Positions 1-64,000 of a stretch of DNA of 64,000 nucleotides are shown here, one piece after another (within the stretch, counting starts at the first letter, position 1; every line of letters begins with the position of its first letter). The stretch lies in sequence record MN445185.1. One strand, written 5' to 3'. Both the position numbers and the translations under genes were made by a program. The notes beneath the pieces are model-generated. The model saw only the letters and a list, made by a program, of their open reading frames with translations. It was not told the DNA's origin and searched no databases.

Positions 1-80
1 TATTAAGATCTTAAAACGCGTGCGGGCGCGCGCGTGATCCTTATTAAGAGATCGTGATCGGACGGAAGACCGAGATCGGG
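1..80. repeat. GATC-dense, CG-rich palindromic segment
   Basis: GATC at 7, 36, 50, 56 and 74; TTAAGATCTTAA palindrome (3-14 region); ACGCG..CGCGT inverted repeat; TATTAAGA repeated at 1 and 42. Confidence 0.45.
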
Positions 81-207
81 TACCCTGTGTATTTTTTACG
101 TGGTTTCCCTATCGTGTGTTCAGACCACCACTCGATGTCCAAAAACCCATAGCTTCGGTGGTCGCCTCCCTGGTCGGTAGACTCTGACAAGTCGACCCAC
201 AACACCA

Positions 208-232
208 ACCCGTCCGGGGACGGATTTTTATT
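208..232 (+). terminator. Intrinsic terminator-like hairpin
   Basis: CCGTC-cggg-GACGG followed by ATTTTTATT. Confidence 0.45.
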
Positions 233-287
233 CCAACGACAAGCTCCACGAAAATCCCCGCAGAGGGACTCACTGCTGTGTGACTCA

Positions 288-327
288 CCGGCTCCTGGAC
301 GCCTACGCCTCGAGCCGGTAATTTTTT
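288..327 (+). terminator. Intrinsic terminator-like hairpin
   Basis: CCGGCTC(288-294)/GAGCCGG(312-318) followed by TAATTTTTT. Confidence 0.5.
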
Positions 328-354
328 GATTACGTGAGTTTGTTGTTATATGCG

Positions 355-930
355 AATAGCGATTGACCGCGCCAATGGTCCAATCACTTTTAAACCCTGC
401 ACGCTAGGGCTCCAAGTCCTGGGACTGATACCCAGGACGCTTTTTCGAAAATACCTACCGTGGTGTCTTCGACAAAGCGCAATCTAACACTGCGTGATTT
501 ATTATGTTCTGGAAAACTTTCGCCGTGGAACAGAACCGGTGAGCGTCGGCGGGGATTCCGACAATCACCACCCATTCAGGTACTCGGTAGATAACCGACC
601 TGCCGACGGTGCTACGTCGGGCGTAGTTCGGTTTGCGAGAGTGTCGAGAAAGTCGACTGCGCACCCATGACAAAATCCGAGTTGACCGTGGCAGCGCCAG
701 AGGACTGGGCAGCGGAGAGACGTCGTTGAACTTACCTCCGATAGTTATCGCTGATTCCGCTCTGGCGTCGGGCCAAAACTGATTCGAATTCGGCGTTGCG
801 TCGAAAAGGGGTCTGCGTGTAGAACCGCAGACTTGGGGGATAACTCCAAAGTGGGGTGATCGGATCTTGACGGCTCGGAACAGACGAGAGGGGTGGGTAC
901 TCCCGTTGTGAAACGCCAGTACCTGGCTGA
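355..930 (+). ncRNA. Candidate large structured non-coding RNA (~580 nt); family unknown, strand inferred
   Basis: No credible ORF. Stems: 416-423/431-438, 584-588/594-598 inside 577-580/599-602, 603-608/615-620, 694-702/760-768, 811-817/826-832, and a GNRA hairpin 904-915 inside 896-900/919-923. Confidence 0.5.
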
Positions 931-984
931 TTAAAATTTACAGATTCTGCGTGAGGTATGATAAACCAAACGGAGAATTAAACC

Positions 985-1560
985 ATGAACTTGTATCGCA
1001 TCGGGTTTTACCGGAACGAGGTACCAGAATCGGTTTTGGTTGTCTTAGCCGAAAACGAGGAGCAGGCCAAATCCTTCTGGCCGGTTAGCGCAGAGCGTAC
1101 AGCGGTTGCGTGCTGCTACGACGGTCCAGTTGCCGCAACGGATGTCGCTGCAGGCGTAGTCCTGAAGATGGGCCGATGGGAAGATTACTCCCATCCCGGT
1201 TTGGAGTTTGTTTCCGAACCTGCCAGACATTCCTGGGAATTTCCCTCAGGCAACACCGAGACGTATTTCGGATTTCAGGTTAAACAACCTTCGACGCTCA
1301 AACTGTACCTGGTGTACAGCGACGCCGCTACCGAAGACTACGTCGATTCCGGAATCATCGTCGGGGCAACAACCCCTGCTGCGGCATTCGCACATTGGGA
1401 CGGTGATAAACCCGGAATCGTTTCGGTCTGTGAGCTACCACTTGAAGCCGGTTTGGTTACGAACATCAAGTGTGAGCAAGGCCAGGAGCTGACTTGGATC
1501 CGCCAGGATTACCTGACGGAAACGACATTCGAGTACACACCGAGGAAGGTGACCCAATGA
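985..1560 (+). CDS. Hypothetical protein with two copies of a small domain also found in 2283-2525
   Basis: 191-aa ORF, SD GGAG, stop overlaps next start (ATGA). Confidence 0.8.
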   Translation: MNLYRIGFYRNEVPESVLVVLAENEEQAKSFWPVSAERTAVACCYDGPVAATDVAAGVVLKMGRWEDYSHPGLEFVSEPARHSWEFPSGNTETYFGFQVKQPSTLKLYLVYSDAATEDYVDSGIIVGATTPAAAFAHWDGDKPGIVSVCELPLEAGLVTNIKCEQGQELTWIRQDYLTETTFEYTPRKVTQ

Positions 1561-2048
1561 CGACGATAGCGTTCGACGGAAAAGTCTTAGCTGCTGACGG
1601 TCAGCTGACCCGCGGGTCGAATATCTGCAACCTGAACACCCAGAAGTTATTCATCTGCCCTTCTGACGAGGAATGGTGGATTACTGGTGAACGGATTGTG
1701 GCGTTCGGAGTAAGCGGTGACATCACAGGACAGTTGGCCCTGCTGGAAACGGTCCGCTTGAGACCCGGCTACAAGGGGTTAACACAAAGCTCGCAGTTAC
1801 CTGCGAAGATGGATTTTACTTTCCTGATGCTTTTGGCCTCAGGAAAAGCGATAGTCGGCGGAAAACGTGAAGACGACGTGACGTTGTGGTGGAGTGAAGC
1901 CACACCACCTCTGGCAACCGGAAGCGGTTACGAGTATGCGTTGGGTGCGATGAAGATGGGCGCGAATGCGGTTCGTGCTGTTGAGATTGCGTCCGAATGC
2001 GATATCTACACCGGTGGTGAGATTAGCACTTACGAACTACGGAGGTGA
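1557..2048 (+). CDS. HslV/proteasome-beta-like Ntn (Thr) protease
   Basis: Start at ATG 1557 gives MTTIAFDGKVLAADGQLTRG; Thr1, Asp13 and Lys29 have the same D-K spacing as HslV D17/K33; ATGSG and CDIYTGG motifs. Confidence 0.75.
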   Translation: MTTIAFDGKVLAADGQLTRGSNICNLNTQKLFICPSDEEWWITGERIVAFGVSGDITGQLALLETVRLRPGYKGLTQSSQLPAKMDFTFLMLLASGKAIVGGKREDDVTLWWSEATPPLATGSGYEYALGAMKMGANAVRAVEIASECDIYTGGEISTYELRR

Positions 2049-2051
2049 ATC

Positions 2052-2102
2052 ATGCGGGAGTCAGAAGCACGCAAGCTTGACCCCATCAATCGCCTGCGAT
2101 AA
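2052..2102 (+). CDS. Possible 16-aa small ORF (MRESEARKLDPINRLR)
   Basis: Strong SD GGAGGTG (2041-2047) before ATG 2052; TAA at 2100-2102. Confidence 0.3.
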   Translation: MRESEARKLDPINRLR

Positions 2103-2140
2103 CGGGGTAGCGCATCCGTATAAACACGTTCAAGAATTCT

Positions 2141-2216
2141 AGGAAAGTGACGCAATTGGTAGCGTACCGGTCTCCAAAACCGGCTGTTTAGAGTTCGAGT
2201 CTCTACTTTCCTGCCA
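2141..2216 (+). tRNA. trnW: tRNA-Trp (CCA)
   Basis: Acceptor AGGAAAG/CTTTCCT; anticodon arm CCGGT-CTCCAAA-ACCGG; T arm TAGAG-TTCGAGT-CTCTA; encoded 3' CCA; 76 nt. Confidence 0.97.
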
Positions 2217-2282
2217 CATTTAGCCAACAAGGCCATGATTCAAAGCAGAATGACACCGAATGTCTAACTGCGGAGAATAATC

Positions 2283-2525
2283 ATGAACTTGTATTTGCTA
2301 GAACGAACTGACGATATCGGGTATGATGAATTTGATTCCATAATCGTGGCGGCTCCTACGGAGCAAGCCGCGTGTGCAATTCCTCCCGACCGTGGTCATT
2401 GGATGGACTGCCGCTGGTTACCGAAAGAGCGCTGGGATGAAGGGCTTACCCTGACCGTTACTCTTATCGGTACTACGCACTATCCTGCTGGGACCGTCGT
2501 TCATGAATCGTTCAATGCTGGCTAA
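2283..2525 (+). CDS. Small hypothetical protein, paralogous domain to 985-1560
   Basis: 80 aa, SD GGAG; MNLYLL...SIIVAAPTEQAA pattern. Confidence 0.8.
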   Translation: MNLYLLERTDDIGYDEFDSIIVAAPTEQAACAIPPDRGHWMDCRWLPKERWDEGLTLTVTLIGTTHYPAGTVVHESFNAG

Positions 2526-3300
2526 ACAGTGGGCTTCGGCCCACTAACCCTATTCGAGCCGTGATACTTACTCAGATTGTGCGGGTTGATGTCCCGCATG
2601 AGCCGGTAGCAGCTCAGACCTACGGTAGACCAATAAATCCGTAGCAGCCAGGTACACAAAGCACCAGGTCGCTTGTACAGGATGCTGGGTATCTGACCGG
2701 TCATAACCTCATTCGATACGAGACACGTTTATGCATGAAATACTCCAGTACATCAGGATGTTGATTTCCAACATCCGGTTCTGGGTATTCAGTCATGTTT
2801 GGTTTACAGGCGATGGGTTTTCCCGTAAGGGCCCCACTTACAGACTGGCGTCTCCACGACAACCGTCCCTAGGGGACAGGCAAGCACCGGCCCATTAAGC
2901 CGCTACGCTACGCCTGTAAATCCACAATCTGATAACCGAATGGGATTGAGTTCCCAGTGTTAGGGTGACTGTGTGTCACCGTAGGCGCGGTACCTCATAC
3001 GGCCGGTACGCCACGAATGTACGTGATAGCGGGTGGTGCTTGGAGACGCTAAGACCTGACCTTACGGACAGGCTCAGAAGAAGAAGTCCATCACCTGTAT
3101 TCAGAAATGAATTTAGGTTAATTATTGGAAGTGGCGAAATCACTTACGTGATAACTTAGTAGTATGCAACGAACAATACCAGAGTGACTTTACGAGGTTA
3201 CTGTGGTATATGTCGGTGCGCCGGGCAACGTGTTGCCGCAGATAAGCCCGAGGGAGCTGAGTGCACTAACACACGCCGGGATGCACCGGCACCTTACAAC
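2526..3300 (+). ncRNA. Candidate structured ncRNA region (one or several RNAs)
   Basis: No credible ORF. Stems: 2528-2545 (UUCG loop), 2580-85/2593-98, 2620-25/2639-44, 2756-63/2769-76, 2803-12/2911-20, 2964-69/2975-80, 3212-19/3283-90. Confidence 0.5.
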
Positions 3301-3370
3301 GGCTTTGTAGCTCAGGTAGGTAGAGCAGCCTCTTCGAGGAAGGTCGCTGGTTCGAGACCGGTCAAAGCAA
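3301..3370 (+). ncRNA. tRNA-like RNA lacking an anticodon loop
   Basis: Acceptor GCTTTG/CAAAGC; D arm GCTC-AGGTAGGTA-GAGC; variable loop AGGTC; T arm GCTGG-TTCGAGA-CCGGT; anticodon arm only 13 nt (CCTC-TTC-GAGG); no CCA. Confidence 0.75.
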
Positions 3371-3450
3371 GAGCAGCGAAGTTAGAGGAATTAACACCCG
3401 ACTCATAATCGGATATTTCGACGGTTCGAATCCCTGCCACTTGCTCGCCC
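3371..3450 (+). pseudogene. Degenerate tRNA-Met/Ile2 (CAT)
   Basis: Anticodon arm CCGA-CTCATAA-TCGG; D stem GTTA/TAAC; GGTTCGAATCC T-loop with broken T stem; acceptor GAGCA/TGCTC; ends GCCC rather than CCA. Confidence 0.65.
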
Positions 3451-3452
3451 TA

Positions 3453-3736
3453 TTTGTGTTATCCTTATCCCGAAGGCATTCGAAATAAGACGCGTATCCA
3501 CACACGGGTCAAGGATAACACGAACCACTTCCGCGGTCACCGTGTCCATTGCCGCCTACCTGCATGGGCTGTCCTCCGACACGGTGACTTCGGGCCAAAT
3601 TACAGACCAGGGCCGTTTGGGTTTTTCTTACGCATCCGTCCAGAGCCACCTCGAGCCCTGGTTTGTTCTCCCTTTTCTGTTCCTAGTTAGCCAACTAAAT
3701 CAATTAAGCCTGGTGCGTTGCCCTGGGAACAGAAAA
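3453..3736 (+). ncRNA. Array of four long-stem, large-loop hairpins
   Basis: Stems 3456-66/3511-21, 3536-46/3578-88, 3603-13/3655-65 and 3673-86/3723-36 (11-14 bp); loops 31-41 nt; stems unrelated in sequence. Confidence 0.65.
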
Positions 3737-3828
3737 ACTTATTCGGTTACACACCGAACCCACCCACGAGGGATATGTCGTGGACTACCAATAGAAGCAG
3801 CAATAGTAGAAGTAAGAAGGAAAGCAAC

Positions 3829-4650
3829 ATGTTTACAGTTAAACGTGTGATTGATGGTGACCGCATTATTACCGAACATGAAAAAGTTCGTATCGGTGAC
3901 CGTAAGTCTCGTGTATTCCGCGAGGCATTAAAAATGCTCGAGAACGAGCGATTCGACATTGTTGTCGATGATGAAAAGTTAGCCCTTAATCCGGGGTTAA
4001 AACGCGTTGCCCCTGATGTGCCTGATCCGAACACCATGCATTTGTCTGACTACTGCAGCTGGTCGCACAGATTATATAAAAGTCAGGTTTATGCACACAC
4101 GTATTTGCGGCAGCTTTTCCCCAACCTTATTATCCCCGATTTGGAAACGGTCGAGGTGTTTAACTGCAACGCACGCGAGTTTATTAGCTACGTGCTAGAT
4201 AATAAGGGCAATGCTATCTTGGTACTGGACACAAGTTCCAGTATACCTGATGCTGTGGCTAGCATACGTGGTGAAATCATCGGTTACGGTACTCCCCCAG
4301 AGAAATTAGGCTGGTACAAACCATCTCCTGATAGCGACATGGCGATCATTGTCTACACTCAGGAAGAACTGCAACAAGTCGAATTAGAGCCTGGCCCATC
4401 TATCGAGTTCACTGATGTCCAGGAGCAGTCGCAGTGGATTAACGGTGAGTCTGTTGTTACTGTTTTAAAAGGCGCTCGCCCTGGCGACCGGTCAGTCGAT
4501 GAACTGATTGGCGCAATGTGCATCGAAGAAGAATCTGGATACGATCCTGATAACCAGATCAGTACCGGTGCGTTGTACGAACTGTTTTATAAAGGCGACG
4601 AAGTCTACGTGGTTAACTCTCACGGTAAGACTACCGACGCCCTTCGCTGA
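3829..4650 (+). CDS. Hypothetical protein
   Basis: ORF 3718-4650; better start is ATG 3829 after AAGGA; the upstream extension overlaps the hairpin array. Confidence 0.85.
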   Translation: MFTVKRVIDGDRIITEHEKVRIGDRKSRVFREALKMLENERFDIVVDDEKLALNPGLKRVAPDVPDPNTMHLSDYCSWSHRLYKSQVYAHTYLRQLFPNLIIPDLETVEVFNCNAREFISYVLDNKGNAILVLDTSSSIPDAVASIRGEIIGYGTPPEKLGWYKPSPDSDMAIIVYTQEELQQVELEPGPSIEFTDVQEQSQWINGESVVTVLKGARPGDRSVDELIGAMCIEEESGYDPDNQISTGALYELFYKGDEVYVVNSHGKTTDALR

Positions 4651-4740
4651 ATTAGCTAACGCCCAGTAGCTATGTTCCTGACGATTAGCCCTCGTCTGAC
4701 CTTGTAAGACCTTGTAGATTTACATGCCAACACCAGGGAA

Positions 4741-4793
4741 GTCCTCACTCTTCGGAGTGAGGACAACTCTTTTATTTTTTTTTGTATTCCAAA
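4741..4793 (+). terminator. Intrinsic terminator
   Basis: GTCCTCACTC-TTCG-GAGTGAGGAC, with a T tract starting a few nt downstream. Confidence 0.85.
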
Positions 4794-4800
4794 TATACAC

Positions 4801-4815
4801 AGATAGATATTACCT
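4801..4815 (+). promoter_or_regulatory. Putative early promoter motif
   Basis: AGATAGATATTACCT, one of 8 related copies; contains TATTAC as in phiKZ early promoters. Confidence 0.65.
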
Positions 4816-4874
4816 AAGTGAGATGAGAAAGCCTCATCTGAATTCTCCCAACTCGACTATAAAAGGTATGCATC

Positions 4875-5825
4875 ATGTACAGACCAAGTAATCCTAGCGC
4901 TATTGAAGGATTAAACCAGGATGGCTTCAGCCTCGCAGAAGCAACCCGCATTCGACCTTTCTTACCTCGCAGATTCTTCCCTTTCGGTTCGTTATACAGA
5001 ACGAATTTCGACGCTTGGGAAGCGATACGTGCTGTAAAAGATGCACTACAGTACAAGAACTTCGAATTCCGATTTGTTTTCAAATGGGGCAACGGCGAAT
5101 TGCTCCACCACTTCGGATTCCAACAGAACGAGTTCATTGAGTATACCTCACCTACGTACCACACCAGGTTCTTAAGTATCGAATTCGTTCGCCATTTCGG
5201 CGATGCACTCTTTACGGAACGGGCTACAGATGAAAACCACGGACGTAGGCTGATGTTAACGAACGGCGCACTGCGCATCAAGATGAATCGTTTACGGGAA
5301 GCGTATAACCAGCTTATCAATCCTGAACCGGTAATGTTTCCAACTGTAGCTGATTTGAACATTACACCGCTCCAGTTACCTGTGGATGTGGATAGACCGA
5401 TTCTGGCAATCCACGCTCTCCAGGCAGGCTATGCAAACTGGTATAAAGAGCACAGTCTCCCGAACACCAGATTGAACATCGCACCGTTTGAGTTATGCCT
5501 GTTCTTAACGTTACGCAAACAACTCGAGCCAGAAAACTTAGACTTGCGTTATCTGGCTAAAACAGATAGCGGTAGTTACTACCCAACGACCTGGATGCTA
5601 GCGGCTGTACTACCCGGCGGTGAAATTATCGGTAACCCTGTCACCGATGTTCAACAGTTACCATCACCGTTAGCACCACCGAAGGATTCAATCTATCCAT
5701 ACGCTTCGTGGTACGCGAGCAGTATTGGCGTGAGATGGTTAATGTTACACGTTCCTGAAGAGGTCTATAATTTATTCCCGCATGAGCAATGGCTCCGTGC
5801 GTATGAAAATCGGTTTGGTTGGTAG
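4875..5825 (+). CDS. Hypothetical protein
   Basis: 316-aa ORF between promoter motif and terminator. Confidence 0.85.
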   Translation: MYRPSNPSAIEGLNQDGFSLAEATRIRPFLPRRFFPFGSLYRTNFDAWEAIRAVKDALQYKNFEFRFVFKWGNGELLHHFGFQQNEFIEYTSPTYHTRFLSIEFVRHFGDALFTERATDENHGRRLMLTNGALRIKMNRLREAYNQLINPEPVMFPTVADLNITPLQLPVDVDRPILAIHALQAGYANWYKEHSLPNTRLNIAPFELCLFLTLRKQLEPENLDLRYLAKTDSGSYYPTTWMLAAVLPGGEIIGNPVTDVQQLPSPLAPPKDSIYPYASWYASSIGVRWLMLHVPEEVYNLFPHEQWLRAYENRFGW

Positions 5826-5836
5826 TCGATGCTTTT

Positions 5837-5870
5837 GAGGGAACTTCGGTTCCCTCTTTTTTTTCTTTTT
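5837..5870 (+). terminator. Intrinsic terminator
   Basis: GAGGGAAC-TTCG-GTTCCCTC followed by T tract. Confidence 0.9.
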
Positions 5871-5907
5871 TCACGACTGCCTCAGAATCTTATAGGAGGA
5901 AGTTACC

Positions 5908-6324
5908 ATGATTACGCAGTGCTATTACCAGACGCAAGATTTATTTAAAGCATTGGAAGAAAATAAGTTACCCACGACTTTAAGACCGCAGTGCAGTTAT
6001 TCAAGAATGCTTGCAAGTGAGGTCTTTCCGGTGCTAATGCAGTTGCCTCAATTCCAACCGTGGCTCGACTCGCTAGATGTGGTAGATGTTGTGGCTATCT
6101 ACACTGGGTCAGACACACCAACAATAAATACAAGCGAGTGTTTATCCCGTAGCGAATCGTCGGCGTTAAATGAAATGCCGCAGCTAATGCCTTCTTTATT
6201 CGATTCGATGTGCGCTGCAGTTATGCAGAAACGACTACCTTATGAGGAAGTATTCGCCATTGTGTTAGACAGCATCCACGCAATGAATTATAAACACTAT
6301 AAAACCCTCGGAACCTTACACTGA
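5908..6324 (+). CDS. Hypothetical protein
   Basis: 138 aa, SD AGGAGG. Confidence 0.85.
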   Translation: MITQCYYQTQDLFKALEENKLPTTLRPQCSYSRMLASEVFPVLMQLPQFQPWLDSLDVVDVVAIYTGSDTPTINTSECLSRSESSALNEMPQLMPSLFDSMCAAVMQKRLPYEEVFAIVLDSIHAMNYKHYKTLGTLH

Positions 6325-6391
6325 CTTTTTTACGGCAGGCACCTATCTTGTAGGGAGTCTGTGCTGTAATAGATTCCAAAGGAGATGCTCG

Positions 6392-6781
6392 ATGAAAAAC
6401 AAACTGCGTCCGCTGGACGTGATTATGGCGCATCCGGATACCCTCAAGAAAATTAAAGTGGTCAACGAACTTGACCGTGGTCTCCTGGATACAATTCAAT
6501 GGGGTTTTACTTTCCACCCCGATGAAGAGAACAACACGCGTCAATTAGATGTCTGCGACGGTGTAGAAATTGATTGGTCTTCTAACGAAGGCTTCAACGA
6601 TGTCGTCGATTATGTCAAACAAGCCACCGTTCCACCTGTGTTTCCCGTAGCGGGTTTAGCGGAACACACAATTTCTCTCCGCCGACTGGTTAACGCTCAA
6701 CCGGAAATCGTGCGTGAAGGTGAGGCGTGGACGTCAGGTATTACCCATCATCTTAAGGATGTGCTGGGTGTTGCCGGTTAA
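6392..6781 (+). CDS. Hypothetical protein
   Basis: 129 aa, SD AAGGAG. Confidence 0.85.
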   Translation: MKNKLRPLDVIMAHPDTLKKIKVVNELDRGLLDTIQWGFTFHPDEENNTRQLDVCDGVEIDWSSNEGFNDVVDYVKQATVPPVFPVAGLAEHTISLRRLVNAQPEIVREGEAWTSGITHHLKDVLGVAG

Positions 6782-6832
6782 AAAAGAAGAAGTACCTCTA
6801 CTTGCGTAGAGGTACGGAATCTTTCTTTTTTT
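6781..6832. terminator. Bidirectional terminator
   Basis: GTACCTCTAC-TTGC-GTAGAGGTAC with A tract before and T tract after, between convergent genes. Confidence 0.85.
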
Positions 6833-6833
6833 G

Positions 6834-7646
6834 TTACGACTTGAAGCGTCCACCGTTCATGTAGTTCCAACGGTTTCCGATGTTGTCGTTGTGGACCAGA
6901 CAACGCTGCATTTTCGGCAAGGTGTCTTCGAACATTTGACCTGCGTCCGAGTAACCTTCAATAACGTTTCTGAAGGCACCGAACTCCATACCATTTTCCA
7001 GTTTACCAGAGTCCATGTCGAAGATCATGGTGTTGTAAATATATTGCTTAACAGCCATGACTGCCAGCTCACCTACAACCGGATAGAATGCTGGTTTGAT
7101 TTCGTTCATCTCCTGGGATAGTTCGTACTTCACCACGAGTTTGGTAGAGTAAACGAACATGCCTGGGTCTTTGATACGAATGGTATTCGGACCGAGCACT
7201 TCGACTTCTGGTGAGGCGATGCGCGGCATCGCGGATTGACTATCAACCACTTGTTGAGTGGACGCCAGTACGCCAGAGGTGGCACCGTCCAGATATGAAC
7301 CTGCTGGAGGCATGGTGTACGCCTGTCCGGCAACGGGTGTTACAGAAATGTGGGCATCCAGAATAGGACGACCGCCTGTTTTGATGTCGTCGAGATAATA
7401 CACGCGACTGAAATAATCTTGCGTGTCGTTATCCCAAGGGACACCTTGCAAATCTACTTCTTGATACTGCCCCATTCTCGAGATTTCAGGGACCAGAATC
7501 TCACGAATAACACGTTGTTGGATTTCGTTATCTACAGAGCTTGCAATTCCCAGTAACTTGAGGTTTTCTGGAACAAAAGCCGCCTGTAGAATCGGGGCAG
7601 GGATATGCTGTCTGATTTTACGCAGACAGTAGTCGATAACATTCAT
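6834..7646 (-). CDS. Conserved phiKZ-like probable virion protein (SPN3US gp8 position)
   Basis: ORF 6834-7676; ATG 7646 (MNVIDY) follows SD AGGAG; upstream TATG late-promoter motif at 7682-7679; identity from synteny. Confidence 0.8.
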   Translation of the reverse strand: MNVIDYCLRKIRQHIPAPILQAAFVPENLKLLGIASSVDNEIQQRVIREILVPEISRMGQYQEVDLQGVPWDNDTQDYFSRVYYLDDIKTGGRPILDAHISVTPVAGQAYTMPPAGSYLDGATSGVLASTQQVVDSQSAMPRIASPEVEVLGPNTIRIKDPGMFVYSTKLVVKYELSQEMNEIKPAFYPVVGELAVMAVKQYIYNTMIFDMDSGKLENGMEFGAFRNVIEGYSDAGQMFEDTLPKMQRCLVHNDNIGNRWNYMNGGRFKS

Positions 7647-7765
7647 TCTAAGGCTCCTATGAAGCTCGTAGGACAACTCATACCATCGGGTAATGCTATC
7701 CCATTACCTGACATTAAAATACGTTTTACGACCTTTATGTGCGCACCATACTCGAAGAAATTTTG

Positions 7766-7779
7766 CATAGATATTATCT
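7766..7779 (+). promoter_or_regulatory. Putative early promoter motif
   Basis: CATAGATATTATCT upstream of the 7810-11828 gene cluster. Confidence 0.6.
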
Positions 7780-7809
7780 TCGTGAATTATCCTTAAGGAG
7801 CATTTCTCG

Positions 7810-8130
7810 ATGACGCGCATGTTCTTTAATTTCTCTCCAGGGACAAATGAACAGATTGTGCCTGCGGACATGTTACTGTGCGCGATACAAGAAGTTATTT
7901 ATCCCGGCACGCATGAGTTTCCACGTGAGTGGACACGCATTGCCGAAAGTTATTTTGGCACGGAAGCGTGGTTTGTTATTTCGGCGTTGGGCCGAAACCA
8001 TCGCTATCCCTTTCATTACAAAAATGGAGTTGTGCAAACGTGGTCAGAATATACCTCGAACCAGCTGCGGTTCATTCTAGCTTCTGGGGGCCTGTCGATG
8101 CTTCCCAGTACGCTACCGCTCTGCGGATGA
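7810..8130 (+). CDS. Hypothetical protein
   Basis: 106 aa, SD TAAGGAG. Confidence 0.8.
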   Translation: MTRMFFNFSPGTNEQIVPADMLLCAIQEVIYPGTHEFPREWTRIAESYFGTEAWFVISALGRNHRYPFHYKNGVVQTWSEYTSNQLRFILASGGLSMLPSTLPLCG

Positions 8131-8690
8131 GCCAAAAAGAACGCGAGATGTTAACTGTACAACTGTTACACACTGCGCTCGAAGATATCTTTTACTCCGT
8201 TCCGGAAATGCCTAATGCACGTATGGAACCTTTGCTGGAACCTTATACTGACGCTTTTAATCTCACGATGATGTTGGTGGCTGACCAGATCATACTTCCA
8301 CCGAAAACAGTTCCTGTGGAACGTACACACGTTTCCAGTGGCGGTTTGGGTGCCCCGGTTAATAAGACGAAAGAGACCGTAGCGATTTTACGTTCTACCG
8401 AATATCTTATCGGATTGGCATTCGAAGACTGTTACAACAGTTTCCTGGACAGTATCCATGCACTTGTGGAGAATGCTGTGAAGGCCGCCAAACACCCGTT
8501 TAATCGTTATGCGACGATTAAACTGGAACCACACATAACCCGTCGTGGGCAGGTGCAATCTCTGGAGTTACAAATTGGAGAAGACATCAGATTCATCCAC
8601 TACCGCCAATGCTTCCCAAACAAACGATATCGTCCGTCTGGTACTGATCGATCACATCGCCTCGACGGCATACGTCAGGATATTGAATGA
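8127..8690 (+). CDS. Hypothetical protein
   Basis: ORF 7929-8690; ATGA-coupled start at 8127. Confidence 0.75.
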   Translation: MSQKEREMLTVQLLHTALEDIFYSVPEMPNARMEPLLEPYTDAFNLTMMLVADQIILPPKTVPVERTHVSSGGLGAPVNKTKETVAILRSTEYLIGLAFEDCYNSFLDSIHALVENAVKAAKHPFNRYATIKLEPHITRRGQVQSLELQIGEDIRFIHYRQCFPNKRYRPSGTDRSHRLDGIRQDIE

Positions 8691-9012
8691 CCCCAGCGAC
8701 ATCATGTTCAGCATGTATGATGTTAATACGGGGTTGAAGCATATCATTCTCTGTATGCTCGAATACATGATTCCGACATTTACAGAACACGGTACGTGGG
8801 ACGTAGAAACAGTCTCACTGATTGTTAGGTGTTATCGTCCCAGAAGTCATTCGCGGGAAATCCACACCATCGCGTCACACGTTCATCGTGCTATCTGTGA
8901 GGAAATGGGCATTCCTCCAAAAGGGTATCGGTATCATTATAATCAAGCAGACAGAATTCTCCGTTTCATTCCACGTAAGGTAACAGATGTCTATGATGAC
9001 GGTTTATACTGA
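8575..9012 (+). CDS. Hypothetical protein, start uncertain (TTG 8575 or ATG 8704)
   Basis: Frame open 8545-9012; GGAG 7 nt before TTG 8575. Confidence 0.65.
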   Translation: MEKTSDSSTTANASQTNDIVRLVLIDHIASTAYVRILNDPSDIMFSMYDVNTGLKHIILCMLEYMIPTFTEHGTWDVETVSLIVRCYRPRSHSREIHTIASHVHRAICEEMGIPPKGYRYHYNQADRILRFIPRKVTDVYDDGLY

Positions 9013-9394
9013 GTTCGTGCGATTGACTTGCCGACTCACCGCACTCGTCAAAGAGAATCTCGGCATCGATTACCAGGATGCTGCGGTAGAGCTTGACGAC
9101 TATATCGAGCAAATTGTTCGGTTGCATGTTCTGCGGAAAAAATATGGCGTTATCGATAGCATGATACGTCAGTTCTTTATGGAGTATGTTCACGATAACC
9201 CAATCATTACCCCAACCACGTCGGCAAAATACTGGGCTCTTTGTCGATTTGAGTTGTTGATACGGGACACCGATTGCATCTGGCAAGCAATCGACGAGGA
9301 CATGACTTTTTTACCACAATCCGACTTTCTCCTCTGGCATGTAGGAGACGGTGTCTGGAAAATGTTAACTACAGGGGTTACTTACAATGATTGA
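8987..9394 (+). CDS. Hypothetical protein
   Basis: 135-aa ORF in tightly packed cluster. Confidence 0.8.
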   Translation: MSMMTVYTEFVRLTCRLTALVKENLGIDYQDAAVELDDYIEQIVRLHVLRKKYGVIDSMIRQFFMEYVHDNPIITPTTSAKYWALCRFELLIRDTDCIWQAIDEDMTFLPQSDFLLWHVGDGVWKMLTTGVTYND

Positions 9395-9896
9395 GCGATC
9401 TCATTTTTATATCCCAGGCTATCAGTTATTGGCTGGGCCGTTAACGGAGTTTTCGCCAAACGATGTGCTCCGCGAAGTGAATGACGATTTGAACTCGATA
9501 ATCAATACCGCCATGAGCTTCGTGGAACGTGGAACCATTGGTAGTGAGTTAAAGTTTATGATGAACAATACCTTTGGGTTTGTTTCTCGTACACTGAATG
9601 CGCACGGCGTTGTGTTGGAAAATGAGCAAGTAATCACTTACGGCACCGCAATTCAAAACATCGGTCGTGCGTATATGACCGCCGTATCGCAGTCTCCTTA
9701 TTGGTTTACTCACTACGGTCGTTGGGTCGGTGCACAATACACAACGCGCAATCCGGCGGATGTCGAATTCTTATTAGACTATAACGGTGGTGATAAATTC
9801 CCACAGTTTGCCAGCCAGGAAGCGTACGAGCGAATCACCCCACAACTTCTGCCTGTTATCGATTTGCTTATCGGTAATCTCGGAGGTCGTGTATGA
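9387..9896 (+). CDS. Hypothetical protein
   Basis: 169-aa ORF overlapping its neighbours. Confidence 0.8.
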   Translation: MIERSHFYIPGYQLLAGPLTEFSPNDVLREVNDDLNSIINTAMSFVERGTIGSELKFMMNNTFGFVSRTLNAHGVVLENEQVITYGTAIQNIGRAYMTAVSQSPYWFTHYGRWVGAQYTTRNPADVEFLLDYNGGDKFPQFASQEAYERITPQLLPVIDLLIGNLGGRV

Positions 9897-10381
9897 GCGT
9901 TCTGTTTGATGTGGCGGATATTGCGAACCAATATAGCGCGACTCGGTTTTACGAGCATGTTCGTGAAGCGGCATTGCGTGTACTGGAAGCCAGTAACCTG
10001 GAGATCGATGAAACACAGATACGTGATTTTTATCAACGTTTTGCGTTTGCATATATCATCGGTGTGAAAACTCGTGACCCTTCGACGATGGTTGATTTGT
10101 TACAGGAAGACACGCTTGAACCTCTGGGCAATTGGGAGTTGGTGTCCGATGGTCTGTCCGTTGACCAGTTCGCTAAGGAAACGTCTGTCGATACGACGTT
10201 TCTGGCAGCACAAGGTTCGCCCGAACAACATCAAGCCGCCTTCGGCGCTGCGGTAAGTTTGCTGGCCGAAGAGTTAACAAACTTAACTGGTTTTGCTGGA
10301 CTGATAGAGTCGCTGTATCCGGGGCGATATCAAACGTATGTAGGTGATAGTTTTAACGATGTGGTGTTAATCTGCGAATGA
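9893..10381 (+). CDS. Hypothetical protein
   Basis: 162 aa, SD GGAGGT, ATGA coupling. Confidence 0.85.
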   Translation: MSVLFDVADIANQYSATRFYEHVREAALRVLEASNLEIDETQIRDFYQRFAFAYIIGVKTRDPSTMVDLLQEDTLEPLGNWELVSDGLSVDQFAKETSVDTTFLAAQGSPEQHQAAFGAAVSLLAEELTNLTGFAGLIESLYPGRYQTYVGDSFNDVVLICE

Positions 10382-10809
10382 AACTGTACATGACCATAGG
10401 CGAAGTCTTCAAATATGAGTCGTTGTTGGCACGGGCCGAGATTGCTGATACTAGCGAGATCGAGCCCGCTGTCGCTTATTTGTTTCTGGCCAGTTACGCC
10501 GAATTAACGGTTCGTTCTATTGTTAATGGGCTAGGTAAGGGTAAGAACTTTCTTACTTTTATTCCCCCAGACCCTGCGTTGATACTGGAACAGTTGAGCG
10601 GGATGTGGGGTACTGAAAAGGTGCTGCCTCTAAACTGCTACAGCATGAGCAGTGGGATTAAGGATGATGTTCGGTTCTATGAAATCCTTTCCGTGATAGA
10701 ACGTGTGTGGGGCATGGCTGGCTTGACTCCAGAAGACGGAGCAAAAAAGACAAAGGTTTCACTCCTTATGAATGAAATTGGCAACGCACTCATCTGTGTT
10801 GAATGTTAA
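10378..10809 (+). CDS. Hypothetical protein
   Basis: 143 aa, ATGA coupling. Confidence 0.8.
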   Translation: MKLYMTIGEVFKYESLLARAEIADTSEIEPAVAYLFLASYAELTVRSIVNGLGKGKNFLTFIPPDPALILEQLSGMWGTEKVLPLNCYSMSSGIKDDVRFYEILSVIERVWGMAGLTPEDGAKKTKVSLLMNEIGNALICVEC

Positions 10810-10818
10810 GGAGTACGA

Positions 10819-11418
10819 ATGATCTACAAGGTGATCGCCAACCACTTGATTAATGTGGACTTGGGGGTCGTGGGGTATCTTCCGGACGGTATGCGGTTTT
10901 TGGATTTGGTGGTTGACACCGTAGTCCGCCTACCGCGTATCACCGTGGAGATACCCGTAAAAGAATTGGACCAGGACGAGATGCACGAACTTATACGTGA
11001 AACGCTGACCAGCTACACGTACGAGTTTCGTTGCATGTTACCTCGCACCGACCTTACGTTCTTGCACGACTTCTTTACGTTACTGACTGACGAGTACCGT
11101 CGGTGGAAGTTTAATGTTGCAATGGAAGCCAGCACTGAATCACATTTTAACGGGCTGACACCATTGTTAGATTTAGCGTTGATGTACAAAGAGCAAGACA
11201 GCTCACACTGGGCCACGCTCAAGCACTATACGTTGGATCTAATGGCGACCGCCGTAACGGAGGCAGTTATGGTGCATTATGTTGAGCCGGTGAAGATGTT
11301 CTTAGAGGCGCATAATGGCGCTATCCGTACGTTGGTTCTCAAGGTGGACTTCCCGAAAACACCAGTGACCAATGCTTTGGATATGAGGCTGCTTATTGAT
11401 GTTCCTGAGGAGGAATAA
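10819..11418 (+). CDS. Hypothetical protein
   Basis: 199 aa, SD TAAGGAG. Confidence 0.85.
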   Translation: MIYKVIANHLINVDLGVVGYLPDGMRFLDLVVDTVVRLPRITVEIPVKELDQDEMHELIRETLTSYTYEFRCMLPRTDLTFLHDFFTLLTDEYRRWKFNVAMEASTESHFNGLTPLLDLALMYKEQDSSHWATLKHYTLDLMATAVTEAVMVHYVEPVKMFLEAHNGAIRTLVLKVDFPKTPVTNALDMRLLIDVPEEE

Positions 11419-11828
11419 TGTTCGATTTACGCACACTGGTCGCTGGGCAAAAAGTTAACATTGTTTACGACACCCCTTTGAAAGGGCAAGAGACGCGTGT
11501 AATTATTCTGGCAACCGGCGTTGGCTATGAAATGGCCAAAAGCTATATGGATGTGATGGCGGAGCAGAAGAATATCTACTCATCCATCGTCTCTCAGCCA
11601 GAAGATAACGTGAACAAATACACGTATCTGATTTTCAAAGGTGTTGACGGCAAACCCAAAGTCGCTGCCGATGCCTGGATTCGTGATGTTCAGATTATCG
11701 AAAACACGAAGGTGCGTTTCACCGTCACTCTGGATAACAAACAGGAGATTGACGACCTTAAACGCGCCCTGGCTGCCAATGGTTTCAATGATGTCGATTT
11801 TGAAATCGTTGAGAGCATTGCCGGTTAA
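11418..11828 (+). CDS. Conserved hypothetical protein upstream of DNA polymerase
   Basis: 136 aa, SD GAGGAGG, TAATG coupling, host-like codon bias. Confidence 0.85.
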   Translation: MFDLRTLVAGQKVNIVYDTPLKGQETRVIILATGVGYEMAKSYMDVMAEQKNIYSSIVSQPEDNVNKYTYLIFKGVDGKPKVAADAWIRDVQIIENTKVRFTVTLDNKQEIDDLKRALAANGFNDVDFEIVESIAG

Positions 11829-11830
11829 AG

Positions 11831-11872
11831 TAATCCCACTCTTCGGAGTGGGTTATTTTTTTTTCTTTTTTC
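11831..11872 (+). terminator. Intrinsic terminator
   Basis: TAATCCCACTC-TTCG-GAGTGGGTTA followed by T tract. Confidence 0.9.
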
Positions 11873-11919
11873 ACGTATCCCGCAAGTCTTATAGCTGAGT
11901 AAAAACCAAGGGGCCAGAC

Positions 11920-14211
11920 GTGGACTACAATTCACCATTTCGTCTTAGTCAAGACGAGTATCATCGCGACATTGACGTTATCGATGCGTACTACGAACAA
12001 CTGGCGCTCTACATTCATACCGTCACCAACGGGAAATATTCTTTGGAGTTCTGTCGACAGCAGGTCGAAGAAATGTTCCAACCTGGTGGTGAGTTAGTAC
12101 ACGAATTCCCCGTGTGTAAGATGTGGGTGCGCAATCAAAAGACCGGCGATCGCGAAGAAAAATACACCACGGTAGATAAACTGTTCCGTACAGTGATTGA
12201 TAAGCAGATTATTTCTGCACCGTCGCTGACCTTTTATCTGCCTGAGCACGTCAAGCGCTCTAAGCTTGCTGAATTTACCGCAGAGAACGTGCGTAAGCGT
12301 GCGGTTGTTAAGAAAGAGATGTACGCAGCAGGTGCTGCGGGTAATGAAGTTCTGCGTATTAACAAAAAGAACGAACAGAACGCTGTTAAGACGTTGAACA
12401 ACGGGATGTCGGGTGCATTCTCATCACCGTACACGGTAATCTTTAACCAGTCTTCGCACTCTGTATTGACGTCAACCTGCCGTACGGCTACATCGTTCGG
12501 TAACGCGGGCAACGAACGTCTACTGGGCGGTAATCGTCACTACGACACGCCGTCCCGTGTTATCGACCACTTACTGTCTATTGGTACACTGACTAACTTT
12601 GCTGAGTTCAAGAAGTGTATGGAACTCTATAACCTCCACTACCCAACAGTGGACGAGGTTATGGAAGTGGTTATGTACTCTGCAGAGTTTTACTTCCGTA
12701 ACGACGAAGGGCTGGAGTTCATTCGTCACTACGTCGGTAATTGTAGCCCGCTGGTACGTGCAGCGTTTGTCTACATGGGTGACTTCTACCACCTGGCGAA
12801 ATACAACGATGAATTCATGCGTGGGTTTATCGGTGCGCTGATTGCCGAGGAGATGGAAGACGAGATCACCGATTGGGATGCTGCTGAGCGCTCTATCGAC
12901 GGTGACATGCAGATCATTATCTCGCAGTTCCGTACTGATATCGTGCCGTTAGGTAAGTCGTTCTCTGACGTTAAACTCAAAGACGAAAACACGAACAAAG
13001 CGGAACCGTGGGATAAGCAGGAAAAATACAAAGAGCTGATTCGCTCAGCTGTGTATCTGCAGAAAACCATCGGTAAGTACGCGTGCTTGATTCGTAATAT
13101 CCTGACTACCAAAAACCTGCCGATTAACATTGCCAGGATGCCTGACGTGGTTCGTCGTGTCGGTGTGGTATCTGATACCGACTCCACGATGATGACTGCA
13201 CAGTGGTGGGCACAGTGGTATACCGGTCAACATTACGGTCGTGAAGCTACGCGCGTATCGGATGCGATGATTTATATTGCAACCCAGCACTTACGTCATC
13301 TGATGGCGAGCATGTCGGCGAACATTGGCGTGGCGAAAGAGCGTTTGTTCTTGTACGCAATGAAGAACGAATTTAAGTTCGACTCCTTTGCGTTAACCAC
13401 AAAAGCAAAACACTACTTCTCCATCATCACTGGTCAGGAAGGACAATTGAAGTCCGACCCTGAGTTAGAAGTTAAAGGTGTGTCTTTACGTACGTCAAAC
13501 ATACCGCCTGTGGTCATGAAAGAGTTCAAACGCACGATTAAAGAACTCTGTGAGATTGTAGCGCGCGGCGATAAGATTAAGATTCTGCCTCTGCTGGAAA
13601 AGGTTGCTGCAATTGAGCACGTTGTGGTGGACTCTATTCGTGCTGGTAAAGCAGGCTACCTGAAAACAACCAACGTCAAAGACCGTAGTGCGTACTCTGA
13701 AGATGATGAAAAGAGCTACCACTACCACCGCATGTACAACGCCATCTTTGGACCGAAGTACGGCTACCTGGACGAACCGCCTTATGATGCCGTGAAGCTT
13801 CCGGTAAACCTGGAGAACAAAACAGCCGTTAAAGAGTGGCTGGAAAACATTAAAGACCCGATGATTAAGACCACCGCAACACGGTGGTTCGAAGAAAACA
13901 ACTATCGTACCTATCGTACTCTGATACTGCCAGAGTTCCTGGTGGAAAACTTCGGTATTCCGCCGGAGCTGATTGATGCTGCAGACACACGTCGAAGCGC
14001 ATTCTCCACAGTAGAACCTTACTATCACATTCTGGAATGTCTGGGTGTGTTCATGATGGACAAGAACAGAACTCGTCTGCTTTCGGATTACTACGGCGAA
14101 TCTGTAGACTCGGTCAAGGAAGAATTAGGTAGCGGTGAGTACGTTAAGAAATCTGAACGTGATGGAGAGGAAGAAGATGGGGAAGAAGATGGGGAAGAAG
14201 CGGAGGAGTAA
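11920..14211 (+). CDS. Family B DNA polymerase, polymerase-domain subunit (phiKZ gp50-like)
   Basis: Motif B EQNAVKTLNNGMSG, motif C VSDTDS, and KAKHY; lacks motif A and exonuclease, which are in 43654-45438; acidic tail. Confidence 0.92.
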   Translation: MDYNSPFRLSQDEYHRDIDVIDAYYEQLALYIHTVTNGKYSLEFCRQQVEEMFQPGGELVHEFPVCKMWVRNQKTGDREEKYTTVDKLFRTVIDKQIISAPSLTFYLPEHVKRSKLAEFTAENVRKRAVVKKEMYAAGAAGNEVLRINKKNEQNAVKTLNNGMSGAFSSPYTVIFNQSSHSVLTSTCRTATSFGNAGNERLLGGNRHYDTPSRVIDHLLSIGTLTNFAEFKKCMELYNLHYPTVDEVMEVVMYSAEFYFRNDEGLEFIRHYVGNCSPLVRAAFVYMGDFYHLAKYNDEFMRGFIGALIAEEMEDEITDWDAAERSIDGDMQIIISQFRTDIVPLGKSFSDVKLKDENTNKAEPWDKQEKYKELIRSAVYLQKTIGKYACLIRNILTTKNLPINIARMPDVVRRVGVVSDTDSTMMTAQWWAQWYTGQHYGREATRVSDAMIYIATQHLRHLMASMSANIGVAKERLFLYAMKNEFKFDSFALTTKAKHYFSIITGQEGQLKSDPELEVKGVSLRTSNIPPVVMKEFKRTIKELCEIVARGDKIKILPLLEKVAAIEHVVVDSIRAGKAGYLKTTNVKDRSAYSEDDEKSYHYHRMYNAIFGPKYGYLDEPPYDAVKLPVNLENKTAVKEWLENIKDPMIKTTATRWFEENNYRTYRTLILPEFLVENFGIPPELIDAADTRRSAFSTVEPYYHILECLGVFMMDKNRTRLLSDYYGESVDSVKEELGSGEYVKKSERDGEEEDGEEDGEEAEE

Positions 14212-14315
14212 GAATAAGTCACGATCGTGTGTACCACAAACAATAACCTTTACGTGGGTGGACCCAGCACCGGTACCGACGGCGTTACTCAATCTTTGGT
14301 TATCTTATCTAAAGG

Positions 14316-14597
14316 ATGAACATTGTGTCGAAACGAAACAGTAAAGCAAATAACTGGGGCTGGCGACAGCTCTATTTGCACAGCCAGCCTAACCTGGTAC
14401 GGCAGCATGTGTTGTCTTTGCCAACGCAGTTTCAAACACTGGCATCGTGTGAAGGTTCAGTGTCGCCACGCGACGATCGTTGGAAAACCATGAAACCGGT
14501 TGTGTCTATTGACAAGCAATTTGACAATCCTCTCGACGGTTGGTTTGCAGCAATAGGCGGTTTAAACGTGCTGGTGGAAGGGTATGTATCGAAATAG
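14316..14597 (+). CDS. Hypothetical protein
   Basis: 93 aa, SD AAGGA. Confidence 0.55.
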   Translation: MNIVSKRNSKANNWGWRQLYLHSQPNLVRQHVLSLPTQFQTLASCEGSVSPRDDRWKTMKPVVSIDKQFDNPLDGWFAAIGGLNVLVEGYVSK

Positions 14598-14781
14598 CGG
14601 GAAGTCCACAGAGATGATAACCGCAATCCGTCGCGACCTCGAAGAACGGGGTTGCGTGGATATTGAGTTACATCAGGCAGGCGAAACGGTGCATATCACG
14701 GCATTGGATGCCAAACGGAAACGTAGTATCACTGTGTGGGGTAAACCGTACGCAAGTGATTTCATGGAGACGATAAAATGA
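14584..14781 (+). CDS. Hypothetical protein
   Basis: 65 aa, coupled to next gene by ATGA. Confidence 0.55.
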   Translation: MYRNSGKSTEMITAIRRDLEERGCVDIELHQAGETVHITALDAKRKRSITVWGKPYASDFMETIK

Positions 14782-15449
14782 GTGATGAACAAGATTTGAA
14801 GTTACCAATGTCAATACCCGAATTGACTTATCTCACCGTCAACCGAGACGATCTCATTAATCAAGTAAGCAAACGCGTAGAGAAAGCCTTTGCTCAGAGT
14901 GGTTATAGTGAAGCGATTCGTAATTTCCGTACACCACTGGCACAATCAGTTACACAACCGCATGGTAAAGGCACTCAGTTATTAGTCGCTGTTCACCCGA
15001 CCTCACCTCTGGCAAAACAGCTGCTTACTGAAATGAACTGGCACTATAAGTGTGTTGAAGAAGTTCAGTCAGCTAATATCGAATGGGCTATGTCGCACAA
15101 GTCTCGCGAAGTGGCGTTAGTCGAATACCTGCGAAAACTACCTTGGGTTGGTGATTCTGCTGTTCTCCGCGATGGCGTAGGTGGGCCGGAAGTCTGGTCA
15201 CCTAATGCGGTGATTGATGTCGATTTCGTGGTTATCGATCCGGGTAGCAATACGCATGTCGTTCGTTTTACGGATGCGAATGTCGCTTCTGTGTGTAAAC
15301 AGTTGGGTATTGCCTACTATCAATGCGGGAAGAAAAAGAAGTCGTCGAGTGTTGAAATTGAGGTGGCGTTTACTGCGGTACAAACCCTAGATCCCGCTGC
15401 GGTTGAACATGCTTTAAACTTCCTCAAGAACCACCCAGACAGCAAATAA
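14778..15449 (+). CDS. Hypothetical protein
   Basis: 223 aa, SD GGAG. Confidence 0.85.
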   Translation: MSDEQDLKLPMSIPELTYLTVNRDDLINQVSKRVEKAFAQSGYSEAIRNFRTPLAQSVTQPHGKGTQLLVAVHPTSPLAKQLLTEMNWHYKCVEEVQSANIEWAMSHKSREVALVEYLRKLPWVGDSAVLRDGVGGPEVWSPNAVIDVDFVVIDPGSNTHVVRFTDANVASVCKQLGIAYYQCGKKKKSSSVEIEVAFTAVQTLDPAAVEHALNFLKNHPDSK

Positions 15450-15482
15450 AAAAAGAACTACACACCGAAGTGTGTAGTTTTT
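15448..15482. terminator. Bidirectional terminator
   Basis: AACTACACAC-CGAA-GTGTGTAGTT (TTCG loop on minus strand) with A and T tracts. Confidence 0.85.
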
Positions 15483-15531
15483 GTATATAGTATGAATACT
15501 CGAAAGAGTGTTCGCGAGGAGAGAGTAAGTC

Positions 15532-16599
15532 TTATTTTTCTTCTAGCTCTGTCGTCAACGGGATAATCAAATCCCGTTGGATAAAGTTATAGAAGGATTT
15601 GGTCAAACGTGTGAGGACTTTAGAGTCCACATAACGCGCCAAATCAACCAACATCGTACGTTTATGCTTTTCCATATTCCCCTGGTTGTATTGAAGACAA
15701 AACAGTGCCCAGTACCAGTTCACCATGTTCTGGTGCCAGGTGTTCTGCAGTGTTTGACCTGGTTCTCGAAAGACAATCAGTTCCAGTGCTGTGTGGCCTT
15801 CTTCATCAGGGTGTTGGAAGAACAATGGGATGTTGTTTAAGACTTGTCCCGGTAACGGGTTGGCAGCCAGTAGTTTACTACGGATGCCTTTTGCGTGCTT
15901 CACAGCTAAAGCTTGAAGCGGTGGAACAGGAATGACACGTAATGTTTCATCCGGTTCAATCTCTTTCCCAAAGGCTATCGCACGATGTATATTTACAAAG
16001 GCGATATCCATGTAGCTCGGCAACATGCGAGAGATCACATGTCGTTGGAGATACACAGGTGTGGCAATAGGTTCGGTACCGCGACTGTAGTGCTGCTGAC
16101 CTTTGACATATTGCCAAAGCAAAGCAACCAGGTTGATTTCGATCACCGTAACACCTCGGGGCCGTCCGTCACCGAACTTCCAATTGAGGTTGGTATACTC
16201 ATGGTAGAGGTAACGGGCGGGGGTGTAGTCGCGGAACGAAAGGTCTGGATTTACTGGGCGGGCTACGAGAGAGATTACCTCATCTTGGCCCTGGATAAAC
16301 TTGCTATTAAAGATTTGACCGTACTCACCAACAGACGTCAAGCGTAAGGCGTTACCGATCTGAACAAGTTTGCGACGGCAAGCCCATTCGATGTCTTCGT
16401 ACTCTGGTTCACCGGCATAGCCGATGGCAGACAACACCTGTTGCAACAAATGGCCATTACCAGCACTGCGATTAAGCTGTTCGAAGTAGTTGCGTATACG
16501 CTGGCTGTTGTTTTTTACGTGAGCCGCTAATGTTATAGCGGAGGGGTCCGTGCTGTGACCCTTTATGGCCACTTGGTTTAACTCGGCTTGGCTGAACAT
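15532..16599 (-). CDS. Conserved protein divergent from chmA, probably virion (SPN3US gp21 position)
   Basis: ORF 15532-16620; ATG 16599 follows AAGGAG; TATG motif at 16623-16620. Confidence 0.85.
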   Translation of the reverse strand: MFSQAELNQVAIKGHSTDPSAITLAAHVKNNSQRIRNYFEQLNRSAGNGHLLQQVLSAIGYAGEPEYEDIEWACRRKLVQIGNALRLTSVGEYGQIFNSKFIQGQDEVISLVARPVNPDLSFRDYTPARYLYHEYTNLNWKFGDGRPRGVTVIEINLVALLWQYVKGQQHYSRGTEPIATPVYLQRHVISRMLPSYMDIAFVNIHRAIAFGKEIEPDETLRVIPVPPLQALAVKHAKGIRSKLLAANPLPGQVLNNIPLFFQHPDEEGHTALELIVFREPGQTLQNTWHQNMVNWYWALFCLQYNQGNMEKHKRTMLVDLARYVDSKVLTRLTKSFYNFIQRDLIIPLTTELEEK

Positions 16600-16651
16600 G
16601 GCAGACTCCTTAGATTCCACATAGGAAGTCAGTCACAGTCAAAAATATCTC

Positions 16652-16666
16652 AGATTGATATTATCT
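16652..16666 (+). promoter_or_regulatory. Putative early promoter motif (chmA P1)
   Basis: AGATTGATATTATCT. Confidence 0.55.
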
Positions 16667-16746
16667 ATGTGACAGTTCCTGAGAAATGTCTGGACTATGT
16701 GCCTTGTAAGTAAGCGACGGCATACTTGCATTCCATGGAATTACAG

Positions 16747-16759
16747 GCAGATATTATCT
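16747..16759 (+). promoter_or_regulatory. Putative early promoter motif (chmA P2)
   Basis: GCAGATATTATCT, 47 nt upstream of ATG. Confidence 0.55.
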
Positions 16760-16805
16760 CTGCGAACCGAACTATGATTGCAATCACTATTAAGGAATAT
16801 TTAAA

Positions 16806-18659
16806 ATGGTAAAAATCGTTGACTCTAACAACAACGCTCAGCAGAACAACACTCAGACTCAAGACACCGCACCACTGGGCGGTCTGGGCAACGAGACTGT
16901 AAAAGTGCAAACTGCTGTGCCGGGTACTTCTACTGTCAGCCAATTCGATAACGCATTTGGCATCCGCAACATCAGCACCTATGCAATGCACTTCACCAAC
17001 CTCCTGGATGAGCTGAAGAAAAGCAACGAATACCTCAACGCATTCCGCTGGGGCACCATCGTCGGCGTGGGTAACGAAATGGGTTCCGCGGCGTATGTCG
17101 CAGGCCAATGGCAGGGCCACTGGCTGTATGGTATCATCTTCTTTGAACGCGGTCAGTCTCTGCGTCTGAAAGAAACTACCAACAACGGCCAGGAAGACTA
17201 CTACACCATCACTGAACTGTTCAACAAAGACGTGCTGGCAGTAGTACAGAAAAACATCATGGAAGCGCATGGTCTGACCAATGCGAACTTCATGATCATC
17301 AACTCCGTACCAGACCTGGGTAAAGTTCTGGATGCTGAGTGGGCACGTACACTGATGGGTCAGATGATGATGGGCATCTTCGGTCGTATCGCAGGCTACC
17401 TGGGTACGCTGAACCTGCGTAAGCATGACCGTTATCAGGCCGCAGTAATGCCGCTGGAAGATGGTGCGGTTGTTGATGCTAACGGCCACGCACAGCGTGC
17501 TGATTTCGCAATCACCGTTGAGCACAGCCCAAGCAACGTAACCGATGCCACTCCGACTCTGCTGGACACCAATCAGGTACAGGTGTATCCGCGTGTATCC
17601 GGTACCGGTTTCGTCAATATGCGTTTCACCGGTCAGAAGCCTGTCGTTAACGGCGTCTACGACCTGAAACAGCTGCAGGCTGAAATCGTAGTAAGTCTGA
17701 TCGATTCTCAAACTGAAGGTGCAATGGCACCGTATGAACGTCAACTGCTGCTGCTGGCTGCATTTGCAGAAATCGCGGCAATCGGTGGCTGGCGTGACCT
17801 GTTTGTGAAACGTCTGAACAAACAAGATCGCAAGTTCTCCCGTGTGGCAGAATACCTGTCCTGGGGTGCTGACGCTCGTCCTGATGTATCCAAAATCGAC
17901 GGTAGCCGTGAAGCTATCGAAGGTTGCCTGGATATGTTCGCACCGCGTGAAGCAGCACTGGTAGTTAGCCATCGTGCCGGTAACGGCCTGGGTGGTCTGT
18001 CTACTTTGCTGTCTGAAATTGCGGTCGGTTACGACAACTCTCTGAAACAGCTGCTCGCTATTCTGAATTCCATGTCCCCGCGTGATCAGAACGGCGAAGT
18101 TGTTGCAGCGACCAGCTTCACTGCAGTATTTGCTTCTGCACTGAAAGCACAGCTGGGCGATGCCTTCAATGGTACCATCCATTGCAGCCACATCGTGAAA
18201 GCAGCCGTACCGACTGTTTCCGGTGTTTACACCGGTACTGCACAGAAACGTAGCTTCCAGGATATGGACCTGATTTCCGTTGTTACCAAACTGGGTGATA
18301 ACGCGAACGACGTCTATAGCTACCTGAACGCACAGTCCTACAGCCACCGTGAACTGAACGAGCGTCAACAGCGTATCTACATGCTGAAACTGGCCGCTTC
18401 TCTGTTCGCATCCAAAGCACCGCAAGCTACCGGTGAATCTCTGGATATGGCTATCAACCCGATCTTCGGTAAATGCCTGCTGGACTTCGTCCGTAACAAC
18501 TGCACCTGGTCTATGACTGGTGTAAATGCCTACAACACGATGGCGACCTCTCTGTTCTTCAACAACGGTGGGGAAGACTTCACGCTGTCTGGCAACGGCC
18601 TGTCTGCAAGCGGTTCCGATTTCGGTCTGGGCGTGACTCTGAGCAACTTCAAACTGTAA
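16806..18659 (+). CDS. chmA: Chimallin, phage nuclear shell protein
   Basis: 617 aa; lies immediately upstream of the nvRNAP beta' gene as in Chimalliviridae; extreme high-expression codon bias; own terminator; low-complexity N terminus. Assigned by size and synteny, not alignment. Confidence 0.78.
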   Translation: MVKIVDSNNNAQQNNTQTQDTAPLGGLGNETVKVQTAVPGTSTVSQFDNAFGIRNISTYAMHFTNLLDELKKSNEYLNAFRWGTIVGVGNEMGSAAYVAGQWQGHWLYGIIFFERGQSLRLKETTNNGQEDYYTITELFNKDVLAVVQKNIMEAHGLTNANFMIINSVPDLGKVLDAEWARTLMGQMMMGIFGRIAGYLGTLNLRKHDRYQAAVMPLEDGAVVDANGHAQRADFAITVEHSPSNVTDATPTLLDTNQVQVYPRVSGTGFVNMRFTGQKPVVNGVYDLKQLQAEIVVSLIDSQTEGAMAPYERQLLLLAAFAEIAAIGGWRDLFVKRLNKQDRKFSRVAEYLSWGADARPDVSKIDGSREAIEGCLDMFAPREAALVVSHRAGNGLGGLSTLLSEIAVGYDNSLKQLLAILNSMSPRDQNGEVVAATSFTAVFASALKAQLGDAFNGTIHCSHIVKAAVPTVSGVYTGTAQKRSFQDMDLISVVTKLGDNANDVYSYLNAQSYSHRELNERQQRIYMLKLAASLFASKAPQATGESLDMAINPIFGKCLLDFVRNNCTWSMTGVNAYNTMATSLFFNNGGEDFTLSGNGLSASGSDFGLGVTLSNFKL

Positions 18660-18688
18660 TCGAATCGGTTACTGAGTAGTTAGGAAAC

Positions 18689-18727
18689 GGACGGGGGCTA
18701 ACGCCTCCGTCCTTCCCTCTTTTTTTG
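18689..18727 (+). terminator. Intrinsic terminator after chmA
   Basis: GGACGGGGGC-TAAC-GCCTCCGTCC followed by T-rich tract. Confidence 0.85.
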
Positions 18728-18741
18728 TTGAGGTTGACAGT

Positions 18742-20109
18742 GTGAGAAAGGTACCAAAATTCTACGGAATATCCGGCCGGTTGGTTAGTCAGGATAACTA
18801 TTTGTCCGATTTGCAAATAGAAGCTGCTGCCAAAGGTATTAAACCACCCACTATTATTAACGATGTCGCCGTTAACGGGGATGCGATCGAGGTTGCTGAA
18901 CTTATCGATCGCATGGTACAGAACAGAATCGTTGACGAAGAACTGAACTCTGCACCGATTTGTAGTTTGGATTGTCCGGCACCGATCGCGCATCGTTACA
19001 ATCTCGGTTGTAAGTGTCCGACGTGTGGCTATGTTGTAACTGAACATCGAATTGAATCCGATGTCTGGTTACGTGCACCTGATGAAATGGGTAACTTCGT
19101 CAACCCACGATTCTGGGCAATGTTCAATGCTTTCTTTAATAGCAAGTTGAAGAAGTTTGAACGTAACAAGGTCACTATCGAACGCGGTAATGACTTGATG
19201 ATGTGGATGATTGACCCGTATTACCGTATAGAAGAACCAGACGGTAAACGCGCACATGCTGTGAAACGTGTATTGGAAGAACATGGTTTCGTTCGTGGCT
19301 TGCGCAATCTGGTTGATAACCACGTTAGTATCTTTAACATCCTTACCACGCCAGAAGCCTGGAAGGAAATCTTCGCACCTAATCGGCATAACGCCGCTGA
19401 AGGTGAACGCTTACGTTTACAATGGAAGGAGCTATTCGAAACGCAACGACACGCATTCTTCCCAAGACACTTACCGCTAATCTCCTCTAAACTTATCGTT
19501 ACTGAGGAAGGTCGTCGTGGTGTCATGGTAGACCCAGTGTTCACGGGTGCTATTGATGCGGTGAAAAATATCGCGTTGCTCTATACGCGGCGTAAAGCGA
19601 TCGAACCACGTTTTCTGATTAGTCGTGCTTTGAAAGCGAACCGTCAGTTAACGTACTTCCACATGGACTTCCGTCGTGAGTCTATGGAAGGTAAACCGGG
19701 TGACTATCGTGCGAAATTGGGTTCTACCCACATCCCGTTCGGTGGTCGTGCAACCATCTCACCTATCTCAGAACCACATGATGCCTGGAAGTTAAAAGCA
19801 CCATGGCGTTGGATGGTTGGGTTGATGTCGACCCACATCGAGAACAAACTGCTACGACGCGGTTATTCGTCACGGCAGTGTGAACGTATCGTTGCGAAAG
19901 CGGCAATGCAGTATGACCCGCTTGTAGATGAAATCTTTAAAGAACTGATTCGTGAATCCCCAGGCGGTCTTGGGATCATGGTCATACCGCTACGTAACCC
20001 AACGCTGGTACAGTTGTCTATTCAAACGCTGTACATCGATGAAGTTGTTACCGATGTTAACCAGTGTTCGCTGCGTATCTCTGACCGTGTGATCAAGATG
20101 GCTAACGGT
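18742..20109 (+). CDS. Non-virion RNAP beta' N-terminal subunit (phiKZ gp55-like), exon 1
   Basis: Zn-binding C-x3-C...CKCPTC; GKPGDYRAKLGS..GGRATI; RNPTL; ends MANG at the 5' splice site. Confidence 0.92.
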
Positions 20110-20465
20110 TCGAAAAGAGCCCCATCGGACGGGAAACCTCTGATGCGTATTCTCCTGAAATGCTGGGAAACCCTAAAGCGTATCTACCAGAAATGGGGAC
20201 GAAAGTCTGAAACAACAGATACGATGGCCTACGCTAAACAATACTGCTAACGGTTGTGATAATGGGTAATCAGCAGCGAAGCCTCGTGAGAGGAACGTTC
20301 AACGACTATCGCTGAAATGCGAGTAGGGGTCCCAGTGGACTTCGAAGTGGGAGAACACCTAAGGCGATAGCTATGGTGAAGATATAGTCTGTGCCTTATC
20401 GAGAGATAAGGAGGGTGTCTTAGCACACCTGCTGTATACGGAAACGGTATACGGTGGACAAACAG
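20110..20465 (+). mobile_element. Group I intron (IA-type core), 356 nt, no homing endonuclease
   Basis: P AAATGCTGGGAAA (20158-70); Q AATCAGCAG (20268-76); R TTCAACGACTAT (20298-309); S AAGATATAGTC (20379-89); P7 GACTA/TAGTC; P3 TTCTCC/GGAGAA; P1 with U-G pair at 5' splice site; terminal G at 20465. Confidence 0.93.
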
Positions 20466-20693
20466 GATTTCGATGGCGACCAGTTCCAGGTACGTTTACC
20501 AGTCGATGAAACTGAGATGAAGTTGGCGCTCCAATTCCGTCCAGATAACGGCTTTATGTCTTCTACTGATGTGGACCGCGTAGAACACGGCATGGTTTTA
20601 CATAACGAGCTAATCAGTATGCAGAACCAGTTCCTTATTGAAGCAGATGAGGATGATGAAGAAGGCATTCCGTTGGAAGCGGTGATGGGCTAA
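20466..20693 (+). CDS. Non-virion RNAP beta' N-terminal subunit, exon 2
   Basis: Begins GAT TTC GAT GGC GAC (DFDGD); splicing restores NGDFDGD in a 531-aa protein. Confidence 0.92.
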   Translation, partial: DFDGDQFQVRLPVDETEMKLALQFRPDNGFMSSTDVDRVEHGMVLHNELISMQNQFLIEADEDDEEGIPLEAVMG

Positions 20694-20706
20694 TAGGAGT
20701 ATTGTA

Positions 20707-21288
20707 ATGTGGCTACAAGGTAGCACGGTGTGGACGAAACAGACCGAAGGTAGCGGGGCACTCAGCGTATTCAAAGAATCGTTTTCGCTGTCTAGCCTGG
20801 CACCCGATCTCGTTGACCGTGTAAAAGAACATTGTCAGGACTTAATCTCACTGGAGCGTTTCCGTGAAACATTCAGTACCGCACGTAAATTACGTTATAG
20901 CGATGCGGTAGAGATGGTAAGACAGATCGAAGAGTTGGGTGAATTCCAGTTCGCCAATGCTGCTTTACAGCCATTCCTCGTTGCCATGCCGGAATATCGT
21001 AAGTTGTATAATGACGGTATGGCGACTGGTTATGAGAACGGCTTTTCGCGGTTGGATGTGTTCAAAGGCAATGCGTATATGCGTACCGATGACCACTTCC
21101 GCGAAGCAACATCGGGCATTTCGACGAAGTACGACGAAGATAAGATTTGGCAATGGGCTACCAATGAAGATCGTGCAGTACGACTGAGTCGAATCGATAA
21201 AGTGGATATTCAACTTAACTGGGCACGCATGTCAGCTTTCGACTGGGAAGATGGTGATCCCTGTTCGGAACTTGGCGCGACGTGTTAA
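20707..21288 (+). CDS. Conserved hypothetical protein
   Basis: 193 aa, SD AGGAG. Confidence 0.85.
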   Translation: MWLQGSTVWTKQTEGSGALSVFKESFSLSSLAPDLVDRVKEHCQDLISLERFRETFSTARKLRYSDAVEMVRQIEELGEFQFANAALQPFLVAMPEYRKLYNDGMATGYENGFSRLDVFKGNAYMRTDDHFREATSGISTKYDEDKIWQWATNEDRAVRLSRIDKVDIQLNWARMSAFDWEDGDPCSELGATC

Positions 21289-21320
21289 AAAAGATGGGGC
21301 TTCGGCCCCTCTTTTTTTCT
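21288..21320 (+). terminator. Intrinsic terminator
   Basis: GGGGC-TTCG-GCCCC followed by T tract. Confidence 0.85.
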
Positions 21321-21370
21321 TCACTGGGGGCTGTATGCAGCATCCTACCTTGAATTTGACAGGAGCTAAC

Positions 21371-21757
21371 ATGATTGCGGTAGGAACCTTATCCACACGT
21401 GGCTGGGCACGTACACCCCAGGAAAAGGCGCGTGAGCTGATGAACCATTACACCGAGTCTGGCTATAGCCAATCGGTGGTTTATCGTGGGAACATTAAAT
21501 CACTTGCGTATACGCAAGCTGTGTTTGCACAAGATCCCGACGGGATGGTTGCCCAGATTAAAATGGATTTGGAGAACCTCTACGGGAACGTATTTCCTGC
21601 TGGCGTTGAAGTTGAAACCAGCTGGGAGTTTTTAAAAGATTCAGATGTACGTTACCGCATCTTCATTAGTGTCCGTGTGCAAGAAGTTGTAGACGGTGAA
21701 TGGTACGATGTTGAGCGGTACGTGGATACCGAGTCGAGTGCGATTGAGGATATGTAA
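21371..21757 (+). CDS. Conserved probable virion protein (SPN3US gp25 position)
   Basis: ATG 21371 after AGGAG; TATG at 21334-37. Confidence 0.8.
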   Translation: MIAVGTLSTRGWARTPQEKARELMNHYTESGYSQSVVYRGNIKSLAYTQAVFAQDPDGMVAQIKMDLENLYGNVFPAGVEVETSWEFLKDSDVRYRIFISVRVQEVVDGEWYDVERYVDTESSAIEDM

Positions 21758-22431
21758 TGAGCCAGGAACCTACATTTAACGGTGTACCGTTAAGTCAGAT
21801 GAATGAGCAGATGCGCTTTGAGTATAACAAACTCAAAGAGATTGAAAAGGATTTGGCGGAAAGCCAGAACGTCTGTAGTGTCTTCACCGAAGCACAGTTC
21901 CGTCGACAGGGCTTACCACTGCTGTCCGGGATGCTGGATGGTACTTTTAACGAAGAGACCTGGACGGCTTACGTAGGAAGTCCATTTGTACCCCTACAGA
22001 TTGTGGACGATGCTGATAACAGCAAACTGCTATTTACCATCCCTGCTCTGTTGAACACCGGTCGCTCGTTAATCACCGTTGACGGCGAACCCTCCCTCTC
22101 CGATGAGACTGAGTACATCCGTCGTCAGGTTGATGTGATTGCAACCGTCGGTGAAACCCAGATGTACAAGATGATCGATTACACCTTAACCGGGATCGAA
22201 AATATGTCTCTGGCTGAAAATTCAGTTCGTGCGAAGTACATTATTGACTTGCTGAACTGGATTTTCCGACGCTACGGCGTGGGCGGTCAATTGCCGTATC
22301 CGGAAGGGTTGGTTGAATACGTCGATAAAATTACTGGCGGTAAAAACACAGCGACAGCTGCAGAGACCTCGGTGCAAGCCCCAGCTCAAACGCAGCCAAT
22401 CGTAGGGATCGGTGATGGAGAAGATTACTAA
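21757..22431 (+). CDS. Conserved hypothetical protein
   Basis: 224 aa, TAATG coupling. Confidence 0.85.
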   Translation: MSQEPTFNGVPLSQMNEQMRFEYNKLKEIEKDLAESQNVCSVFTEAQFRRQGLPLLSGMLDGTFNEETWTAYVGSPFVPLQIVDDADNSKLLFTIPALLNTGRSLITVDGEPSLSDETEYIRRQVDVIATVGETQMYKMIDYTLTGIENMSLAENSVRAKYIIDLLNWIFRRYGVGGQLPYPEGLVEYVDKITGGKNTATAAETSVQAPAQTQPIVGIGDGEDY

Positions 22432-23563
22432 ACCTCCTAAAAAACCAGAAGGTGTTAAGCGCCTTTTGAACACTAACGATATCCATTTGTTGCATAAACG
22501 TGTGCCCACTTGGCACATCGTGGATGTGATACGTGAGGTACTCATTAGCTGCGAAAATACGCTTGACGCCTTTTATATAGCAGGGGATTTATTTGATGAT
22601 TCCCGACATCTTCGCCAGGAAGATTCTCAAGAAGCTGTGGGCTTCTTGACGTGGTTGCTCCAGTGGTCTAAGGCCACTAATACCGCAGTTCGCATCGTTG
22701 AGGGAACACCGTCCCATGACCACGGCCAGTCCAAAATAGTTGAGTCGCTGAACATCAGTATAGGCGCAGACTGTTTGTATTTGGCAGGGATCGGGATATT
22801 TTACGATCCGGCTCTCGATGCGATGGTAGGTTGGGTGCAGGACGAATATAAAGCTGCTGGCGTCGATGAAATTAATGCTGCTGCCACTGAGGCAGAAATG
22901 GCAGAACTGATGGCGACACGAGGCTTGGAGAAGTTAGACTTTATCTTCATGCACGGCTGCTTCCAGTTTCAACTCCCTGTCGAGTCCCCTCGTTCTTTCC
23001 ACGAGGAGTTCTGGTTGCCGAGAGTCAAGCACCTGATATTTATCGGGCACGACCATCGACCTAAAGAATTAGACAAGATAAGAGTTGTAGGTAGTCCTGA
23101 GCGACTATCTCAAGGTGAAGAGGAGGACAAAGGCGTAGCTCTTGTCGATTTCACCGATACGGTTGCCAGGGACTATTTCCTGGTTAACCCACGCGCGTGC
23201 CCGCAGAAAAAGATTCGGGCACAGGAAGACTTTGATGCGCAGTTAGCAGCTTGTCTTTCTGCATTAGAATACATCGACAATCATCCCTCGTCCGCTATTG
23301 GGCGATTTGAAGTCGAGTATTACGCAGGTTCACCGATGGCCGAATACGTCAGTCGGTGGAAAAAAGAATACACGTTCCACATATCTGGAGAACGTGTGCG
23401 CTCCTCTGAAGAAGAGGAGTTGTTAGTGAAGAGTTTTTCGAACGAAGCCCCAGTGTACGAAAAACCTACTCCTGAGAACTTCGAACGGTTGGTTCTCGAA
23501 GAGCTAACATCAGTGAAGTACGACCCTGATGTTGTTACTGCAATCATTAGGAAAATAGAATGA
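22412..23563 (+). CDS. SbcD/Mre11-like metallophosphoesterase nuclease
   Basis: Motifs NDIH, AGDLFD, GTPSHD, FMHG and GHDH. Confidence 0.88.
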   Translation: MMEKITKPPKKPEGVKRLLNTNDIHLLHKRVPTWHIVDVIREVLISCENTLDAFYIAGDLFDDSRHLRQEDSQEAVGFLTWLLQWSKATNTAVRIVEGTPSHDHGQSKIVESLNISIGADCLYLAGIGIFYDPALDAMVGWVQDEYKAAGVDEINAAATEAEMAELMATRGLEKLDFIFMHGCFQFQLPVESPRSFHEEFWLPRVKHLIFIGHDHRPKELDKIRVVGSPERLSQGEEEDKGVALVDFTDTVARDYFLVNPRACPQKKIRAQEDFDAQLAACLSALEYIDNHPSSAIGRFEVEYYAGSPMAEYVSRWKKEYTFHISGERVRSSEEEELLVKSFSNEAPVYEKPTPENFERLVLEELTSVKYDPDVVTAIIRKIE

Positions 23564-24396
23564 ATCCAATCAGTGTTGATCGCACTTTCGGGTTCTATTC
23601 AGTGTCAATCGCCAGTTCGCTGGCGTTTGAAGGTCTGCTGCATACCGGCGAATACGCCGACTGGAAAGGCGAATTGCCTATCCATTCCTATCAGGAAATA
23701 TACCTGAATCTCCGGACATTGTTCCGTAACGCCTTCTATGCGTTTGAAGAGAATAGAGAACGGTTAACACCCGACGTGATGCTAACATCGATTGAAGAAG
23801 ATATTAATAATCTTACGGCTACCGCGAGAGCGGTAGCCCCTTCGGTGTTATGCGTTCCGTACCTTTGTAGCTATCGTAGCGCTAACAAAGTGTTTCCCGA
23901 AGCCTCGTTCAAAAACATTGCAGGCGGTCAGGATAAGATGACGCCAAACCAGCTGCACTATAATGCACTGGAACACGACACCTTAAAAATGTACGGTGAG
24001 AAACACGAAAATGACTTCCGTCAATTCGATGTTTTCCCAGAGGGTAGCCGCGACACACTGTTACTGACCCACATGCCAGCTGATCTCCTGGCACGTAAAG
24101 ATTTCCCTAAACTGGGTTTGTTGGAATCGCACACCGGTAAAGTGAAAACACAACTGGAGTGGTACACCAAACTTAACGGGAAACCCCAACATATTCCGTT
24201 TAACAAAGCGTTCCTGACGTTGTTTGGCGACGGGATAATGTTTTCACCCCTCGATCGCAAAACGCGTGGGGTGGTGTTAAAAACCGCAGAGAAGTACAGC
24301 TGGAAACAGGATACCACAATGGACCGTATTTATAACTGTCTAAAACTGGTGAATGAGCCATTTGTAATTGAACTGCTCCGCAGGCTTATGAAGTAA
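23560..24396 (+). CDS. Conserved Chimalliviridae protein, possibly nuclease-related
   Basis: 278 aa in the conserved block between the SbcD-like and ChmC-like genes. Confidence 0.8.
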   Translation: MNPISVDRTFGFYSVSIASSLAFEGLLHTGEYADWKGELPIHSYQEIYLNLRTLFRNAFYAFEENRERLTPDVMLTSIEEDINNLTATARAVAPSVLCVPYLCSYRSANKVFPEASFKNIAGGQDKMTPNQLHYNALEHDTLKMYGEKHENDFRQFDVFPEGSRDTLLLTHMPADLLARKDFPKLGLLESHTGKVKTQLEWYTKLNGKPQHIPFNKAFLTLFGDGIMFSPLDRKTRGVVLKTAEKYSWKQDTTMDRIYNCLKLVNEPFVIELLRRLMK

Positions 24397-24461
24397 GTTA
24401 AAATTTACGTTAGTGGGACATCATGTGTGAACCACTAGACTGCTTTTCCGAAAAGGATGAA

Positions 24462-25115
24462 ATGATGATTAACCAAGAAATTTTCAAAGACAAATGGCTT
24501 TACCCGCAGACCGAACCGGATCAGCAAAACCGTACGCGTAAACTCAACATCGAACCGAATGATTTCAACGGTGATGTTGAAACTATGAAGTTTAGCTACT
24601 CCTTTGGTAAGGGCGAAGGTCTCTATTTCTCTGCGCCGATTACGGTTTGCCGTACCATTATCGAAGCTCTGCAGGATTGTCTGCGTAAGAGCGAAAAGAG
24701 TATGCTGAAGTTTACTAACGAAAACGGCAACAAACCGCCCGTTAGTCTGATTGTTGGCCGTGAAGACAACCTGGTACCGTTCATCGCTATTGCCGGTGAA
24801 ATCCAGGGCGTTGGTGCCCGCCAGAAGAAGTTCTACTTCTCCTACCCGAAAGGTTTCCGTATTTTCCGCGACGGCCAGCAGGTTTCTGATTTAGAACTTG
24901 CTGAGCGCTGTGCACGTGCGTTTATCACTAACTTCGAGAAGTTCTTACAGAACCTGGAAGAGAAATATAAGCCGCGTGAATTCCAGCAAGGTGGTGGTAG
25001 CTTCGGTCGTGGCGGATACGGCGGTGGCCAGGGTGGCGGTCAGCGTAGCGGCGGTTATCAACAGCAACAATCTGCACCTCCAGCAACCACTGATTCTTAC
25101 GACGAATTCCTCTAA
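24462..25115 (+). CDS. Single-stranded nucleic acid-binding protein, ChmC/phiKZ gp67-like
   Basis: G/Q/RGG-rich tail and acidic end (SYDEFL); directly upstream of the gp68-like gene; start after AAGGA. Confidence 0.65.
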   Translation: MMINQEIFKDKWLYPQTEPDQQNRTRKLNIEPNDFNGDVETMKFSYSFGKGEGLYFSAPITVCRTIIEALQDCLRKSEKSMLKFTNENGNKPPVSLIVGREDNLVPFIAIAGEIQGVGARQKKFYFSYPKGFRIFRDGQQVSDLELAERCARAFITNFEKFLQNLEEKYKPREFQQGGGSFGRGGYGGGQGGGQRSGGYQQQQSAPPATTDSYDEFL

Positions 25116-25201
25116 GAAACAAAATAAAAAATACGCCCAAGGGAAACCTTGGGCTATTAACGCTTATGCGTGGTCCTGCAACACACACTGTAAGAAGATT
25201 G

Positions 25202-25216
25202 AGATAGATATTATCT
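25202..25216 (+). promoter_or_regulatory. Putative early promoter motif
   Basis: AGATAGATATTATCT. Confidence 0.65.
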
Positions 25217-25250
25217 CAGTGCAATCGACTATTCGCGGAGTTCAACTATA

Positions 25251-26885
25251 ATGAAAATTACGAAGATTAAAGACCGGATGACAATCGAGCATCACGGTCA
25301 AGAGGTCTCATTTATTGGCTTACGTTATCGGAAGGATAACAACGCACCCGACTACATCACTGTTAAAGGTAAACAGATTGCACGCGACAACATTCTCTTC
25401 ATGGAATTACAACGCGTGTGGGATTATTTAACGCCAGACGAACAAGATGAACTGTTCATGGCGTATCTGATGCTGGACGAGCTGGCAAACGAATCGACGG
25501 AAACGCAGCGTAAGCACATGCCGAAGATTGTGCAGACGATTGCGAAGTTCCACAAGGCCGAAGTGTATCGTAAGCTGTATCCCATCGATAAGCTGTGGAT
25601 TCCGCAGAACATGGAAGATACGCACGATGAAATGAACAGTAATTATCCGGAAGCGATGACGTACATTCGTCCGGACTATTACGAGTTGTTGATACTGGTC
25701 CTGATGATTAAACCGTATATTCCGGTGTTCCTTACCATGGGGACGTTCCCGATAGGTAAGAACTTGCCAATCGAAACACATCGGAAAATGGTGTACAATC
25801 TGACATACTGTCTGGAGATGCTTCAAGACACAGAAGTCATGTCTTTACCTGCTATTCCGAAACTGCGTGGGTTCCTACAGACAGTGATGGAAAAGGTAGA
25901 AAAAGAACTGGCAAACAAAGGTACGAACAGCACCAGTTTGTCGGTACTGGCTACGGTGCGGGGCTATGGCACGGATATGATGGAAGATTATATCCTGGCG
26001 TATGCTATTATTAAATTGTTGGCTGTCCGTGAAGTCGGTGGTGAATTACCGGTTGAAATCATGGTTAACAACAATATCGTCACCGGCATGTATTTTCTGG
26101 TTAAACAAGAGATTGAAACAGGTTTTGCAAACAAAATCTCTAACCAGCCGGTGCTGTTGAAAGCGCATCCAGAAAGTGTGGTATTCAATGGCGAAAAGGG
26201 CAAGATAAACGCCATGGATTTGGTGCAGGCACGTTCTCCTGCCCAGATGAAAGAATACGTCCGTACCGAGTACGTATTTAAAGAATACCGCTCTTTCTTG
26301 AAAACAATGCGTCTGGATAATGCCGCTCCAGCAGATGTTAAGTTATTGATTGATTCGCAACTGGCAACACACGACGGTCCTGTCTATACATTGCACGAAT
26401 GGTTAGTCGCATTAGCACTCCATCGTAGCGCGCATTATAAGACGTATACTGAATGTGGACCAGAAGCGTTTCGCTACGGTATGGCGTTGGCGCAGGCAAC
26501 TTATCTCAATTATGGAATGTATGACGTTGCGCAACTGTTAAGTTGCAATATGGTGCGTTCTGAGATGTCTGCCGGTTATGCAGCCGATCCAATTCGATCT
26601 GAACTCAAAGCAGATTTAGATAGATATTATCTTCAGGAGTATCGCAACCCGCGTAATCTCGAACCGCAATCTACACCACGGGAATCACTGACCTTGTTAC
26701 ACAAGGATCACATCAACCCGTATCTGTTCCATCTCAGGGCTACACCAGAAGCAGCTGCGCTGCTGAAGTGTGAGACGGATCAGCCAAACTATATACCTCA
26801 CTTGTCACTGCACAATAGCCTGGCGGAGTTTATGGTGTTGAATGCACGTCGCAAGTTAGAAGAAGTTGAATGGTTTAATTCTTAA
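25251..26885 (+). CDS. nvRNAP promoter-specificity subunit (phiKZ gp68-like)
   Basis: 544 aa; position in the gp67-68-69-70-71-74-75 block; synteny only. Confidence 0.65.
   Translation: MKITKIKDRMTIEHHGQEVSFIGLRYRKDNNAPDYITVKGKQIARDNILFMELQRVWDYLTPDEQDELFMAYLMLDELANESTETQRKHMPKIVQTIAKFHKAEVYRKLYPIDKLWIPQNMEDTHDEMNSNYPEAMTYIRPDYYELLILVLMIKPYIPVFLTMGTFPIGKNLPIETHRKMVYNLTYCLEMLQDTEVMSLPAIPKLRGFLQTVMEKVEKELANKGTNSTSLSVLATVRGYGTDMMEDYILAYAIIKLLAVREVGGELPVEIMVNNNIVTGMYFLVKQEIETGFANKISNQPVLLKAHPESVVFNGEKGKINAMDLVQARSPAQMKEYVRTEYVFKEYRSFLKTMRLDNAAPADVKLLIDSQLATHDGPVYTLHEWLVALALHRSAHYKTYTECGPEAFRYGMALAQATYLNYGMYDVAQLLSCNMVRSEMSAGYAADPIRSELKADLDRYYLQEYRNPRNLEPQSTPRESLTLLHKDHINPYLFHLRATPEAAALLKCETDQPNYIPHLSLHNSLAEFMVLNARRKLEEVEWFNS
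26618..26632 (+). promoter_or_regulatory. Putative early promoter motif inside a CDS
   Basis: Exact AGATAGATATTATCT about 270 nt upstream of the PicA-like gene. Confidence 0.5.
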
Positions 26886-26897
26886 GGAGTATTTAAA

Positions 26898-28598
26898 ATG
26901 CAGCTTGTAAATCTACTGATGTATCCGGTCTACGATGTTCCAGAGCAAGTTCGTCGCCGCATCGGCTTTAACGCATCGACGGGTGCACTGGATGACTTAG
27001 CAGCAGCGGTTGAACTGGGCGGGGAAAAAGCTGTGGGAACACAGCAGTATCAAGAAGCGTTATCTGCCATCGTGGGCTTCGATGGCACCCAGAATGGTTT
27101 TGAGCGTCCATTCATCAACGTGTCCGATGATGACAATCGTCCTGTACAGTTCCAATGGGAATCACGTGATACCGGTATCTTTAACTTCGTGGCGGTGTTT
27201 ATTGCTAAACCTCTGAATGCAACACGCACTCAGGAAACGCAATACATCGTCTCCGGTTATACCAGTCAGGCAGAAACCAGCCTGGGTAGCCTGCTGCCGG
27301 ACGATATGGTGTTGTACATTAACGACATCTACGGCTTACAGGCAACGTATACACACGATGCCCTGGGCGGCAAAACATTGAACCCAGACTCATTCCGTCT
27401 ACTGGATAACTACGTTTTATCGAAAGCGCTGTCTGTTGAAGGTCAAACAGAAAGTACGGTAGATATCATTTCGATCGCGAAAGCAGCGGACATGGTAAAA
27501 CGTATTGAAATGAATAGCGGTGAGAAGTTCGTCCCAACGAGCGACTCTGTGCTATCCGCAACCAGTAGCTCTGCACCACAGTTGATGGTATCCCAACTCC
27601 AGCGTCCAGAAAACTACGTATCTGCAATCAGTAATGCGTATCTGGCAAGCTCTGGGGTAGATACCGAACTCGGTAGCGTGGAAAGCTTCTTTGCAGGTAA
27701 TAACTCCATCGGCGTTGAATCTGAATTGAAGCAGCGTGGTGTTATCCGTAACTACAGCAACCACGAACTGATTGCTGCGATGCGTCAAGCACTCCAGAAC
27801 GGGATGTCTGATGTATCTGGCGGTTGGAAAGCAACCAGTAAGGCGACGTTCCGTTTGGCTGATTTGCGTAATGCGATTGTCAACCCAATGCGGTTGGATG
27901 AATGTATCCGTGAATCGCTGGCGCTGGCAAGTCGCCGTGGGTTGGGTGCAGGGCTGGTTAACCAAACCGACCACTGGATTGGACGTAATGGCTTCTCCAC
28001 GCAGGGTAGTCTAGTTGCGTATGATCTGGCTATGTCTATCGGGCCGATTATGTCACGTAACCTGATTGGTGAAGTGAGCTTTGTCTTTGATAACCGCAAC
28101 ACAGATATCATGATAGAGCCTACGCTGGAAGTTATTCCTAACTCAGTCAGCAGCATCACGCACCATCAGTTACCTGCTGCATTAGGTCGTCGTTTCTTGC
28201 AGAACATGAAAGAAGCGATGGTTCAGGTTACTAAACATAACCATATTCGCTGCCACATGCTGGTCACCGCATTGTTGGGGACCGTTACTCGTATTGAAAT
28301 CCGTGTCGACGACGAACCGCTGGAATATTACACCTACGCGTCGTTTATGCAATTCCGTCTCCATACCGGCAACACCACCGATCTCAAATACGTTGGTGAG
28401 CTGGCACAGAACACCGCAACGCTGCTGAAAGCCGTGGAAGAAGGTTATACAGAATTCGAGAAAGGCCAAGGCCGGGGTCGAATGCTATCTAACATTCCAA
28501 CTAACACAGGTGGCTTAGATCCTCTTGGAGGTCTTGACCTGGGTGGTGGCTTAGGCGGTATAGGCGGAAACGGACTCGGCAACGGTCTCATTGATTAA
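26898..28598 (+). CDS. PicA/Imp1-like nuclear import factor (phiKZ gp69-like)
   Basis: 566 aa, SD TAAGGAG; synteny only; Gly/Leu-rich tail. Confidence 0.6.
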   Translation: MQLVNLLMYPVYDVPEQVRRRIGFNASTGALDDLAAAVELGGEKAVGTQQYQEALSAIVGFDGTQNGFERPFINVSDDDNRPVQFQWESRDTGIFNFVAVFIAKPLNATRTQETQYIVSGYTSQAETSLGSLLPDDMVLYINDIYGLQATYTHDALGGKTLNPDSFRLLDNYVLSKALSVEGQTESTVDIISIAKAADMVKRIEMNSGEKFVPTSDSVLSATSSSAPQLMVSQLQRPENYVSAISNAYLASSGVDTELGSVESFFAGNNSIGVESELKQRGVIRNYSNHELIAAMRQALQNGMSDVSGGWKATSKATFRLADLRNAIVNPMRLDECIRESLALASRRGLGAGLVNQTDHWIGRNGFSTQGSLVAYDLAMSIGPIMSRNLIGEVSFVFDNRNTDIMIEPTLEVIPNSVSSITHHQLPAALGRRFLQNMKEAMVQVTKHNHIRCHMLVTALLGTVTRIEIRVDDEPLEYYTYASFMQFRLHTGNTTDLKYVGELAQNTATLLKAVEEGYTEFEKGQGRGRMLSNIPTNTGGLDPLGGLDLGGGLGGIGGNGLGNGLID

Positions 28599-28610
28599 GG
28601 ATTATTAACC

Positions 28611-29978
28611 ATGAAATTGATTGAATTCTACCGTTCGTTTCTGACCTCGCTCGGATACGGATTCGAAGGTGACATGCTGACTATCGATGATGGTCATCCG
28701 GCAATGTTCACCTACAACAAAGTGAAGCGCCGCTTGGTGCTTCCAACTGCAGCGATGATTAAGCGTGGGTTGGAAGATGACGAAGGTAGTGAATGTCATG
28801 CGTTCCACCCACTGTGTGAATCGGTACTGGCTGGCGAATCTGGAACGATTCGTTTCCTGAAGAAAGCCATCAGCGCGAACCTCTTCCTGAAAAGCTTCGA
28901 GTTAATCGATGCGATTTTGGAAACAGCAGCCGAAGGAAAAAATATCCGTCTGGCATCGTACAAGAAGTTTTTAAGCGATGTGGTTTGTGCTGACCTGAAA
29001 GATCCAACGATGGATAAGAAACTGGTTCAGAGCTGGCACGCAGTGAAGAACTACGTTTACGGGTTGCTGGAAGAAGATAAAAAGACAAAGATCACCAGTA
29101 TCTTCATCTCCAGCGATATGACCATTGAAGGTATCAAATATATCCGTGTGGCGAACTACAAACACATGTTTGAAGAAGAGTCACTGGATGGTACGGCAAC
29201 ATTCTTCGGTGCCAAGCTCCAGCGTAAGCAGGATAAGGTTATTATCTTTAACCTGCTAACTGCAGTGTTTGGTTGGTATCCTTCGGTTACGGGTTCTAAC
29301 GATCCGCGTCCGTACTTCGGTTCTTTGGCACGCGGTTGGGCACAATACGTGACCAACTACAATCAAGTGGTTCGTGGTCTGCGTGACCACACTCCACTGC
29401 GTCCGTTAGAAGAAGAATGGATTGGCCAACTGGATAACATGAGCGTTTATGATAACGTTATCCAAACTCTGCCGTATAATACCGGCCCACGTAACGATCA
29501 GGCAACAGACACCACCGCAACGGATTTCCGTATCGGGCGTACACCTGCCGGCACAAAGCCGGTCGTTGCTTTAGCTTCTCAACAAGCTCCGCAGGAAAAT
29601 CTTGATCTCAACGATCCGGTAAACTATTTCCGTGCGAAGAAAGCGCAACAGGCGTCTTCAGCTAATAGCTTCAATGCGTTAGCACCGAAGATTCAGGAAG
29701 CGCTGCGTGAGAACAACGGCCATTTACCGAAAGGGACAATTAAAGAACTGTCTCTCGGTGAAGCGCTGCGTGGTAATGCGGTGACGAAAGAAAGTGGTCT
29801 GGGTTCTGGTTTGCTGGGAAGTAGTAATAATCTCTTGGGGGGTAGCACGCAGTTGGGCGGCGGTAGCACCAACCTCTTAGGAGGGAGTAGTGACGTGTTA
29901 GGTGGTCTGGGTGGTTTAGGTGGCGGAAGTAGCAGCAGTTTAGGCAACCTACCATTCTCATCAGCTAATTTACGTTAA
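28611..29978 (+). CDS. Nucleus-associated protein (phiKZ gp70-like)
   Basis: 455 aa; CHAFHPLCE motif; LGG-rich tail; synteny. Confidence 0.55.
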   Translation: MKLIEFYRSFLTSLGYGFEGDMLTIDDGHPAMFTYNKVKRRLVLPTAAMIKRGLEDDEGSECHAFHPLCESVLAGESGTIRFLKKAISANLFLKSFELIDAILETAAEGKNIRLASYKKFLSDVVCADLKDPTMDKKLVQSWHAVKNYVYGLLEEDKKTKITSIFISSDMTIEGIKYIRVANYKHMFEEESLDGTATFFGAKLQRKQDKVIIFNLLTAVFGWYPSVTGSNDPRPYFGSLARGWAQYVTNYNQVVRGLRDHTPLRPLEEEWIGQLDNMSVYDNVIQTLPYNTGPRNDQATDTTATDFRIGRTPAGTKPVVALASQQAPQENLDLNDPVNYFRAKKAQQASSANSFNALAPKIQEALRENNGHLPKGTIKELSLGEALRGNAVTKESGLGSGLLGSSNNLLGGSTQLGGGSTNLLGGSSDVLGGLGGLGGGSSSSLGNLPFSSANLR

Positions 29979-29983
29979 GCGTT

Positions 29984-30016
29984 AGAAAGAAGGGACTGGG
30001 CGTCCCTTCTTTTTTT
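29984..30016. terminator. Bidirectional terminator
   Basis: AGAAGGGAC-TGGGC-GTCCCTTCT followed by T tract, between convergent genes. Confidence 0.8.
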
Positions 30017-30339
30017 CAAGATTCTACGATAGTCGATAAGATGTTACTTACCACACCGACACTAGGAACCAATAAGGTCCTTATCTCTGGCGTGAAATCA
30101 AACGGAGTAGAAATTCCGTTCATTAACATCATCGGATAAATAATACTATTATCGTACTGTTTGAGACGACAGTACGCGTAGAAACTGTGTACCTCTGGGT
30201 AGGCATATTTTGGGTCAACAACTTCTTCTGTAGTATCTGGGTGTTTGCGAAGGAAGTCTGTATAGTCATGCAACACCTTATACTTGGTCGAATCAGGCGA
30301 AGGTATTATTTCGGATAAGGTAGCAAATTTATCTAGCAT
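30016..30339 (-). CDS. Small conserved protein with a LysM/tail-X-like pattern
   Basis: 107 aa, SD AAGGAG; YPMMLMNGISTPFDF...LLVPS. Confidence 0.7.
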   Translation of the reverse strand: MLDKFATLSEIIPSPDSTKYKVLHDYTDFLRKHPDTTEEVVDPKYAYPEVHSFYAYCRLKQYDNSIIYPMMLMNGISTPFDFTPEIRTLLVPSVGVVSNILSTIVES

Positions 30340-30360
30340 CGTCTCTCCTTAAAATAAAAC

Positions 30361-30375
30361 AGATAGATATTATCT
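30361..30375 (+). promoter_or_regulatory. Putative early promoter motif
   Basis: AGATAGATATTATCT upstream of the nvRNAP beta gene. Confidence 0.65.
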
Positions 30376-30405
30376 TACCGAGGTAACCAAAAGGAGCATT
30401 TACGA

Positions 30406-32643
30406 ATGAAAACACCAGTCGAACTCATGTCAAGCGTTGCTGACCGTGAGGTGAATATCACTGGCGTATCTGGGGCACGTGCCTCAATGGTGGGTGGACA
30501 TATGAAGTCGGCGGTACCACTGGACAATCCAGATCCGACTATCCATTTTACCGGCGCTGATGTGAACTACCACGATTATTGTTTTAACGATATCGTGGAA
30601 GACAGTGGTACCGTGTGCAGTTACACAACCAAAGAAGGTGTTACTCGTGCAGCTGTTTTTGCACGCTATGGTCGTGAAGGGGATCACGATCCGCTCCAAC
30701 ATGTTATCTTCTTCACGCGCGCAGATTTAACCAACCAGCGCAAAGTGATGATTGATGTAATCGATATCAAGTATTACACCAACCACGATAACATTTTCTC
30801 GTCTAAGAAAGAGGCTACTGGGAAACTTCAGGCGTTGCTGCGCGGACAGACGCAGCACCTGGAAAAAGATGAAATGCTTACCGTACTGCCGGCACAGAAA
30901 GACGGTGAGTTTGTCGATGGGGTCAACCTGCACACTGTGACAATGTCGCACCCGGACATTATCGAGGACTCGTACACCATCTCCGAAACTGCAGCGAAGG
31001 CGATGCACGCTTATGGTTTGCGTGCAATCGACTTTACCTTGCGCGACGACGAGTACCTGCTTGATACGTATGGGACAACGGGTATTGATGGCGTTCGTCG
31101 GCCACAGTACCTGCCCAATAAAGGACAGGCAATTCGCGATGATGGGTTGGTTATAGCCGCGCGTCGTTTCGATAAGCTGTGGGCGGCTATTGACTCGCAC
31201 GTGGGCGAAACACAACATATCTCTCCACACTTCGACCGTTGTGAGTATGTTGATGCTGACCCTGAGCATTACAAAGCGCGTCAGGCCGGCGACTTTGAAA
31301 AGATGGAACGTACCGGTTCTCGTGTCGTTGATATTCAGGTATGGCGGGACGAAACCAAATGCGATCGTGGTGTTAACAATATCGCATGTACCGAAGAGAA
31401 CAAACGCGAGTTAGATCACTACGCGAACGCTTTGAAACGTTTTTACAATGATATCGTGCGGTTCTATTTTGCGATGTCCAAAGACAAGAACATTGTCTGG
31501 TCACCGAAAGCGTTTGAGATCCTTGACAAGGCGTTCTGTTCTGAGACGTATGAAGTCTATAACGACTTCCGTGAAGAGATTGGTCGTGAATACGATGAAG
31601 CCATGCGTAAAGGTGAGTATAACCGTTCTGCTGATAAGAACGTGTTGAACAAACTGGCGCAGCCGGTTCAGCGTGGTCTCTGGGACCCAATTGGTAGCTA
31701 CACGATACGCATCGTGGTACGTTATCCAATCCCAGTTACCGTCTCATCGAAAATCACCGACCGTTCAGGTACAAAAGGTATCGTGGGTGCAGTGCGGCCT
31801 GATGAAGAAATGCCGATTAACGAGTTCGGAGAACGTGTGCATGTCATTCGTTCCATGAACGCCGTAATTCGTCGTTCGACTTATGCTGCGCTGTTCCACA
31901 TGTATTGGTCTGCTGCATCCGAGCAGTTGAAGATGCGGTTGAAACCATTACTTGCCGCCAACCAGGTTGACGAAGCCTGGGAAATCCTGATGGACTATAT
32001 CGATCGCTATAACCCACGCTGGACATTCTATCTCAATGCCAGTCACCCGGATACTGGGTCACGTCTGGAACTCTTTAAAGAGATTTACGACTTCACGATT
32101 CGTATCTGGCTTCCCCACGAATTGAATGCTACCCAGGTAGAAATCTGCCGTGCTCTAGGCGAGTATGCACCACGCAAGTCTAAGCTACTGATTACTAACT
32201 ATCAGGGTGAGAAAGAGTGGACGAAGAACCAGTTCTACGTCGGCATGGTAGAGACTCTGCGCCTGGATAAAACCGGTCGTGAGTTCTCCAGTATCTCGTC
32301 GATGTACACGAACTATTTGGGTTGTATTGATGCATCCAACCAAGGACGTGGTTCATATCCGATTAACCTGAAAGGGTTGAAGTGGGGTGGTCCTTCCGAG
32401 CAGCGTCTTACCGACGGCTTTGGTCCGGGCAACTTCCCCGAAACTCATGACCGCGCTAATAACCCTGCGGTACACCGTGCGATCGTAACGGGGTTGTATA
32501 ACTCGCCAACACCAACCAATCCGGGGGTGCTGGTCGATCGTAAGAAACTGCCAATGGGAGATTCGCAGATTGACAGGATGATACGTAACATCCATCGCTG
32601 TGAAGGTTTTGAATTAGTGCGTCCAATTCGGGAGGATAAATAA
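30406..32643 (+). CDS. nvRNAP beta subunit (phiKZ gp71-73-like), uninterrupted
   Basis: GVNLHTVTMS..IEDSY; SSKITDRSGTKGIVG; GLKWGG. Confidence 0.92.
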   Translation: MKTPVELMSSVADREVNITGVSGARASMVGGHMKSAVPLDNPDPTIHFTGADVNYHDYCFNDIVEDSGTVCSYTTKEGVTRAAVFARYGREGDHDPLQHVIFFTRADLTNQRKVMIDVIDIKYYTNHDNIFSSKKEATGKLQALLRGQTQHLEKDEMLTVLPAQKDGEFVDGVNLHTVTMSHPDIIEDSYTISETAAKAMHAYGLRAIDFTLRDDEYLLDTYGTTGIDGVRRPQYLPNKGQAIRDDGLVIAARRFDKLWAAIDSHVGETQHISPHFDRCEYVDADPEHYKARQAGDFEKMERTGSRVVDIQVWRDETKCDRGVNNIACTEENKRELDHYANALKRFYNDIVRFYFAMSKDKNIVWSPKAFEILDKAFCSETYEVYNDFREEIGREYDEAMRKGEYNRSADKNVLNKLAQPVQRGLWDPIGSYTIRIVVRYPIPVTVSSKITDRSGTKGIVGAVRPDEEMPINEFGERVHVIRSMNAVIRRSTYAALFHMYWSAASEQLKMRLKPLLAANQVDEAWEILMDYIDRYNPRWTFYLNASHPDTGSRLELFKEIYDFTIRIWLPHELNATQVEICRALGEYAPRKSKLLITNYQGEKEWTKNQFYVGMVETLRLDKTGREFSSISSMYTNYLGCIDASNQGRGSYPINLKGLKWGGPSEQRLTDGFGPGNFPETHDRANNPAVHRAIVTGLYNSPTPTNPGVLVDRKKLPMGDSQIDRMIRNIHRCEGFELVRPIREDK

Positions 32644-34748
32644 TGGCGGGTCGTTCTGTACACGTGCGTGATTTGCGTATGCTTAACTCTGATCAGGTGT
32701 GGAAACTACGCGGGCGTTATTACGTGACATTCGACGATGGTAAGTCGTTGGAAATGTCTAGTCGCCACATCAAACTCAGCTGGCCGTATTGGGGTGTGTC
32801 GCGTCTGTATCCGCAGGTGCCCACTCCATCGACCATGGCGTATCGTCCAGGTCAGGTAGCAACAGATGACCTGCATCTGGACTTTATGTCGGAAGCAGCG
32901 GTACTGGCCCGTAAAGCAGGTGTCGACCTTGCTGAAACGCGTTATATCCTGAGTCAACATGTCTACGCCGATGCGTTCAACATGACAGTGAAGAACCTGC
33001 TGTCCTATTGCACGACAATCGACTTTGATACGATGATGGAGATCTACGACCATCCGAACTTCGAACTCATCCGTCAGTGGGAAGTGCAATATCCTACTGG
33101 CTACGATGAAGATGGTCGGGATATGGTTGAAGAAGCGTACAAGCTTATCGAGAAAATCTTCAAAGACCCTGCGCTACGGTATAACCCGGTCGTGATGTCG
33201 GTACTGGATGGTACTGTGAAGATGAACCAGGTACTGCAAGCCTTCGTGCGTGGTAAAACGTCAGAAATTGACTCACGTGTATACACCAATCAGGTGTGGG
33301 AAGGCTTCTTTACCGGAATGCATTCGGTTATTTCGCGTTTGAAAGAATCTGGTGCAACTTCACGTTCCCACTTGTACAACACTGACAAGATTGCCGAAGC
33401 AGAATACGCCTCACGTAAACTGCAGCTGGCAGCAAACGTACTGATGTATTTCACGTACGACGACTGCGGTACAACTCACGCACACCGCTACACGTTTAAG
33501 GATACGCAGCTGGATGAGCGTGCCTATAAAGCGATGGTGGGGATGCGTTATCGTTTAGAAGGTGATAATGGTCCGTGGTTGAGATTTGAGAAAGGTGGAT
33601 ACGCAGACCTGGTTGGCAAACCGCTGGTCTTCCGTAGTGCCATGACCTGTAAAGAGATGGCGAATCAGTCCATCTGTGCGACCTGTATGGGGGATTTGAT
33701 TTATAACCTCTCTGAAGGTACGTCACCAGGTCATCTGGCATCCACGTCCATCTCGGAAAAGGGTACACAGGGAATTCTCTCTACCAAGCACCTTGACTTC
33801 TTGCGTTATCTGCTCAACCTGGTACTCACCCCACGTATGCGTGAGTATATGACCGAATACAAACATAACTCTCTGAAAGGGTTGTGCTTGCTGCCAAAAC
33901 CACAGCGTGGGAATTGGTCAGAATACGAGTTGGTTGTTACCGACAAAGTTTATTCGGAGCTGAGCCAGATTGCGTATCATGAAGATCTCGATGCAATTGA
34001 TGAAACGGCATTACCAGAAATCACCGACTTAACTTTCCAACGTCGTTTAGAAGATGGGCAGATAATCGCTGCGGATTCTATCGATGTGCGAATGGGTGTT
34101 TGTGGGAACTTCTCTAAACCGTTCCTGCACTACTTCTTGAAACAACGAGCGAACATTCGTATCGAGAAGAAGACGGTTCAGATTCCTTTGAAAGGATGGA
34201 ACCCGAAACACCCGGTCCTGGTCTACACCAACCGTTCTGAATCGATGGCGGAGTTCGTAGCCGGCTTAGAAACCAAGCTCCGTTCGATTGCTGCCGATAA
34301 GAACGAAGACATTGTGGAAATCATCAACACAGCCTCGACTGTGAAGCTGAACAAGAAACAAGGTCGTGTGAAACCGGTGACGTTGGTTGAAATGGGTGGT
34401 GCTACAGAGAAACAGTGTACTTATGCGTTGATGGACACGTTTAAGTATATCCAGCGTAAGCTGAGTGGTATACCGATGACGCACATTGCGATTATGTTGG
34501 CGATATCTCGTGTAGAGTCGCCAACCAATCCGTTCCCGGCAGTAGGATTTGACAGTGAGGATTCTACTAATGCCACCGGGAAACGGTTTGTCGATCACAA
34601 CACGCTCATTAGTTTGCGCTCGGCAATTCCGATGTTGTTGTTTGAAGGACAGCAGGGGAATATCGATCGCGTTGGTTTTTATACCGAGTACAAAATCCCG
34701 GCATCGTTGTACGATGACCTAGGAGCCGCTGTGGTAATTGAGTTGTAA
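32643..34748 (+). CDS. nvRNAP beta' C-terminal subunit (phiKZ gp74-like)
   Basis: DCGT, RSAMTC...CATC, and trigger-loop-like GHLASTSISEKGTQGILSTKH. Confidence 0.92.
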   Translation: MAGRSVHVRDLRMLNSDQVWKLRGRYYVTFDDGKSLEMSSRHIKLSWPYWGVSRLYPQVPTPSTMAYRPGQVATDDLHLDFMSEAAVLARKAGVDLAETRYILSQHVYADAFNMTVKNLLSYCTTIDFDTMMEIYDHPNFELIRQWEVQYPTGYDEDGRDMVEEAYKLIEKIFKDPALRYNPVVMSVLDGTVKMNQVLQAFVRGKTSEIDSRVYTNQVWEGFFTGMHSVISRLKESGATSRSHLYNTDKIAEAEYASRKLQLAANVLMYFTYDDCGTTHAHRYTFKDTQLDERAYKAMVGMRYRLEGDNGPWLRFEKGGYADLVGKPLVFRSAMTCKEMANQSICATCMGDLIYNLSEGTSPGHLASTSISEKGTQGILSTKHLDFLRYLLNLVLTPRMREYMTEYKHNSLKGLCLLPKPQRGNWSEYELVVTDKVYSELSQIAYHEDLDAIDETALPEITDLTFQRRLEDGQIIAADSIDVRMGVCGNFSKPFLHYFLKQRANIRIEKKTVQIPLKGWNPKHPVLVYTNRSESMAEFVAGLETKLRSIAADKNEDIVEIINTASTVKLNKKQGRVKPVTLVEMGGATEKQCTYALMDTFKYIQRKLSGIPMTHIAIMLAISRVESPTNPFPAVGFDSEDSTNATGKRFVDHNTLISLRSAIPMLLFEGQQGNIDRVGFYTEYKIPASLYDDLGAAVVIEL

Positions 34749-34750
34749 AC

Positions 34751-34777
34751 CGAGGGGCCTTGCGCCCCTCTTTTTTT
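34751..34777 (+). terminator. Intrinsic terminator
   Basis: GAGGGGC-CTTGC-GCCCCTC followed by T7. Confidence 0.85.
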
Positions 34778-34794
34778 GTGCGAAGAGGGGCAGC

Positions 34795-37539
34795 ATGGTA
34801 GAAATTCAAATGACTTACACGAGTATGGGGGTACGGGTTGAAGTCCCTATCCGCCAGGCTGAAAGGGCCATACTCGCGTGGGCCGAAGAGAATATGCACG
34901 CCCCAAAGATGGGCAAGCAACATGGACGAATAACTACGGAACGCGGTGACGCGTACTACGCCCACATTCCGTCTTTAAGGACGTTCATTTTCCATAAAGT
35001 GTTCGCTGAGAAGATTAAACATATCCTCCAACGAGCAGCAATTGAATATGCTTTTCAGTACAAGCTTACAGAGCACCATCCTGAGCGAGGAACACCTTAC
35101 TGCTGTACATTTGATAACTACGGCTTCTCGATGGTAGAAAGCGATCCGGAGTCGCGTTTCTACTATCAGAACGAGGTTGTGGATGCAGCGTCCGATCCAA
35201 ACCGACCACAGACAATCTTTGCCATTCAGACAGGGAGAGGAAAATGCTGTGCTCATGGTACGCGTGTGCGTGTACCGGGTGGTTGGAAGAACATTGAGGA
35301 TATACAGCTAGGTGATTACGTTACGGGGCGTGACGGAAAACCAGCAATGGTCTCTGGAGTGTTCCCACAGGGTGTGGTTGACCTGTATCAGGTGACGTTT
35401 TGGGATGGTAGGAGTGTTGACGTATGTGGCGAGCACTTGTGGCAAAGCTACTACGTTAATACCACCGAGAATCGTCGCTGGGGTGTACGTGATACCCTAG
35501 AGATGAAACGTTTAATTTCGATGCCTAATCCACGGGTATACATCCCATTACCAGAACCAGAGGAAATGCCAGCTAAGGATTTTGTCATTCATCCGTATTT
35601 ACTCGGTATCCTCTTGGGTGATGGCTCCCTATCGATGCCTGGTGTTTTATACACCAAAGGCGATGTGGAGATTCGTGACCGTGTTGCTGAGGTCATGCCC
35701 GCTGGACATGCAATCCATGATTCATCGTACAGCGATGGGATAACGAAGTGCATCTCTTGTCCCGGCGGTGTTAACCTTGTCCGCAGAGAGCTTGAGCGGT
35801 TAGGGTTAATTGGCTGCAGGTCTTGGGAAAAGTTCATACCTGGAGATTACTTCGAAACGTCCATCGAACAACGGTGGGAGTTGTTGCGTGGCTTGATGGA
35901 TACTGACGGTACTGTGGATAAGGATGGTGGTACGCCTTCTTTCTGTTCCACCAGTAAAGAATTGGCTTTAGGTGTTCAGGAACTTGTGCGGTCTTTAGGA
36001 GGGATTGCAACACTACGCGAGAAACGTCCGTTCTTCACACACAACGGCGAACGTCGTGAAGGTCGTTTGGCTTATAACGTCTCCATCCGCCACAAAACAC
36101 CATCGAAACTGTTCCACCTTCCAAGGAAGAAAGAACTGTGTCGTGATAACGGACAATACACCGATATACTGAAACTCCGTGTTAAGTCTATCGAACCCAT
36201 TGGTCGTGATCTTGCCACGTGTATTCGTGTCGAGAACGACGATGCGTTGTTTGTGGTGGACAAGTGGATCGTTACGCACAACACCAAGACCTGTATGAAG
36301 TCGATGGTTAAACGGGGAACCCGTACCGCATTGATTCACCGTCCGTCGTACGTTCCCAAATGGCTGTTTGACGTCTGTGATGATGAAACAGGACTTCGTA
36401 TACTTCGTGACGAGGTGTTAGTTTGTACAGGCGTACAGGCGATTTACGACGCGCTGGAGATGGGTAAGTCGGGAGAGCTAGATAGTCGTGGTATTAAGGT
36501 AATAATCCTCCCCACGGTCTCTCTACAGCGTTTCCTGAAGGAGTACATTAACACTGCTGCGACTAACCCTGTGGACCTGGATACGTTTTATGATGTTCTG
36601 GGTGTGGGTCTGGTGGCGATGGATGAGGTGCACGAGCATTTTCACCTCGTTTACATGGCTGGTATAATGTTGAACCCTCCGGCATCGATAGAGATGTCTG
36701 CAACCCTTAAGCCGGGTAGCAGTAAAGCCTTTATCGCGGAGCGGTATTTAGAACGTTTCCCAATGGAGTACCGAATCAGTATTCCAATCATTCCGGTGGT
36801 TGACGTGAAGGCGTTGTACTATCGACTGGATGATAAGAAGTTTGCGTGGTGGGCGTCGAAGATGACGCCGTATAACCACAAGCTCTTCGAAGGGAAGCTG
36901 ATTAAAGAGAACTTGCATTTAGAATACGCGAACATGATCTGGGATGTGGTTGAGAAATCGTTCCTTAAACGGTATCAACCTGGCCAAAAATGTTTGATAC
37001 TCTTTGCTACGGTAGCGATGTGTGAGTTCTTTACCGAGTATGTGAAAGATAAGTTATCGCGTGACCCTGTATTCCATCCGTTGATGGTGGCGAAATATAA
37101 TGCAGGCGATTCGTATGACGACTTTATCCAAGCAGACTTCTCTATCTCCACACCGGGGAAAGCGGGGACTGCGGTCGATAAACCTGGGTTGGTACACATG
37201 TACATTTCAACCCCGGTAGAAGACCAGCAACTGAACGAACAGATGGCCGGTCGTCCACGTAAGATTCTCCACAACGAATGGGGTGAAATAGACCCAACGG
37301 TGTGGTTATTCCATGCGTATAACGTACCGAAGCATTGCAATTACCTGAATGCCCGCCAGAAATCACTCAAGGATGTCGTATTGTCGTTCCGTATCGCGAC
37401 ATCCCCCTACGTTGTAAGGAAATCACATGCTCACTCCGCCGCGTCCAGCAGAGCCGCTGCCACCCTACATCGGAATGACTTTAGCAAGTTTTCTCGAAAA
37501 CGTTCTAAAGGCGTATCCCGGCGTAGAAGACGTCGCTAA
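34795..37539 (+). CDS. SF2 (DExH) helicase, phiKZ gp75-like, containing an intein
   Basis: Walker A TGRGK|T after splicing; MDEVHEH; SATL; QMAGRPR; start at ATG 34795. Confidence 0.92.
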   Translation: MVEIQMTYTSMGVRVEVPIRQAERAILAWAEENMHAPKMGKQHGRITTERGDAYYAHIPSLRTFIFHKVFAEKIKHILQRAAIEYAFQYKLTEHHPERGTPYCCTFDNYGFSMVESDPESRFYYQNEVVDAASDPNRPQTIFAIQTGRGKCCAHGTRVRVPGGWKNIEDIQLGDYVTGRDGKPAMVSGVFPQGVVDLYQVTFWDGRSVDVCGEHLWQSYYVNTTENRRWGVRDTLEMKRLISMPNPRVYIPLPEPEEMPAKDFVIHPYLLGILLGDGSLSMPGVLYTKGDVEIRDRVAEVMPAGHAIHDSSYSDGITKCISCPGGVNLVRRELERLGLIGCRSWEKFIPGDYFETSIEQRWELLRGLMDTDGTVDKDGGTPSFCSTSKELALGVQELVRSLGGIATLREKRPFFTHNGERREGRLAYNVSIRHKTPSKLFHLPRKKELCRDNGQYTDILKLRVKSIEPIGRDLATCIRVENDDALFVVDKWIVTHNTKTCMKSMVKRGTRTALIHRPSYVPKWLFDVCDDETGLRILRDEVLVCTGVQAIYDALEMGKSGELDSRGIKVIILPTVSLQRFLKEYINTAATNPVDLDTFYDVLGVGLVAMDEVHEHFHLVYMAGIMLNPPASIEMSATLKPGSSKAFIAERYLERFPMEYRISIPIIPVVDVKALYYRLDDKKFAWWASKMTPYNHKLFEGKLIKENLHLEYANMIWDVVEKSFLKRYQPGQKCLILFATVAMCEFFTEYVKDKLSRDPVFHPLMVAKYNAGDSYDDFIQADFSISTPGKAGTAVDKPGLVHMYISTPVEDQQLNEQMAGRPRKILHNEWGEIDPTVWLFHAYNVPKHCNYLNARQKSLKDVVLSFRIATSPYVVRKSHAHSAASSRAAATLHRNDFSKFSRKRSKGVSRRRRRR
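35245..36282 (+). mobile_element. Intein (346 aa) with LAGLIDADG homing endonuclease
   Basis: Begins CCAHGTRV; block B DVCGEHLW; LAGLIDADG-type YLLGILLGDG and LLRGLMDTDG; ends VTHN with Thr at +1. Confidence 0.95.
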
Positions 37540-37810
37540 GAAACTCTGCACCGACGCCACTATCAACCAAGCGTTTCATTACTACATGGTCACTGAACAT
37601 TACAGTGGCCTGTTCCTTAACCAACGCGGGTTGACGTATTACGTCACCCGCACGTCAAGTATCCGTAACACTTCGTCGTACGAGCTTTATACGTACGTGT
37701 TGTGGAATGAGAACCCGGCCGGTAGTGTCGATCAGAATCCAAAGATGGCTTATCGTCTTTACTCTGAAAAATGGCACGATTGGGTGACTGTTCCACACGA
37801 TGCAAGTTAA
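37427..37810 (+). CDS. Hypothetical protein, possibly virion
   Basis: 127 aa, SD TAAGGA; overlaps the helicase 3' end by 113 nt. Confidence 0.75.
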   Translation: MLTPPRPAEPLPPYIGMTLASFLENVLKAYPGVEDVAKKLCTDATINQAFHYYMVTEHYSGLFLNQRGLTYYVTRTSSIRNTSSYELYTYVLWNENPAGSVDQNPKMAYRLYSEKWHDWVTVPHDAS

Positions 37811-37870
37811 TCACGTTTTGGGTGTATATTGTGTATACACCCAACCCCTAATTTCAAAAGGATTATTACG

Positions 37871-38491
37871 ATGAGTCGTCGCAAAAAGAAACCCGCTTAT
37901 AACCCACGTAAAGACGCCCGCGATTTCGTCAAGGCGATGATGCAGTCTGTGTTGAAAAAACAAGCTGTGTTTATCGAAAGTACCGAATTCCTGTCAGGCA
38001 GAATTGATCGGGAGCGTGAAGTAACTGAAGCCATTACGCACGAAGAGCTGAAAGCCTTTACGTTGAAAGCGCTGGATGAAGCACAGGCGGCTTTCCTTGG
38101 CATGTGTCAGCAAGGCAAAGAGCTGTTCGGTAAACTGATTGTTGAGGCAGATGCTAAGGCTGTGCCGGTGTTTGACATGCTGAACGATAACAGCAAAACG
38201 TGGAAAGAAATCAAAGACCAGTTCCACGTCGACCACACCGAACTGTCCCTGATTGACCAGCGGGCAAACATGCTTGCGATGGATATTCAGGGCACCAGTA
38301 TCGAAATCTTCTCCACGTATAACGCGAAAGTGAAGTTCGTGAAGCAGGCGCTGAATAACGGGCATACCGTGGAACAAGCCGAAGTTCTGTTGGCTGAAGC
38401 TCTGGCTAATAATTCGAAGGAACTCCCTAAAAACGCCATCGTCGATCACAACGACGTTGTAGTAGAAACCGAGGAAGCGGCACATGTCTGA
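37871..38491 (+). CDS. Conserved hypothetical protein with basic N terminus
   Basis: ATG 37871 after AAGGA; host-like codon bias. Confidence 0.85.
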   Translation: MSRRKKKPAYNPRKDARDFVKAMMQSVLKKQAVFIESTEFLSGRIDREREVTEAITHEELKAFTLKALDEAQAAFLGMCQQGKELFGKLIVEADAKAVPVFDMLNDNSKTWKEIKDQFHVDHTELSLIDQRANMLAMDIQGTSIEIFSTYNAKVKFVKQALNNGHTVEQAEVLLAEALANNSKELPKNAIVDHNDVVVETEEAAHV

Positions 38492-40454
38492 GATCCAAGA
38501 TCAGCGTCCGGGTAATGCCCGTCGCCCTAATCCCGACCAGCCAGCCCCTGTGGCGGCTGCTACCCAACAAGAGATGATTCTTCCGACCGTGCCTGATGAC
38601 GCGACCTCGGATGCAATCATCATGGCTATTAAACAAGCCAATCCCGATTTTTCTTTTGCCCGTGCAGAAGAAGTTTATCACCAACACTATCATCGTCCGG
38701 AGCCTAAGCTTGAGCGTCCGACGTTTGTAGAAGAGGCGTTGCCTGAACCTGCTGCACCTGTACCACCGGCACCTCAGACTTTTGCTGAACAGGTGCAGGA
38801 GCACCTACATCGTGCCCCGGAACCGGTAGTAGAGAAAGCGCCTACGGTAGAACCTGCTCCGCAGCCAAAAGCTCCGGAAGCGGTTGCACCGGCACAGCCG
38901 GCTGTAAAAGAAATGGAAGATGCAGCACCGAAGGTTCCGGAACAACAACAGATGCGTGAGATTGACTTCGGTAATACCCATTTAGCTGAAACCGCCGAAA
39001 TGGGTGAAGATGAAGCCGATCGTATTCTGACACAGTCGAAGATGTTGATTGGTCTGAAACAAGACCCTAACATCATTGCAGACTCCCTGCAAAAGTTCCT
39101 CGGTAATATTAAACGTTCACCGAAAGACGGCCGGCTGCTATTCGAAAGCCCTGAACAGCAACAGGTTTACGACGACATCTATCGTGCTTTGAACATGACC
39201 CCGCCACGTCTACAGGACGGCGTACCGGCATTCGCGGGTGCACTGGACCGTGGTGATACCGCTTGGGAACAGCGTGTGATGTTGCCGGACGGCAAGGCAT
39301 CTGGTGCTATTGCACCGCGTGACAATATGCACACTGGCGCGCTGGCTGCCTTACGTCGTGTACGTAAGTCGGGTATTCCGAACATGGTTTGGTTGCCGGC
39401 CACAGGTATCTACGTGGGCTTCCGCGCACCGCACGAACGTGACCTTTGTGACTTCGACATGCGTCTAACGCTGGAAACTGCGACCATCGGTATGCAGACC
39501 TACGGATTGATGCTGTCGTCGTCTTCTGGCGTGTACATGCGCCACATGGTTGAATTCGCACTTCAGTTTGTTACCGAAGCAACCATCGATTGTGCGGGTA
39601 ACGATCTGCGTACGGTGCTGTTGGATACCATTGATCTGGCTGACTACTGGCTGGTTATTCTGGGTCCGTTGCAGGCGAAGTGGCCGTCTGGTATTCCATG
39701 GACGCTGATGTGTGGCGAAGACGGTTGCAACCAGCAGGAAGATGTGAAGCTGAACATCGCGCGTTGTATCCGTTTCGGTTCCGGACTGTTTAGCGACCTG
39801 CAGAAACAACTGTGGGCACGTCAACGCGGTACTGAGCGTCCAGTGATTTCTATTGCAGAACAGCGCGAATATATCGCGGCGCATCAGGTTGATCCGTCCT
39901 CGGTATTTGAATACCACGACGTGCGTGTTGAATTTGGCCGTTCCACCCTGGGTAGCTTCTTTGACTCCACCGAGAAGTGGATTGAAGACGTTAACGCGTC
40001 AACTACGGCAGCGCTGTCTGAATTTGCTACCGAGCGTGAACGTGAATCCCATATGCGTTTAACTGCGGAAGCCCGTCGCTTAACGCGTTACGCTCACATG
40101 GTGAAGTCTATCACTGTTAATGAGCAACGTGAAGTAAACGGTGAAATGCAGGTTATCCCACAAACTGAAACCGACACAGCGAAAATCGTTGAGATGCTGG
40201 AAGAGCTGTCTTCCGACCGTATCTACGTTGGTCAGTTTGAAAACGCGATTGCTGAATACAACGAACGTACACGTTTAGCGGTATTCGGTTACATGGGTAA
40301 ACGCTGCCCGGCGTGTGGTAAAACACACGGCGAGAAAGACGGTCTGTATCGCGGTATTGTTACCATCAGTCCGGACAGGGTTTTTTTCGTGCTCTCTCGA
40401 GTGGTGTCCGAGATTCAGAAATTCTTGCTGGATCAATACGCCGATATTGGCTAG
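38484..40454 (+). CDS. Putative tail/baseplate assembly chaperone (G-like)
   Basis: 656 aa; P/A/E-rich N terminus; CGEDGC and CPACG Zn motifs; slippery site near 3' end. Confidence 0.6.
   Translation: MSEIQDQRPGNARRPNPDQPAPVAAATQQEMILPTVPDDATSDAIIMAIKQANPDFSFARAEEVYHQHYHRPEPKLERPTFVEEALPEPAAPVPPAPQTFAEQVQEHLHRAPEPVVEKAPTVEPAPQPKAPEAVAPAQPAVKEMEDAAPKVPEQQQMREIDFGNTHLAETAEMGEDEADRILTQSKMLIGLKQDPNIIADSLQKFLGNIKRSPKDGRLLFESPEQQQVYDDIYRALNMTPPRLQDGVPAFAGALDRGDTAWEQRVMLPDGKASGAIAPRDNMHTGALAALRRVRKSGIPNMVWLPATGIYVGFRAPHERDLCDFDMRLTLETATIGMQTYGLMLSSSSGVYMRHMVEFALQFVTEATIDCAGNDLRTVLLDTIDLADYWLVILGPLQAKWPSGIPWTLMCGEDGCNQQEDVKLNIARCIRFGSGLFSDLQKQLWARQRGTERPVISIAEQREYIAAHQVDPSSVFEYHDVRVEFGRSTLGSFFDSTEKWIEDVNASTTAALSEFATERERESHMRLTAEARRLTRYAHMVKSITVNEQREVNGEMQVIPQTETDTAKIVEMLEELSSDRIYVGQFENAIAEYNERTRLAVFGYMGKRCPACGKTHGEKDGLYRGIVTISPDRVFFVLSRVVSEIQKFLLDQYADIG
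40382..40413 (+). other. Predicted -1 ribosomal frameshift signal
   Basis: In-frame heptamer T TTT TTC (40382-88); 6-nt spacer; hairpin TCTCG(40395-99)/CGAGA(40409-13); -1 frame open into 40499-40870. Confidence 0.65.
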
Positions 40455-40870
40455 ACCAGGAAGACGTTCCGTCCGAGCAAATCATTACAACGCTCAAGAT
40501 GGATACCACCTCTCTCTTCAAGCAGCGTAGCACACGTCCTATTACGTATCAGGAAGCCCATAACGAGCTTCTGGAAGCGTATGACCGTACACTGGCTCTT
40601 AATACCGGCGACCATCAGGTAGGGTTGTCGGATTTTGAAAACCCGGTATACGGTAGTCTTTACGATATCTGGTACGCCACTTACTTACGTGAAGAGGTCG
40701 GTGAAAACTACCGGATGTCGATAGACGAGTTCCTCGACCGTCCCCGCTGGCAGATACTGCTGATGCTCGACAATATCCGTCGTCGCAAAGCGATTATCGC
40801 CAAAGCCGGCGAACAGGTGGCAGGTGAACGTGCGCTAAAGGAGCTGGAGAAAGATCTGACGGGACATTAA
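40388..40870 (+). CDS. T-like extension, predicted to be read as a ~795-aa fusion with 38484 (ORF-track start 40499)
   Basis: No SD before ATG 40499; no stop between 40388 and 40499; YRMSIDEFLDRPRWQILLML resembles gp51/GT-type chaperone tails. Confidence 0.65.
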   Translation, partial: RALSSGVRDSEILAGSIRRYWLDQEDVPSEQIITTLKMDTTSLFKQRSTRPITYQEAHNELLEAYDRTLALNTGDHQVGLSDFENPVYGSLYDIWYATYLREEVGENYRMSIDEFLDRPRWQILLMLDNIRRRKAIIAKAGEQVAGERALKELEKDLTGH

Positions 40871-40878
40871 TAGAAATT

Positions 40879-40907
40879 CGGGGCTTCGGCCCCGTTTTCT
40901 TTTTTTT
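40879..40907 (+). terminator. Intrinsic terminator
   Basis: CGGGGC-TTCG-GCCCCG followed by T tract. Confidence 0.9.
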
Positions 40908-40950
40908 ATTCGCCTTGGTATGAATGCCCTTTTCACTATGGAACAGAGCC

Positions 40951-41808
40951 ATGATTGATATTTATACCGACTATGCGGCTGTATTGACAGTCAACCGTCA
41001 CGAAGGTCGTGCAGCACCGATGCTAGATTTAGTGACGCTCGGTATGGATTACGGTTACGATGTGGCGTTATCCGATGTTTATAGCAACCCGTTGTCTGAC
41101 CCCGCGGACGAAACTGTCCGTCTGGAATCCATTATCGTGAAGGTAGCGGTTGGATTAGGCAACCGCCTCGGTATCGGACTTAATCCACAAATCGTCTTCC
41201 AGAAACCGAAAGAAACCGTACGTATCCTTCACGGTGTGTTGGAAGCCTTCGAGGAGTTCGAAGACAGTGATGCCCTTTACGGGATTGTCTCCTCTGGTGA
41301 GACACCAGAGTATATCCTGGAGAACATGTGTCGTTATGTTTACGGTGACGAAAACCTGCACTTCGAAGACCTGATTACTGTTGTCAGCCCACGCGTGCTT
41401 ACCGTGATGGAGAACTTCTTAGCAGCAGAGTCGTTGGAAAGCCAGAAACGAAACGGCGACGACGAGCGTCAACAGCGTATCGTCGCTTACTTGCGGTTGT
41501 TCCCTGAGAACCCGTCAGCGTTTGTCTTTATGAATCTGCCTGCTGAGCCAGACTTAACGGTGGTGCAGCAGTCGTTAGAGTTTCGCGTAGAGGACATTAG
41601 CGAAATTGATTTGCTGACGATGTATGCGGTGGGCTTATCGATTATTCCTCATGCGGAGTTTGATGGGGCTTACGGTGACTTAGAAAAGAACCTTGCCCTG
41701 TTGAACGTCGACAACGTCCCGCCTGGAGAAATCTTGCGGAAAGGATTGGAAGCGTTGAAAGTCATATACGCTAGTGGGGACGCGGAGGTAGATGATGAAC
41801 AAGATTGA
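40951..41808 (+). CDS. Probable virion protein (SPN3US gp41 position); alternative start 40924
   Basis: Long ORF; TATG at 40919-22. Confidence 0.8.
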   Translation: MIDIYTDYAAVLTVNRHEGRAAPMLDLVTLGMDYGYDVALSDVYSNPLSDPADETVRLESIIVKVAVGLGNRLGIGLNPQIVFQKPKETVRILHGVLEAFEEFEDSDALYGIVSSGETPEYILENMCRYVYGDENLHFEDLITVVSPRVLTVMENFLAAESLESQKRNGDDERQQRIVAYLRLFPENPSAFVFMNLPAEPDLTVVQQSLEFRVEDISEIDLLTMYAVGLSIIPHAEFDGAYGDLEKNLALLNVDNVPPGEILRKGLEALKVIYASGDAEVDDEQD

Positions 41809-43090
41809 CTATCTGGTCGCTGCGTGTAAAGCAGAAGCTTGGCGTAGACTGGTGTGGCGTATTGCGGTTTTCAACGTGGCAATCTTTAATGAAAAAGGTG
41901 AGCCACCTGAGCAATACGACCTGAACTATATTGACGGCTTGCCCCACTACTGGGAAAACGAAGAAATTAAATGGGTGCCGATTGAAGGGTGCAAAAAAGA
42001 TGAAGAGCTGTTCGTGCCAGAAGAGCAGTTTGAATTGCGTCCTGAGATGTACCCAGGTTTAGCTGGTCCCATTCCGACTACCGTGGGTCGCTATGTCTTT
42101 AACTGGATTGCTATCTATTACGCTTTCGGTACCCGTCTCCCGTATCTGGCAGAGTCTCGTGACCCACTAGCCTACCGTAAAGAGATGTATGAGCGTTGTG
42201 TGGAATATGATGACAGCGATCCAGACAACGAAGACGCGATTCGACCGTACATGATAGGACGCTTTGTAGGGGGTCTACACGAGCTTGCTCCGTTGTGTCG
42301 TGGGATTGCCCCAACAGGAACTATTAGAAGCCTTACAACGCATCCTGACGCGTATAAGGTACGAGATGCGTTGCTGTTGAAGCACAAAGACGAACTGGAT
42401 AACCCTGCGGTTATCGTTATGATTGAAAAAGCTCTCGATGAACTTGATAAAGAGTGGTTGAGTGGCGACCAGTCCGTTGAGTTCTACAGCTCTCCTAAAG
42501 CGCGTATGCGTCGCCGTAAGCTGATGCTGATGTACGGTATTCAGACCGCTTTTAAAGAAGGTGCAGATTTTACCTTAATCCCAACGAGCCTGATGGAAGT
42601 TGATCAGACCGGGATGAAGTATCTGGTAGAGAAATTCAATGATACGCGAGAAGGTTCCTTCATGCGTGGTGCAGAAACTGCCAAGGGCGGGGAGCAAGTA
42701 CGTATCATCCAGATGATCTTCCAGAACCACAAAATCGTGCCTGGTGATTGCGGGACAAAACTGACACATGCAGTTGTAATTAACCAGTATAACTACAAGC
42801 GTTATGTTGGCATGAACGCGATGGTTAACGGTAAAGTTACCCAACTCACCGAAGAGTATTTGAAAACGCAATTTGGTAAAGTTGTTCGACTCCGCCGACC
42901 CATCTTATGTCAGCAAGGTCACGTAGACTGTTGTGCGGCGTGCTCCTCTGCACACAAAGCAGAAGAGCCACGGGCAATCGCTGCGGATATCTCTTCCGGC
43001 TTCTCGAACGTTATGACCACTGCAATGGGTGCGATGCACGGTCGTGAAACCGTGGTTAAAGAGTACATCCCTAAATTCCACATCACCTAA
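41792..43090 (+). CDS. Virion RNAP beta' subunit (phiKZ gp80-like)
   Basis: VPGDCGT, LRRPILC...CCAACS Zn site, and TTAMGAMH trigger-loop-like segment. Confidence 0.85.
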   Translation: MMNKIDYLVAACKAEAWRRLVWRIAVFNVAIFNEKGEPPEQYDLNYIDGLPHYWENEEIKWVPIEGCKKDEELFVPEEQFELRPEMYPGLAGPIPTTVGRYVFNWIAIYYAFGTRLPYLAESRDPLAYRKEMYERCVEYDDSDPDNEDAIRPYMIGRFVGGLHELAPLCRGIAPTGTIRSLTTHPDAYKVRDALLLKHKDELDNPAVIVMIEKALDELDKEWLSGDQSVEFYSSPKARMRRRKLMLMYGIQTAFKEGADFTLIPTSLMEVDQTGMKYLVEKFNDTREGSFMRGAETAKGGEQVRIIQMIFQNHKIVPGDCGTKLTHAVVINQYNYKRYVGMNAMVNGKVTQLTEEYLKTQFGKVVRLRRPILCQQGHVDCCAACSSAHKAEEPRAIAADISSGFSNVMTTAMGAMHGRETVVKEYIPKFHIT

Positions 43091-43103
43091 GGATTGTTTC
43101 CTC

Positions 43104-43604
43104 ATGACTAAGAAAGACACTACTACCCTTGACCCGCGTACAGAAGGCGTGGTCCGTGATAGCGCTTCTTACAGCAACGACGACCAATATCGTGTTAAAC
43201 TGATCACCACGATGCTCGATGAAGCAGGTAACAATGCCGGTCCACGCAAAGCATCTGGTACCCAGGCTGAGAAAGATGCGTATAATAAGCTGCATCACTC
43301 TTTCCGTGAGCTGTTTAAACTGCGCGGTCAGGCCTTCCTGGACGGTTTCTACGCCTTCGTAGAAGCGGCTAATAAGCATCGTAACGGTATTTTCTACGCA
43401 CCGGCTGCTAATAACCGTATCAGTGAGAACTTCCCGAATCGCGACGAGCGTGAAGTCTTCGTTATCTTTATTAACATGCTGATTCGTTACGCACGTTGCG
43501 CCGACAAAGGCCGTTTCCGTGATACCAACGATGTTGACCGTCTGGCTCGTCGCTTGAACGACCCGGACCTGCGTTCGCTGGTTATGCACGCCTTTGGCGG
43601 TTAA
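43104..43604 (+). CDS. Conserved hypothetical protein
   Basis: ATG 43104 after TAAGGA; strong codon bias. Confidence 0.85.
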   Translation: MTKKDTTTLDPRTEGVVRDSASYSNDDQYRVKLITTMLDEAGNNAGPRKASGTQAEKDAYNKLHHSFRELFKLRGQAFLDGFYAFVEAANKHRNGIFYAPAANNRISENFPNRDEREVFVIFINMLIRYARCADKGRFRDTNDVDRLARRLNDPDLRSLVMHAFGG

Positions 43605-43653
43605 ATAAAAGTACCTCTCTACCCTAGGGTAGAGAGGCCTTTCTTTTTTTGTT
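43605..43653. terminator. Bidirectional terminator
   Basis: CCTCTCTACC/GGTAGAGAGG stem with A and T tracts between convergent genes. Confidence 0.85.
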
Positions 43654-45438
43654 TTAGAACCCGCAGATGTACTCCATAGGCTCTGTCACTACTTCCCCTT
43701 GCTTACGTAAGAACGTAGACAGGACAGTGTCTTTGTCCGGTAAGCAGAAGAAGTCTGTCGCTATTTCCATGGCATTAACTCGCCCAGCAGTTAAGTTGAC
43801 GCCCGTGCGACGTCGAATCTCTTCACTAACCCCATTGATGGACAGTAGTTCGATGAGTGTGGTCTCACGAGACTGGTTCATCATGTTTGTGGCCGAAGGG
43901 TAGGCCTGGGTTAAGTCCGCATCCGCAGTTTGTCCACGGAACGCAGAGTAATATTCGTCAATCTCCTCCAGAATGTTATTCAGACCGTTCTCAGCATTCA
44001 TACATGCTGTCAGGGTAACAATCCAACCGTCTGTACCGATAACCTCTTCATCGTAATCGTTACGCATTGCAGACCCTACGGAACCGATGACGTATCCTTT
44101 GTCATACAGATAATAGGTAAAGGCCACACAGATACGTTTTGGTAACGACGGGAAGATATCGTACATCGAGAAACCTGCCAGAATGGATATTGCTGAAGAC
44201 AAGTCGTTCGTCTTCTTATCCAACAACACGATTAACAAGTTATCCATCATGTTGTATACGGCATATTCGGCAGGGTAGTCCCGTTGTGCTTTTATGTGCC
44301 ATTGCAGGTTATCTTCATACGGCAGTCCAGGAATGTCGAGTTTGTGTAAACCGAGTTCGGTGTACAGTATGGCAGATAACTTGTACGAAGGACGTTGCCC
44401 TTCGTGGACACGCAACGAACGGAATAACACCATGGCATCCACACAGTAGAAAGACGCAGTACAGTAGAGTACGTGCCACTGTTGAGACGGTGCTTTGGTG
44501 AGTGACTTGGATTCCGTCTTTTTGTTCGCCTGGTCTTCTTTAAACCACAGACGACGGTATTTCTCCGGAACATCCGGATGGTTAAAGACGCCCAGTGGAT
44601 CGATACCTTCTTTCTGCAAGGTTTCCAACATGCGTGAAATATCGAACTGGTGGTTCCATGCGACCAGCAAATCAGGAAGACGTGGATGAATTTCTTCGAA
44701 CATCCTGACGATGCACTGCCCTGCCGTAGCGCAGGTATAGGTGAATATTTTATAACCGCTGATAATGTCTTTGGTCTTTGTCACCTTTTCGCCAGTCTTT
44801 TTGTCTTTCTCATCGAATTCGATTTTGCTTAAGAGTTCCTGCGCTTTTTTGAGAATGACTTCTTCCGCGTTTTTACCGATGCGGTCCATGTAGTTCTTAG
44901 CACCAAAGAAATGGATTTCGTCGTCTAAGATAAACGACACGATCCACGGTTCCTTCGTGCCGTCCATTTCGTTGGTCTCCACGTCGTATACGCAAAGACG
45001 GTTAGGGCTGATGTTGTTCGGCCAGCGCTTTAAGTATTTCTGTTTAATCCAGCTGGTAATCGGTAAGTCGGCCCAATAAACGTACGGGCTAGTACAGACT
45101 CGGCGCAGGTTCTTTTTCGGGTCAGGGAAACGTGCACCTAAACCCATCTGCAACGTCTTCGCCATCTGCGCATCAGTAGTCCAGAGTTCTTGACATTTTC
45201 CTTTTTCTTCGAACTCTTTTTTCTCCTGGTGGTTACGATATTCTTCACGGGTAACGTACACCGGACGCTTTAAATTCTCACGCATTACCAAGCGCGGGAT
45301 AAGCCTGCCATCCTTAGTATGGATGACCTCTTTGATGAGGACAAAGTCATTTTCTTTTTCTTCGTCCGTCGCATAAGCGACGTGCTTGCACTCTTTAGCG
45401 ATGACATCCTCGGGTGCGTAATAGGTATTGATTTCCAT
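43654..45438 (-). CDS. Family B DNA polymerase, 3'-5' exonuclease plus motif A subunit (phiKZ gp82-like)
   Basis: ExoI YDVET, ExoII AWNHQFD, ExoIII YNMMD, and motif A DADLTQAYPS. Confidence 0.92.
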   Translation of the reverse strand: MEINTYYAPEDVIAKECKHVAYATDEEKENDFVLIKEVIHTKDGRLIPRLVMRENLKRPVYVTREEYRNHQEKKEFEEKGKCQELWTTDAQMAKTLQMGLGARFPDPKKNLRRVCTSPYVYWADLPITSWIKQKYLKRWPNNISPNRLCVYDVETNEMDGTKEPWIVSFILDDEIHFFGAKNYMDRIGKNAEEVILKKAQELLSKIEFDEKDKKTGEKVTKTKDIISGYKIFTYTCATAGQCIVRMFEEIHPRLPDLLVAWNHQFDISRMLETLQKEGIDPLGVFNHPDVPEKYRRLWFKEDQANKKTESKSLTKAPSQQWHVLYCTASFYCVDAMVLFRSLRVHEGQRPSYKLSAILYTELGLHKLDIPGLPYEDNLQWHIKAQRDYPAEYAVYNMMDNLLIVLLDKKTNDLSSAISILAGFSMYDIFPSLPKRICVAFTYYLYDKGYVIGSVGSAMRNDYDEEVIGTDGWIVTLTACMNAENGLNNILEEIDEYYSAFRGQTADADLTQAYPSATNMMNQSRETTLIELLSINGVSEEIRRRTGVNLTAGRVNAMEIATDFFCLPDKDTVLSTFLRKQGEVVTEPMEYICGF

Positions 45439-45508
45439 GGTCTACTCTCAAATATGGTGTCTGCTATACTGATTTGTGGGTAACGTATTTTCTAAAAGGA
45501 ACGTCTAA

Positions 45509-46861
45509 ATGGGACACTGGCAAAAGCACATAACCTCGTTGGCCGACGCGAAAGCCGTGGCCTCGGAATCCATCGGATTCCAAGATAAAAAGAAACTCGC
45601 CTCTTTGGCGGAAGTGGTACGTAAGTTCCGTGATGCGGGCGACTTCTCGCCAGCGGGTTATCAGAGTTCTGGTATTGCTGCCTGGGTCTTTGACAACAAC
45701 GGTATTACAGTCCTGCCTCGTAACGGGTCCGACTTAGGTGTGGCGGACGTTGTGTTTGCGGGTGTGGAGCCGCCGAAGCTCGACGCGAACAACCCAATCA
45801 TCGCCGACCTGCAACGCAAGATGGTGCAGGGTAACATCGACCTGGATGTCTACAGTAAGTTCTTAAAAGAGAACGAGCTGAACGGCGAGTTCGACGATAA
45901 AAATGCGAAGCTTTCAGGCGAACTCAGCAAGGTGCCGTCCCCACTTTGGCTGACCCCGAAACTACTGACCGGTATCGAGTTAACGGATTTAGAAGTCGCG
46001 GCGATAATTCTGCATGAAGTCGGCCACGTCTATTACTATTTCCGTACCTTGATGCGTACGGTGGTAACGAACCTGATTGCGGATGCTGCAGCGAACCGCA
46101 TGATGCAAACCGAAGACCCGACAGTGCGTTTAAAAGTCGTAAAAGACGTTGAACGTATGCTGAACACCAAAGTGAATCAGCCGGAAACTATCTGCAAAGA
46201 GATGTCTAAAGAGAACATCTACATGCATCTGGTGACAGACATTCTGCTTGAGCGTCCGTTTGTTACCGGTTCGGAAGGGTTCGCTAACCGTACCTGGGAA
46301 CGTGCTGCGGATGACTTCGCAGCTCGCTTTGGTGCAGCCCCGTACCTGGCGTCAGCCTTGTACAAAATCGAAACGTCCCAATTCTATCTCTGCCGGAACG
46401 CGTCGTACATGAACTACGGTGTGCATCTGATGCTGGAAATGCTTAACGTTTCGCTGCTGATTGTGGCTTCGACTAATCCAGTTGGCCTGTTCTTCACGAC
46501 TATCTCGGTGGCGTTCGGTCTGATTGTGAACGACCCACGCAACACCATCTACGATCCGCCGCAGGAACGTTTTGAGACGATGCGTCGTAACTTAGTGGAG
46601 GAGCTGAACACCTTAAAAGGCAGCACCACGAAAGAAGCGAACGAACACCGTAAACGTATTCTGCAGGGCATTGCGTCTATCGACGAATTACTGAAAACCG
46701 TGAAAGACAAAGACAACGTCTTTAGCTTCATCATGAAAACGCTGACCCCTGGCGGTCGCCGTGAGCGTGCTGGGGTGGATTATCAGCGTACGATGGAGCG
46801 CTATCTTTCTAATGACCTGCGTGTGGCTTCTGCGAAGCTTAGTCAGGCGACTTCTTCCTAA
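45509..46861 (+). CDS. Probable head protein with an M48-like Zn-metalloprotease motif
   Basis: AAIILHEVGH and ERAADDFA; hydrophobic C-terminal segment; ASES possible cleavage site. Confidence 0.7.
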   Translation: MGHWQKHITSLADAKAVASESIGFQDKKKLASLAEVVRKFRDAGDFSPAGYQSSGIAAWVFDNNGITVLPRNGSDLGVADVVFAGVEPPKLDANNPIIADLQRKMVQGNIDLDVYSKFLKENELNGEFDDKNAKLSGELSKVPSPLWLTPKLLTGIELTDLEVAAIILHEVGHVYYYFRTLMRTVVTNLIADAAANRMMQTEDPTVRLKVVKDVERMLNTKVNQPETICKEMSKENIYMHLVTDILLERPFVTGSEGFANRTWERAADDFAARFGAAPYLASALYKIETSQFYLCRNASYMNYGVHLMLEMLNVSLLIVASTNPVGLFFTTISVAFGLIVNDPRNTIYDPPQERFETMRRNLVEELNTLKGSTTKEANEHRKRILQGIASIDELLKTVKDKDNVFSFIMKTLTPGGRRERAGVDYQRTMERYLSNDLRVASAKLSQATSS

Positions 46862-46876
46862 GTAAGGGTACTTAAC

Positions 46877-47320
46877 ATGACGCATAAAGTTTCTTTAAAT
46901 AACCTGGTACTGGATTTCAAACGTACCAACGAAGGGAAAGGTGTACACGCCCAGCGTGCTTTGACCGGCCTGGTTGCTTTCTCACTGGCGTATAACGCGG
47001 TACTGGCTGATAATGGTCAATATGGCGCTGCAGAGGCCGCTGGGACGTTTTTACGTCCGGTAATGCGTAATATCGTCTCTGACGTTAACGAGCTGTACTG
47101 TGTTGATTTGGGCGTGATTGAGGACATGACCGTGGGTCTGTACTGCAATCGTTACTGCAACGTGTATGGCGGCGCTAAAGCTCTGGAAAGTTTCTCAGTT
47201 CGTGAGATTTTCAACCAGGCACTCGGGGAAGATATCTGGGAAACCGTTGGTCTGTGGATTAGCCGCTTTATGGAAGTGGTTGGTTTCTACATGGCAGAAC
47301 TGAAAGGGCAAATTTCATGA
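46877..47320 (+). CDS. Probable virion protein
   Basis: 147 aa in the structural cluster. Confidence 0.8.
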   Translation: MTHKVSLNNLVLDFKRTNEGKGVHAQRALTGLVAFSLAYNAVLADNGQYGAAEAAGTFLRPVMRNIVSDVNELYCVDLGVIEDMTVGLYCNRYCNVYGGAKALESFSVREIFNQALGEDIWETVGLWISRFMEVVGFYMAELKGQIS

Positions 47321-49050
47321 GCATGGAAATGACAGGTAACGCCACCCACCCCAAATGGCGTTTGGGGGAGATCGGTGAAGTCCTGCGTTCACGTATGGCC
47401 GAGCGTATTGATTCTGTCAACCAGCTCAATCTGTACATGCAACGCAACGAAGCCGACCTAATCTACGGCTCTCGACTGATTCTGCAAATTGACGCGATTC
47501 TTGACGAAGTGCGTCGCGCAGGTCTGTCGAAAGATGTCGCTGTCGCTGTTGAATCTTCTCGCCCAGGTACAATTCCCGAAGCCGTTCGCAAAATCCTGAC
47601 TTCGAACTATACCCGCACGCACCAGAAAGAGACTATTGTTGCGCTCGAATCCTGGGCAAATGCAGGTAAAGTGGGATTGGTTGTGCTGATCATGACCGCG
47701 ATTATCAAAATCATCGGTTGGATTATCAGCAACGGTAACGGGTTTGCTGGTAATGGCGAATTCGATGGCGAAGGTTACGCTGAGAAAGTCGGCGAAAAAG
47801 CAGAGAGTTTCTCCCAGACCGAAAATACTATCATCGGTCAGCTGAAAATCAGCGCAGTGAAAGATGCATACATCGAAGCCTCTAAGGGTCTGAAAGGTCG
47901 TGACCTGGAAAACCTGAACTTGGCTATCGCGATGGCCGACGAAGTGTTTACGAACATGAACGCGGAAGAGTATCTGAACGACTTGAGCAGCGCGCTGGGT
48001 CGTTCGCCGTTCACTGAGTTGTTCAAAGGTTACACTAAGAAACGTCAGTCAAGCCAGCAGGTTATTCACGATCTGTTAGATACCCTGTTACAACACAACG
48101 TGACGTACGGTATCTACCCGATTGAAGTGGGTAAGAAAGCCTGGCAGGCGTTACCGAAGTCTGCTCGCGAAGCCGGTGTGCGTATTCCGAACCTGTTGAA
48201 CTTCCATCAGATGTCGAATGTTGCCAGCGAACTTATCGGTTACTTTGGCTCGCTCCAGAGTGCCTTTAAAGCGATGATTGACCCAAGCGTCGCCGAAGGT
48301 TTTAAGAATCAGCAAGGTTCAACCACCACGCACAACGGTAAGCAGGTTAACAAAGCAGCACACGACACCGCGCTTATTTTCGGTCAGGCGTTAGCGCAGC
48401 TGAACACCACGATGAACTTCATCATCAGCGACGTTTCCCGCAAAGGATTCGAATACGCCACTGCACCTTTGGTCGTTATCCCAGAAAACAAAGTTCGTGG
48501 TTTAGTGGGTTATGATGATGGTGTGGACTTCGTGCCTGGTAAGGTATTGGTCAACGCACAAGCATCTGCGTTCTTGGGACGCGAGTGCTTAGAGCAAATG
48601 CGCCAGGCAGGCACGTTATCGGTTGGTGACGAACGTGAGTTGCTGGCTGTAGTGGTAACGTTAGGTAAACAAGGCTTTACCAACGACACCGCTGCGACTA
48701 ACCTGAATCGTTACAGTGCGCTGGATAAGGCGGTTAACAACACGATTAAAGTGTTGGAGCAGTTCCAGAAAGCAACCAAGGATAACGTTGAATACGTTAA
48801 CCTGATTAGCGAAGTCATCATGAATGAGCTTAATCAGCCTTCTGGCCTGCGTACCGATGGTCGTGAACTCTCGATGGTGTTATTCTCCCCAGACGGGGAT
48901 GAAGACCTCTTCGTCGGCTTGCGACGTAACCTGTCGTTGGTGCGTCGTTGTTGCAGTGCTGCCGCTACATTGCAGACGATACTGAACCTGGCCAAACGTA
49001 ACCCGTTGGTGAAAGGCAATAATCGCAAAAACATGCTTGACGGCGAATAA
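47317..49050 (+). CDS. Probable processed head protein (SPN3US gp47 position)
   Basis: 577 aa; AVES and ALES AxE sites followed by hydrophobic helix GLVVLIMTAIIKIIGWII. Confidence 0.75.
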   Translation: MSMEMTGNATHPKWRLGEIGEVLRSRMAERIDSVNQLNLYMQRNEADLIYGSRLILQIDAILDEVRRAGLSKDVAVAVESSRPGTIPEAVRKILTSNYTRTHQKETIVALESWANAGKVGLVVLIMTAIIKIIGWIISNGNGFAGNGEFDGEGYAEKVGEKAESFSQTENTIIGQLKISAVKDAYIEASKGLKGRDLENLNLAIAMADEVFTNMNAEEYLNDLSSALGRSPFTELFKGYTKKRQSSQQVIHDLLDTLLQHNVTYGIYPIEVGKKAWQALPKSAREAGVRIPNLLNFHQMSNVASELIGYFGSLQSAFKAMIDPSVAEGFKNQQGSTTTHNGKQVNKAAHDTALIFGQALAQLNTTMNFIISDVSRKGFEYATAPLVVIPENKVRGLVGYDDGVDFVPGKVLVNAQASAFLGRECLEQMRQAGTLSVGDERELLAVVVTLGKQGFTNDTAATNLNRYSALDKAVNNTIKVLEQFQKATKDNVEYVNLISEVIMNELNQPSGLRTDGRELSMVLFSPDGDEDLFVGLRRNLSLVRRCCSAAATLQTILNLAKRNPLVKGNNRKNMLDGE

Positions 49051-49095
49051 AATAAAAGGCTACCCTCTCCTTCGGGAGAGGGTAGTGCTTTTTTT
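49051..49095. terminator. Bidirectional terminator
   Basis: CTACCCTCTCC-TTCG-GGAGAGGGTAG with A and T tracts. Confidence 0.9.
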
Positions 49096-52054
49096 ATTCT
49101 TTTTCGGTATCGTGACGGTTGTACGACAGTACGATGTCATCTTTCAAACCGATGTCGCCATTGGCTTCAATATCGAGCTTCTTACCAATTGTAGCTCGCG
49201 CTGCTTCGGTAATGACAGTGAACAGCCGCAGGTCTTTATCTGGCCCCATATCGTCGAGTTCAACACCGATAATGGCATCGTTAAGCGTATTGCGTAACGC
49301 ATTACCGATCTCGGTTGCTGAAACGGTCAGATGTGTTGACAGATAGTCGTTAATGACTTGCGAAGTCCGTTTCCGGATTTGTGCCAGAAGCTCGCTGTTT
49401 GCACGGTTCGCTGCAGTGAGGTAATATTTGACAGTGAACTGGTTTTCAGCAGGCAACGGTGACACAACCCCGTCTTCGGTACGTACGTCGATATAACCCA
49501 TCGTGGTGATAGGAACAAAGAAGCCTTCAGTTTGCTCCAACAGCAGCGGTTTCAGATTAGGCAGTACCACCGTAACATAGTTGATGATGTTGTCAATTAC
49601 GCTATCAAGGTACGTTTTAACCGCCTTCGAGGTTGCGAACTTATAACGGGCATCAAAGACAGCCATTTCACTACGGAACTTAATACTGCGCGGTTTCGCA
49701 ATAATAGGCTGACCGTTCCCGTCGAAGATTTGCTCCCCAACGTGGTGTGCGATTTCTTGTTCACCGGTGGCCGGGTCTATTTTCGGATCGCCTTTACGAT
49801 GCAGGTACGTGATTTGCAACGGTGGAACAGCATTAGGGTCGTACGTATACTCAGGCGTTACACCGTCGTCTTTGGTTTTAATAACATCCTTTTCCCAATA
49901 CGCCAGAACGTCCTTCTGGTAGTATTCGTAGTTTATGCTGTCCGTTACTGCACGTGCTTTTCGCCAGTAATAGGACATGGCTTTACCCAGCTCGATTTTG
50001 AAAATCTCATGAGTAATCCCAATACCATCGCGCGCAGGTGGTACAATCATTGTATCCATTTCAGCGCGTTCGTAATTACCGGGGTAGTAACCCGTACAGC
50101 CGTAGAACACGTTATACTCGGTTAACAACGGTACCGGAGTATCCACGTCCGCTTCGGTGGTGATTCGGGTGTTGTTGATAATCAGCTCATCGTTACGGTC
50201 AACATCGAGATTGGTTTTCAACAAGAATTCCCATACACGCTCCGAACCTTGACGACCCACTAAGGTGCCGTTGATGTACGCCAACTTACCGTCTGCGTTA
50301 CGCGGCGAGAAGGAAATCTGCGCAAAGACTTGGTCATCACTTAACGCCTGGTACGGCGGTTCTGACTTAGTCACAGTGCGCAGGATATAACCTTCGCTCG
50401 TTTTCTCAATCTGATAATCTGCAGTGACAACACTCAGCTCCGTTGTCACGTTGGTGCTAACGAAACGTTTTGAGTTCAACTGCGGTTTATCGAGTTGGTA
50501 AATACGAACATCGCAAGATTTGTTGTTAATGTCCACCACGTAATGGAACGGCGTGAACAGGTAACGGTTAGTGTTACCCGCGTTAACCAAATCTTCTTTA
50601 CGCATGGTCTTCGCAAGAATGGTCATCTCCGCATCGATTTGCAGACTGGTATCCGTAAAGCGATACAGCGTATCTGGCTCAATTGTCAAACGGTTGCCGT
50701 TAATACGGACCGTCGGCAGTTTCACCAGTTCATCCCAGCTAAAGTACAGCGGGGCGGTGATGGTCCCGATAGGGGAACTCACTTTAGATAACGTGGATTC
50801 CGGCATCGGCGCGGTCAGGAAGTAAGTACGCCCAGTTACGTAATCGTTCGGCTTAGACAAGGTCAGGCCGTAATCCGATACCGTGGCTTCTAACTGCTTC
50901 TCTGTTACTGGCAGTTTGCGAATCCCCACTGCATTGTTTACCACACGGTCACGCAACTCATCAAACGAAAGTTGTGTACGCCCCCCAGTGGCGTAACTGC
51001 CTTCTTCCGCAACCAACATTTTGATGGAGAATGATTTCAACGGGTTGATGTATCCCGCATCGTATTCACCGTTCAAGTCTCGCAATGAGAAGGTGTACTC
51101 GTCCGCCGGAAATGCAGAAACGTCGAGGTCGAGTGGGCCGATGGTCGTATATACGTCCATGCGGATTTCACCACTTACCAGGTTCTTCGCCATGTAGATA
51201 GACGGTATCGTACAGCGAATGGACTGGTTAACGACTTGAATCAGCGCCGTAGGTGTGTTTGGATCGTAAACGTCACGACTGTGCGTGTGGTGGATTTCTG
51301 TCCAGGTGTTTGAATTGGACGGTTTATTCCACACCCGTGCGTAGAAGAACTTGTTGGTGAACGTGCGCGTCATCACAAACGTGTTCTGCCCCAACAACGT
51401 ATCGTTCTCGTCCTTTACACTGTACTGCATCACCGGAATACGGATAGCCAGTATCTGCGACGGTGTGCTAGGAACACTTGTCAGTTCCCAGTCCAACGCG
51501 TTAGTGGTTACGGGCGATATCGGTGACTGGGTTTCGGTAATCCACAAGACCTGGAAGGCTGGATTATCAACGGTACCATACGGCAGCACTCGAATTTCGA
51601 TGGGATACTGAATGGCAAAGTTGTAACCTGAAACAGTAAAGACGGTATCCCGTGGAATCACGACTTTACGAATACCTGCCACGTTTAACGGCATCGCCTT
51701 CGCTAATAGAGAGTCGACATCTAGAAGCAGCAGTAAGGTCGCTTGTGATGGCTGGGCAAAAACATCGACATAATCCACGTCAGACATGTGGCGGAACAGA
51801 TCATCGTGAGTTTGTGCCATAGAGGGGAACATTTTCGGAATGGTGTCCCGATCGCCCTGGATAATCGTGTGGCCCATCGTAATTCCGACTTCGGTCATGT
51901 AGACCACCGGGTCGGTCGGGTCACGTAGCAGGATTTGCCCGTCGGCGTCCTGCACGTCTTGGAGCTGGTTCAGCATTAATGACTGCATTGCTGATGGGTT
52001 ATGTGCCATCAGCAGCAAGTCTTTCGATAATGCGTCGTACGTTTTCGTAGTCAT
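49094..52054 (-). CDS. Large baseplate-like structural protein
   Basis: 986 aa, beta-rich; SPN3US gp48/phiKZ gp87 position; function from memory only. Confidence 0.6.
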   Translation of the reverse strand: MTTKTYDALSKDLLLMAHNPSAMQSLMLNQLQDVQDADGQILLRDPTDPVVYMTEVGITMGHTIIQGDRDTIPKMFPSMAQTHDDLFRHMSDVDYVDVFAQPSQATLLLLLDVDSLLAKAMPLNVAGIRKVVIPRDTVFTVSGYNFAIQYPIEIRVLPYGTVDNPAFQVLWITETQSPISPVTTNALDWELTSVPSTPSQILAIRIPVMQYSVKDENDTLLGQNTFVMTRTFTNKFFYARVWNKPSNSNTWTEIHHTHSRDVYDPNTPTALIQVVNQSIRCTIPSIYMAKNLVSGEIRMDVYTTIGPLDLDVSAFPADEYTFSLRDLNGEYDAGYINPLKSFSIKMLVAEEGSYATGGRTQLSFDELRDRVVNNAVGIRKLPVTEKQLEATVSDYGLTLSKPNDYVTGRTYFLTAPMPESTLSKVSSPIGTITAPLYFSWDELVKLPTVRINGNRLTIEPDTLYRFTDTSLQIDAEMTILAKTMRKEDLVNAGNTNRYLFTPFHYVVDINNKSCDVRIYQLDKPQLNSKRFVSTNVTTELSVVTADYQIEKTSEGYILRTVTKSEPPYQALSDDQVFAQISFSPRNADGKLAYINGTLVGRQGSERVWEFLLKTNLDVDRNDELIINNTRITTEADVDTPVPLLTEYNVFYGCTGYYPGNYERAEMDTMIVPPARDGIGITHEIFKIELGKAMSYYWRKARAVTDSINYEYYQKDVLAYWEKDVIKTKDDGVTPEYTYDPNAVPPLQITYLHRKGDPKIDPATGEQEIAHHVGEQIFDGNGQPIIAKPRSIKFRSEMAVFDARYKFATSKAVKTYLDSVIDNIINYVTVVLPNLKPLLLEQTEGFFVPITTMGYIDVRTEDGVVSPLPAENQFTVKYYLTAANRANSELLAQIRKRTSQVINDYLSTHLTVSATEIGNALRNTLNDAIIGVELDDMGPDKDLRLFTVITEAARATIGKKLDIEANGDIGLKDDIVLSYNRHDTEKE

Positions 52055-53316
52055 TACAGTAAGCCCGCTCGTTTAAGGATGAATTGGTAATCTGCCTGAT
52101 AAACATACCAGGTCAGTTTACGACGCAGGGAGTCGATGTGCGGATAGCCGTAGTAGTTGAACAGCGGTAGTAGCTGTGGTGCAATCGGCACAAGCTGGTC
52201 TTCAGCAATCGGGATAAAGTTGCCCGCTGCAACACTCCCTGGTTGCGGCATCATATCCGGGTTAAACATAGACACCGTCAAGTTGAACATCTCCATGTAC
52301 AATGGGTCATCGAAGCGCGCCCCGATGCATTGCCAGTTGAGGTTAATTGTGGTGTCGTCATTTAATTGAGGCTTGGTGTTATCGACATTCGCCATTTGAC
52401 CGGCGTTATCGTTCATCGGCCAACAAACACACGCTGTCCAGAAACGGGTAATGTTTCCGAGCGCGTCGTATTTAAACCCGTACATCCTTGACTGGTAGTC
52501 GATACGACGTTGGATGGAGTTACGCATCTTCGGTTTGAACTTACCCATTTTAATGCCGGACATATACTCCAGCCACACGCCCATCATTCGCATGATTGGG
52601 TTGCCGTATGGGTTGTTCAGCGACATCGACATGCTGTACTGGTTATTGATTTCATGTGTGGAGTCAACCATACCCCATTGTTCGCGCATTAAACCTTCTT
52701 CAGACATCCAGTTATCGACAGACTGGTCAGGCATCCCCGAGAGGCTCAGCATCTGCGTACTCAGCAATGGTATGAATGCCTGAAGATTGTCAAACATAAT
52801 GTCCTTCATGAATGGCGTGCCCAAACGGTTCTTTCTTCGCCCATCTTCCATCGGTGAATCAGAGAACCCCAATTCAAAATCTGGGTCTAACGCTGCCAGA
52901 ATGGAATAGTCGAGTGACGATTTCGGCTGAGAAGCCATGTTCGACATCTTGCGCGAGTTGGCAATGTTGTCAAAGCACAAGTTGAAGTCAGGGCGGGTAA
53001 TGAAGGTTAGGCCACCGTACTCACGGTTAACAGGCGTCGGGTTCGACGCCATCATATGGTTGAACCCCATGTAGGGGTTGGTCACACGCTGCGCAGCCAG
53101 ACCCAAACCTAACGTAAGACGGATACGGTCATTCCAACCCGATAACTCATCATTAACGTTGTACGCCGTGGTGGGTTTCGCATCGGACAGTCGACGGTCA
53201 AAGTAGTCGGCGACCGATGGTACTGCATCGATATTATTCGGGTTTTGATACGAATTGTCGTAGTCGGTATTCGGGTCATACCCCGGATCGTTCTTATCGG
53301 TCTCGTTACTCATCAT
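52054..53316 (-). CDS. Structural protein, possible tail-tube/baseplate-initiator fold
   Basis: 420 aa; tube-like pattern ...WTACVCWPMN..GQMANVDNT...INLNWQC. Confidence 0.55.
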   Translation of the reverse strand: MMSNETDKNDPGYDPNTDYDNSYQNPNNIDAVPSVADYFDRRLSDAKPTTAYNVNDELSGWNDRIRLTLGLGLAAQRVTNPYMGFNHMMASNPTPVNREYGGLTFITRPDFNLCFDNIANSRKMSNMASQPKSSLDYSILAALDPDFELGFSDSPMEDGRRKNRLGTPFMKDIMFDNLQAFIPLLSTQMLSLSGMPDQSVDNWMSEEGLMREQWGMVDSTHEINNQYSMSMSLNNPYGNPIMRMMGVWLEYMSGIKMGKFKPKMRNSIQRRIDYQSRMYGFKYDALGNITRFWTACVCWPMNDNAGQMANVDNTKPQLNDDTTINLNWQCIGARFDDPLYMEMFNLTVSMFNPDMMPQPGSVAAGNFIPIAEDQLVPIAPQLLPLFNYYGYPHIDSLRRKLTWYVYQADYQFILKRAGLL

Positions 53317-53338
53317 TAACTCCGGAGTTTAGTTAAAA

Positions 53339-54457
53339 ATGGCAGAAAAAACATTTGAGACATCGCTCGTCTCCTTTCTTTCTAAGTTTCCCATGCTGCT
53401 TCGCCAGCGGGCGGAATCGACGGAAGAATTCAACTCTGTGCTGTACAACGAGCACACCACGCTGGTTGAACAAAGTCTGTTGGGCTTAGATTACCTGCCA
53501 GGTATTCTGGAGAAAATCCAAATCCTGCTCGCGGGCAACCAACTTACCGCCATCTCAATTCTGGTAGGTGTTCCTGAGGTTGATATCCTTGGTACGCTTG
53601 ACCAGGTTAGCACCCGTCGTAATGCCCTCGATGCGGCTGCACGTTCGGGTTCTCGCTTAGCGTCTTTCGCAATCGGCGAGTCCTCCCGTCACACGCTGCC
53701 GTCATACGATAAAATCGGGCTTGCGGTCGGTGAATCCCGTCGCCAGAAATCCGATAACAAAGTAGCGACTGAATCATCCGCAGGTTCTGTGCTGCCGAAC
53801 AACACGCTGAAGCTCCTGCACGATCAGGAAGGTCTGTCCAACGGTAAAGTGTTCTCTGTTACCTTCGAACGCGACGGTAATAAAGTCGAGCTGCCGATGC
53901 GTCTGCGTCTTGATGTGAAGTCTCTGCCAACCGATGAAATGAAGACGCTGATTGCGTTCAGCGATCAAACCAAAACCTTCTGGGAACGTGTGCTGCGGGC
54001 GAAGGTCGGTTCTCTCAGCTACGCGAAAGATATCGCGCTGTGTAATGACCTCATTGAAGAATACCGTAAGAACCGCTTCCGTGATAAGTCCGGTTATTAC
54101 CGTAAGATGATGGAAAAGAAAAACGCCAACTGGCTGTCTGGCCTGCTGACGCTGAGCCCATCCATCAACAACGCGTCTTCGGTTATGGTGGTTTCTCAAG
54201 AAACTATCGACGATCTGACTGCTCAGCTGGGCGGAGACTTCGATGATTACAATATCCGCCAGCGTGTGTTCAAAGACACCCTGACTGTTTACTACGTGGT
54301 TGTCGACCAGACCTGGAACCGTGTAACCATTTATACGCGTGGTCAGACCGGGTCTCAGGAACTCGACAAATCAGACTTTAGCAAGGCGAAGTCCGGTAGC
54401 GGCGATGTAAACAAAATCATCGATGCCTATCGCGTCGGCGCGAATCCGGTACTGTAA
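53339..54457 (+). CDS. Probable head/inner-body protein (phiKZ gp89 position)
   Basis: 372 aa; AxE-S sites (ATES); high codon bias. Confidence 0.7.
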   Translation: MAEKTFETSLVSFLSKFPMLLRQRAESTEEFNSVLYNEHTTLVEQSLLGLDYLPGILEKIQILLAGNQLTAISILVGVPEVDILGTLDQVSTRRNALDAAARSGSRLASFAIGESSRHTLPSYDKIGLAVGESRRQKSDNKVATESSAGSVLPNNTLKLLHDQEGLSNGKVFSVTFERDGNKVELPMRLRLDVKSLPTDEMKTLIAFSDQTKTFWERVLRAKVGSLSYAKDIALCNDLIEEYRKNRFRDKSGYYRKMMEKKNANWLSGLLTLSPSINNASSVMVVSQETIDDLTAQLGGDFDDYNIRQRVFKDTLTVYYVVVDQTWNRVTIYTRGQTGSQELDKSDFSKAKSGSGDVNKIIDAYRVGANPVL

Positions 54458-54467
54458 GGGGAAAAGA

Positions 54468-55400
54468 ATGCCGATTCCGAATATGTTGGCGATGTTGCTG
54501 CCGAGCTTCGAAGCCACCAACTTAAAAAATCAACTGTCATCTAACTGCGACTCGATTGCTGCGTTAGAGCCACAGTTCCAGAACCTCCAGGAACTGGTAG
54601 GAAGTATCCAGGGTAAGCCATTTAAAGCGAAGCCTGTTGCAGACCTTTCTACTGAAATCGTTAAGTACCTGCATAGCTCCGGTTTGGAAGTTAAAGGGTT
54701 ACGTAACGCAAGTATGCTGGAGTACGTCATCGCGTCTATGCAGAACGTACAGGCGCTGCGACCTTTCCTGGAGCAGTGTATCGACCGTGACATCGGGAAA
54801 ACGTTGGTGACATCATCTCTAACGTTCAACAAACAAACCGTGTTGCAGTTGCTGGATATGATCGAATTCTTCGTCGGTTACGCTAGCACCCTGATTAACT
54901 ACATCACGGCCGAAGAGATTGCCGCTGTACAAGACTCGAACATTGCAGTGAAGGGAATCGGTCCGAAAGACCTTCAGTATCTGCAAACCCGTAAGACGTC
55001 TTTCTGTATTGCGGTGCGCGTCCTGGCAACCCCCATTACCAAACTGAAAGCAGACTACGCTGAGATACCCGAAGCGGTGTTTGACGAAGAGACATATAGC
55101 CAATTGGTTCAGCAGTTCGGTTCGAACACCACTGACCCGCTGGGTATGTCCTCCGTTCCGTTCCCGCTGTCGATCGTCTACCGCGTGCGTCTGAATATTG
55201 CAGAATGGCAAATGGATCGTTATGACGAGTGCGTGGAAGCCGCGAAAGCGACTGAGCTGCGTATTCTGTTGTACAAGAAACAACAGGCTGCCGGTGAAGG
55301 GGACGTGCACATTGAGAAACTCATCGAAGCACACGAAAAGCGCTTGATGGAACTCAAGTACAAACGTGAACGTCTGGAGAAAAAATACGGTCTGGTCTAA
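54468..55400 (+). CDS. Probable head/inner-body protein (phiKZ gp90 position)
   Basis: ATG 54468 after AAGGGG. Confidence 0.7.
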   Translation: MPIPNMLAMLLPSFEATNLKNQLSSNCDSIAALEPQFQNLQELVGSIQGKPFKAKPVADLSTEIVKYLHSSGLEVKGLRNASMLEYVIASMQNVQALRPFLEQCIDRDIGKTLVTSSLTFNKQTVLQLLDMIEFFVGYASTLINYITAEEIAAVQDSNIAVKGIGPKDLQYLQTRKTSFCIAVRVLATPITKLKADYAEIPEAVFDEETYSQLVQQFGSNTTDPLGMSSVPFPLSIVYRVRLNIAEWQMDRYDECVEAAKATELRILLYKKQQAAGEGDVHIEKLIEAHEKRLMELKYKRERLEKKYGLV

Positions 55401-55423
55401 GACCGTATTATCAGGAGAGTCTC

Positions 55424-55981
55424 ATGTTTGACAATGACCAGAATTTTAACCTCGCCGAGAAGTTGATTAAAAACTACATGGCGAAACTGACCCAAAACCC
55501 CGTGCTGGTTCATGACGACGAACTGATACATGAAACCCTGGAAGCTGCAGCCGTTGTGCTGCCGTATTTCCGCATGATGGGCGCTGACTCTGTCCAACAA
55601 GTATTATATGACGAATATCCGCAGGTCGGTTTTACGTTTAATACGTTTTATAACGAATCTGCATCGTTCATACTTGACGGTAAACGCCGTACAGTGTCAA
55701 CAGGACAGTGGTCCGTTCTTCTGGTATCGTACATGAACGATATCCACTCTACTAAGCAAGTAGAGCGAACCGGTTCCCTGGGCTCACGACTTCTTGCTGC
55801 GGCTTACGGTCGTAGTGGGCAAGTTCGCCGTATGGGAACTGCGCATCAGACGTACACGCCTGACCGGCGTCTATTATCTTATGCAGACCACGAACTGCTG
55901 GCACGTTGGTTGACACGTCCGAACGGGTTATCCGATATGATCTCGTCGTTAGCAGTGTTTTTAAAAATCGCACGTCCCTAA
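55424..55981 (+). CDS. Probable head protein
   Basis: 185 aa, SD AGGAG. Confidence 0.75.
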   Translation: MFDNDQNFNLAEKLIKNYMAKLTQNPVLVHDDELIHETLEAAAVVLPYFRMMGADSVQQVLYDEYPQVGFTFNTFYNESASFILDGKRRTVSTGQWSVLLVSYMNDIHSTKQVERTGSLGSRLLAAAYGRSGQVRRMGTAHQTYTPDRRLLSYADHELLARWLTRPNGLSDMISSLAVFLKIARP

Positions 55982-56037
55982 GGGGGCCCCTTATCTAGGG
56001 GCGTGTAATTGGGTTATAACCAAAGGAACCGAAACAA

Positions 56038-57315
56038 ATGGCAAACTTTGTAAAAAGTAAACTCGCCCGCGAGTCCGTTGAAGCTACCGGCGACGTAATC
56101 GACGGTCTGAGCAACGTTGAACCGGCAGAAGAGAACATCGACGTTCAGCTGGCAGAAGTTGCGTCTATCGACGGTCAGCTGGAACAGCTCGATGGTGACC
56201 AGGAAACCCTGGCTGCTGATACCGAGCGTACCGAAGCTGCTATCGACGCTGCTGACGAAAAAATCGAAAACGGTGAAGAGATGCCTGAAGAAGCCATCGC
56301 TCACACCGAAGTGGCGCAGGAATCTATCCGTAAGCGTTGGGCTATCGATCGTACCAAACTGGCACGCGAATCTTATCGCCGCGGCCGTGGCATGACCAAA
56401 GCAGCTCAGGAAGGCTGGAAAGAAACCCTGAAAGATCTGTTCAAGCGCTTCGTTGAACTGTGTAAAGCAGTTATCGCGAAAGCGAAAGAGCTGAAGCTGA
56501 AATACATCAACGTTGGTAAGTCTGCACAGAAACGTGCGAAAGCTTACCAAGAGATGCTGCGTAAGCTCGGTAAGCAGAAGAAAGAAAACATCTCTGGCGG
56601 CTTTATTAGCAAACTGTCTATCGAAGGCGACTTCGATGTGGCCAACTCCATCGCTATCGCGAAAGAGCTGACCGGCGGTAAAGCGAAAGATGCTATCAAC
56701 AAGCTGTCCTCTCAGGCGGCTGACTCTGCCGTAGCGATCACCAAAACTGCAGAAGGTACTGCAACGGCTGCTAAAGGCGCCGTTGATGTTGCCCTGTTCG
56801 GTACCGCTGCTAAGAAACTGCGCACCCTGCCGCAGTTCGAAGATGGCGAAGGCGGTCAGAAAGTTCTGGCACTGCCAGGCAACGCCTATGTGCAGATCGG
56901 TAGCAAAACTCTGGCCGGCGGCCAGGAGTACACTGCGGTGGCGTTCCTGTCAACTGGCGACTCTACCGACACGAAAGAGATTGCTACCCCGGCAATTACC
57001 GCACTGGCGTCTGCAGCAACCGCTCTTGATGCGATCGGTAAAGGTTTCGAGAAAGTGCTGCAGGACTTCCGCTCCTATGACGCCGAAGTTGAGAAACTGG
57101 AGCAGGCTGCTAGCAAAGCTGCTGCTGCCCTGGATAAATCCAACGACGAAGGCGAGTGGGAAGCACTGCGTAATGCACGTACTGCAGCCGACCAGGCTGT
57201 GCGTAACTACCAGACTCTGAACCGTGCCGTGGCGCATGTTGGTAACACTGTTATCAGCGGCCTGAACGGTTACATCGGTGCTGGTATCGGCGCGTACGAA
57301 AAGTCTAAAGCTTAA
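56038..57315 (+). CDS. Abundant processed head protein (SPN3US gp53/phiKZ gp93 family)
   Basis: Acidic propeptide with ARE-S and AQE-S/G sites; extreme codon bias; paralog of the next gene. Confidence 0.85.
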   Translation: MANFVKSKLARESVEATGDVIDGLSNVEPAEENIDVQLAEVASIDGQLEQLDGDQETLAADTERTEAAIDAADEKIENGEEMPEEAIAHTEVAQESIRKRWAIDRTKLARESYRRGRGMTKAAQEGWKETLKDLFKRFVELCKAVIAKAKELKLKYINVGKSAQKRAKAYQEMLRKLGKQKKENISGGFISKLSIEGDFDVANSIAIAKELTGGKAKDAINKLSSQAADSAVAITKTAEGTATAAKGAVDVALFGTAAKKLRTLPQFEDGEGGQKVLALPGNAYVQIGSKTLAGGQEYTAVAFLSTGDSTDTKEIATPAITALASAATALDAIGKGFEKVLQDFRSYDAEVEKLEQAASKAAAALDKSNDEGEWEALRNARTAADQAVRNYQTLNRAVAHVGNTVISGLNGYIGAGIGAYEKSKA

Positions 57316-57392
57316 TCCGCTTTACGTACCAAACGTCGGTTGACAAATCATTAATGGCGGTACACGGCGTACCGCCTAGAGGATAGAAAAAG

Positions 57393-58652
57393 ATGGCAAA
57401 CTTTGTAAAAAGTAAACTCGCTCGTGAATCTGTCGAAGGCGCAGGCACTGTCGTTCCAGATGGTATCGAGCTGCCGGCTGAGTCCGTGGAAGGTACTCTG
57501 GCTGACATCGAGCATGACACCAAACCGATCGACCAGCTGGACGCAGAAGCAGACGTGCTGGCAGAAGACGGTGACGAAACTGATGCACAGCTGGATGCAG
57601 TTGATGCTGCTGAAGCTGCCGCTGACGGTGAAGGTGAAGATGGCGAAGAGCCAATGGAAGTGGAAGAAGATATGCCTGACGATGCTGCTGAGCAGCTGGA
57701 CGTTGCGCAGGAATCTATCCGTAAACGTTGGGCATTCGACCACCGCGTAAGCGTTGCGCAGGAATCTTACGGTGCACGTAAGCGTCGTCAGGTTGCTCGT
57801 GAAAGCCTGTGGGAAGATATCAAAGCCTTCCTGAAGCGCATCTACGAGTGGCTGAAAGAGCAGGGCCGTAAAATCAAAGATCGCTGGCTCAAGTTCAGCA
57901 ACCAGGGTAAATCCATTCAGGCGCGTGCTAAGAAATATGACGCTGCGCTGTCTGGCCTGGGCAAGCAGAAGAAAGACACCGTTTCCGGTGGCTTCATCAA
58001 GAACCTGACCTCTAACGGCAAGTTCCTGGGTGACAACCTGCAGGTGCTGAAAGAGCTGCTGGCTAACATCGGTGGCGTTTACAGCATGCAAGAAGACGTC
58101 GTTCGTGAAGCAACTGTAATGGTAACTTCTATTGAGTCTGGCAAACACGTTGGCGGTTTCGCTGCAGCGGTTAATAAAGCAGTTTCTGGTAAGTCCGGCG
58201 ATCTGCAGCTGCTGGGCAACCAGATCGGTAAAGCTGACGTTAAAGTCAACGGTGACGACCTGGAAGCATCCTTCACTGTTATCGATGCAGAAGGCAGCGT
58301 AGAGCAGTCCGTAGCGACTCCTTCTCTGACCACCCTGAGTGGTCTGGTGGCGTTCTTCAATCAGCTGGGTAAAGCTGTGGAAGAAAACGTGAAAGCGTAC
58401 CACAAGAACAACCAGGCGCAAGAGAAGTACGAGCAGGCTATTGACAAGCTGCTGAAGCGTATCGACAGCGTGAAGATCGACGACAACGCCGAGCTGACCA
58501 ACAACGTACGTGTTGCTCGCCGTGCTATCACCATCGCGAACCAGTTCGTTTCCTGGACCGAACGTTGCGTTGCAACTGGCCAGAAAAACCTGATCGCCGG
58601 TGTTAACGGCTACATCAGCGCCGGTATCGGTGCTTATGAAAAGGCTAAGTAA
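57393..58652 (+). CDS. Abundant processed head protein (SPN3US gp54/phiKZ gp93 family)
   Basis: Same N terminus MANFVKSKLARES and C terminus GYIxAGIGAYEK; AQE-S and ARE-S sites. Confidence 0.85.
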   Translation: MANFVKSKLARESVEGAGTVVPDGIELPAESVEGTLADIEHDTKPIDQLDAEADVLAEDGDETDAQLDAVDAAEAAADGEGEDGEEPMEVEEDMPDDAAEQLDVAQESIRKRWAFDHRVSVAQESYGARKRRQVARESLWEDIKAFLKRIYEWLKEQGRKIKDRWLKFSNQGKSIQARAKKYDAALSGLGKQKKDTVSGGFIKNLTSNGKFLGDNLQVLKELLANIGGVYSMQEDVVREATVMVTSIESGKHVGGFAAAVNKAVSGKSGDLQLLGNQIGKADVKVNGDDLEASFTVIDAEGSVEQSVATPSLTTLSGLVAFFNQLGKAVEENVKAYHKNNQAQEKYEQAIDKLLKRIDSVKIDDNAELTNNVRVARRAITIANQFVSWTERCVATGQKNLIAGVNGYISAGIGAYEKAK

Positions 58653-58663
58653 TTAGTCTGGCG

Positions 58664-58703
58664 AATCCCCCACTTCGGTGGGGGATTTACCCTTTCTTTT
58701 TTT
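58664..58703 (+). terminator. Intrinsic terminator
   Basis: AATCCCCCAC-TTCG-GTGGGGGATT followed by T-rich tract. Confidence 0.85.
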
Positions 58704-58725
58704 GTCTCGGATTAGAAAAGATTTC

Positions 58726-58740
58726 AGATATATATTACCT
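58726..58740 (+). promoter_or_regulatory. Putative early promoter motif
   Basis: AGATATATATTACCT (contains TATATTAC). Confidence 0.65.
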
Positions 58741-58788
58741 AGGTGAGATTGCATTGGTAATCTTTTAACCGACTATCACTTAAGGAAT

Positions 58789-59550
58789 ATGAAAATGAAA
58801 ACTATCAATCTGCTCACTCTGGCTAATGGCTCTATCGAACGTAACGAAGACGACGGTGCTATCCTGCAAGCAACCAACGGCTTTAAAGTTATACTGTCCC
58901 CAATTCAATTCACAGGCTTACAAGTCTGGCTGCGCGAAATCAACAAACGCAAACTGCCGCGTCGTATGGCGGTTGGCGACCTGCTCTTTACACTGGATAA
59001 CGTTGACGGTGTTAAACCGGAACTGTACGAAGTTCAGTACAAAGCCGCAGTCGATACACTGCGACTGAAGAAAGGGGAAGAAATCAAATTCATTCCGGTG
59101 ACCTATAATGGTAACACTTACCTGCAGATGGAAGACACTCCGTTCGCTGCGCACGTCACTGACACTGCTGTTGAACTGGTCATTGCCATTGGTCTGGTTG
59201 CGACTCCGGCGGTACTGGAAGTCAGCGAAGATCCACTGCAGGATTTCGGTACGCTGTTCGAAACCATACTGGGTGGCACGAAGCTCGGGAACATCACCAA
59301 GGTCATCCGCCGTATTCCGATTCGGAATGCGCAGCCGAAAGTGATGACGCTGGCAGAAAGCATGACGGAACACCCGGAGCTGACTGCTGAAGAAATTCAG
59401 GCGCAAGAAGAAGCAATTGAAGAAGAACGTCAGAACGCCCAGCGTGAAGCCATGAAGCCGTTCCGTGGTTTCCTGGATGCTATCTTCGACTGTGCGAACT
59501 CGCTGATGAAACCGGTTGAAGTGAAAACCGCTGAAGAACCAGCAGCGTAA
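58789..59550 (+). CDS. Hypothetical protein, probably early
   Basis: 253 aa, SD TAAGGA. Confidence 0.85.
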   Translation: MKMKTINLLTLANGSIERNEDDGAILQATNGFKVILSPIQFTGLQVWLREINKRKLPRRMAVGDLLFTLDNVDGVKPELYEVQYKAAVDTLRLKKGEEIKFIPVTYNGNTYLQMEDTPFAAHVTDTAVELVIAIGLVATPAVLEVSEDPLQDFGTLFETILGGTKLGNITKVIRRIPIRNAQPKVMTLAESMTEHPELTAEEIQAQEEAIEEERQNAQREAMKPFRGFLDAIFDCANSLMKPVEVKTAEEPAA

Positions 59551-59608
59551 ATATTACGTTAGCCCGAAACCGTATGTAATCGACCATTAATCTTAAGGAG
59601 TATTTATA

Positions 59609-60154
59609 ATGAAACGTGTCAATCTTAAAGATATTATTAGCGTAAGTAACGATAAATCATCACCCCTTTGGGATGAGGTTACTACGCTGCAATTTAGTAC
59701 CAGTGTCATGACAATTCCACGTCCAGTTATGATTGGTCTAGGTGTGTTTATTTTAGAATGTGACCGTCGCTCAGCAGGCACGCACATTCTAACGTACGGT
59801 GGGTACGAGTTTGTCGTCGAAAGCGAACTTAACAAACATTGCTCAGAGGGCATCATCGGTCTTTGGAAATACTTAATCGATGCGGGATTGTCCGACATGT
59901 CTAAAGTCTGTAGTCACGATTACGGTAAGTTGGAGCATTTTGTTCGTCGTAACGGTGAGCGTGTTCCGGTGACGATTGATGGTTACCAGACCAAAATGGT
60001 CACCGCGCCTTACAGCGCTGAGGGGATACGTGCAACGCTTTACATTCGCCAGACGCTCGTACGCGATGACCTGTTAGACGAAGCAGAGCAAACTCTACAT
60101 GGTCGTGTTGTGAACCTCGCACCGTCTTACGACGCGCAGCGTATGGTTCAATGA
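59609..60154 (+). CDS. Hypothetical protein
   Basis: 181 aa, SD TAAGGAG. Confidence 0.85.
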   Translation: MKRVNLKDIISVSNDKSSPLWDEVTTLQFSTSVMTIPRPVMIGLGVFILECDRRSAGTHILTYGGYEFVVESELNKHCSEGIIGLWKYLIDAGLSDMSKVCSHDYGKLEHFVRRNGERVPVTIDGYQTKMVTAPYSAEGIRATLYIRQTLVRDDLLDEAEQTLHGRVVNLAPSYDAQRMVQ

Positions 60155-60160
60155 TTTAAT

Positions 60161-60190
60161 AAGGTGGCCTAACAAGCCACCTTCTTTTTT
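60161..60190 (+). terminator. Intrinsic terminator
   Basis: AAGGTGGC-CTAACAA-GCCACCTT followed by T tract. Confidence 0.75.
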
Positions 60191-60198
60191 GGGATTGT

Positions 60199-60573
60199 GT
60201 GATGACTGATAAATTTAAATTTGAGATGACGCCAGAAACCGCAAACGTAGAACCGCAGATTCGCCTCCGTGTACGAGATGACGAATACTGTCTAGCGATA
60301 GTTGAAGAAGACCTGGCAGAGGCCTTGTTGCTGCTCGGCGACAGAGAATGGCTTGGCACGCTAACTATTAGGCTTAAGAGGCCGTTGGTTGGTAGTGGGA
60401 TGTTTGCAGGTTGCTGTACGAACAGTCTGTTGGTCGATGTGGATGCCAGAACGGTATCACTGTCGGTGATTCTGGACTATCCGGTGACATTCTCGTATAG
60501 CCGTCTTGAATTTAGTCGCCATTTACGCCACGCAATGAAAGAATTATCTAAAGCCCGTAGGAGCAAACCGTGA
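60199..60573 (+). CDS. Hypothetical protein
   Basis: 124 aa; stop overlaps the DHFR start (GTGA). Confidence 0.75.
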   Translation: MMTDKFKFEMTPETANVEPQIRLRVRDDEYCLAIVEEDLAEALLLLGDREWLGTLTIRLKRPLVGSGMFAGCCTNSLLVDVDARTVSLSVILDYPVTFSYSRLEFSRHLRHAMKELSKARRSKP

Positions 60574-61121
60574 AACTCTCTATTATCGTCGCGATGGACC
60601 GCAACAATGCCATCGGTAAAAACAATGAACTGCCGTGGCGTCTGCCTGCCGACCTGGCTAACTTTAAGGCAATTACCACAGGGAAGAACGTTATCATGGG
60701 TAGTAGGACCTGGGAATCGTTAGGTTGTCGTCCTTTGCCTAACCGCGGCAACTTAATTGTTACTCGTAACCCAGAAGGGTACATCAATGGCCGGGAAGAA
60801 CACACGGACATGCGTTTGGTGACGTTTCACACGAGTATTGATTTAGCCATCAAAGCTCTGGAACGTATCGAGAAAGATACCGGAAAAGAGCAAGAGGTGA
60901 TGATTATTGGTGGCGCATCAGTTTATCAACAAACCCTCGCTCGTGCGGATCGTATTTATCTATCGCGTATTGACATCGCTGTTGAAGGTGCCGATGCTTT
61001 CTTCCCAGAAATTGACAGAGATGTTTTTCAAGTCGATTACACCATGACCCATTTACCCGACGGCCAGAAACACACGCACCGTTGGACGTATCAAATTTTA
61101 AATCGTATCGCTGGAGTTTAA
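60570..61121 (+). CDS. folA: Dihydrofolate reductase
   Basis: IVAMDRNNAIGKNNELPWRLPADL, VIMGSRTWES, RPLPNR, IIGGASVY, DAFFP. Confidence 0.97.
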   Translation: MKLSIIVAMDRNNAIGKNNELPWRLPADLANFKAITTGKNVIMGSRTWESLGCRPLPNRGNLIVTRNPEGYINGREEHTDMRLVTFHTSIDLAIKALERIEKDTGKEQEVMIIGGASVYQQTLARADRIYLSRIDIAVEGADAFFPEIDRDVFQVDYTMTHLPDGQKHTHRWTYQILNRIAGV

Positions 61122-61122
61122 A

Positions 61123-61452
61123 GTGGAAAAGAAATCTGTTAAAGGTTACGTGATGGAAGTAACCCCAAAAGCGGCTGAACTGGCGAGAGAATATACCGGA
61201 TGTATCGTGCCACTGACCTCAATCGTGGTGTGTGAGGGTTCCTTCTATCTCATCTTCGGCAGTAATGAGCCGGTCTATGCGTACATCGATGACCCTGATC
61301 AAGTTACAGCCCTCTCTATTGCGATGGGTAAAATGGTATCAGACAAGATGATTGAATTCGTTGTCGGGAAAACGATGGACATTATCCGCAATCCGGTTGG
61401 ACACAGCGGAATAAAATGTAAGAAGTGGCAGCTAGCTTGGCTGGCACATTAA
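61123..61452 (+). CDS. Hypothetical protein
   Basis: 109 aa, SD GGAG. Confidence 0.75.
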   Translation: MEKKSVKGYVMEVTPKAAELAREYTGCIVPLTSIVVCEGSFYLIFGSNEPVYAYIDDPDQVTALSIAMGKMVSDKMIEFVVGKTMDIIRNPVGHSGIKCKKWQLAWLAH

Positions 61453-61479
61453 ACGGTTATCTTCTTAAGGAGTATTAAA

Positions 61480-62070
61480 ATGCTTAGTGAACGTGCGCCC
61501 CGTTTAGAAGCGGCGGTATTGAAAATTGAACGTGTGAATATCAAATTGTTATCGAACGATGTTGGTCGGGCATCGTACAGTGACTTATGGAGTATCCCCG
61601 CACCACCGCGTACGTTGGTGGTGAACTGGTTAACGAATCGTTTGGGCTCATGCGATGTTAAAGCCAAGGATGTCGTACTAACGCTACCTGACGGCAAAAC
61701 AACTACCGGCGATGTGTTGATTGCCAGTGGTTCTAAATTGCGTATGGGCGATATTCGCTTGGGTGAGTCCTATCTTCCGGACGGTATGCGACCTATGCCG
61801 ATTGGCGAGGTAGAAAACCGAATTCTGGAAAAAGAAAGAGTGCTGGCGTTCATACGCCGCCCGCCGGATAGCACGGTGTCGTTTAAGCAACGTAAACCGG
61901 CTGCAGACAACACACCCGTTGTCGAGTGGCTCGAAAAGTATTTTGGCGAATATGGCATCAGTCCTGATGAGGTCATTCTCATCAACGGCCACGCCATGAT
62001 GCCGTTTAAGCCCAGCCCGTATTACACGATGGGACAACTGCGCGCTTCCTTCAAAGGGAAAGCACGCTAA
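61480..62070 (+). CDS. Hypothetical protein
   Basis: 196 aa, SD TAAGGAG. Confidence 0.85.
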   Translation: MLSERAPRLEAAVLKIERVNIKLLSNDVGRASYSDLWSIPAPPRTLVVNWLTNRLGSCDVKAKDVVLTLPDGKTTTGDVLIASGSKLRMGDIRLGESYLPDGMRPMPIGEVENRILEKERVLAFIRRPPDSTVSFKQRKPAADNTPVVEWLEKYFGEYGISPDEVILINGHAMMPFKPSPYYTMGQLRASFKGKAR

Positions 62071-62075
62071 AGTGT

Positions 62076-62103
62076 GGGGGACTTCGGTCCCCTTTCTTTT
62101 TTT
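62076..62103 (+). terminator. Intrinsic terminator
   Basis: GGGGAC-TTCG-GTCCCC followed by T tract. Confidence 0.9.
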
Positions 62104-62144
62104 GCGTTTTAGGCCAGTGATATGACTACAACGAGGGACAGCTA

Positions 62145-63647
62145 ATGCAACAGTATTTTGAAATTCCATCGTTGGACAAGACCATGCGCAAAGCTGTGGT
62201 CGACGGCGTCGTAGAACGTGTGCTAAACGAATCTGGTATTGAACGTGCCAGTGTTGTTTTCACGGATAGCTTCAACACCGCCCATCAGCCAGGCTCTACG
62301 CTCGGCGATGAGACACCGGTGGACTATTCAGCACCGAACCGTGTCTACGTCGAAGTGGAAGAAGAACGTGATGAACGCGCACGCATTAACCGTCAAGTTG
62401 GGTTAGCGGCAGAGATTCCATTCTTCCATAACCCCGAAGACCAAGTACGCGCCGCTCCTGTCCGCGTAATGTATAACGTGACTATCACGCTACGGCGTGT
62501 CGGCCCATCGCGTGACGAATTGTTACGTTGGGCGAACCGCCTGGATTCACTTATCGACATGGGTCGCTATTCAACCATGACGGAATCCGAAGCGTACTAC
62601 TTGATTCCAAAACCTGCGCTTAAGCTATTGAACGAATGCTATATCGCCGCAGGGACCCGTGTGCCGAAATACGATGACTTTAAAGATTATCTAAAGGCGC
62701 ACTTCACACCCGACGTTTTCACCACAGGTAATGTTGCCGGTGGTCAGAATGTCTTAGCGGTACGCTACGCACCAACCCGTATCGAGACGGTTTACGATGT
62801 TATCTCTCCTACCTGGGATAACGACGAAAACCGTTACGAGACCAGCTTCGTTATACGCTTCTCATATCAGCGACCCGAAGAGGTGGTGATTACCTACCCG
62901 TACATTATCAACCAGACACCGTTGCCTGATGAATGGTGGCCTGAGATAGACCCACCGTTTGTGAGTAATGAAGAGGGTGTGCAACGTCACCAACAGCAAA
63001 AGAACCTCGACGGCACTTGGTGGATTAATGAATCTCGCCAGTTCTTACGCCTACCGTATCTGCTGTCACCGACAGAACAGTTTGAACGTACACACTCGCC
63101 GCTAAAAGCAAAGCTTCTGCATGTGTTCGGCACCGATGTAGCCTTCGGTGAAGAAAACATGATCGACCCTGAGGTTTGTAGTATCGATGATTTACCGTAT
63201 GTCTGGAATGCCGACGTGGTTCCTTATATCGAACACTGTCGCACGATAGACCCGACAGGTCAGACTGGCATTATCCGTATGGAATTGTTCGAGAATGGTC
63301 AAATCATTGAACCACGTTTCTACCATTGGGAAAACGGCGTCTTCTCGCTACGTAACCGTGAAGTTCATGTCGAGAAAGCGTACTACTTAACAGAGTCGGC
63401 AATACACGACTGGCGTAATATGGACTTATGGCCACTGCATCTTTATCCAAAAGCGGCAAAAGTGCTTATTGAGTGGTTATTCCCAGATTGGGATTGCCCG
63501 GATTGGTGGTGGGATAAACCTGTGTTACCACCAAGTGTGATTGATGAAATCACGAAGTTCTATCGCCGTGTCCTGTTGACGCAATTTAATACCACGATTA
63601 TAGCCATCAGAGGAGCCGATAATGCTCAAGGCGAACAAGAGGGGTGA
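62145..63647 (+). CDS. Probable neck/baseplate structural protein (SPN3US gp61 position)
   Basis: 500 aa; TATG at 62121-24; SD GAGG. Confidence 0.75.
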   Translation: MQQYFEIPSLDKTMRKAVVDGVVERVLNESGIERASVVFTDSFNTAHQPGSTLGDETPVDYSAPNRVYVEVEEERDERARINRQVGLAAEIPFFHNPEDQVRAAPVRVMYNVTITLRRVGPSRDELLRWANRLDSLIDMGRYSTMTESEAYYLIPKPALKLLNECYIAAGTRVPKYDDFKDYLKAHFTPDVFTTGNVAGGQNVLAVRYAPTRIETVYDVISPTWDNDENRYETSFVIRFSYQRPEEVVITYPYIINQTPLPDEWWPEIDPPFVSNEEGVQRHQQQKNLDGTWWINESRQFLRLPYLLSPTEQFERTHSPLKAKLLHVFGTDVAFGEENMIDPEVCSIDDLPYVWNADVVPYIEHCRTIDPTGQTGIIRMELFENGQIIEPRFYHWENGVFSLRNREVHVEKAYYLTESAIHDWRNMDLWPLHLYPKAAKVLIEWLFPDWDCPDWWWDKPVLPPSVIDEITKFYRRVLLTQFNTTIIAIRGADNAQGEQEG

Positions 63648-64000
63648 TACTAAATTCGTTCCTGTTGAACCTGAAATTCCGATTATCAATAAACCGCAGG
63701 ACGGGGTGAAAGAAGCCAGCAACTTGGTAACGATTCCAACCCGCACCACGGTAACGGACTTCGACAGGATTCCGAAACAGTATCTCCTGCAATACAACGA
63801 AGGTTCTGAATGGCCGGTTGATTTTTATCACGCGTTGTCGGGTCGCAACGATCCGAAGACGATGTTCGATACTCAGAATGACAGCCCTACGCAACAGCTG
63901 CTTAAGATTGTTAATCTGTCATTACGTGTTAACGCACCGCTCGACCGTACGCAGGACGAACAACGTAAGACTTTCGAACTGACCGGGACGTCGACCCTGG
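63622..64000 (+). CDS. Probable structural protein, 5' part (runs off the window)
   Basis: AGGAG SD, ATG 63622 (MLKANKRGDT...), frame open to the end. Confidence 0.8.
   Translation, partial: MLKANKRGDTKFVPVEPEIPIINKPQDGVKEASNLVTIPTRTTVTDFDRIPKQYLLQYNEGSEWPVDFYHALSGRNDPKTMFDTQNDSPTQQLLKIVNLSLRVNAPLDRTQDEQRKTFELTGTSTL

Follow-up and report, generated by a model that had tools for sequence, protein, structure and literature searches.

A putative new family of large structured RNAs in SPN3US-like nucleus-forming jumbo phages

In the genome of Escherichia phage vB_EcoM_EC001 (EC001), an SPN3US-like nucleus-forming jumbo phage, we identified a structured element at about positions 352-930 of the plus strand that we favor, with a rough probability of 0.6, as a member of a new family of large, structured RNAs in phages that has not been described before. 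All coordinates refer to the window, that is, the whole 64,000-nt stretch analyzed (positions 1-64000 of MN445185.1). A new class appears to be the right reading because the element combines a conserved multi-helix fold of the plus strand with the lack of any Rfam match even at E<=10; this supports the interpretation of an earlier note, made without database searches, which proposed a large RNA, possibly of a new class. That a single 580-nt molecule accumulates is inferred from sequence alone, and several smaller RNAs or a processed leader are not ruled out; shorter RNAs are conceivable because the hairpin 416-438 with the following U5 looks like an intrinsic terminator and a promoter-like motif is present at 485-506. 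In the literature searched, we found neither an earlier description of the element nor, for any SPN3US-like phage, data on its transcript or on the 5' and 3' ends.

A non-coding plus-strand fold maintained by compensatory substitutions

The element consists of the following features.

352-930, plus strand: candidate structured RNA body (~579 nt in EC001), with covariation and no Rfam match
361-409, plus strand: 5' extension, folding into hairpins at 361-385 and 395-409 (single-sequence folds)
416-479, plus strand: first part of the universal core, a GC-rich hairpin (416-438), then the invariant CUUUUUCGA, then a long helix
480-496, plus strand: hairpin or loop displaying the conserved CCUAACAC (CUAACAC at 484-490)
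506-569, plus strand: lineage-specific insertion, helices 506-511/531-536 and 538-542/565-569 with the conserved loop GCGGGGA
579-687, plus strand: closing helix 579-587/677-687 (GGUACUCGG / CCGAGU-UG-ACC) around a variable domain (588-676)
689-775, plus strand: central domain, UGGC 689-692/GCCA 772-775, 9-bp helix 694-702/760-768 and hairpin 723-741
789-849, plus strand: three adjoining hairpins, 789-795/799-805, 811-817/826-832 and 833-838/844-849 (CM alignment, 22 sequences)
853-861, plus strand: purine-rich, Shine-Dalgarno-like tract GGGGUGAUC
865-893, plus strand: most conserved block, UCUUG.CGGCUCGG.A(.)AGACGAGAGGGG (alignments, four genera)
891-928, plus strand: terminal hairpin with a GNRA tetraloop at 908-911 (covariation), the probable RNA 3' end

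The minimum free energy of the plus strand, -221.7 kcal/mol, is low compared to dinucleotide shuffles (z = -3.3), but that of the minus strand is likewise low (z = -3.8), so that folding energy alone cannot choose the strand. The strand is resolved by the RNAalifold consensus (20 helices with a total of 122 pairs), obtained from a MAFFT alignment of 10 sequences, in which G-U cells vastly outnumber A-C cells (144 vs 7), indicating that only the plus strand folds. In this consensus, 97.8% of the cells are paired, compared to 36-46% when the partners are slid, and 30 of the 122 pairs show compensatory (double) changes, against 0-7 in the slid controls. Covariation was assessed in three tests, on this alignment, on a 22-sequence CM alignment and on a 14-sequence alignment of three genera. 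Across the three, 90-98% of the cells were paired (34-48% in slid controls), with 21-30 compensatory pairs (0-10 in the controls), and the observed covariation score was reached by none of 500 shuffles in each test. Thus, about 20 helices, formed by the plus strand only, are maintained by compensatory substitutions across four genera. The covariation was found on independent MAFFT alignments as well as on the CM alignment, and the covarying helices extend through nearly the whole flagged interval, which the earlier note described as a nearly continuous run of stems.

In the 10-sequence alignment, no positions of the 5' part (352-575) covary with the 3' part, and two long-range helices proposed by RNAalifold (370-373/925-928 and 569-573/893-897) can be neither accepted nor rejected because they never vary. 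The long-range pairing of TTCGAC (468-473) with GTCGAA (800-805), which the earlier note considered possible, is unsupported and was rejected because each arm belongs to a local covarying helix; in particular, 468-472 pairs with 445-449, within the 16-pair covarying helix 438-455/462-479, and 799-805 pairs with the nearby 789-795. The RNAalifold helix CCG 686-688/CGG 871-873 was rejected because C686 and C687 are part of the covarying helix 579-587/677-687 and U689 covaries with A775, not with A870.

The element is non-coding. The longest plus-strand ORFs within 350-935 are only 45-58 aa long, the open frames are not kept between close relatives, the substitutions lack 3-periodicity (16/17/23, 40/45/39 and 63/56/55), and the indels are mainly 1-2 nt long, in agreement with the earlier claim that there is no credible ORF. 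Pfam yielded no matches for four neighboring ORFs and is uninformative for the coding question here, given that the neighboring real ORFs also lack a match.

No known RNA family could be recognized in the element either. It had no match in the Rfam 15 scan of the whole 64-kb window at the gathering score, nor in the scan of positions 1-4000 and five diverged homologues at E<=10. The covariance models of ROOL (RF03087) and GOLLD (RF01998) did not match EC001 or any of the five diverged homologues even at E<=10, and the same threshold produced no match to the Rfam models of group I and group II introns, RNase P RNA, tmRNA or 6S RNA; no tmRNA was found in EC001 by ARAGORN.

Domain architecture and predicted transcription signals

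The 5' extension is present in Seoulvirus and Erskinevirus and missing from the short Machinavirus form. In single-sequence folds, its two hairpins form in each phage despite sequence change (GAUUGACC/GGUCCAAUC vs UUCUCA/UGAGAA, and CCCUG/UAGGG vs UCUGC/GCAGA). In the first part of the universal core, TTTTTCGA is invariant in all 15 sequences compared, from four genera, and CTTTTTCGA together with GACAAAG is kept in most of them, with GGAAAAC in Wellingtonvirus. The long helix 438-455/462-479 (16 pairs, 6 with compensatory changes, 98% paired) includes the U-run, which pairs with the conserved GACAAAG; a terminator scan flags the hairpin 416-438 with this same U-run (U5). The CCUAACAC loop is conserved in three genera, with differing flanking stems (GGGA/UCCC in pSal-SNUABM-04, ACGU.CG/CGACGU in ChrisDB and GCG/CGC in EC001), and the stem at 480-496 is weak in EC001. 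The insertion 506-569 is found only in Seoulvirus and Erskinevirus, with compensatory changes in its helices (consensus helices 6-8).

The closing helix 579-587/677-687 (10 pairs, 99% paired, 3 compensatory) encloses a domain that ranges from ~32 to 109 nt among phages. Its arms change together across genera (ACUCGG/CCGAGU, ACUCAG/CUGAGU, AUCUGGC/GCCGGGU and UUCGGUC/GACCGG) and, read by eye, are CUUGUC/GACAAG in homologue L008. In the central domain, the helix 689-692/772-775 is 100% paired, and its inner pair is UA in 7, CG in 6 and UG in 1 of 14 sequences. The 9-bp helix 694-702/760-768 (G694-U768 to G702-C760), tested on 14 sequences of Seoulvirus, Erskinevirus and Machinavirus, is 92% paired with 3 compensatory pairs, and holds exactly as first described in the earlier note. 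Nested in the domain is the hairpin 723-741, which presents AACUUAC (729-735) as a conserved heptaloop; 95% of its cells are paired, and 2 of its pairs are compensatory. The three adjoining hairpins (789-805, 811-832 and 833-849) contain 3, 6 and 3 compensatory pairs and are 98%, 96% and 89% paired, respectively.

The best-conserved part of the element is the 3' module (853-930), which consists of a 16S-complementary tract, an invariant block of ~28 nt and the GNRA hairpin. The block 865-893, nearly invariant in alignments of 12, 14 and 22 sequences from four genera, contains the hairpin CUCG 874-877/CGAG 885-888 with the loop GAACAGA. In the terminal hairpin, 9 of the 14 pairs show compensatory changes, with 97% pairing in the 22-sequence CM alignment. 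The tetraloop is always GNRA with a varying N (GUGA, GAGA, GGGA or GCGA in relatives), and EC001 has CGUU-GUGA-AACG at 904-915, so that the GNRA loop noticed there earlier is borne out, on a covarying stem. We infer that the RNA ends at or just past this hairpin, with the caveat that, in EC001, it is followed by CUGAUUAAAAUUU without a canonical U-tract; a U6 run is present only in Wellingtonvirus-type sequences, and the terminator scan did not flag the hairpin.

The tract 853-861 has the family consensus GGAGGUGAUCC(AA), the complement of the 16S rRNA 3' end. Using a verified 16S sequence, we found that each homologue can form 7-17 contiguous pairs with the 16S 3' tail at the tract, 7-15 of these Watson-Crick; in Asesino, the run comprises 17 pairs, 15 of which are Watson-Crick. 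In four lineages, the tract shows recurrent A/G changes (GAUC/GGUC) that preserve pairing to a fixed U, and no consistent internal pairing partner of the tract was predicted. The argument is nevertheless post hoc. With G-U pairs allowed, EC001's own 9-nt run is at chance level, with ~90 runs of at least 9 in the window compared to 105 in shuffles, which is not significant; a 16S-complementary 13-mer with up to 3 mismatches in EC001 is also at chance level, and single-sequence ensembles show no enrichment of the tract for the unpaired state. An apparent resemblance of conserved 9-mers (CGGAAAGAC, GAACUUACC) to 23S and 16S rRNA segments was dropped because their order is not collinear and chance 9-mer matches are expected.

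Outside the body, we recognized the following features.

96-327, plus strand: upstream context, comprising P1, a short leader and two terminator-like hairpins
96-118, plus strand: promoter-like P1, TTAC 96-99 ... TGTG 115-118
210-223, plus strand: terminator-like hairpin, then U5
287-318, plus strand: terminator-like hairpin, then U6
326-352, plus strand: promoter-like P2, a T-run, TTAC 330-333, a 15-nt spacer and TATG 349-352
934-960, plus strand: promoter-like P3 for the downstream gene, AAAATTTAC ... GGTATG (motif 938-960), with motif and spacing as in P2
3301-3370: tRNA-like element

The middle promoters of phiKZ are characterized by the motif AAanTTACc at about -24 plus T(-3)ATG(+1) (PMC4666361). 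P2, which is conserved in Seoulvirus and Erskinevirus, fits the phiKZ middle/late promoter motif and its spacing, with the C of TTAC at -19 and TATG ending at +1, and 4 of the 7 matches to TTAC-N14-17-TATG in the window are located within the first 3.2 kb. Transcription likely starts at G352, although this is predicted by the motif alone, and both the activity of P2 and its recognition by an SPN3US-type polymerase are inferred. The two terminator-like hairpins that the earlier note placed just upstream are indeed there, at 210-223 and 287-318. In Machinavirus (pSal-SNUABM-04 and Huxley), P1 directly precedes the RNA core, without the leader, the terminators or P2. P3 is present in EC001, Asesino and Wellingtonvirus and missing from pSal-SNUABM-04, Huxley, pEa_SNUABM_9, SPAsTU and pEa_SNUABM_29, where an RBS and ATG come directly after the RNA. 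The motif at 485-506 is weaker, with TAAC instead of TTAC.

Distribution, genomic setting and size variants

Homologues of the element were identified in ~60 phage records and metagenome contigs, all from one clade, in the genera Seoulvirus, Erskinevirus, Machinavirus and Wellingtonvirus. In the databases searched, the family does not extend beyond this SPN3US-like clade, whose members are nucleus-forming jumbo phages: all true matches to the conserved 3' block in IMG/VR and metagenomes belong to this clade, the motif of this block had no exact matches in 185,579 bacterial and archaeal reference genomes, and the use of the upstream gene as a query for more distant loci returned the same clade only. 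A looser metagenome motif scan yielded additional matches in high-GC soil contigs, which we consider chance because all other features are missing and the contigs score below 23 bits with the covariance model. The element is conserved far better than the neighboring proteins: the upstream protein is 52-58% identical between genera, compared to 76-80% for the 3' module at the nucleotide level.

The element is located within a 1,757-nt stretch without genes that spans the record ends, with non-coding sequence on both flanks. The tRNA-Trp gene at 2141-2216, the sole ARAGORN find, is ~1.2 kb 3' of the element. The gene 3' of the element differs by lineage: it encodes 191 aa in EC001 (ATG at 985), whereas in SPN3US the HslV-like gene follows directly, and other ORFs are found elsewhere. 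A conserved, very AT-rich block of ~100 bp, 350 nt from the element, is flanked by CG-alternating tracts and GATC clusters and has an origin-like look. A genuine group I intron is present elsewhere in the 64-kb window.

The length of the element varies from 415 nt in Machinavirus through ~580 nt in EC001 to ~750 nt in Wellingtonvirus, with a shared core. The minimal Machinavirus form comprises one promoter-like motif followed by every core element, without an internal promoter motif. In Kwan and Wellington, an HNH-endonuclease cassette of ~615 nt with its own terminator, absent from sister phages, parts the 3' module from the rest, which implies that physical continuity of the element is not essential. 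ChrisDB-type phages repeat a "hairpin + CUUUUCGAG" module. This size series, together with the natural split, makes domain dissection straightforward.

Possible role and competing explanations

Under the preferred reading, the phage's own multisubunit RNA polymerase would transcribe the element from TTAC-N15-TATG, starting at G352 and proceeding to the GNRA hairpin, and the element would be a stable RNA gene in the phage tRNA/non-coding island rather than a leader tied to any single gene. That it is independent of the gene downstream is supported by the change of this gene between lineages and by the presence of P3 in EC001, Asesino and Wellingtonvirus; against it, the next gene in Machinavirus, SPAsTU and pEa_SNUABM_29 lacks a promoter motif, which fits a leader. 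The RNA would be modular, with a variable, lineage-expandable 5'/central scaffold carrying the conserved loops CCUAACAC and AACUUAC, followed by the 3' module. This module may offer the 16S-complementary tract beside the invariant hairpin block for docking on the host 30S subunit, the docked RNA would sequester or recruit ribosomes in the middle phase of infection, and the large scaffold would provide stability, or multimerization as in other ornate phage RNAs. The docking is no more than a weak hypothesis, and the function is unknown. A bolder version, in which an RNA of ~0.4-0.75 kb pairs with the anti-Shine-Dalgarno through its invariant 3' module, docks on the 30S subunit and possibly forms a multimeric scaffold, is unlikely; if true, it would amount to RNA-based capture or re-programming of ribosomes for phage mRNAs that have left the phage nucleus. 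The SPN3US/phiKZ-like nucleus-forming phages, which infect E. coli, Salmonella and Erwinia and are experimentally tractable and intensively studied, still pose open questions about transcription, mRNA export and access to ribosomes. More generally, large covarying RNAs of unknown function are rare, and new classes have opened biology, as with ribozymes, OLE, and the ROOL and GOLLD cages.

Similarly to ROOL and GOLLD, the element is phage-encoded, several hundred nucleotides long, rich in covarying helices, devoid of ORFs, located in a tRNA/non-coding island and of unknown function. As in GOLLD, the 3' region is conserved family-wide and the 5' region is variable; ribosomes have been reported bound to GOLLD in pull-downs (bioRxiv 10.1101/2024.12.08.627333), a parallel to the 16S-complementary tract. 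However, the element matches neither covariance model in sequence or structure, and the known hosts differ, namely, Lactobacillales and rumen and lake phages or prophages in the case of ROOL and GOLLD, as opposed to strictly lytic, nucleus-forming jumbo phages of enterobacteria. A further difference is that the motif of the element is absent from the bacterial and archaeal reference genomes scanned. Thus, the GOLLD/ROOL-like setting suggested in the earlier note held (a phage, proximity to tRNA-Trp and a non-coding island), but the likeness is an analogy of size, setting and ornateness, not homology, and the data are silent on multimeric cages such as the homo-octameric, RNA-only nanocage of ROOL. 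OLE, raiA and HEARO are of the same size class and share conserved junctions and loops among covarying stems, but these are chromosomal bacterial RNAs, whereas the element is phage-borne, matches none of their covariance models and lacks an adjoining protein gene such as OapA or IsrB. The non-coding RNAs of phiKZ (Grad-seq, dRNA-seq) come from a related Chimalliviridae phage that also uses its own RNA polymerases, but those described are ~100 nt long, with no homologue of the element reported among them. The element also resembles leader-peptide and Shine-Dalgarno-sequestering attenuators (the ermC leader is an example) and RNAs of processive antitermination (such as put in phage HK022) in the Shine-Dalgarno-like tract, the nearby complementary CUCC, the possible short ORF and the stable hairpin just before a gene, but is ten times larger, with neither the ORF frame nor the downstream gene conserved, and in several lineages that gene has its own promoter-like element.

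The strongest competing explanation, a possible one, is that the element is a giant structured cis-regulatory 5' leader of the downstream operon (gp1, HslV-like peptidase and tRNA-Trp). The 3' module would then be a translational switch, with GGGG 835-838, CUCC 844-847 and the tract 853-861 pairing in two alternative ways, and a UUG start at 867-869 would open a short upstream ORF through the GNRA hairpin. In favor of a leader, the next RBS and ATG are within 25-40 nt, without an intervening TTAC..TATG, in pSal-SNUABM-04, Huxley, pEa_SNUABM_9, SPAsTU and pEa_SNUABM_29; the UUG frame is a 20-codon ORF (MAARK/EDERG...) in 8 of 17 homologues, with the conserved UGA of GCUGA as the stop; and the CUCC just upstream is the predicted pairing partner of the tract in several homologues. 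Conversely, the next gene has its own promoter-like element in EC001, Asesino, Kwan and L008 and is not conserved between lineages, and a leader of 400-600 nt with ~20 helices would far exceed known bacterial leaders. The short ORF was rejected as such because its frame is broken by a 1-nt insertion throughout the SPN3US/EC001 subgroup, shortened to 13 codons in Wellingtonvirus by its GAGA loops and extended in L015 and SPAsTU; furthermore, none of the three codon positions varies over a stretch of 27 nt, which points to a constraint on RNA, not on a peptide. It is less likely that the region is composed of several distinct small RNAs and transcription signals in a row, with a different reason for the conservation of each. 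This view can appeal to the terminator-like hairpins (210-223, 287-318 and 416-438), the promoter-like motifs (96-118, 330-352, 485-506 and 938-960), the repeated module of the ChrisDB-type phages, the viability of Kwan and Wellington with the element split, and the lack of covariation-backed pairing between the 5' and 3' parts. But the 415-nt Machinavirus form has a single promoter-like motif with all core elements, the U-run after 416-438 is a strand of the covarying 16-pair helix, the domain-closing helices covary across 109 nt (579-687) and 87 nt (689-775), and the 485-506 motif, with its TAAC, is missing from two lineages that retain the CCUAACAC loop.

Two other explanations appear very unlikely. 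A DNA-level element, for example a packaging signal or part of the replication origin, in which the hairpins would be extruded from the DNA, could be suggested by the origin-like AT-rich block nearby. But this block is a separate conserved island, the excess of G-U over A-C cells shows that a single strand folds, and both the GNRA loop with a free N and the numerous compensatory changes are hallmarks of RNA. A decayed mobile ribozyme (a remnant of a group I or group II intron) or a protein gene missed by annotation could be invoked given the HNH endonuclease ORF within the element in Kwan and Wellington, the true group I intron in the window, and annotated ORFs such as Huxley gp278, in a frame that stays open over 154-165 codons in Huxley itself, in pSal-SNUABM-04 and in L039. 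However, none of six homologues has a match to an intron model at E<=10, flanking exons are absent, and the HNH cassette, with its own terminator, is missing from sister phages. The long-ORF reading was rejected because the frame is only 47 codons long in L051, a close relative, and 23-107 codons long elsewhere, with a translation that shifts in and out of frame between relatives and no codon periodicity. Several public records annotate spurious "hypothetical protein" ORFs inside the element, and these annotations need correcting.

Evidence for RNA structure

The window covers bases 1-64000 of the genome of Escherichia phage vB_EcoM_EC001 (MN445185.1; hereafter EC001), a jumbo phage of 240 kb that is SPN3US-like (Seoulvirus). 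Because the first annotated gene of its linear record begins at 985 and the final gene ends at 239427, the flagged interval lies within a gene-free stretch of 1,757 nt that runs across the record ends. An earlier note had proposed that 355-930 encodes a large structured phage RNA, possibly of a new class, which proved essentially right: the presence of a conserved structured RNA element is very likely (probability about 0.9), and we regard the finding as real and assign the element to a new family of large structured RNAs from phages. The fuller account of this family is held less firmly but is, on balance, favoured.

With a folding energy of -221.7 kcal/mol, the interval has z = -3.3 relative to dinucleotide shuffles, and its reverse strand has z = -3.8; by itself, the thermodynamic evidence is thus weak and cannot select a strand. 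Covariation among homologues, in contrast, was found in three alignment tests, beyond both slid and shuffled controls. When 22 sequences were aligned over 782-931 with a covariance model, 95.2% of the cells were paired compared to 34-47% with slid partners, and 22 pairs had changed on both sides (4-10 in the slid controls). The whole element, aligned by MAFFT alone from 10 Seoulvirus and Erskinevirus sequences and folded with RNAalifold, yielded 20 helices comprising 122 pairs, with 97.8% paired cells (36-46% slid) and 30 compensatory pairs (0-7 slid). For 684-933, a MAFFT alignment of 14 sequences including Machinavirus, evaluated with a structure that we wrote from EC001, gave 90.3% paired cells (35-48% slid) and 21 compensatory pairs (2-7 slid). 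In each of the three tests, all 500 column shuffles stayed below the observed covariation score, and the tests agree that the element is an RNA structure. The 122 pairs include 144 G-U cells versus 7 A-C cells and, therefore, the + strand is the folding strand. Among the homologues, the terminal hairpin is capped by GUGA, GAGA, GGGA or GCGA, always GNRA.

Several specific predictions of the earlier note were borne out, namely, helix 694-702/760-768, exactly as given, the GNRA stem-loop at 904-915 (tetraloop 908-911), and two upstream terminator-like hairpins (210-223 followed by U5, and 287-318 followed by U6). Its tentative pairing of 468-473 with 800-805 failed because each arm is engaged in a local covarying helix.

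Rfam 15 scans of EC001 and five diverged homologues returned no match for the element, whether the gathering score or E<=10 served as the cut-off, and ARAGORN found no tmRNA. ROOL, GOLLD, OLE, raiA, HEARO, intron, RNase P RNA and 6S RNA were excluded, without an Rfam match. Neither a description of the element nor a transcriptome for any SPN3US-like phage was present in the searched literature; the non-coding RNAs on record for phiKZ are ~100 nt long.

Anatomy, coding potential and distribution

Features of the EC001 element (+ strand) and, in the last two rows, of the region downstream
330-352: promoter-like element 5' of the element, a T-run, TTAC (330-333), N15 and TATG (349-352)
361-385 and 395-409: two hairpins of the 5' extension
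416-438: GC-rich hairpin
438-455/462-479: 16-pair helix, in which invariant CUUUUUCGA pairs with conserved GACAAAG
484-490: loop displaying CCUAACAC
506-536 and 538-569: two lineage-specific helices
579-587/677-687: closing helix enclosing the variable domain
689-692/772-775 and 694-702/760-768: central domain, including a hairpin with heptaloop AACUUAC (729-735)
789-805, 811-832 and 833-849: three hairpins
853-861: purine-rich tract of the 3' module
865-893: invariant block of the 3' module, with hairpin 874-888
891-928: GNRA hairpin of the 3' module
2141-2216: tRNA-Trp, downstream of the element
2525-3830: second non-coding, gene-poor island, beyond tRNA-Trp

Among phiKZ promoters, the middle ones feature AAanTTACc near -24, whereas TATG, whose G is +1, marks the late ones (PMC4666361). 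Given the resemblance of the EC001 motif to these promoters and its recurrence, with the same spacing, ahead of gene 1 (938-960) and, in a TGTG version, at 96-118, transcription is inferred, from sequence alone, to start at G352. A conserved palindrome, CGAAUUCG (784-793), longer in Asesino, ChrisDB and homologues L019 and L015 (CCGAAUUCGG), lies at the 5' foot of hairpin 789-805; its GGAUUC and AGAUUC variants preserve partial self-pairing via G-U, and it might mediate RNA dimerisation.

The element is not coding. The + strand ORFs in 350-935 do not exceed 58 aa, in line with the earlier note, which saw no credible ORF, substitutions relative to EC001 are evenly spread over the three phases, and indels are largely 1-2 nt. 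Long minus-strand open frames (160 codons in EC001, 67 in SPFM4 and pEa_SNUABM_29) result from the purine richness of the + strand. In Huxley (annotated gp278), pSal-SNUABM-04 and homologue L039, a + strand frame stays open over 154-165 codons; it spans 47 codons in a close relative (L051) and 23-107 elsewhere, with translation slipping in and out of register. From UUG at 867, 3' of the tract, a 20-codon frame reaches a conserved UGA in 8 of the 17 homologues; a 1-nt insertion shifts it throughout the SPN3US/EC001 subgroup, GAGA loops truncate it in Wellingtonvirus, and in two others it runs on. Every codon position is invariant, so the constraint acts on the RNA.

In public records, small ORFs in the non-coding stretch, several within the RNA element itself, are annotated as "hypothetical protein": Huxley gp278 (L011 1153-1566), Asesino gp288 and gp289 (L004), two in Kwan (L009 223-420 and 645-836, -), and others in homologues L005 (1354-1473, 1704-1832) and L003 (1314-1592, -). 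All are likely to be spurious because the gp278 frame is not conserved among relatives and the others are unannotated in sister records.

Blastn detected the element in ~60 phage records from four genera, with Salmonella, E. coli, Proteus and Erwinia as hosts. Scanning IMG/VR and metagenomes with the most conserved motif added contigs from the same phage clade only, and 185,579 bacterial and archaeal reference genomes contained no exact match to it. The 3' part of the element retains 76-80% DNA identity, with a ~28-nt block (865-893) essentially invariant, whereas the neighbouring protein is just 52-58% identical between genera; thus, this part is more strongly constrained than the flanking genes. 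The total size is 415 nt in pSal-SNUABM-04 and Huxley, where the core directly follows the first promoter-like element, the 5' extension is missing and the variable domain is short; ChrisDB-type phages have a leader of 200 nt, and Wellingtonvirus-type sequences reach ~750 nt. The family therefore consists of a common core and an expandable periphery.

One RNA or several, gene or leader

The element could comprise several RNAs or signals rather than one RNA, given the terminator-like hairpins, a weak internal promoter-like motif (485-506), the lack of covariation linking the 5' third to the rest, and a ~615-nt cassette immediately 5' of the tract in Kwan and Wellington. Against this, the minimal form has one promoter motif only, the U-run 3' of hairpin 416-438 forms one side of a covarying helix, and domain-closing helices cover ~100 nt. 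At least the 3' module (853-930) is a separable unit. The cassette (L009 880-1500 in Kwan; L025 in Wellington) consists of a hairpin with a T8 terminator, an HNH endonuclease ORF and a hairpin; it is inserted inside the RNA gene, with a degenerate tract copy persisting at the left junction, and is missing in sister phages L008, L018 and L026.

A cis-acting leader or switch also remains possible, as an RBS and ATG directly follow the RNA in pSal-SNUABM-04, Huxley, pEa_SNUABM_9, SPAsTU and pEa_SNUABM_29. However, a promoter-like element lies 3' of the terminal hairpin in EC001, Asesino, Kwan and L008, and the downstream gene differs between lineages. For these reasons, an RNA gene, perhaps processed from a longer transcript, is favoured over a leader that serves a single gene; the nearby tRNA must likewise be processed from a longer transcript.

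The 16S-complementary tract and the surrounding region

The family consensus at 853-861, GGAGGUGAUCC(AA), is the exact complement of the 16S rRNA 3' end, the sequence of which was confirmed by comparison with all 5,426 E. coli genomes. All homologues form 7-17 contiguous pairs here (7-15 Watson-Crick), with the run of 17 (15 Watson-Crick) in Asesino; the 9-nt run of EC001 itself is at chance level when G-U pairs are allowed. An A/G alternation (GAUC/GGUC) recurs in four lineages, as would be compatible with a pairing partner that is always U. The tract does not stay open in single-sequence ensembles, and its predicted internal partners vary by phage, often being CUCC immediately upstream, a pairing that could form a switch. 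As a mode of action, a ribosome-directed role via this module is the most concrete hypothesis, although a weak one. The bolder scenario, in which the module would pair with 16S rRNA and dock the RNA on the host 30S subunit, appears unlikely.

Around the element, a promoter-like element (TTAC 96-99, TGTG 115-118) precedes a short structured leader closing with two terminator-like hairpins, conceivably a separate small RNA of ~100-210 nt; the entire segment (96-327) is missing in the Machinavirus phages pSal-SNUABM-04 and Huxley. Further upstream, a ~100-bp extremely AT-rich block (1-80 plus the last ~170 bases of the record, L014 2330-2501) contains near-invariant GTGATCCTTATTAAGAGATC, has alternating CG tracts and a GATC site cluster on its flanks, and is ~70-80% conserved across all four genera; it might be a replication origin or early-promoter cluster, which it resembles. 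Pfam searches with four neighbouring ORFs gave no match. The first EC001 gene (985-1560, 191 aa) is missing from SPN3US (L013), where an HslV-like gene lies directly 3' of the RNA, and the gene content of this slot varies across the clade (985-2048 compared with L013). The island at 2525-3830 contains two further TTAC..TATG promoter-like motifs (3144-3166 and 3190-3212) and a tRNA-like element (3301-3370) that scores 33.6 bits as an Rfam tRNA, has an abnormal anticodon loop and is not called by ARAGORN; the island might harbour more RNA genes. A group I intron is present at 20090-20411 (69.4 bits against Rfam RF00028, full model covered).

What the first reader, a model, noticed from the sequence alone, without database searches (positions are those of the whole stretch)
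2141..3800. Locus-level model: a tRNA-punctuated ncRNA operon
Seen: tRNA-Trp, structured block, anticodon-less tRNA, pseudo-tRNA-Met and hairpin array lie in one orientation with no U-tract terminator until 4741. Inference: one transcript in which functional and degenerate tRNAs serve as cut sites for host processing enzymes and release several ncRNAs. This would explain why non-decoding tRNA shells persist.
Basis: inference. Interest (0 to 1): 0.66.

Follow-up and report, generated by a model that had tools for sequence, protein, structure and literature searches.

The report
Jumbo-phage tRNA-array stub with structured RNAs
This stretch of a 240-kb E. coli jumbo phage is the shrunken remnant of a tRNA gene array that its relatives keep, and it still holds one working tRNA, two small protein genes, a tRNA-shaped RNA that cannot decode, a damaged unusual tRNA, and several conserved folded RNA elements that match no Rfam family.

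Summary
The window is the start of Escherichia phage vB_EcoM_EC001, an SPN3US-like jumbo phage.

- tRNA-Trp lies at 2141-2216.
- A structured block lies at about 2865-3102. It has 15 compensatory base pairs across 19 sequences and no significant Rfam match.
- An anticodon-less tRNA shell, "X", lies at 3301-3370.
- A tRNA(CAU)-like element lies at 3371-3446.
- A hairpin array lies at 3453-3783, with z = -6.
- All are on the + strand, and no + strand terminator is seen between 439 and 4741.

**Corrections:**
- The locus is not purely non-coding. It holds a conserved 80-aa gene, a conserved unannotated 55-aa ORF, and the CDS at 3829-4650.
- It is the stub of a cassette conserved across four genera: leader RNA, then 0-17 tRNAs, then X, tRNA(CAU), tRNA-Asn, then the hairpin trailer.
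- X has been non-decoding in all 14 lineages examined, yet its stems covary, so the shape is under selection.
- The "pseudo-tRNA-Met" is an atypical tRNA with an 8-bp acceptor stem. It is intact in relatives and has a broken T stem only in EC001.

Co-transcription and cutting at tRNA boundaries fit the anatomy but could not be tested, because no RNA data were available. The closest precedents are the T4 tRNA cluster and plant-mitochondrial t-elements.

The parts
2141..2216 (+). tRNA-Trp(CCA), canonical, with encoded CCA
   Evidence: ARAGORN. Rfam 63.6 bits. Cloverleaf minimum-energy fold. Present in all relatives.
2283..2525 (+). Conserved small protein gene (80 aa, phrog_5444, function unknown)
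   Evidence: tblastn gives 47-99% amino-acid identity in all genera. PHROGs E = 5.9e-36.
2528..2545 (+). GC-rich hairpin (UUCG loop) just after the ORF80 stop, with no U tract
   Evidence: Fold. The terminator scan does not call it.
2578..2730 (+). Conserved non-coding stretch upstream of ORF55. The annotated minus-strand CDS 2522-2704 is probably spurious.
   Evidence: 79-85% nucleotide identity to SPAsTU and pEa29, and a patch at 2582-2664 conserved in Machinavirus. The minus-strand frame is not kept in pEa29.
2731..2898 (+). Unannotated 55-aa ORF. Its 3' end and TAA stop lie inside the first helices of the leader RNA.
   Evidence: Open in 15 genomes of 4 genera, with a W..H(V/Y)W(F/L)(T/S)G motif and a QAPAH end. 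phrog_26199 E = 6e-5. Substitutions are spread almost evenly over the three codon positions, so coding is likely but not proven.
2865..3102 (+). Conserved structured leader RNA of about 238 nt, with these parts: hairpin 2865-2877; nested helices 2876-2917; conserved single strand ACAAUCUGA 2924-2932; T-loop-like hairpin 2941-2956; hairpin 2964-2980 with a UGUGU loop; swappable module 2984-3013; 3' domain 3025-3102.
   Evidence: Alignments A1 and A2 of 12 and 19 sequences. RNAalifold finds 15-17 pairs with double changes. 97.1% of cells are paired. The covariation score is 0.287 against 0.126 for shuffles (0 of 500 reach it) and 0.04-0.07 for slid controls. A G.U pair is invariant, which places the fold on the + strand. 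No Rfam family reaches threshold.
3103..3294 (+). AT-rich stretch with an invariant TAGTAGTATGCAACGA (TATG at 3163-3166), followed by two strong hairpins (3176-3209 and 3211-3291)
   Evidence: z = -4.4. Almost invariant in SPAsTU and pEa29, although the flanks are only 76-79% identical. Coordinates.
3301..3370 (+). X: a tRNA-shaped shell. It has a 6-bp acceptor stem with a G1.A72 mismatch, a D arm and a T arm (GGUUCGAGACC). The anticodon arm is replaced by a 4-bp stem with a 3-nt loop. One A follows it.
   Evidence: Rfam 33.6 bits. Fold. Acceptor 6/7 and T stem 5/5 pairs in 14 lineages with 6 different acceptor sequences. The inner part varies from 32 to 76 nt.
3371..3446 (+). Atypical tRNA(CAU), Ile2/Met type, with an 8-bp acceptor stem. 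In EC001 its T stem is broken.
   Evidence: Across the family the cloverleaf is 95% paired and 12 of 21 pairs show double changes. Relatives score 30-47 bits in Rfam and are annotated tRNA-Ile or tRNA-Met. The EC001 copy has no Rfam hit and does not fold as a cloverleaf. Its exact sequence occurs in 1 of 40 records.
3453..3783 (+). Trailer of six hairpins: HA1 3453-3524, HA2 3530-3594, HA3 3602-3666, HA4 3673-3736, HA5 3742-3758, HA6 3764-3783
   Evidence: z = -6.0. The stems of HA1, HA2 and HA4 differ in sequence between lineages but stay paired. The apical sequences CCGCCUACCUGCAUGGGCUG and GCCUGGUGYG are conserved.
3829..4650 (+). CDS (273 aa, phrog_17697, function unknown), the last gene before the terminator
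4741..4785 (+). Intrinsic terminator: 10-bp stem, UUCG loop, long U tract
   Evidence: and the sequence.
4804..4815 (+). Copy of the recurrent promoter-like motif TAGATATTAYCT. It marks the start of the next transcription unit.
   Evidence: 21 matches in the window against 3.3 expected. 7 of the 8 + strand sites are intergenic, and all 8 lie 29-59 nt upstream of a + strand ORF start.

Best explanation
The region is the reduced form of a cassette conserved in SPN3US-like, Machina-, Erskine- and Wellington-type jumbo phages.

**Order of the cassette**
- HslV-like gene
- tRNA-Trp
- 80-aa gene
- 55-aa ORF
- structured leader RNA of about 238 nt
- a variable array of 0-17 tRNAs, reshuffled with the help of HNH homing endonucleases
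- a terminal module of tRNA-shaped X, atypical tRNA(CAU) and tRNA-Asn
- a structured hairpin trailer
- a 273-aa gene
- terminator

**State in EC001**
- The internal tRNAs are absent.
- tRNA-Asn has been deleted.
- The tRNA(CAU) has a broken T stem.
- Only tRNA-Trp can decode.

**Proposed mechanism (inferred, not shown)**
- The whole stretch is transcribed rightward as one or a few long middle or late transcripts by the phage's non-virion RNA polymerase.
- Host RNase P cuts at the 5' ends of tRNA-Trp, X and tRNA(CAU). 3' trimming enzymes and RNase E finish the ends.
- This separates the mRNAs, the tRNA, the leader RNA and the trailer.
- X is kept because its acceptor/T-arm shape serves as a cleavage handle next to the unusual 8-bp-acceptor tRNA.

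**What is shown:** the elements, their structures, and their conservation and covariation.

**What is inferred:** co-transcription, the cleavage sites and the role of X.
For: - **Identity and synteny:**
- **Relatives carry intact tRNAs at this site:** 5-17 tRNAs lie between the leader RNA and the X-CAU-Asn module.
- **Breakpoints in EC001:** they fall at 3294/3295 and at 3446-3453, with tRNA-Asn retained in MET_P1.
- **Homing endonucleases:** HNH genes sit inside the array in phage 1252 and pEa29.
- **Leader RNA covariation:**
- **tRNA(CAU) covariation:**
- **X structure kept in 14 lineages:** the spacer to the next element is always 1 nt.
- **Tight spacing in relatives:** the leader RNA ends 13-14 nt before tRNA-Gly.
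- **Transcription signals:** no + strand terminator between 439 and 4740, and no promoter-like motif inside 1-4803.
- **Polymerase class:** in PhiKZ the phage tRNAs depend on the non-virion polymerase (PMC12571901).
- **Precedent:** tRNA-like t-elements are RNase P and RNase Z signals in plant mitochondria (PMC1920247).
Against: - No transcript or RNA-end data could be obtained.
- Middle and late promoters of such phages are poorly defined (PMC7598289), so the absence of a recognisable promoter is weak evidence.
- The invariant AT-rich TATG region at 3103-3175 may be an internal promoter.
- The G1.A72 mismatch of X lies at the expected RNase P site, and its effect is unknown.
- The EC001 copy of the tRNA(CAU) is damaged, which shows that at least part of the locus is dispensable or decaying in this phage.
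- Substitutions in the 55-aa ORF are spread almost evenly over codon positions, so the boundary between mRNA and leader RNA is uncertain.
Confidence: 0.5

Rival explanations
1. The tRNA-like elements are plain relics. They are leftovers of a decaying tRNA array with no present function, and they persist only because too little time has passed.
For: - EC001 has lost tRNA-Asn and lacks the internal tRNAs.
- Its tRNA(CAU) has 3 broken pairs and no cloverleaf fold.
- The array is turned over by indels and HNH endonucleases.
Against: - X is non-decoding in all 14 lineages of four genera, yet it keeps 6/7 acceptor and 5/5 T-stem pairs through at least 6 different stem sequences.
- The G1.A72 mismatch and the 1-nt spacer are invariant.
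- The tRNA(CAU) shows 12 pairs with compensatory changes.
- Together these point to long purifying selection on shape. Decay fits only the EC001 copy of the tRNA(CAU).
Confidence: 0.15
2. There are several independent transcription units. The leader RNA with ORF55, the tRNA-like pair, and the downstream gene with its hairpin 5' UTR each have their own middle or late promoter. The elements are then not released from one precursor.
For: - An invariant AT-rich stretch with TATG at 3163-3166 lies just upstream of X. In PhiKZ, late promoters are defined only by TATG at the start site (PMC7598289).
- Another TATG lies at 2727-2730, before ORF55.
Against: - In Erskine- and Wellington-type relatives the leader RNA abuts the first tRNA (13-14 nt).
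- X abuts the tRNA(CAU) (1 nt).
- No terminators separate the elements.
- TATG is too short a motif to be evidence by itself.
Confidence: 0.3
3. The leader RNA and the hairpin trailer are cis-acting untranslated regions. The leader would be the 3' UTR of ORF55 and the trailer the 5' UTR of gene 3829-4650. They would control stability, translation or export of those mRNAs, and would not be free ncRNAs.
For: - The ORF55 stop codon lies in the loop of a conserved helix of the leader RNA.
- The trailer ends about 45 nt before the start codon at 3829.
- HA4 is also kept in front of the downstream genes in Erskinevirus.
Against: - The leader RNA keeps its place at the head of the tRNA array even where other genes (parB-like) are inserted after it.
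- The trailer follows tRNA-Asn in relatives, so RNase P or 3' processing would separate it from upstream RNA in any case.
Confidence: 0.25
4. X, and perhaps the leader RNA, is a tRNA mimic that acts in trans. It could be a decoy or sponge for a host tRNA-binding factor such as an anticodon nuclease, a modification enzyme or a processing enzyme. It could instead help handle phage tRNAs.
For: - X keeps the tRNA elbow and the acceptor/T-arm stack but lacks an anticodon.
- The halves of X are 85-96% identical to ordinary elongator tRNAs of relatives.
- The array in relatives is rich in Tyr, Asp, Asn and His tRNAs. From my own knowledge, these are targets of known tRNA-cleaving toxins.
Against: - No test was possible.
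- An anticodon-nuclease decoy would be expected to keep an anticodon loop, which X lacks.
- No partner protein is evident in the locus.
Confidence: 0.1

Closest known systems
Bacteriophage T4 tRNA gene cluster with its two stable non-tRNA RNAs (species 1 and 2) and the segB homing endonuclease.
   Same: - tRNAs and small stable RNAs sit in one orientation in a phage.
- Neighbouring units are separated by 0 to a few nucleotides and would be matured by host RNase P and the CCA-adding enzyme.
- A homing endonuclease lies inside the cluster. The equivalents here are the HNH genes in relatives.
   Different: - This cassette carries protein genes.
- It has a leader RNA of about 238 nt unrelated to the T4 RNAs.
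- It has a tRNA shell with no anticodon loop.
- It has a hairpin trailer.
- In EC001 only one decoding tRNA is left.
- Transcription would be by a phage multisubunit polymerase in a nucleus-forming phage.
Plant-mitochondrial t-elements (PMC1920247)
   Same: - They are non-canonical tRNA-like cloverleaves with a conserved GGTTCRANYCC T arm. X has GGTTCGAGACC.
- They are embedded in long transcripts.
- Cleavage by RNase P and RNase Z creates the ends of neighbouring RNAs.
   Different: - They occur in organelles, not phages.
- For X, no RNA ends have been mapped.
- X always sits directly 5' of one particular atypical tRNA.
tRNA-Ile2/Met(CAU) genes of phages
   Same: - The anticodon arm CCCGACUCAUAAUCGG of 3397-3412 is identical to that of many phage tRNA(CAU) genes.
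- Relatives annotate the element as tRNA-Ile or tRNA-Met.
   Different: - The acceptor stem has 8 bp, often with a bulged U.
- The D arm is non-standard.
- Some relatives carry a long variable arm.
- No CCA is encoded.
- The T stem is broken in EC001.
Large ornate phage-associated ncRNAs found next to tRNA genes (GOLLD, ROOL). The association with tRNA genes rests on my own knowledge.
   Same: A conserved structured RNA of unknown function encoded beside phage tRNA genes.
   Different: - No Rfam match to either family.
- The leader RNA is much smaller, at about 238 nt.
- It was found only in one clade of phages of about 240 kb.

Membership tests
tRNA (Rfam RF00005), element 2141-2216 | Score at or above the gathering score, a cloverleaf, and a 7-nt anticodon loop with U33 | tested here: met
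   63.6 bits against 29. ARAGORN calls Trp(CCA). Cloverleaf minimum-energy fold.
tRNA (decoding), element X 3301-3370 | Rfam score at or above the gathering score | tested here: met
   33.6 bits against 29.
tRNA (decoding), element X 3301-3370 | 7-nt anticodon loop that presents an anticodon | tested here: not met
   The loop is 3 nt on a 4-bp stem. ARAGORN makes no call. In 14 lineages the arm is a variable hairpin or a loop without U33.
tRNA (decoding), element 3371-3446 | Rfam score at or above the gathering score and an intact cloverleaf | tested here: not met
   No tRNA hit even at E up to 10. The T stem has 3 of 5 pairs and the minimum-energy fold is not a cloverleaf. Homologues in relatives do pass, at 30-47 bits.
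tRNA (decoding), element 3371-3446 | Anticodon loop CUCAUAA with U33 and a purine at position 37 | tested here: met
   Seen in the sequence at 3401-3407. In 15 of the 17 family sequences the loop reads CUCAUAA; Machina (CCCAUAC) and Asesino (CCCAUAA) have C at position 33.
T4-type tRNA operon with embedded stable RNAs | Units abut each other (0 to a few nt) in one orientation, with no terminators between them | tested here: met
   X and the tRNA(CAU) are 1 nt apart. The leader RNA and tRNA-Gly are 13-14 nt apart in relatives. No terminator between 439 and 4740.
T4-type tRNA operon with embedded stable RNAs | One precursor transcript, with RNase P-dependent release of the units | not testable with these tools
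t-element (tRNA-like processing signal) | Non-canonical cloverleaf with a conserved T arm GGTTCRANYCC | tested here: met
   GGTTCGAGACC at 3347-3357. Cloverleaf fold. Motif as defined in PMC1920247.
t-element (tRNA-like processing signal) | The ends of the element coincide with mapped RNA termini | not testable with these tools
   No RNA data were available.
Known structured RNA families (group I intron, RNase P RNA, tmRNA, YrlA, GOLLD, ROOL, riboswitches), for the leader RNA 2865-3102 | Match to the family covariance model | tested here: not met
   There are no hits at gathering score and none at E up to 10 apart from the L17 leader below. YrlA scores 13.9 bits against 69, and only in a relative, across X.
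L17 ribosomal-protein leader (RF03132), module 2961-3011 | Score at or above the gathering score, and a position upstream of rplQ | tested here: not met
   22 bits against 34.9, E = 0.46-5.3. The context differs. The module is replaced by unrelated hairpins in about half of the lineages. No similar sequence was found in E. coli genomes.

The most novel reading that the evidence does not exclude
The 238-nt leader RNA and the anticodon-less shell X may form a dedicated RNA-based system for handling tRNAs in nucleus-forming jumbo phages. One possibility is a scaffold that docks tRNA elbows or recruits RNase P. That would order the maturation or export of array transcripts made inside the phage nucleus. 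Another possibility is a mimic that diverts host tRNA-targeting factors. On this reading the system is kept even in phages such as EC001 that have lost nearly all array tRNAs.
Probability: 0.08. Interest if true: 0.85.

Novelty: new variant of a known kind. Interest (0 to 1): 0.55.

Why it matters
**tRNA-shaped cut signals in a phage.** A tRNA shape used as a cut signal is well documented in organelles. From my own knowledge it is also known in some animal viruses and in the phage T4 tRNA cluster. Here one shell has been kept non-decoding over four genera of jumbo phages, always glued to one unusual tRNA. That makes the idea directly testable in SPN3US, a phage that can be manipulated genetically.

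**New RNA elements.** The work defines three conserved RNA elements that match no Rfam family: the leader RNA and trailer hairpins HA2 and HA4.

**Annotation corrections.**
- Spurious CDSs: 2522-2704 (minus strand), 2971-3159, and SPN3US_0003.
- A missed 55-aa ORF.

**Turnover of tRNA arrays.** The tRNA arrays of these phages are modular cassettes with fixed ends and a fast-changing interior.

**Wider relevance.** Nucleus-forming phages separate transcription from translation. How their tRNA and mRNA precursors are processed is an open question, and this locus could help to address it.

Tried and rejected
- **RNA evidence.** No whole genome is held for this window.
- **Literature.** No transcriptome or ncRNA study of SPN3US-like phages was found.
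- **Long-range pairings.** Two 10-nt pairings, 2572-2581 with 2923-2932 and 2803-2812 with 2911-2920, were rejected. About 3-4 such matches are expected by chance in 2.7 kb, and the first is not kept in SPAsTU or pEa29.
- **Hairpins as a repeat family.** The trailer hairpins do not form a repeat family.
- **Sigma-70 promoters.** The scan gives matches at chance level, and this phage family does not use host RNA polymerase anyway (PMC7598289).
- **PhiKZ-like early motif ATATTAC.** It is not enriched. The phage's own recurrent motif was found by k-mer counting instead.
- **Known identity for the leader RNA.** Group I intron, RNase P, tmRNA, YrlA and riboswitch were considered, and none has Rfam support. 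A resemblance I noticed by eye to RNase P J11/12 and to group I R/S elements could not be tested and is not claimed.
- **L17-leader resemblance.** It stays below threshold, and no counterpart exists in E. coli genomes.
- **Wider family search.**
  - The exact-pattern scan of IMG/VR returned 10 hits, four of them contigs whose lengths match phages already sampled, the rest contigs of about 240 kb or fragments.
  - The pattern scan of metagenomes returned 83 hits, of which only 9 were true members by nhmmer. All 9 come from the same phage clade.
  - Both scans need conserved exact words, so more distant members cannot be excluded.
- **Covariance model.** None was built. It would have searched only sequence already in hand.
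Full report
**Identity of the window.** Positions 2100-4800 are 100% identical to Escherichia phage vB_EcoM_EC001 (MN445185, Seoulvirus SPN3US, 240,200 bp). They are 92-98% identical to about 30 SPN3US-like Salmonella, Escherichia and Proteus jumbo phages. Window coordinates equal record coordinates. This phage family carries its own multisubunit RNA polymerases (PMC7598289), so sigma-70 promoter scans are not informative here. The scan gave chance-level matches in any case.

**Checking the observation.**
- tRNA-Trp(CCA) at 2141-2216 is canonical.
- 3301-3370 passes the Rfam tRNA threshold (33.6 bits against 29). Its anticodon arm is a 4-bp stem with a 3-nt loop, and ARAGORN does not call it.
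- 3371-3446 has a CUCAUAA loop but gives no tRNA hit, even at E up to 10.
- The hairpin array at 3447-3828 folds at -137.4 kcal/mol against -103.9 for shuffles, z = -6.0.
- 3094-3300 gives z = -4.4.
- The only + strand terminator-like sites in 1-7000 lie at or before 438, at 4741-4764, at 5837 and at 6887.

The elements and their common orientation are therefore real.

**The stretch also contains protein genes.**
- ORF 2283-2525 (80 aa, phrog_5444, E = 5.9e-36) is conserved at 47-99% amino-acid identity in every relative.
- An unannotated ORF at 2731-2898 (55 aa) is open in 15 genomes of four genera, with a shared W..HxW(F/L)(T/S)G motif and a QAPAH end. It also hits phrog_26199.
- Substitutions in that ORF are spread almost evenly over the three codon positions. 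It is therefore probably, but not certainly, translated.
- Two annotated CDSs are not kept as reading frames in relatives and overlap conserved RNA structure, so they are probably spurious: 2522-2704 on the minus strand and 2971-3159.

**The locus is the stub of a tRNA array.** Every relative fetched shows the same order: HslV-like gene, tRNA-Trp, the 80-aa gene, the 55-aa ORF, a conserved non-coding block, a tRNA array, and then the homologue of gene 3829-4650. The relatives cover Seoulvirus, Machinavirus, Erskinevirus and Wellingtonvirus.
- The array holds 5-17 tRNAs in most of them: Tyr, Glu, Asp, Ile, Gln, Ser, His, Phe, Gly, Leu, Met and Asn.
- Against SPAsTU and pEa29, the EC001 sequence is collinear up to 3294. 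It then jumps over the internal tRNAs to the last module and resumes after 3446-3453.
- Within the SPN3US group there is a 264-nt indel exactly at 3294/3295, flanked by ACAATGG repeats.
- tRNA-Asn is kept after the tRNA(CAU) only in MET_P1.
- An insertion of about 860 nt carrying an HNH endonuclease sits at that place in phage 1252. pEa29 has another HNH gene inside its array.

The cassette thus has fixed ends and a fast-changing interior.

**The structured block is a conserved RNA.**
- A block at about 2865-3102 is found at 70-80% identity in all genera.
- On 19 non-identical sequences (A2), RNAalifold predicts 44 pairs. Of all cells, 97.1% are paired, and 15 pairs show changes on both sides.
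- The covariation score is 0.287, against 0.126 for column shuffles (0 of 500 reach it) and 0.04-0.07 when partners are slid.
- One G.U pair is invariant and others are frequent. The folded strand is therefore the + strand.
- The RNA begins inside the last codons of the 55-aa ORF, and the TAA stop sits in a hairpin loop.
- It contains an invariant T-loop-like hairpin, a hairpin with a UGUGU loop, a swappable middle module and a long 3' domain with a purine-rich internal loop.
- No Rfam family matches it. The only near-hit is the L17 r-protein leader, at 22 bits against a gathering score of 34.9. That hit falls on the middle module, which about half of the lineages replace. No similar sequence exists in E. 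coli genomes.
- Pattern scans of IMG/VR and of metagenomes recovered it only on contigs of this phage clade of about 240 kb, always 5' of the tRNA array.
- In Erskine- and Wellington-type genomes it ends 13-14 nt before the first tRNA.

**X, the anticodon-less shell.** In 14 lineages an element homologous in position to 3301-3370 lies directly 5' of the tRNA(CAU).
- It always has 6 of 7 acceptor pairs with a G1.A72 mismatch.
- The T stem always has 5 of 5 pairs, closing a TTCRANN loop.
- A single A follows it.
- It is usually preceded by ACAAT.

The acceptor and T stems differ in sequence between lineages but remain paired. There are six acceptor versions, for example GGCTTTG/CAAAGC, GGCTCCG/CGGAGC, GGTTTCT/AGAAAC and GGTCTTT/AAGGAC.

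The inner part ranges from 32 to 76 nt. It is a short capped stem in EC001, a long GAAA-capped hairpin in SPAsTU, and in others a 7-nt loop without U33. The two halves of X are 85-96% identical to ordinary elongator tRNAs of relatives. X is therefore a tRNA-derived shell whose shape has been under selection for a long time, although it never decodes.

**The "pseudo-tRNA-Met".** Its homologues (A4, 17 sequences) fit a cloverleaf with an 8-bp acceptor stem that often has one bulged U.
- 95% of cells are paired, and 12 of 21 pairs show compensatory changes.
- The covariation score is 0.322 against 0.120 for shuffles.
- The anticodon stem-loop is nearly invariant. It is the same as in many phage tRNA(CAU) genes.
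- Relatives score 30-47 bits and are annotated tRNA-Ile or tRNA-Met.
- Four lineages carry a long variable arm.
- The EC001 copy combines the 5' T-stem strand of the SPN3US type with the 3' strand seen in phage 1252. This leaves 3 of 5 T-stem pairs and one further acceptor mismatch. It does not fold as a cloverleaf, whereas the SPN3US, MET_P1 and pSal-SNUABM-04 copies do.
- The exact EC001 sequence occurs in 1 of 40 records.

This element is thus an atypical tRNA that is probably functional in relatives and is recently damaged, or mis-sequenced, in EC001.

**The trailer.** The six hairpins are HA1 3453-3524, HA2 3530-3594, HA3 3602-3666, HA4 3673-3736, HA5 3742-3758 and HA6 3764-3783. They follow the position of tRNA-Asn.
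- The stems of HA1, HA2 and HA4 have different sequences in SPAsTU, pEa29, Caitlin and the Erskineviruses but stay paired.
- The apical sequences are conserved: CCGCCUACCUGCAUGGGCUG in HA2 and GCCUGGUGYG in HA4.

**Transcription signals.**
- K-mer counting revealed a recurrent motif with core TAGATATTAYCT and an extended form of roughly CAGATAGATATTATCTnnGTGA. It gives 21 matches against 3.3 expected.
- All 8 + strand sites lie 29-59 nt upstream of a + strand ORF start, and 7 of the 8 are intergenic. This fits the AT-rich early promoter motif described for such phages (PMC7598289).
- One copy lies at 4804, just after the terminator. None lies in 1-4803.
- The last 5 kb of the record hold only a weak match.
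- Upstream, the previous gene ends with a terminator at record 239435-239460. About 1.75 kb without annotated genes follows.
- In PhiKZ the phage tRNAs depend on the non-virion polymerase (PMC12571901).
- By inference, the locus is a middle or late unit. Its promoters cannot be recognised from sequence.
- The invariant TAGTAGTATGCAACGA at 3160-3175, in an AT-rich context, is a candidate internal start.

**Interpretation.** The best reading is a mixed mRNA, tRNA and ncRNA transcription unit that is matured at tRNA and tRNA-like boundaries.
- The anatomy fits this: tight abutment of the units, no terminators, and a tRNA shape kept under selection.
- There are precedents. Plant-mitochondrial t-elements are documented (PMC1920247). 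The T4 tRNA cluster with its stable RNAs and segB is cited from my own knowledge.
- Co-transcription, the cleavage sites and the function of X, the leader RNA and the trailer remain inferences.
- Four rivals stand: pure relics, separate promoters, cis-acting UTR elements and a trans-acting tRNA mimic. They are listed with what would refute each.

**Verdict.**
- The finding is a new variant of a known kind. It adds three conserved RNA elements that match no Rfam family, and several annotation corrections.

Noticed in passing
window 1-984, plus the last ~770 nt of the record (L117:4262-5001): About 1.75 kb without annotated genes lies between a terminator (record 239435-239460) and the first gene at 985. 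The stretch 440-984 folds with z = -2.7. A patch at 785-941 is 76-81% identical in Machina-, Erskine- and Wellington-type phages. The record end is an extremely AT-rich block flanked by alternating GCGCGTGCGC runs. This may be an origin, a promoter region, or more ncRNA.
   Followed up: partly
window 4804, 7768, 16655, 16748, 25205, 26621, 30364, 58729 (+ strand): The recurrent motif TAGATATTAYCT (extended form about CAGATAGATATTATCTnnGTGA) gives 21 matches against 3.3 expected. All 8 sites lie 29-59 nt upstream of a + strand ORF start, and 7 of them are intergenic. It is probably the early (virion RNA polymerase) promoter of this phage.
   Followed up: partly
window 20090-20411 (+): A group I intron is called by Rfam (RF00028, 69.4 bits, full-length model match). 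The host gene was not examined.
   Followed up: no
L002:3355-3618, inserted at window 3294/3295: A 264-nt element is present in Proteus phage 7, MET_P1, SPFM4, 1252 and SPLA1a and absent from EC001 and SPN3US. It is flanked by ACAATGG repeats. Its first ~80 nt fold as a four-way, cloverleaf-like junction with a 7-bp closing stem but no T loop (z = -2.1). It has no Rfam match.
   Followed up: partly
L029:1874-2413 and L007:3867-4403: HNH homing-endonuclease genes (PF13392, phrog_59) are inserted inside the tRNA array. In phage 1252 the gene sits where tRNA-Asn lies in MET_P1. In pEa29 it sits after tRNA-Tyr.
   Followed up: yes
window 2522-2704 (-), 2971-3159 (+), 2731-2898 (+); L001:2940-3176 (-): These look like annotation errors. 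The two annotated EC001 CDSs, and SPN3US_0003, overlap conserved RNA structure, and the two EC001 CDSs are not kept as frames in relatives. The conserved 55-aa ORF is not annotated in EC001.
   Followed up: yes
window 2984-3013: The middle module of the leader RNA (GGCGCGGUACCUCAUACGGCCGGUACGCC) matches most of the apical sequence of the predicted L17 ribosomal-protein leader (RF03132), but the score is only 22 bits against 34.9. It occurs patchily in three genera and is swapped for unrelated hairpins in the other lineages.
   Followed up: partly
L010:4292-4388, L014:4967-5063, L015:4219-4314, L016:11533-11628: In ChrisDB, pEa_SNUABM_9, pEa_SNUABM_4 and one UViG, the 8-bp-acceptor tRNA(CAU) carries a long variable arm (7-bp stem). 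This is a class II-like feature that might change its charging identity.
   Followed up: no
L118-L213 (IMG/VR contigs, many between about 20 and 70 kb): The anticodon arm CCCGACUCAUAAUCGGAU is shared by at least 120 viral contigs. The commonest type (TGCTGGTT-TA-GCT...AACCAGCA-C) also appears to have an 8-bp acceptor stem and no encoded CCA. A wider class of unusual phage tRNA(CAU) genes may exist.
   Followed up: partly

What the first reader, a model, noticed from the sequence alone, without database searches (positions are those of the whole stretch)
3301..3370. Intact tRNA body with the anticodon loop deleted
Seen: the invariant tRNA residues are present (U8, A14, GG in the D loop, UUC-A58 T loop, AGGUC variable loop) and the D, T and acceptor stems pair. 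The anticodon arm is 13 nt instead of 17 and has no 7-nt loop. Random decay would not spare everything except the anticodon. Inference: either an RNase P/RNase Z processing signal that frees the flanking ncRNAs, or a tRNA mimic or decoy for tRNA-targeting defences or tRNA-binding enzymes.
Basis: partly seen in the sequence, partly recalled or inferred. Interest (0 to 1): 0.72.

Follow-up and report, generated by a model that had tools for sequence, protein, structure and literature searches.

The report
Anticodon-less tRNA look-alike in jumbo phage
A giant E. coli/Salmonella phage carries a tRNA-shaped RNA gene that has kept every part of a tRNA except a usable anticodon loop; relatives keep the same slot in very different versions, so it looks like a selected tRNA mimic, probably a cutting signal for tRNA-processing enzymes, rather than a dead gene.

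Summary
Window 3301-3370 (+) of Escherichia phage vB_EcoM_EC001, an SPN3US-like jumbo phage, scores as tRNA in Rfam (33.6 bits, cut-off 29). It has an intact acceptor stem, D arm, variable loop and T arm. Its anticodon arm is 13 nt: a 4-bp stem with a 3-nt loop.

It is neither an assembly error nor a recent deletion. Ten Seoulvirus genomes checked directly carry the same arm, and only the loop and other unpaired or wobble-tolerant positions vary. Across Seoulvirus, Machinavirus and Erskinevirus, the slot just upstream of a tRNA(CAU) holds 16 different cloverleaf alleles. None has a canonical anticodon loop.

Acceptor pairs 2-7 and the T stem pair in every allele, and 9 of 12 pairs show compensatory changes. 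A G1·A72 mismatch followed by A73 is invariant. Unlike every canonical tRNA in these arrays, the element has no encoded CCA.

Most likely it is a non-decoding tRNA-derived module, read by RNase P, RNase BN/Z and the CCA-adding enzyme, that punctuates a polycistronic tRNA/ncRNA transcript. A trans-acting mimic or decoy is not excluded. Function is untested, and I found no published description.

The parts
3296..3300 (+). 5' leader ACAAC (ACAAU in most relatives), immediately before G1
   Evidence: ACAAYGG precedes this element in nearly all relatives. It also precedes several other units of the arrays, such as tRNA-His, tRNA-Tyr and the start of the 258-nt insert in Proteus phage 7. The motif is not enriched genome-wide. 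Reading it as an RNase P leader is inference.
3301..3307 (+). Acceptor stem, 5' strand (GGCUUUG); G1 faces A72 (mismatch)
   Evidence: Pairs 2-7 form with 3363-3368. Six of the seven acceptor pairs show compensatory changes across 13 versions, and G1.A72 is present in 13/13.
3308..3327 (+). U8, A9, D arm (GCUC / AGGUAGGUA / GAGC) and A26
   Evidence: Canonical D arm with A14 and G18G19, aligned to the Rfam tRNA consensus.
3328..3340 (+). Truncated anticodon arm, 13 nt: G27, CCUC (3329-3332), loop UUC (3333-3335), GAGG (3336-3339), A43
   Evidence: Within Seoulvirus the loop is UUC, UUU or AUC and position 27 is G or A. SPAsTU has a roughly 39-nt structured insert at the loop position.
3341..3345 (+). 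Variable loop AGGUC
3346..3362 (+). T arm: GCUGG / UUCGAGA / CCGGU
   Evidence: The T stem is paired in 100% of cells, with 3 of 5 pairs showing compensatory changes. U54, U55, C56 and A58 are invariant in all alleles.
3363..3370 (+). Acceptor stem 3' strand CAAAGC, then A72 (mismatched) and A73; no encoded CCA
   Evidence: All canonical tRNAs of the related arrays, and tRNA-Trp of the window, encode CCA. This element and the following tRNA(CAU) do not.
3371..3446 (+). Adjoining degenerate tRNA(CAU) (Met/Ile2 type): G-1 at 3371, anticodon CAT at 3404-3406, C73 at 3446. In EC001 the T stem and 3' acceptor strand no longer pair.
   Evidence: This element gives no Rfam hit in the window, whereas the SPN3US copy scores 30.6 bits and Machinavirus copies 41-48 bits. 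Proteus phage 7 annotates it as tRNA-Ile and the Machinavirus records as tRNA-Met or tRNA-Ile2. The 3' part of the EC001 copy is replaced, as in phage 1252.
3134..3294 (+). Conserved leader block. In SPAsTU and pEa_SNUABM_29 it precedes the full tRNA array; in EC001 it runs straight into the element.
   Evidence: Local blastn gives 83-85% identity to L014 30-193 and L016 3-165. The array tRNAs lie between this block and the element in those phages.
2874..3102 (+). Upstream conserved structured non-coding RNA of unknown family (context; possible 'flanking ncRNA')
   Evidence: Identity to Caitlin, phiEaH2 and an IMG/VR contig is 70-77%. RNAalifold predicts 46 pairs, 12 with compensatory changes. 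There is no Rfam match and no PHROG match for the overlapping annotated ORF.
2141..2216 (+). Canonical tRNA-Trp(CCA) with encoded CCA; the only ordinary tRNA left in this phage's locus

Best explanation
Window 3301-3370 is a non-decoding, tRNA-derived cloverleaf RNA gene. I call it X. It is the surviving member of a formerly larger tRNA operon in SPN3US-like jumbo phages.

Selection keeps the part of a tRNA that the end-processing machinery reads: the acceptor stem, the T arm and the D/T-loop elbow. The anticodon arm is unconstrained.

The proposed mechanism has four steps, all inferred:
1. The region is transcribed on the + strand as one long tRNA/ncRNA precursor.
2. Host RNase P cuts after the ACAAY leader at G3301. 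This detaches the upstream structured leader/ncRNA.
3. RNase P acting on the abutting tRNA(CAU), or RNase BN/Z, cuts after A73 (3370).
4. The host CCA-adding enzyme then tails the roughly 70-nt product. The product cannot decode.

X starts with 5'-GG and has a mismatched 1:72 pair. It may therefore receive CCACCA and be discarded, rather than persist as a stable RNA.

Shown: the structure, its conservation pattern, the missing CCA, the fusion to the next tRNA and the synteny.
Inferred: transcription, the cleavage sites, the tailing and the purpose.
For: 1. Intact tRNA body. X scores 33.6 bits against Rfam tRNA (cut-off 29), with all tertiary-interaction nucleotides present and a 13-nt anticodon arm.

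2. Same arm in close relatives. Ten Seoulvirus genomes carry it. All five variable sites within X fall at position 27 (mismatched), two loop positions, C51U (still pairs with G63) and T-loop position 60.

3. Persistence across genera. The syntenic slot upstream of tRNA(CAU) holds 16 alleles of 65-108 nt in Seoulvirus, Machinavirus and Erskinevirus. Most fold as four-way cloverleaves without constraints, and all but pEa_SNUABM_10 do so with the acceptor and T stems constrained. None has a canonical anticodon loop. ARAGORN gives marginal calls for only three, and those have C33/C37, an A34 anticodon or a 2-nt 'anticodon'.

4. Covariation in the top half. Pairs 2-7 and the T stem are paired in 100% of cells, and 9 of 12 pairs show changes on both sides. 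No shuffle out of 500 reaches the observed percentage paired or covariation score, and sliding the partners drops pairing to 24-53%.

5. Processing context.
- The ACAAY leader precedes X.
- X ends at A73, directly before G-1/A1 of the next tRNA.
- X lacks the encoded CCA that every canonical tRNA in these arrays has.
- No terminator-like site lies on the + strand between 1900 and 4000.
- Flanking genes and tRNAs are on the + strand.
- Conserved structured RNA lies upstream.

6. Retention after array loss. In the SPN3US group the canonical tRNAs between the leader and X are gone, yet X is kept intact. Meanwhile the neighbouring tRNA(CAU) has a broken T stem in EC001.

7. Precedent. Plant-mitochondrial t-elements and mascRNA/menRNA are tRNA-like elements without a functional anticodon. 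They are cut by RNase P and RNase Z to form the ends of flanking RNAs (PMC1920247; PMC11693755). CCACCA tagging of tRNAs with unstable acceptor stems is reported for E. coli (PMC5824355).
Against: No expression or end-mapping data exist for this locus; I found none in the literature.

A pure processing role does not obviously explain two things. One is why the G1.A72 mismatch and A73 are invariant while every other acceptor pair changes. The other is why X alleles are swapped as whole cassettes between genomes whose flanks are 86-99% identical.

In array-bearing relatives, canonical tRNAs could already supply RNase P sites, so it is unclear what X adds there.

The SPN3US group is only about 5% diverged. 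Retention of X within that group is therefore weak evidence on its own.

The folding-energy z-score is not significant.

The covariation alignment was built by hand from excised top halves, which favours the structure somewhat.
Confidence: 0.45

Rival explanations
1. X is a trans-acting tRNA mimic. After processing and CCA addition it is a stable small RNA that binds, titrates or is modified by a tRNA-binding factor. Candidates are a host enzyme, a defence effector that recognises the tRNA top half or 3' end, or a phage protein. The mismatched 1:72 pair keeps it away from EF-Tu and the ribosome.
For: The G1.A72 mismatch plus A73 is invariant in 13/13 versions while all other acceptor pairs covary.

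A second, unrelated anticodon-less cloverleaf in relatives (Z: L004 1427-1503, L016 1236-1317) also has an N1.A72 mismatch.

X alleles behave as exchangeable cassettes, which is a pattern common at phage-host conflict loci. Flanks are 86-99% identical where X is unalignable, and X is 88-97% identical where flanks have diverged.

X is retained after the canonical tRNAs were lost.
Against: No identity elements for any aminoacyl-tRNA synthetase are conserved: positions 2:71 and 3:70 covary, the D arm is replaced in several alleles, and there is no G3.U70.

No partner protein is evident next to X, and the neighbouring ORFs match only PHROGs of unknown function.

There is no presence/absence variation to correlate with host or defence systems.

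The mosaic pattern could simply reflect the general recombination-prone nature of phage tRNA arrays.
Confidence: 0.27
2. X is a neutral tRNA pseudogene: a dead tRNA that lost its anticodon loop by deletion and has simply not yet decayed.
For: The locus is a zone of tRNA gain, loss and decay. The SPN3US group has lost six or more tRNAs, and the adjacent tRNA(CAU) is degenerate. Relatives carry several other odd tRNA-like relics. GenBank annotators disagree over it: none, tRNA-OTHER or tRNA-Asp.
Against: Stems 2-7 and the T stem are perfectly paired in all 13 versions, despite changes on both sides at 9 of 12 pairs.

All 16 alleles keep a cloverleaf-type fold with a GG-bearing D-like loop and a canonical T loop.

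The non-decoding state is shared by three genera whose neighbouring protein is only 27-35% identical.

The within-Seoulvirus changes avoid every base pair.
Confidence: 0.13
3. X is a working decoding tRNA with an unusual anticodon arm, or its true anticodon loop is restored by RNA editing or splicing.
For: Proteus phage 7 annotates it as tRNA-Asp. ARAGORN calls three distant alleles as Pro(cgg), Ile(aat) or '???'.
Against: A 3-nt loop cannot present an anticodon. The loop letters differ among near-identical genomes (UUC, UUU, AUC). The ARAGORN-called alleles lack U33 or a purine at 37, or have mismatched stems. No intron-like insert is present in EC001. The 1:72 mismatch is atypical for elongator tRNAs.
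Confidence: 0.02

Closest known systems
Plant mitochondrial t-elements (tRNA-like processing signals; Forner et al. 2007, PMC1920247)
   Same: Both are non-canonical cloverleaves that keep the GGTTCRANYCC T-arm motif and an acceptor stem, lack a decoding role and lie inside polycistronic transcripts. t-elements are thought to direct RNase P/RNase Z cuts that create the ends of neighbouring RNAs. X has GGTTCGAGACC.
   Different: The system is different (organelle mRNAs versus a phage tRNA operon) and there is no sequence relationship. t-element ends were mapped experimentally, whereas X's ends are only predicted. X additionally has an invariant G1.A72 mismatch and an almost fully canonical tRNA core.
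mascRNA / menRNA (tRNA-like RNAs cut from MALAT1 and MEN-beta; Rfam RF01684; PMC11693755)
   Same: Both have a tRNA-like acceptor stem, T arm and elbow with a compact loop in place of the anticodon loop. mascRNA and menRNA are cut by RNase P, which forms the 3' end of the upstream ncRNA, then by RNase Z, and are then CCA- or CCACCA-tailed. They are not aminoacylated.
   Different: They are eukaryotic, have a reduced D stem-loop and lack the junction linker nucleotides, whereas X keeps U8, A9, A26 and the variable loop. RF01684 does not match X. This is an analogy, not homology.
Canonical phage-encoded tRNAs and phage T4 dimeric tRNA precursors lacking encoded CCA
   Same: X lies in a phage tRNA cluster, directly fused to the next tRNA without encoded CCA. 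From my own knowledge, T4 tRNA(Pro)-tRNA(Ser) is arranged the same way and depends on host RNase P, RNase BN and the CCA-adding enzyme. Also from my own knowledge, T4's cluster holds two small stable RNAs (species 1 and 2) of still unknown function.
   Different: X has no anticodon loop and cannot decode.
tmRNA tRNA-like domain and bacterial Y-RNA-like YrlA (RF02553; PMC4201824)
   Same: Both are bacterial or phage RNAs that mimic the tRNA acceptor/T-arm/elbow without an anticodon.
   Different: ARAGORN finds no tmRNA, and X has no G3.U70 and no tag reading frame. In YrlA the RNA ends lie on the anticodon-stem side, and RF02553 does not match X. It gives only sub-threshold hits that overlap ordinary tRNAs in relatives.

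Membership tests
tRNA (Rfam RF00005) | Covariance-model score at or above the gathering score | tested here: met
   33.6 bits against a cut-off of 29, matching model positions 1-71.
tRNA (Rfam RF00005) | Acceptor, D and T arms with the conserved tertiary nucleotides (U8, A14, G18G19, U54-U55-C56, A58) | tested here: met
   All are present. The acceptor stem has 6 bp plus a G1.A72 mismatch.
tRNA (Rfam RF00005) | 17-nt anticodon arm with a 7-nt loop, U33 and a purine at 37 | tested here: not met
   The arm is 13 nt with a 3-nt loop. ARAGORN does not call it. It is therefore not filed as a functional tRNA.
tRNA (Rfam RF00005) | 3' CCA (encoded or added) and aminoacylation | not testable with these tools
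   CCA is not encoded, unlike in all canonical tRNAs of the related arrays. Addition and charging need wet-lab tests.
tRNA pseudogene (neutral relic) | No purifying selection on structure | tested here: not met
   Pairs 2-7 and the T stem are 100% paired, with 9 of 12 pairs showing compensatory changes. Within-genus changes avoid all pairs.
tRNA-like processing elements (t-element / mascRNA type; a functional class) | tRNA-like acceptor stem, T arm and elbow without a functional anticodon, embedded in a longer transcript | tested here: met
   For structure. For context between conserved non-coding RNA and further tRNA-like sequence on one strand.
tRNA-like processing elements (t-element / mascRNA type; a functional class) | Ends generated by RNase P and RNase Z that coincide with the termini of the flanking RNAs | not testable with these tools
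   No transcript-end data were found.
mascRNA-menRNA (RF01684) | Match to the family model | tested here: not met
   No hit at E <= 10 in 1-5000 or at E <= 1 in the whole window.
tmRNA | tRNA-like domain with G3.U70 plus a tag-peptide reading frame | tested here: not met
   ARAGORN finds no tmRNA, and position 3:70 is C:G.
YrlA / bacterial Y RNA (RF02553) | Match to the family model; tRNA-like module closed at the acceptor end | tested here: not met
   There is no hit in the window, and X has its ends at the acceptor stem.

The most novel reading that the evidence does not exclude
X belongs to a previously unrecognised class of phage-encoded, anticodon-less cloverleaf RNAs, together with the Z-type elements of related phages. 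The class is marked by an N1.A72 mismatch. Its members act in trans as tRNA top-half mimics, for example as sponges or decoys for a host tRNA-directed defence or tRNA-end-modifying enzyme, or as ligands of a phage factor. The cassette-like turnover of X alleles would then record an arms race.
Probability: 0.2. Interest if true: 0.85.

Novelty: new variant of a known kind. Interest (0 to 1): 0.55.

Why it matters
Phage tRNA genes are usually discussed only as codon-usage helpers or as replacements for tRNAs cut by host defences. This element shows that a jumbo-phage tRNA operon also maintains, under selection, a tRNA-shaped RNA that cannot decode. It does so in many interchangeable versions that share one odd hallmark, the G1.A72 mismatch followed by A73.

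If X is a processing signal, it would be a bacterial-virus counterpart of plant-mitochondrial t-elements and of the MALAT1/mascRNA module. It would also explain how the unannotated structured RNAs of this locus get their ends.

If it acts in trans, it would be a new kind of phage tRNA mimic.

Either way, genome annotations currently treat it inconsistently (nothing, 'tRNA-OTHER', 'tRNA-Asp', or a spurious protein ORF). The case is directly testable in laboratory E. coli or Salmonella hosts with the existing SPN3US genetics.

Tried and rejected
1. Assembly error or recent deletion: rejected. The same arm is present in 10 genomes read directly.

2. Protein-coding reading: rejected. ORFs over the element match no PHROG family (window 3184-3408 +; SPN3US gp263 on the - strand; window 2971-3159). 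The ORF is also not conserved among relatives.

3. Other RNA families: rejected. No Rfam family other than tRNA matches, whether over 1-5000 at E <= 10 or over the whole window at E <= 1.

4. More distant relatives: little was added.
- An IMG/VR scan with the conserved tRNA(CAU) anticodon-arm pattern returned only the known genomes plus one metagenomic contig.
- Scans with the neighbouring protein and with its alignment added nothing.
- A tblastn search of the phage collection reached Klebsiella phage Eowyn, where there is no synteny.

5. ACAATGG as a promoter or genome-wide motif: not enriched in the window (7 matches against 8.8 expected). One weak sigma-70-like site lies far upstream, and there is no + strand terminator.

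6. Parent tRNA of X: no clear closest isotype among the array tRNAs, with best identities of 0.63-0.75 spread over Met, Asn, Phe and Leu. blastn against complete E. coli genomes found nothing.

7. Other top-half-like elements in the 64-kb window: none beyond tRNA-Trp, X and one chance-level hit inside a gene.

8. Literature on SPN3US-like phages, phage pseudo-tRNAs and tRNA-like elements: no description of this element. The SPFM paper counts 'one tRNA'. One search failed on a too-short term.

9. Thermodynamic significance: not significant for X alone.

Full report
**Where the window comes from.** Bases 2000-4000 are 100% identical to positions 2000-4000 of Escherichia phage vB_EcoM_EC001 (MN445185; Seoulvirus, SPN3US species; a 240-kb jumbo phage). 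They are 95-98% identical to about 30 Salmonella, Escherichia and Proteus relatives. Window and genome coordinates coincide.

**The observation.** The sequence at 3301-3370 reads as follows:
- acceptor 5' strand GGCUUUG, then U8 and A9
- D arm GCUC/AGGUAGGUA/GAGC, then A26
- 13-nt arm G-CCUC-UUC-GAGG-A
- variable loop AGGUC
- T arm GCUGG/UUCGAGA/CCGGU
- acceptor 3' strand CAAAGC, then A72 and A73

Rfam's tRNA model matches it end to end at 33.6 bits (cut-off 29) and skips the anticodon loop. ARAGORN reports only tRNA-Trp at 2141-2216. The unconstrained minimum-energy fold is the cloverleaf with a 4-bp stem and a triloop, but the energy is not unusual for its composition.

Three points were missed: position 1:72 is a G.A mismatch, no CCA is encoded, and the next tRNA-like element starts immediately after A73.

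A structural descriptor search of my own finds tRNA-Trp, this element and two overlapping GU-rich, chance-level hits inside the coding gene at 3849/3891-3971. Shuffled windows give 0.33 hits on average.

**How annotators treated it.** EC001 annotates nothing here. SPN3US calls it 'tRNA-OTHER' and overlays a minus-strand hypothetical ORF. Proteus phage 7 calls it tRNA-Asp and the following element tRNA-Ile. The overlapping ORFs match no PHROG family. The SPFM phage paper counts a single tRNA per genome (PMC6614189). I found no paper that discusses the element.

**Close relatives.** I read ten Seoulvirus genomes directly, and all carry the same 13-nt arm. Within X the only variable sites are:
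- position 27 (G or A, opposite A43 and unpaired either way)
- two of the three loop positions (UUC, UUU, AUC)
- C51U in EC001, which still pairs with G63
- T-loop position 60

No change breaks a pair. The more divergent Seoulvirus SPAsTU has the same body, but with a well-folded insert of about 39 nt ending in a GAAA tetraloop where the loop would be. So the arm can shrink or grow while the body stays fixed. This also rules out an assembly error.

**Distant relatives.** In Machinavirus and Erskinevirus (Erwinia and Salmonella jumbo phages) the locus is a full tRNA array of Tyr, Gln, Asp, Ile, His/Glu and Ser. It is followed by spacers, then X, then tRNA(CAU), then tRNA-Asn.

Local blastn shows that the block at EC001 3134-3294 is the leader that precedes the array in SPAsTU and pEa_SNUABM_29. 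In the SPN3US group the array between the leader and X is missing, and tRNA-Asn is also gone.

The slot immediately upstream of tRNA(CAU) always holds a cloverleaf. I extracted 16 alleles of 65-108 nt falling into about five unrelated designs:
- a canonical D arm with a short hairpin (EC001; pSal-SNUABM-04; IMG/VR contig L012)
- a class-II-like form with a long variable arm and a degenerate anticodon arm (Huxley; pEa_SNUABM_6)
- a compact form with a CCCGG-UCGGU-CUGGG hairpin and a second hairpin capped by GUAA or other loops (Caitlin; phiEaH2; ChrisDB; pEa_SNUABM_4 and _29)
- a further form (pEa_SNUABM_10 and _43)

Most fold as four-way junctions without constraints, and all but pEa_SNUABM_10 do so with the acceptor and T stems constrained.

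None has a canonical anticodon loop. ARAGORN calls only three of them, and each call is aberrant: Pro(cgg) with C33 and C37, Ile(aat) with a mismatched stem, and a 2-nt 'anticodon'.

**Selection on the top half.** I excised the acceptor strands and the T arm from 13 distinct versions and counted pairs.
- Pairs 2-7 and all five T-stem pairs form in every sequence.
- Nine of the 12 pairs show changes on both sides.
- Overall pairing is 91.7%, against 71.5 +/- 2.0% in shuffles.
- No shuffle out of 500 reaches the observed pairing or the covariation score.
- Sliding the partners by 1-3 columns drops pairing to 24-53%.

The only non-pair is 1:72, which is G.A in 13 of 13 versions and is followed by an invariant A73 and G. 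The T loop keeps U54, U55, C56 and A58 throughout. Because I built this alignment by hand around the structure, it leans towards that structure; the slide control and the number of independent pair types argue that the signal is real.

The neighbouring protein is only 27-35% identical between EC001 and Machinavirus. The non-decoding state has therefore persisted over deep divergence.

**Processing context.** Every canonical tRNA in these arrays, and tRNA-Trp of the window, encodes 3' CCA followed by a short spacer. X and the following tRNA(CAU) do not.

X ends at A73. The next base, G, pairs with C73 of the tRNA(CAU), giving that tRNA an 8-bp acceptor helix. An RNase P cut for the downstream tRNA would therefore leave X ending exactly at its discriminator base.

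X is preceded by ACAAY in nearly all genomes, and the same motif precedes several other units of the arrays. It is not a genome-wide motif.

No terminator-like site lies on the + strand between 1900 and 4000.

Upstream, 2874-3102 is a conserved structured RNA without an Rfam family, with 46 predicted pairs of which 12 show compensatory changes. In phiEaH2 and the IMG/VR contig it is followed within about 10 nt by a canonical tRNA.

**Interpretation.** The parts of a tRNA that are conserved in X are the ones that RNase P, RNase BN/Z and the CCA-adding enzyme read (established knowledge). The parts needed for decoding, and for most synthetases, are free to vary.

The closest functional analogues are plant-mitochondrial t-elements (PMC1920247) and mascRNA/menRNA (PMC11693755). 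Both are tRNA-like elements without a usable anticodon whose cleavage makes the ends of flanking RNAs.

I therefore favour a cis-acting, tRNA-shaped punctuation module. I recall that a 5'-GG start combined with a destabilised acceptor end is the signature for CCACCA tagging by CCA-adding enzymes (Wilusz et al. 2011). The mechanism and its occurrence in E. coli are summarised in PMC5824355. That gives a concrete, testable prediction for the fate of X.

**What this reading does not explain.** It does not explain the invariant G1.A72 mismatch. A second, unrelated anticodon-less cloverleaf in relatives (Z: L004 1427-1503, L016 1236-1317) also has an N1.A72 mismatch.

It also does not explain why X is exchanged as a cassette:
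- pSal-SNUABM-04 versus Huxley has flanks 86-99% identical, but X is only 64% identical, close to the level seen between unrelated sequences in these global alignments.
- Huxley versus pEa_SNUABM_43 is 99% identical upstream, but only 55% within X.
- pEa_SNUABM_29 versus ChrisDB and phiEaH2 shares X at 87-88% (core 91-97%) while the upstream flanks are at baseline.

These features keep a trans-acting mimic or decoy seriously in play. A decoy for anticodon nucleases in particular is unlikely, because there is no anticodon loop and the triloop drifts freely.

A neutral pseudogene is disfavoured by the covariation. A decoding tRNA is essentially excluded.

**Novelty.** tRNA-like processing elements and tRNA mimics are known kinds. 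A selected, anticodon-less cloverleaf with an invariant G1.A72 mismatch, CCA-less and fused to a tRNA(CAU) in jumbo-phage tRNA operons, appears to be undescribed. I rate it a new variant of a known kind, of moderate interest. The rating would rise if a trans-acting role is found.

Noticed in passing
window 2874-3102 (+): A conserved structured non-coding RNA of about 230 nt with no Rfam family. It is 70-77% identical to blocks in Erwinia phages Caitlin and phiEaH2 and in an IMG/VR contig. RNAalifold predicts 46 pairs, 12 with compensatory changes, including the hairpins GUCCCUAGGGGAC and GGUGACUGUGUGUCACC and a long-range helix GGGUGGUGCUU/AAGUCCAUCACC. EC001 annotates a 62-aa ORF (2971-3159) over it that matches no PHROG family.
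   Followed up: partly
window 3371-3446 (+): The tRNA(CAU) that follows X has an 8-bp acceptor helix (G-1:C73), as tRNA-His does, and no encoded CCA. In Seoulvirus its acceptor stem carries a conserved bulge. In EC001 (and phage 1252) the 3' part is replaced (CCCTGCCACTTGCT), so the T stem no longer pairs. In Huxley the anticodon loop is mutated to CCCAUAC.
   Followed up: partly
L004 1427-1503, L015 1326-1402, L017 1304-1380, L016 1236-1317: A second family of anticodon-less cloverleaves ('Z') lies just upstream of X in Machinavirus and pEa_SNUABM_29. It has a T loop UUCAACU, an N1.A72 mismatch and a CCA-like 3' end. It is absent from the window.
   Followed up: partly
L004 945-1048; L015 843-940; L016 1648-1745; L007 1290-1409: Further oversized tRNA-like elements of 98-120 nt occur in relatives' arrays. 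One type has a 7-bp acceptor stem, a 6-bp T stem and an encoded ACCA ('Y'). Another has a canonical D arm plus a long structured insert ('W', annotated tRNA-Ile(aat) in Stratton). Rfam tRNA does not reach E <= 1 on those scanned (L004, L007).
   Followed up: no
L002 2803-3059 (Proteus phage 7), also MET_P1, SPLA5c and phage 1252; insertion point = window 3295/3296: A 258-nt non-coding insert lies between the leader and X. It is flanked by the direct repeat ACAATGG and is absent from EC001 and SPN3US. It contains the motif GGGCGGAAGCCNGGGCGTTCCC, which is shared with spacers of pEa_SNUABM_29 and pSal-SNUABM-04.
   Followed up: partly
window 3455-3520 (+): A long hairpin directly after the tRNA(CAU), GUGUUAUCCUU...AAGGAUAACAC, appears to covary with UGCAUUGCCC...GGGCAGUGCA at the equivalent place after tRNA-Asn in pSal-SNUABM-04 (read by eye, not counted). 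The CGCC motif that follows each of these tRNAs may have mediated the loss of tRNA-Asn in the SPN3US group.
   Followed up: no
window 20090-20411 (+): A group I catalytic intron (Rfam RF00028, 69.4 bits, full-length match).
   Followed up: no
L004 226-300, L015 118-192: The phage tRNA-Gln(UUG) has a U1.U72 mismatch. So 1:72 mismatches also occur in an otherwise canonical, CCA-encoding tRNA of these arrays.
   Followed up: no
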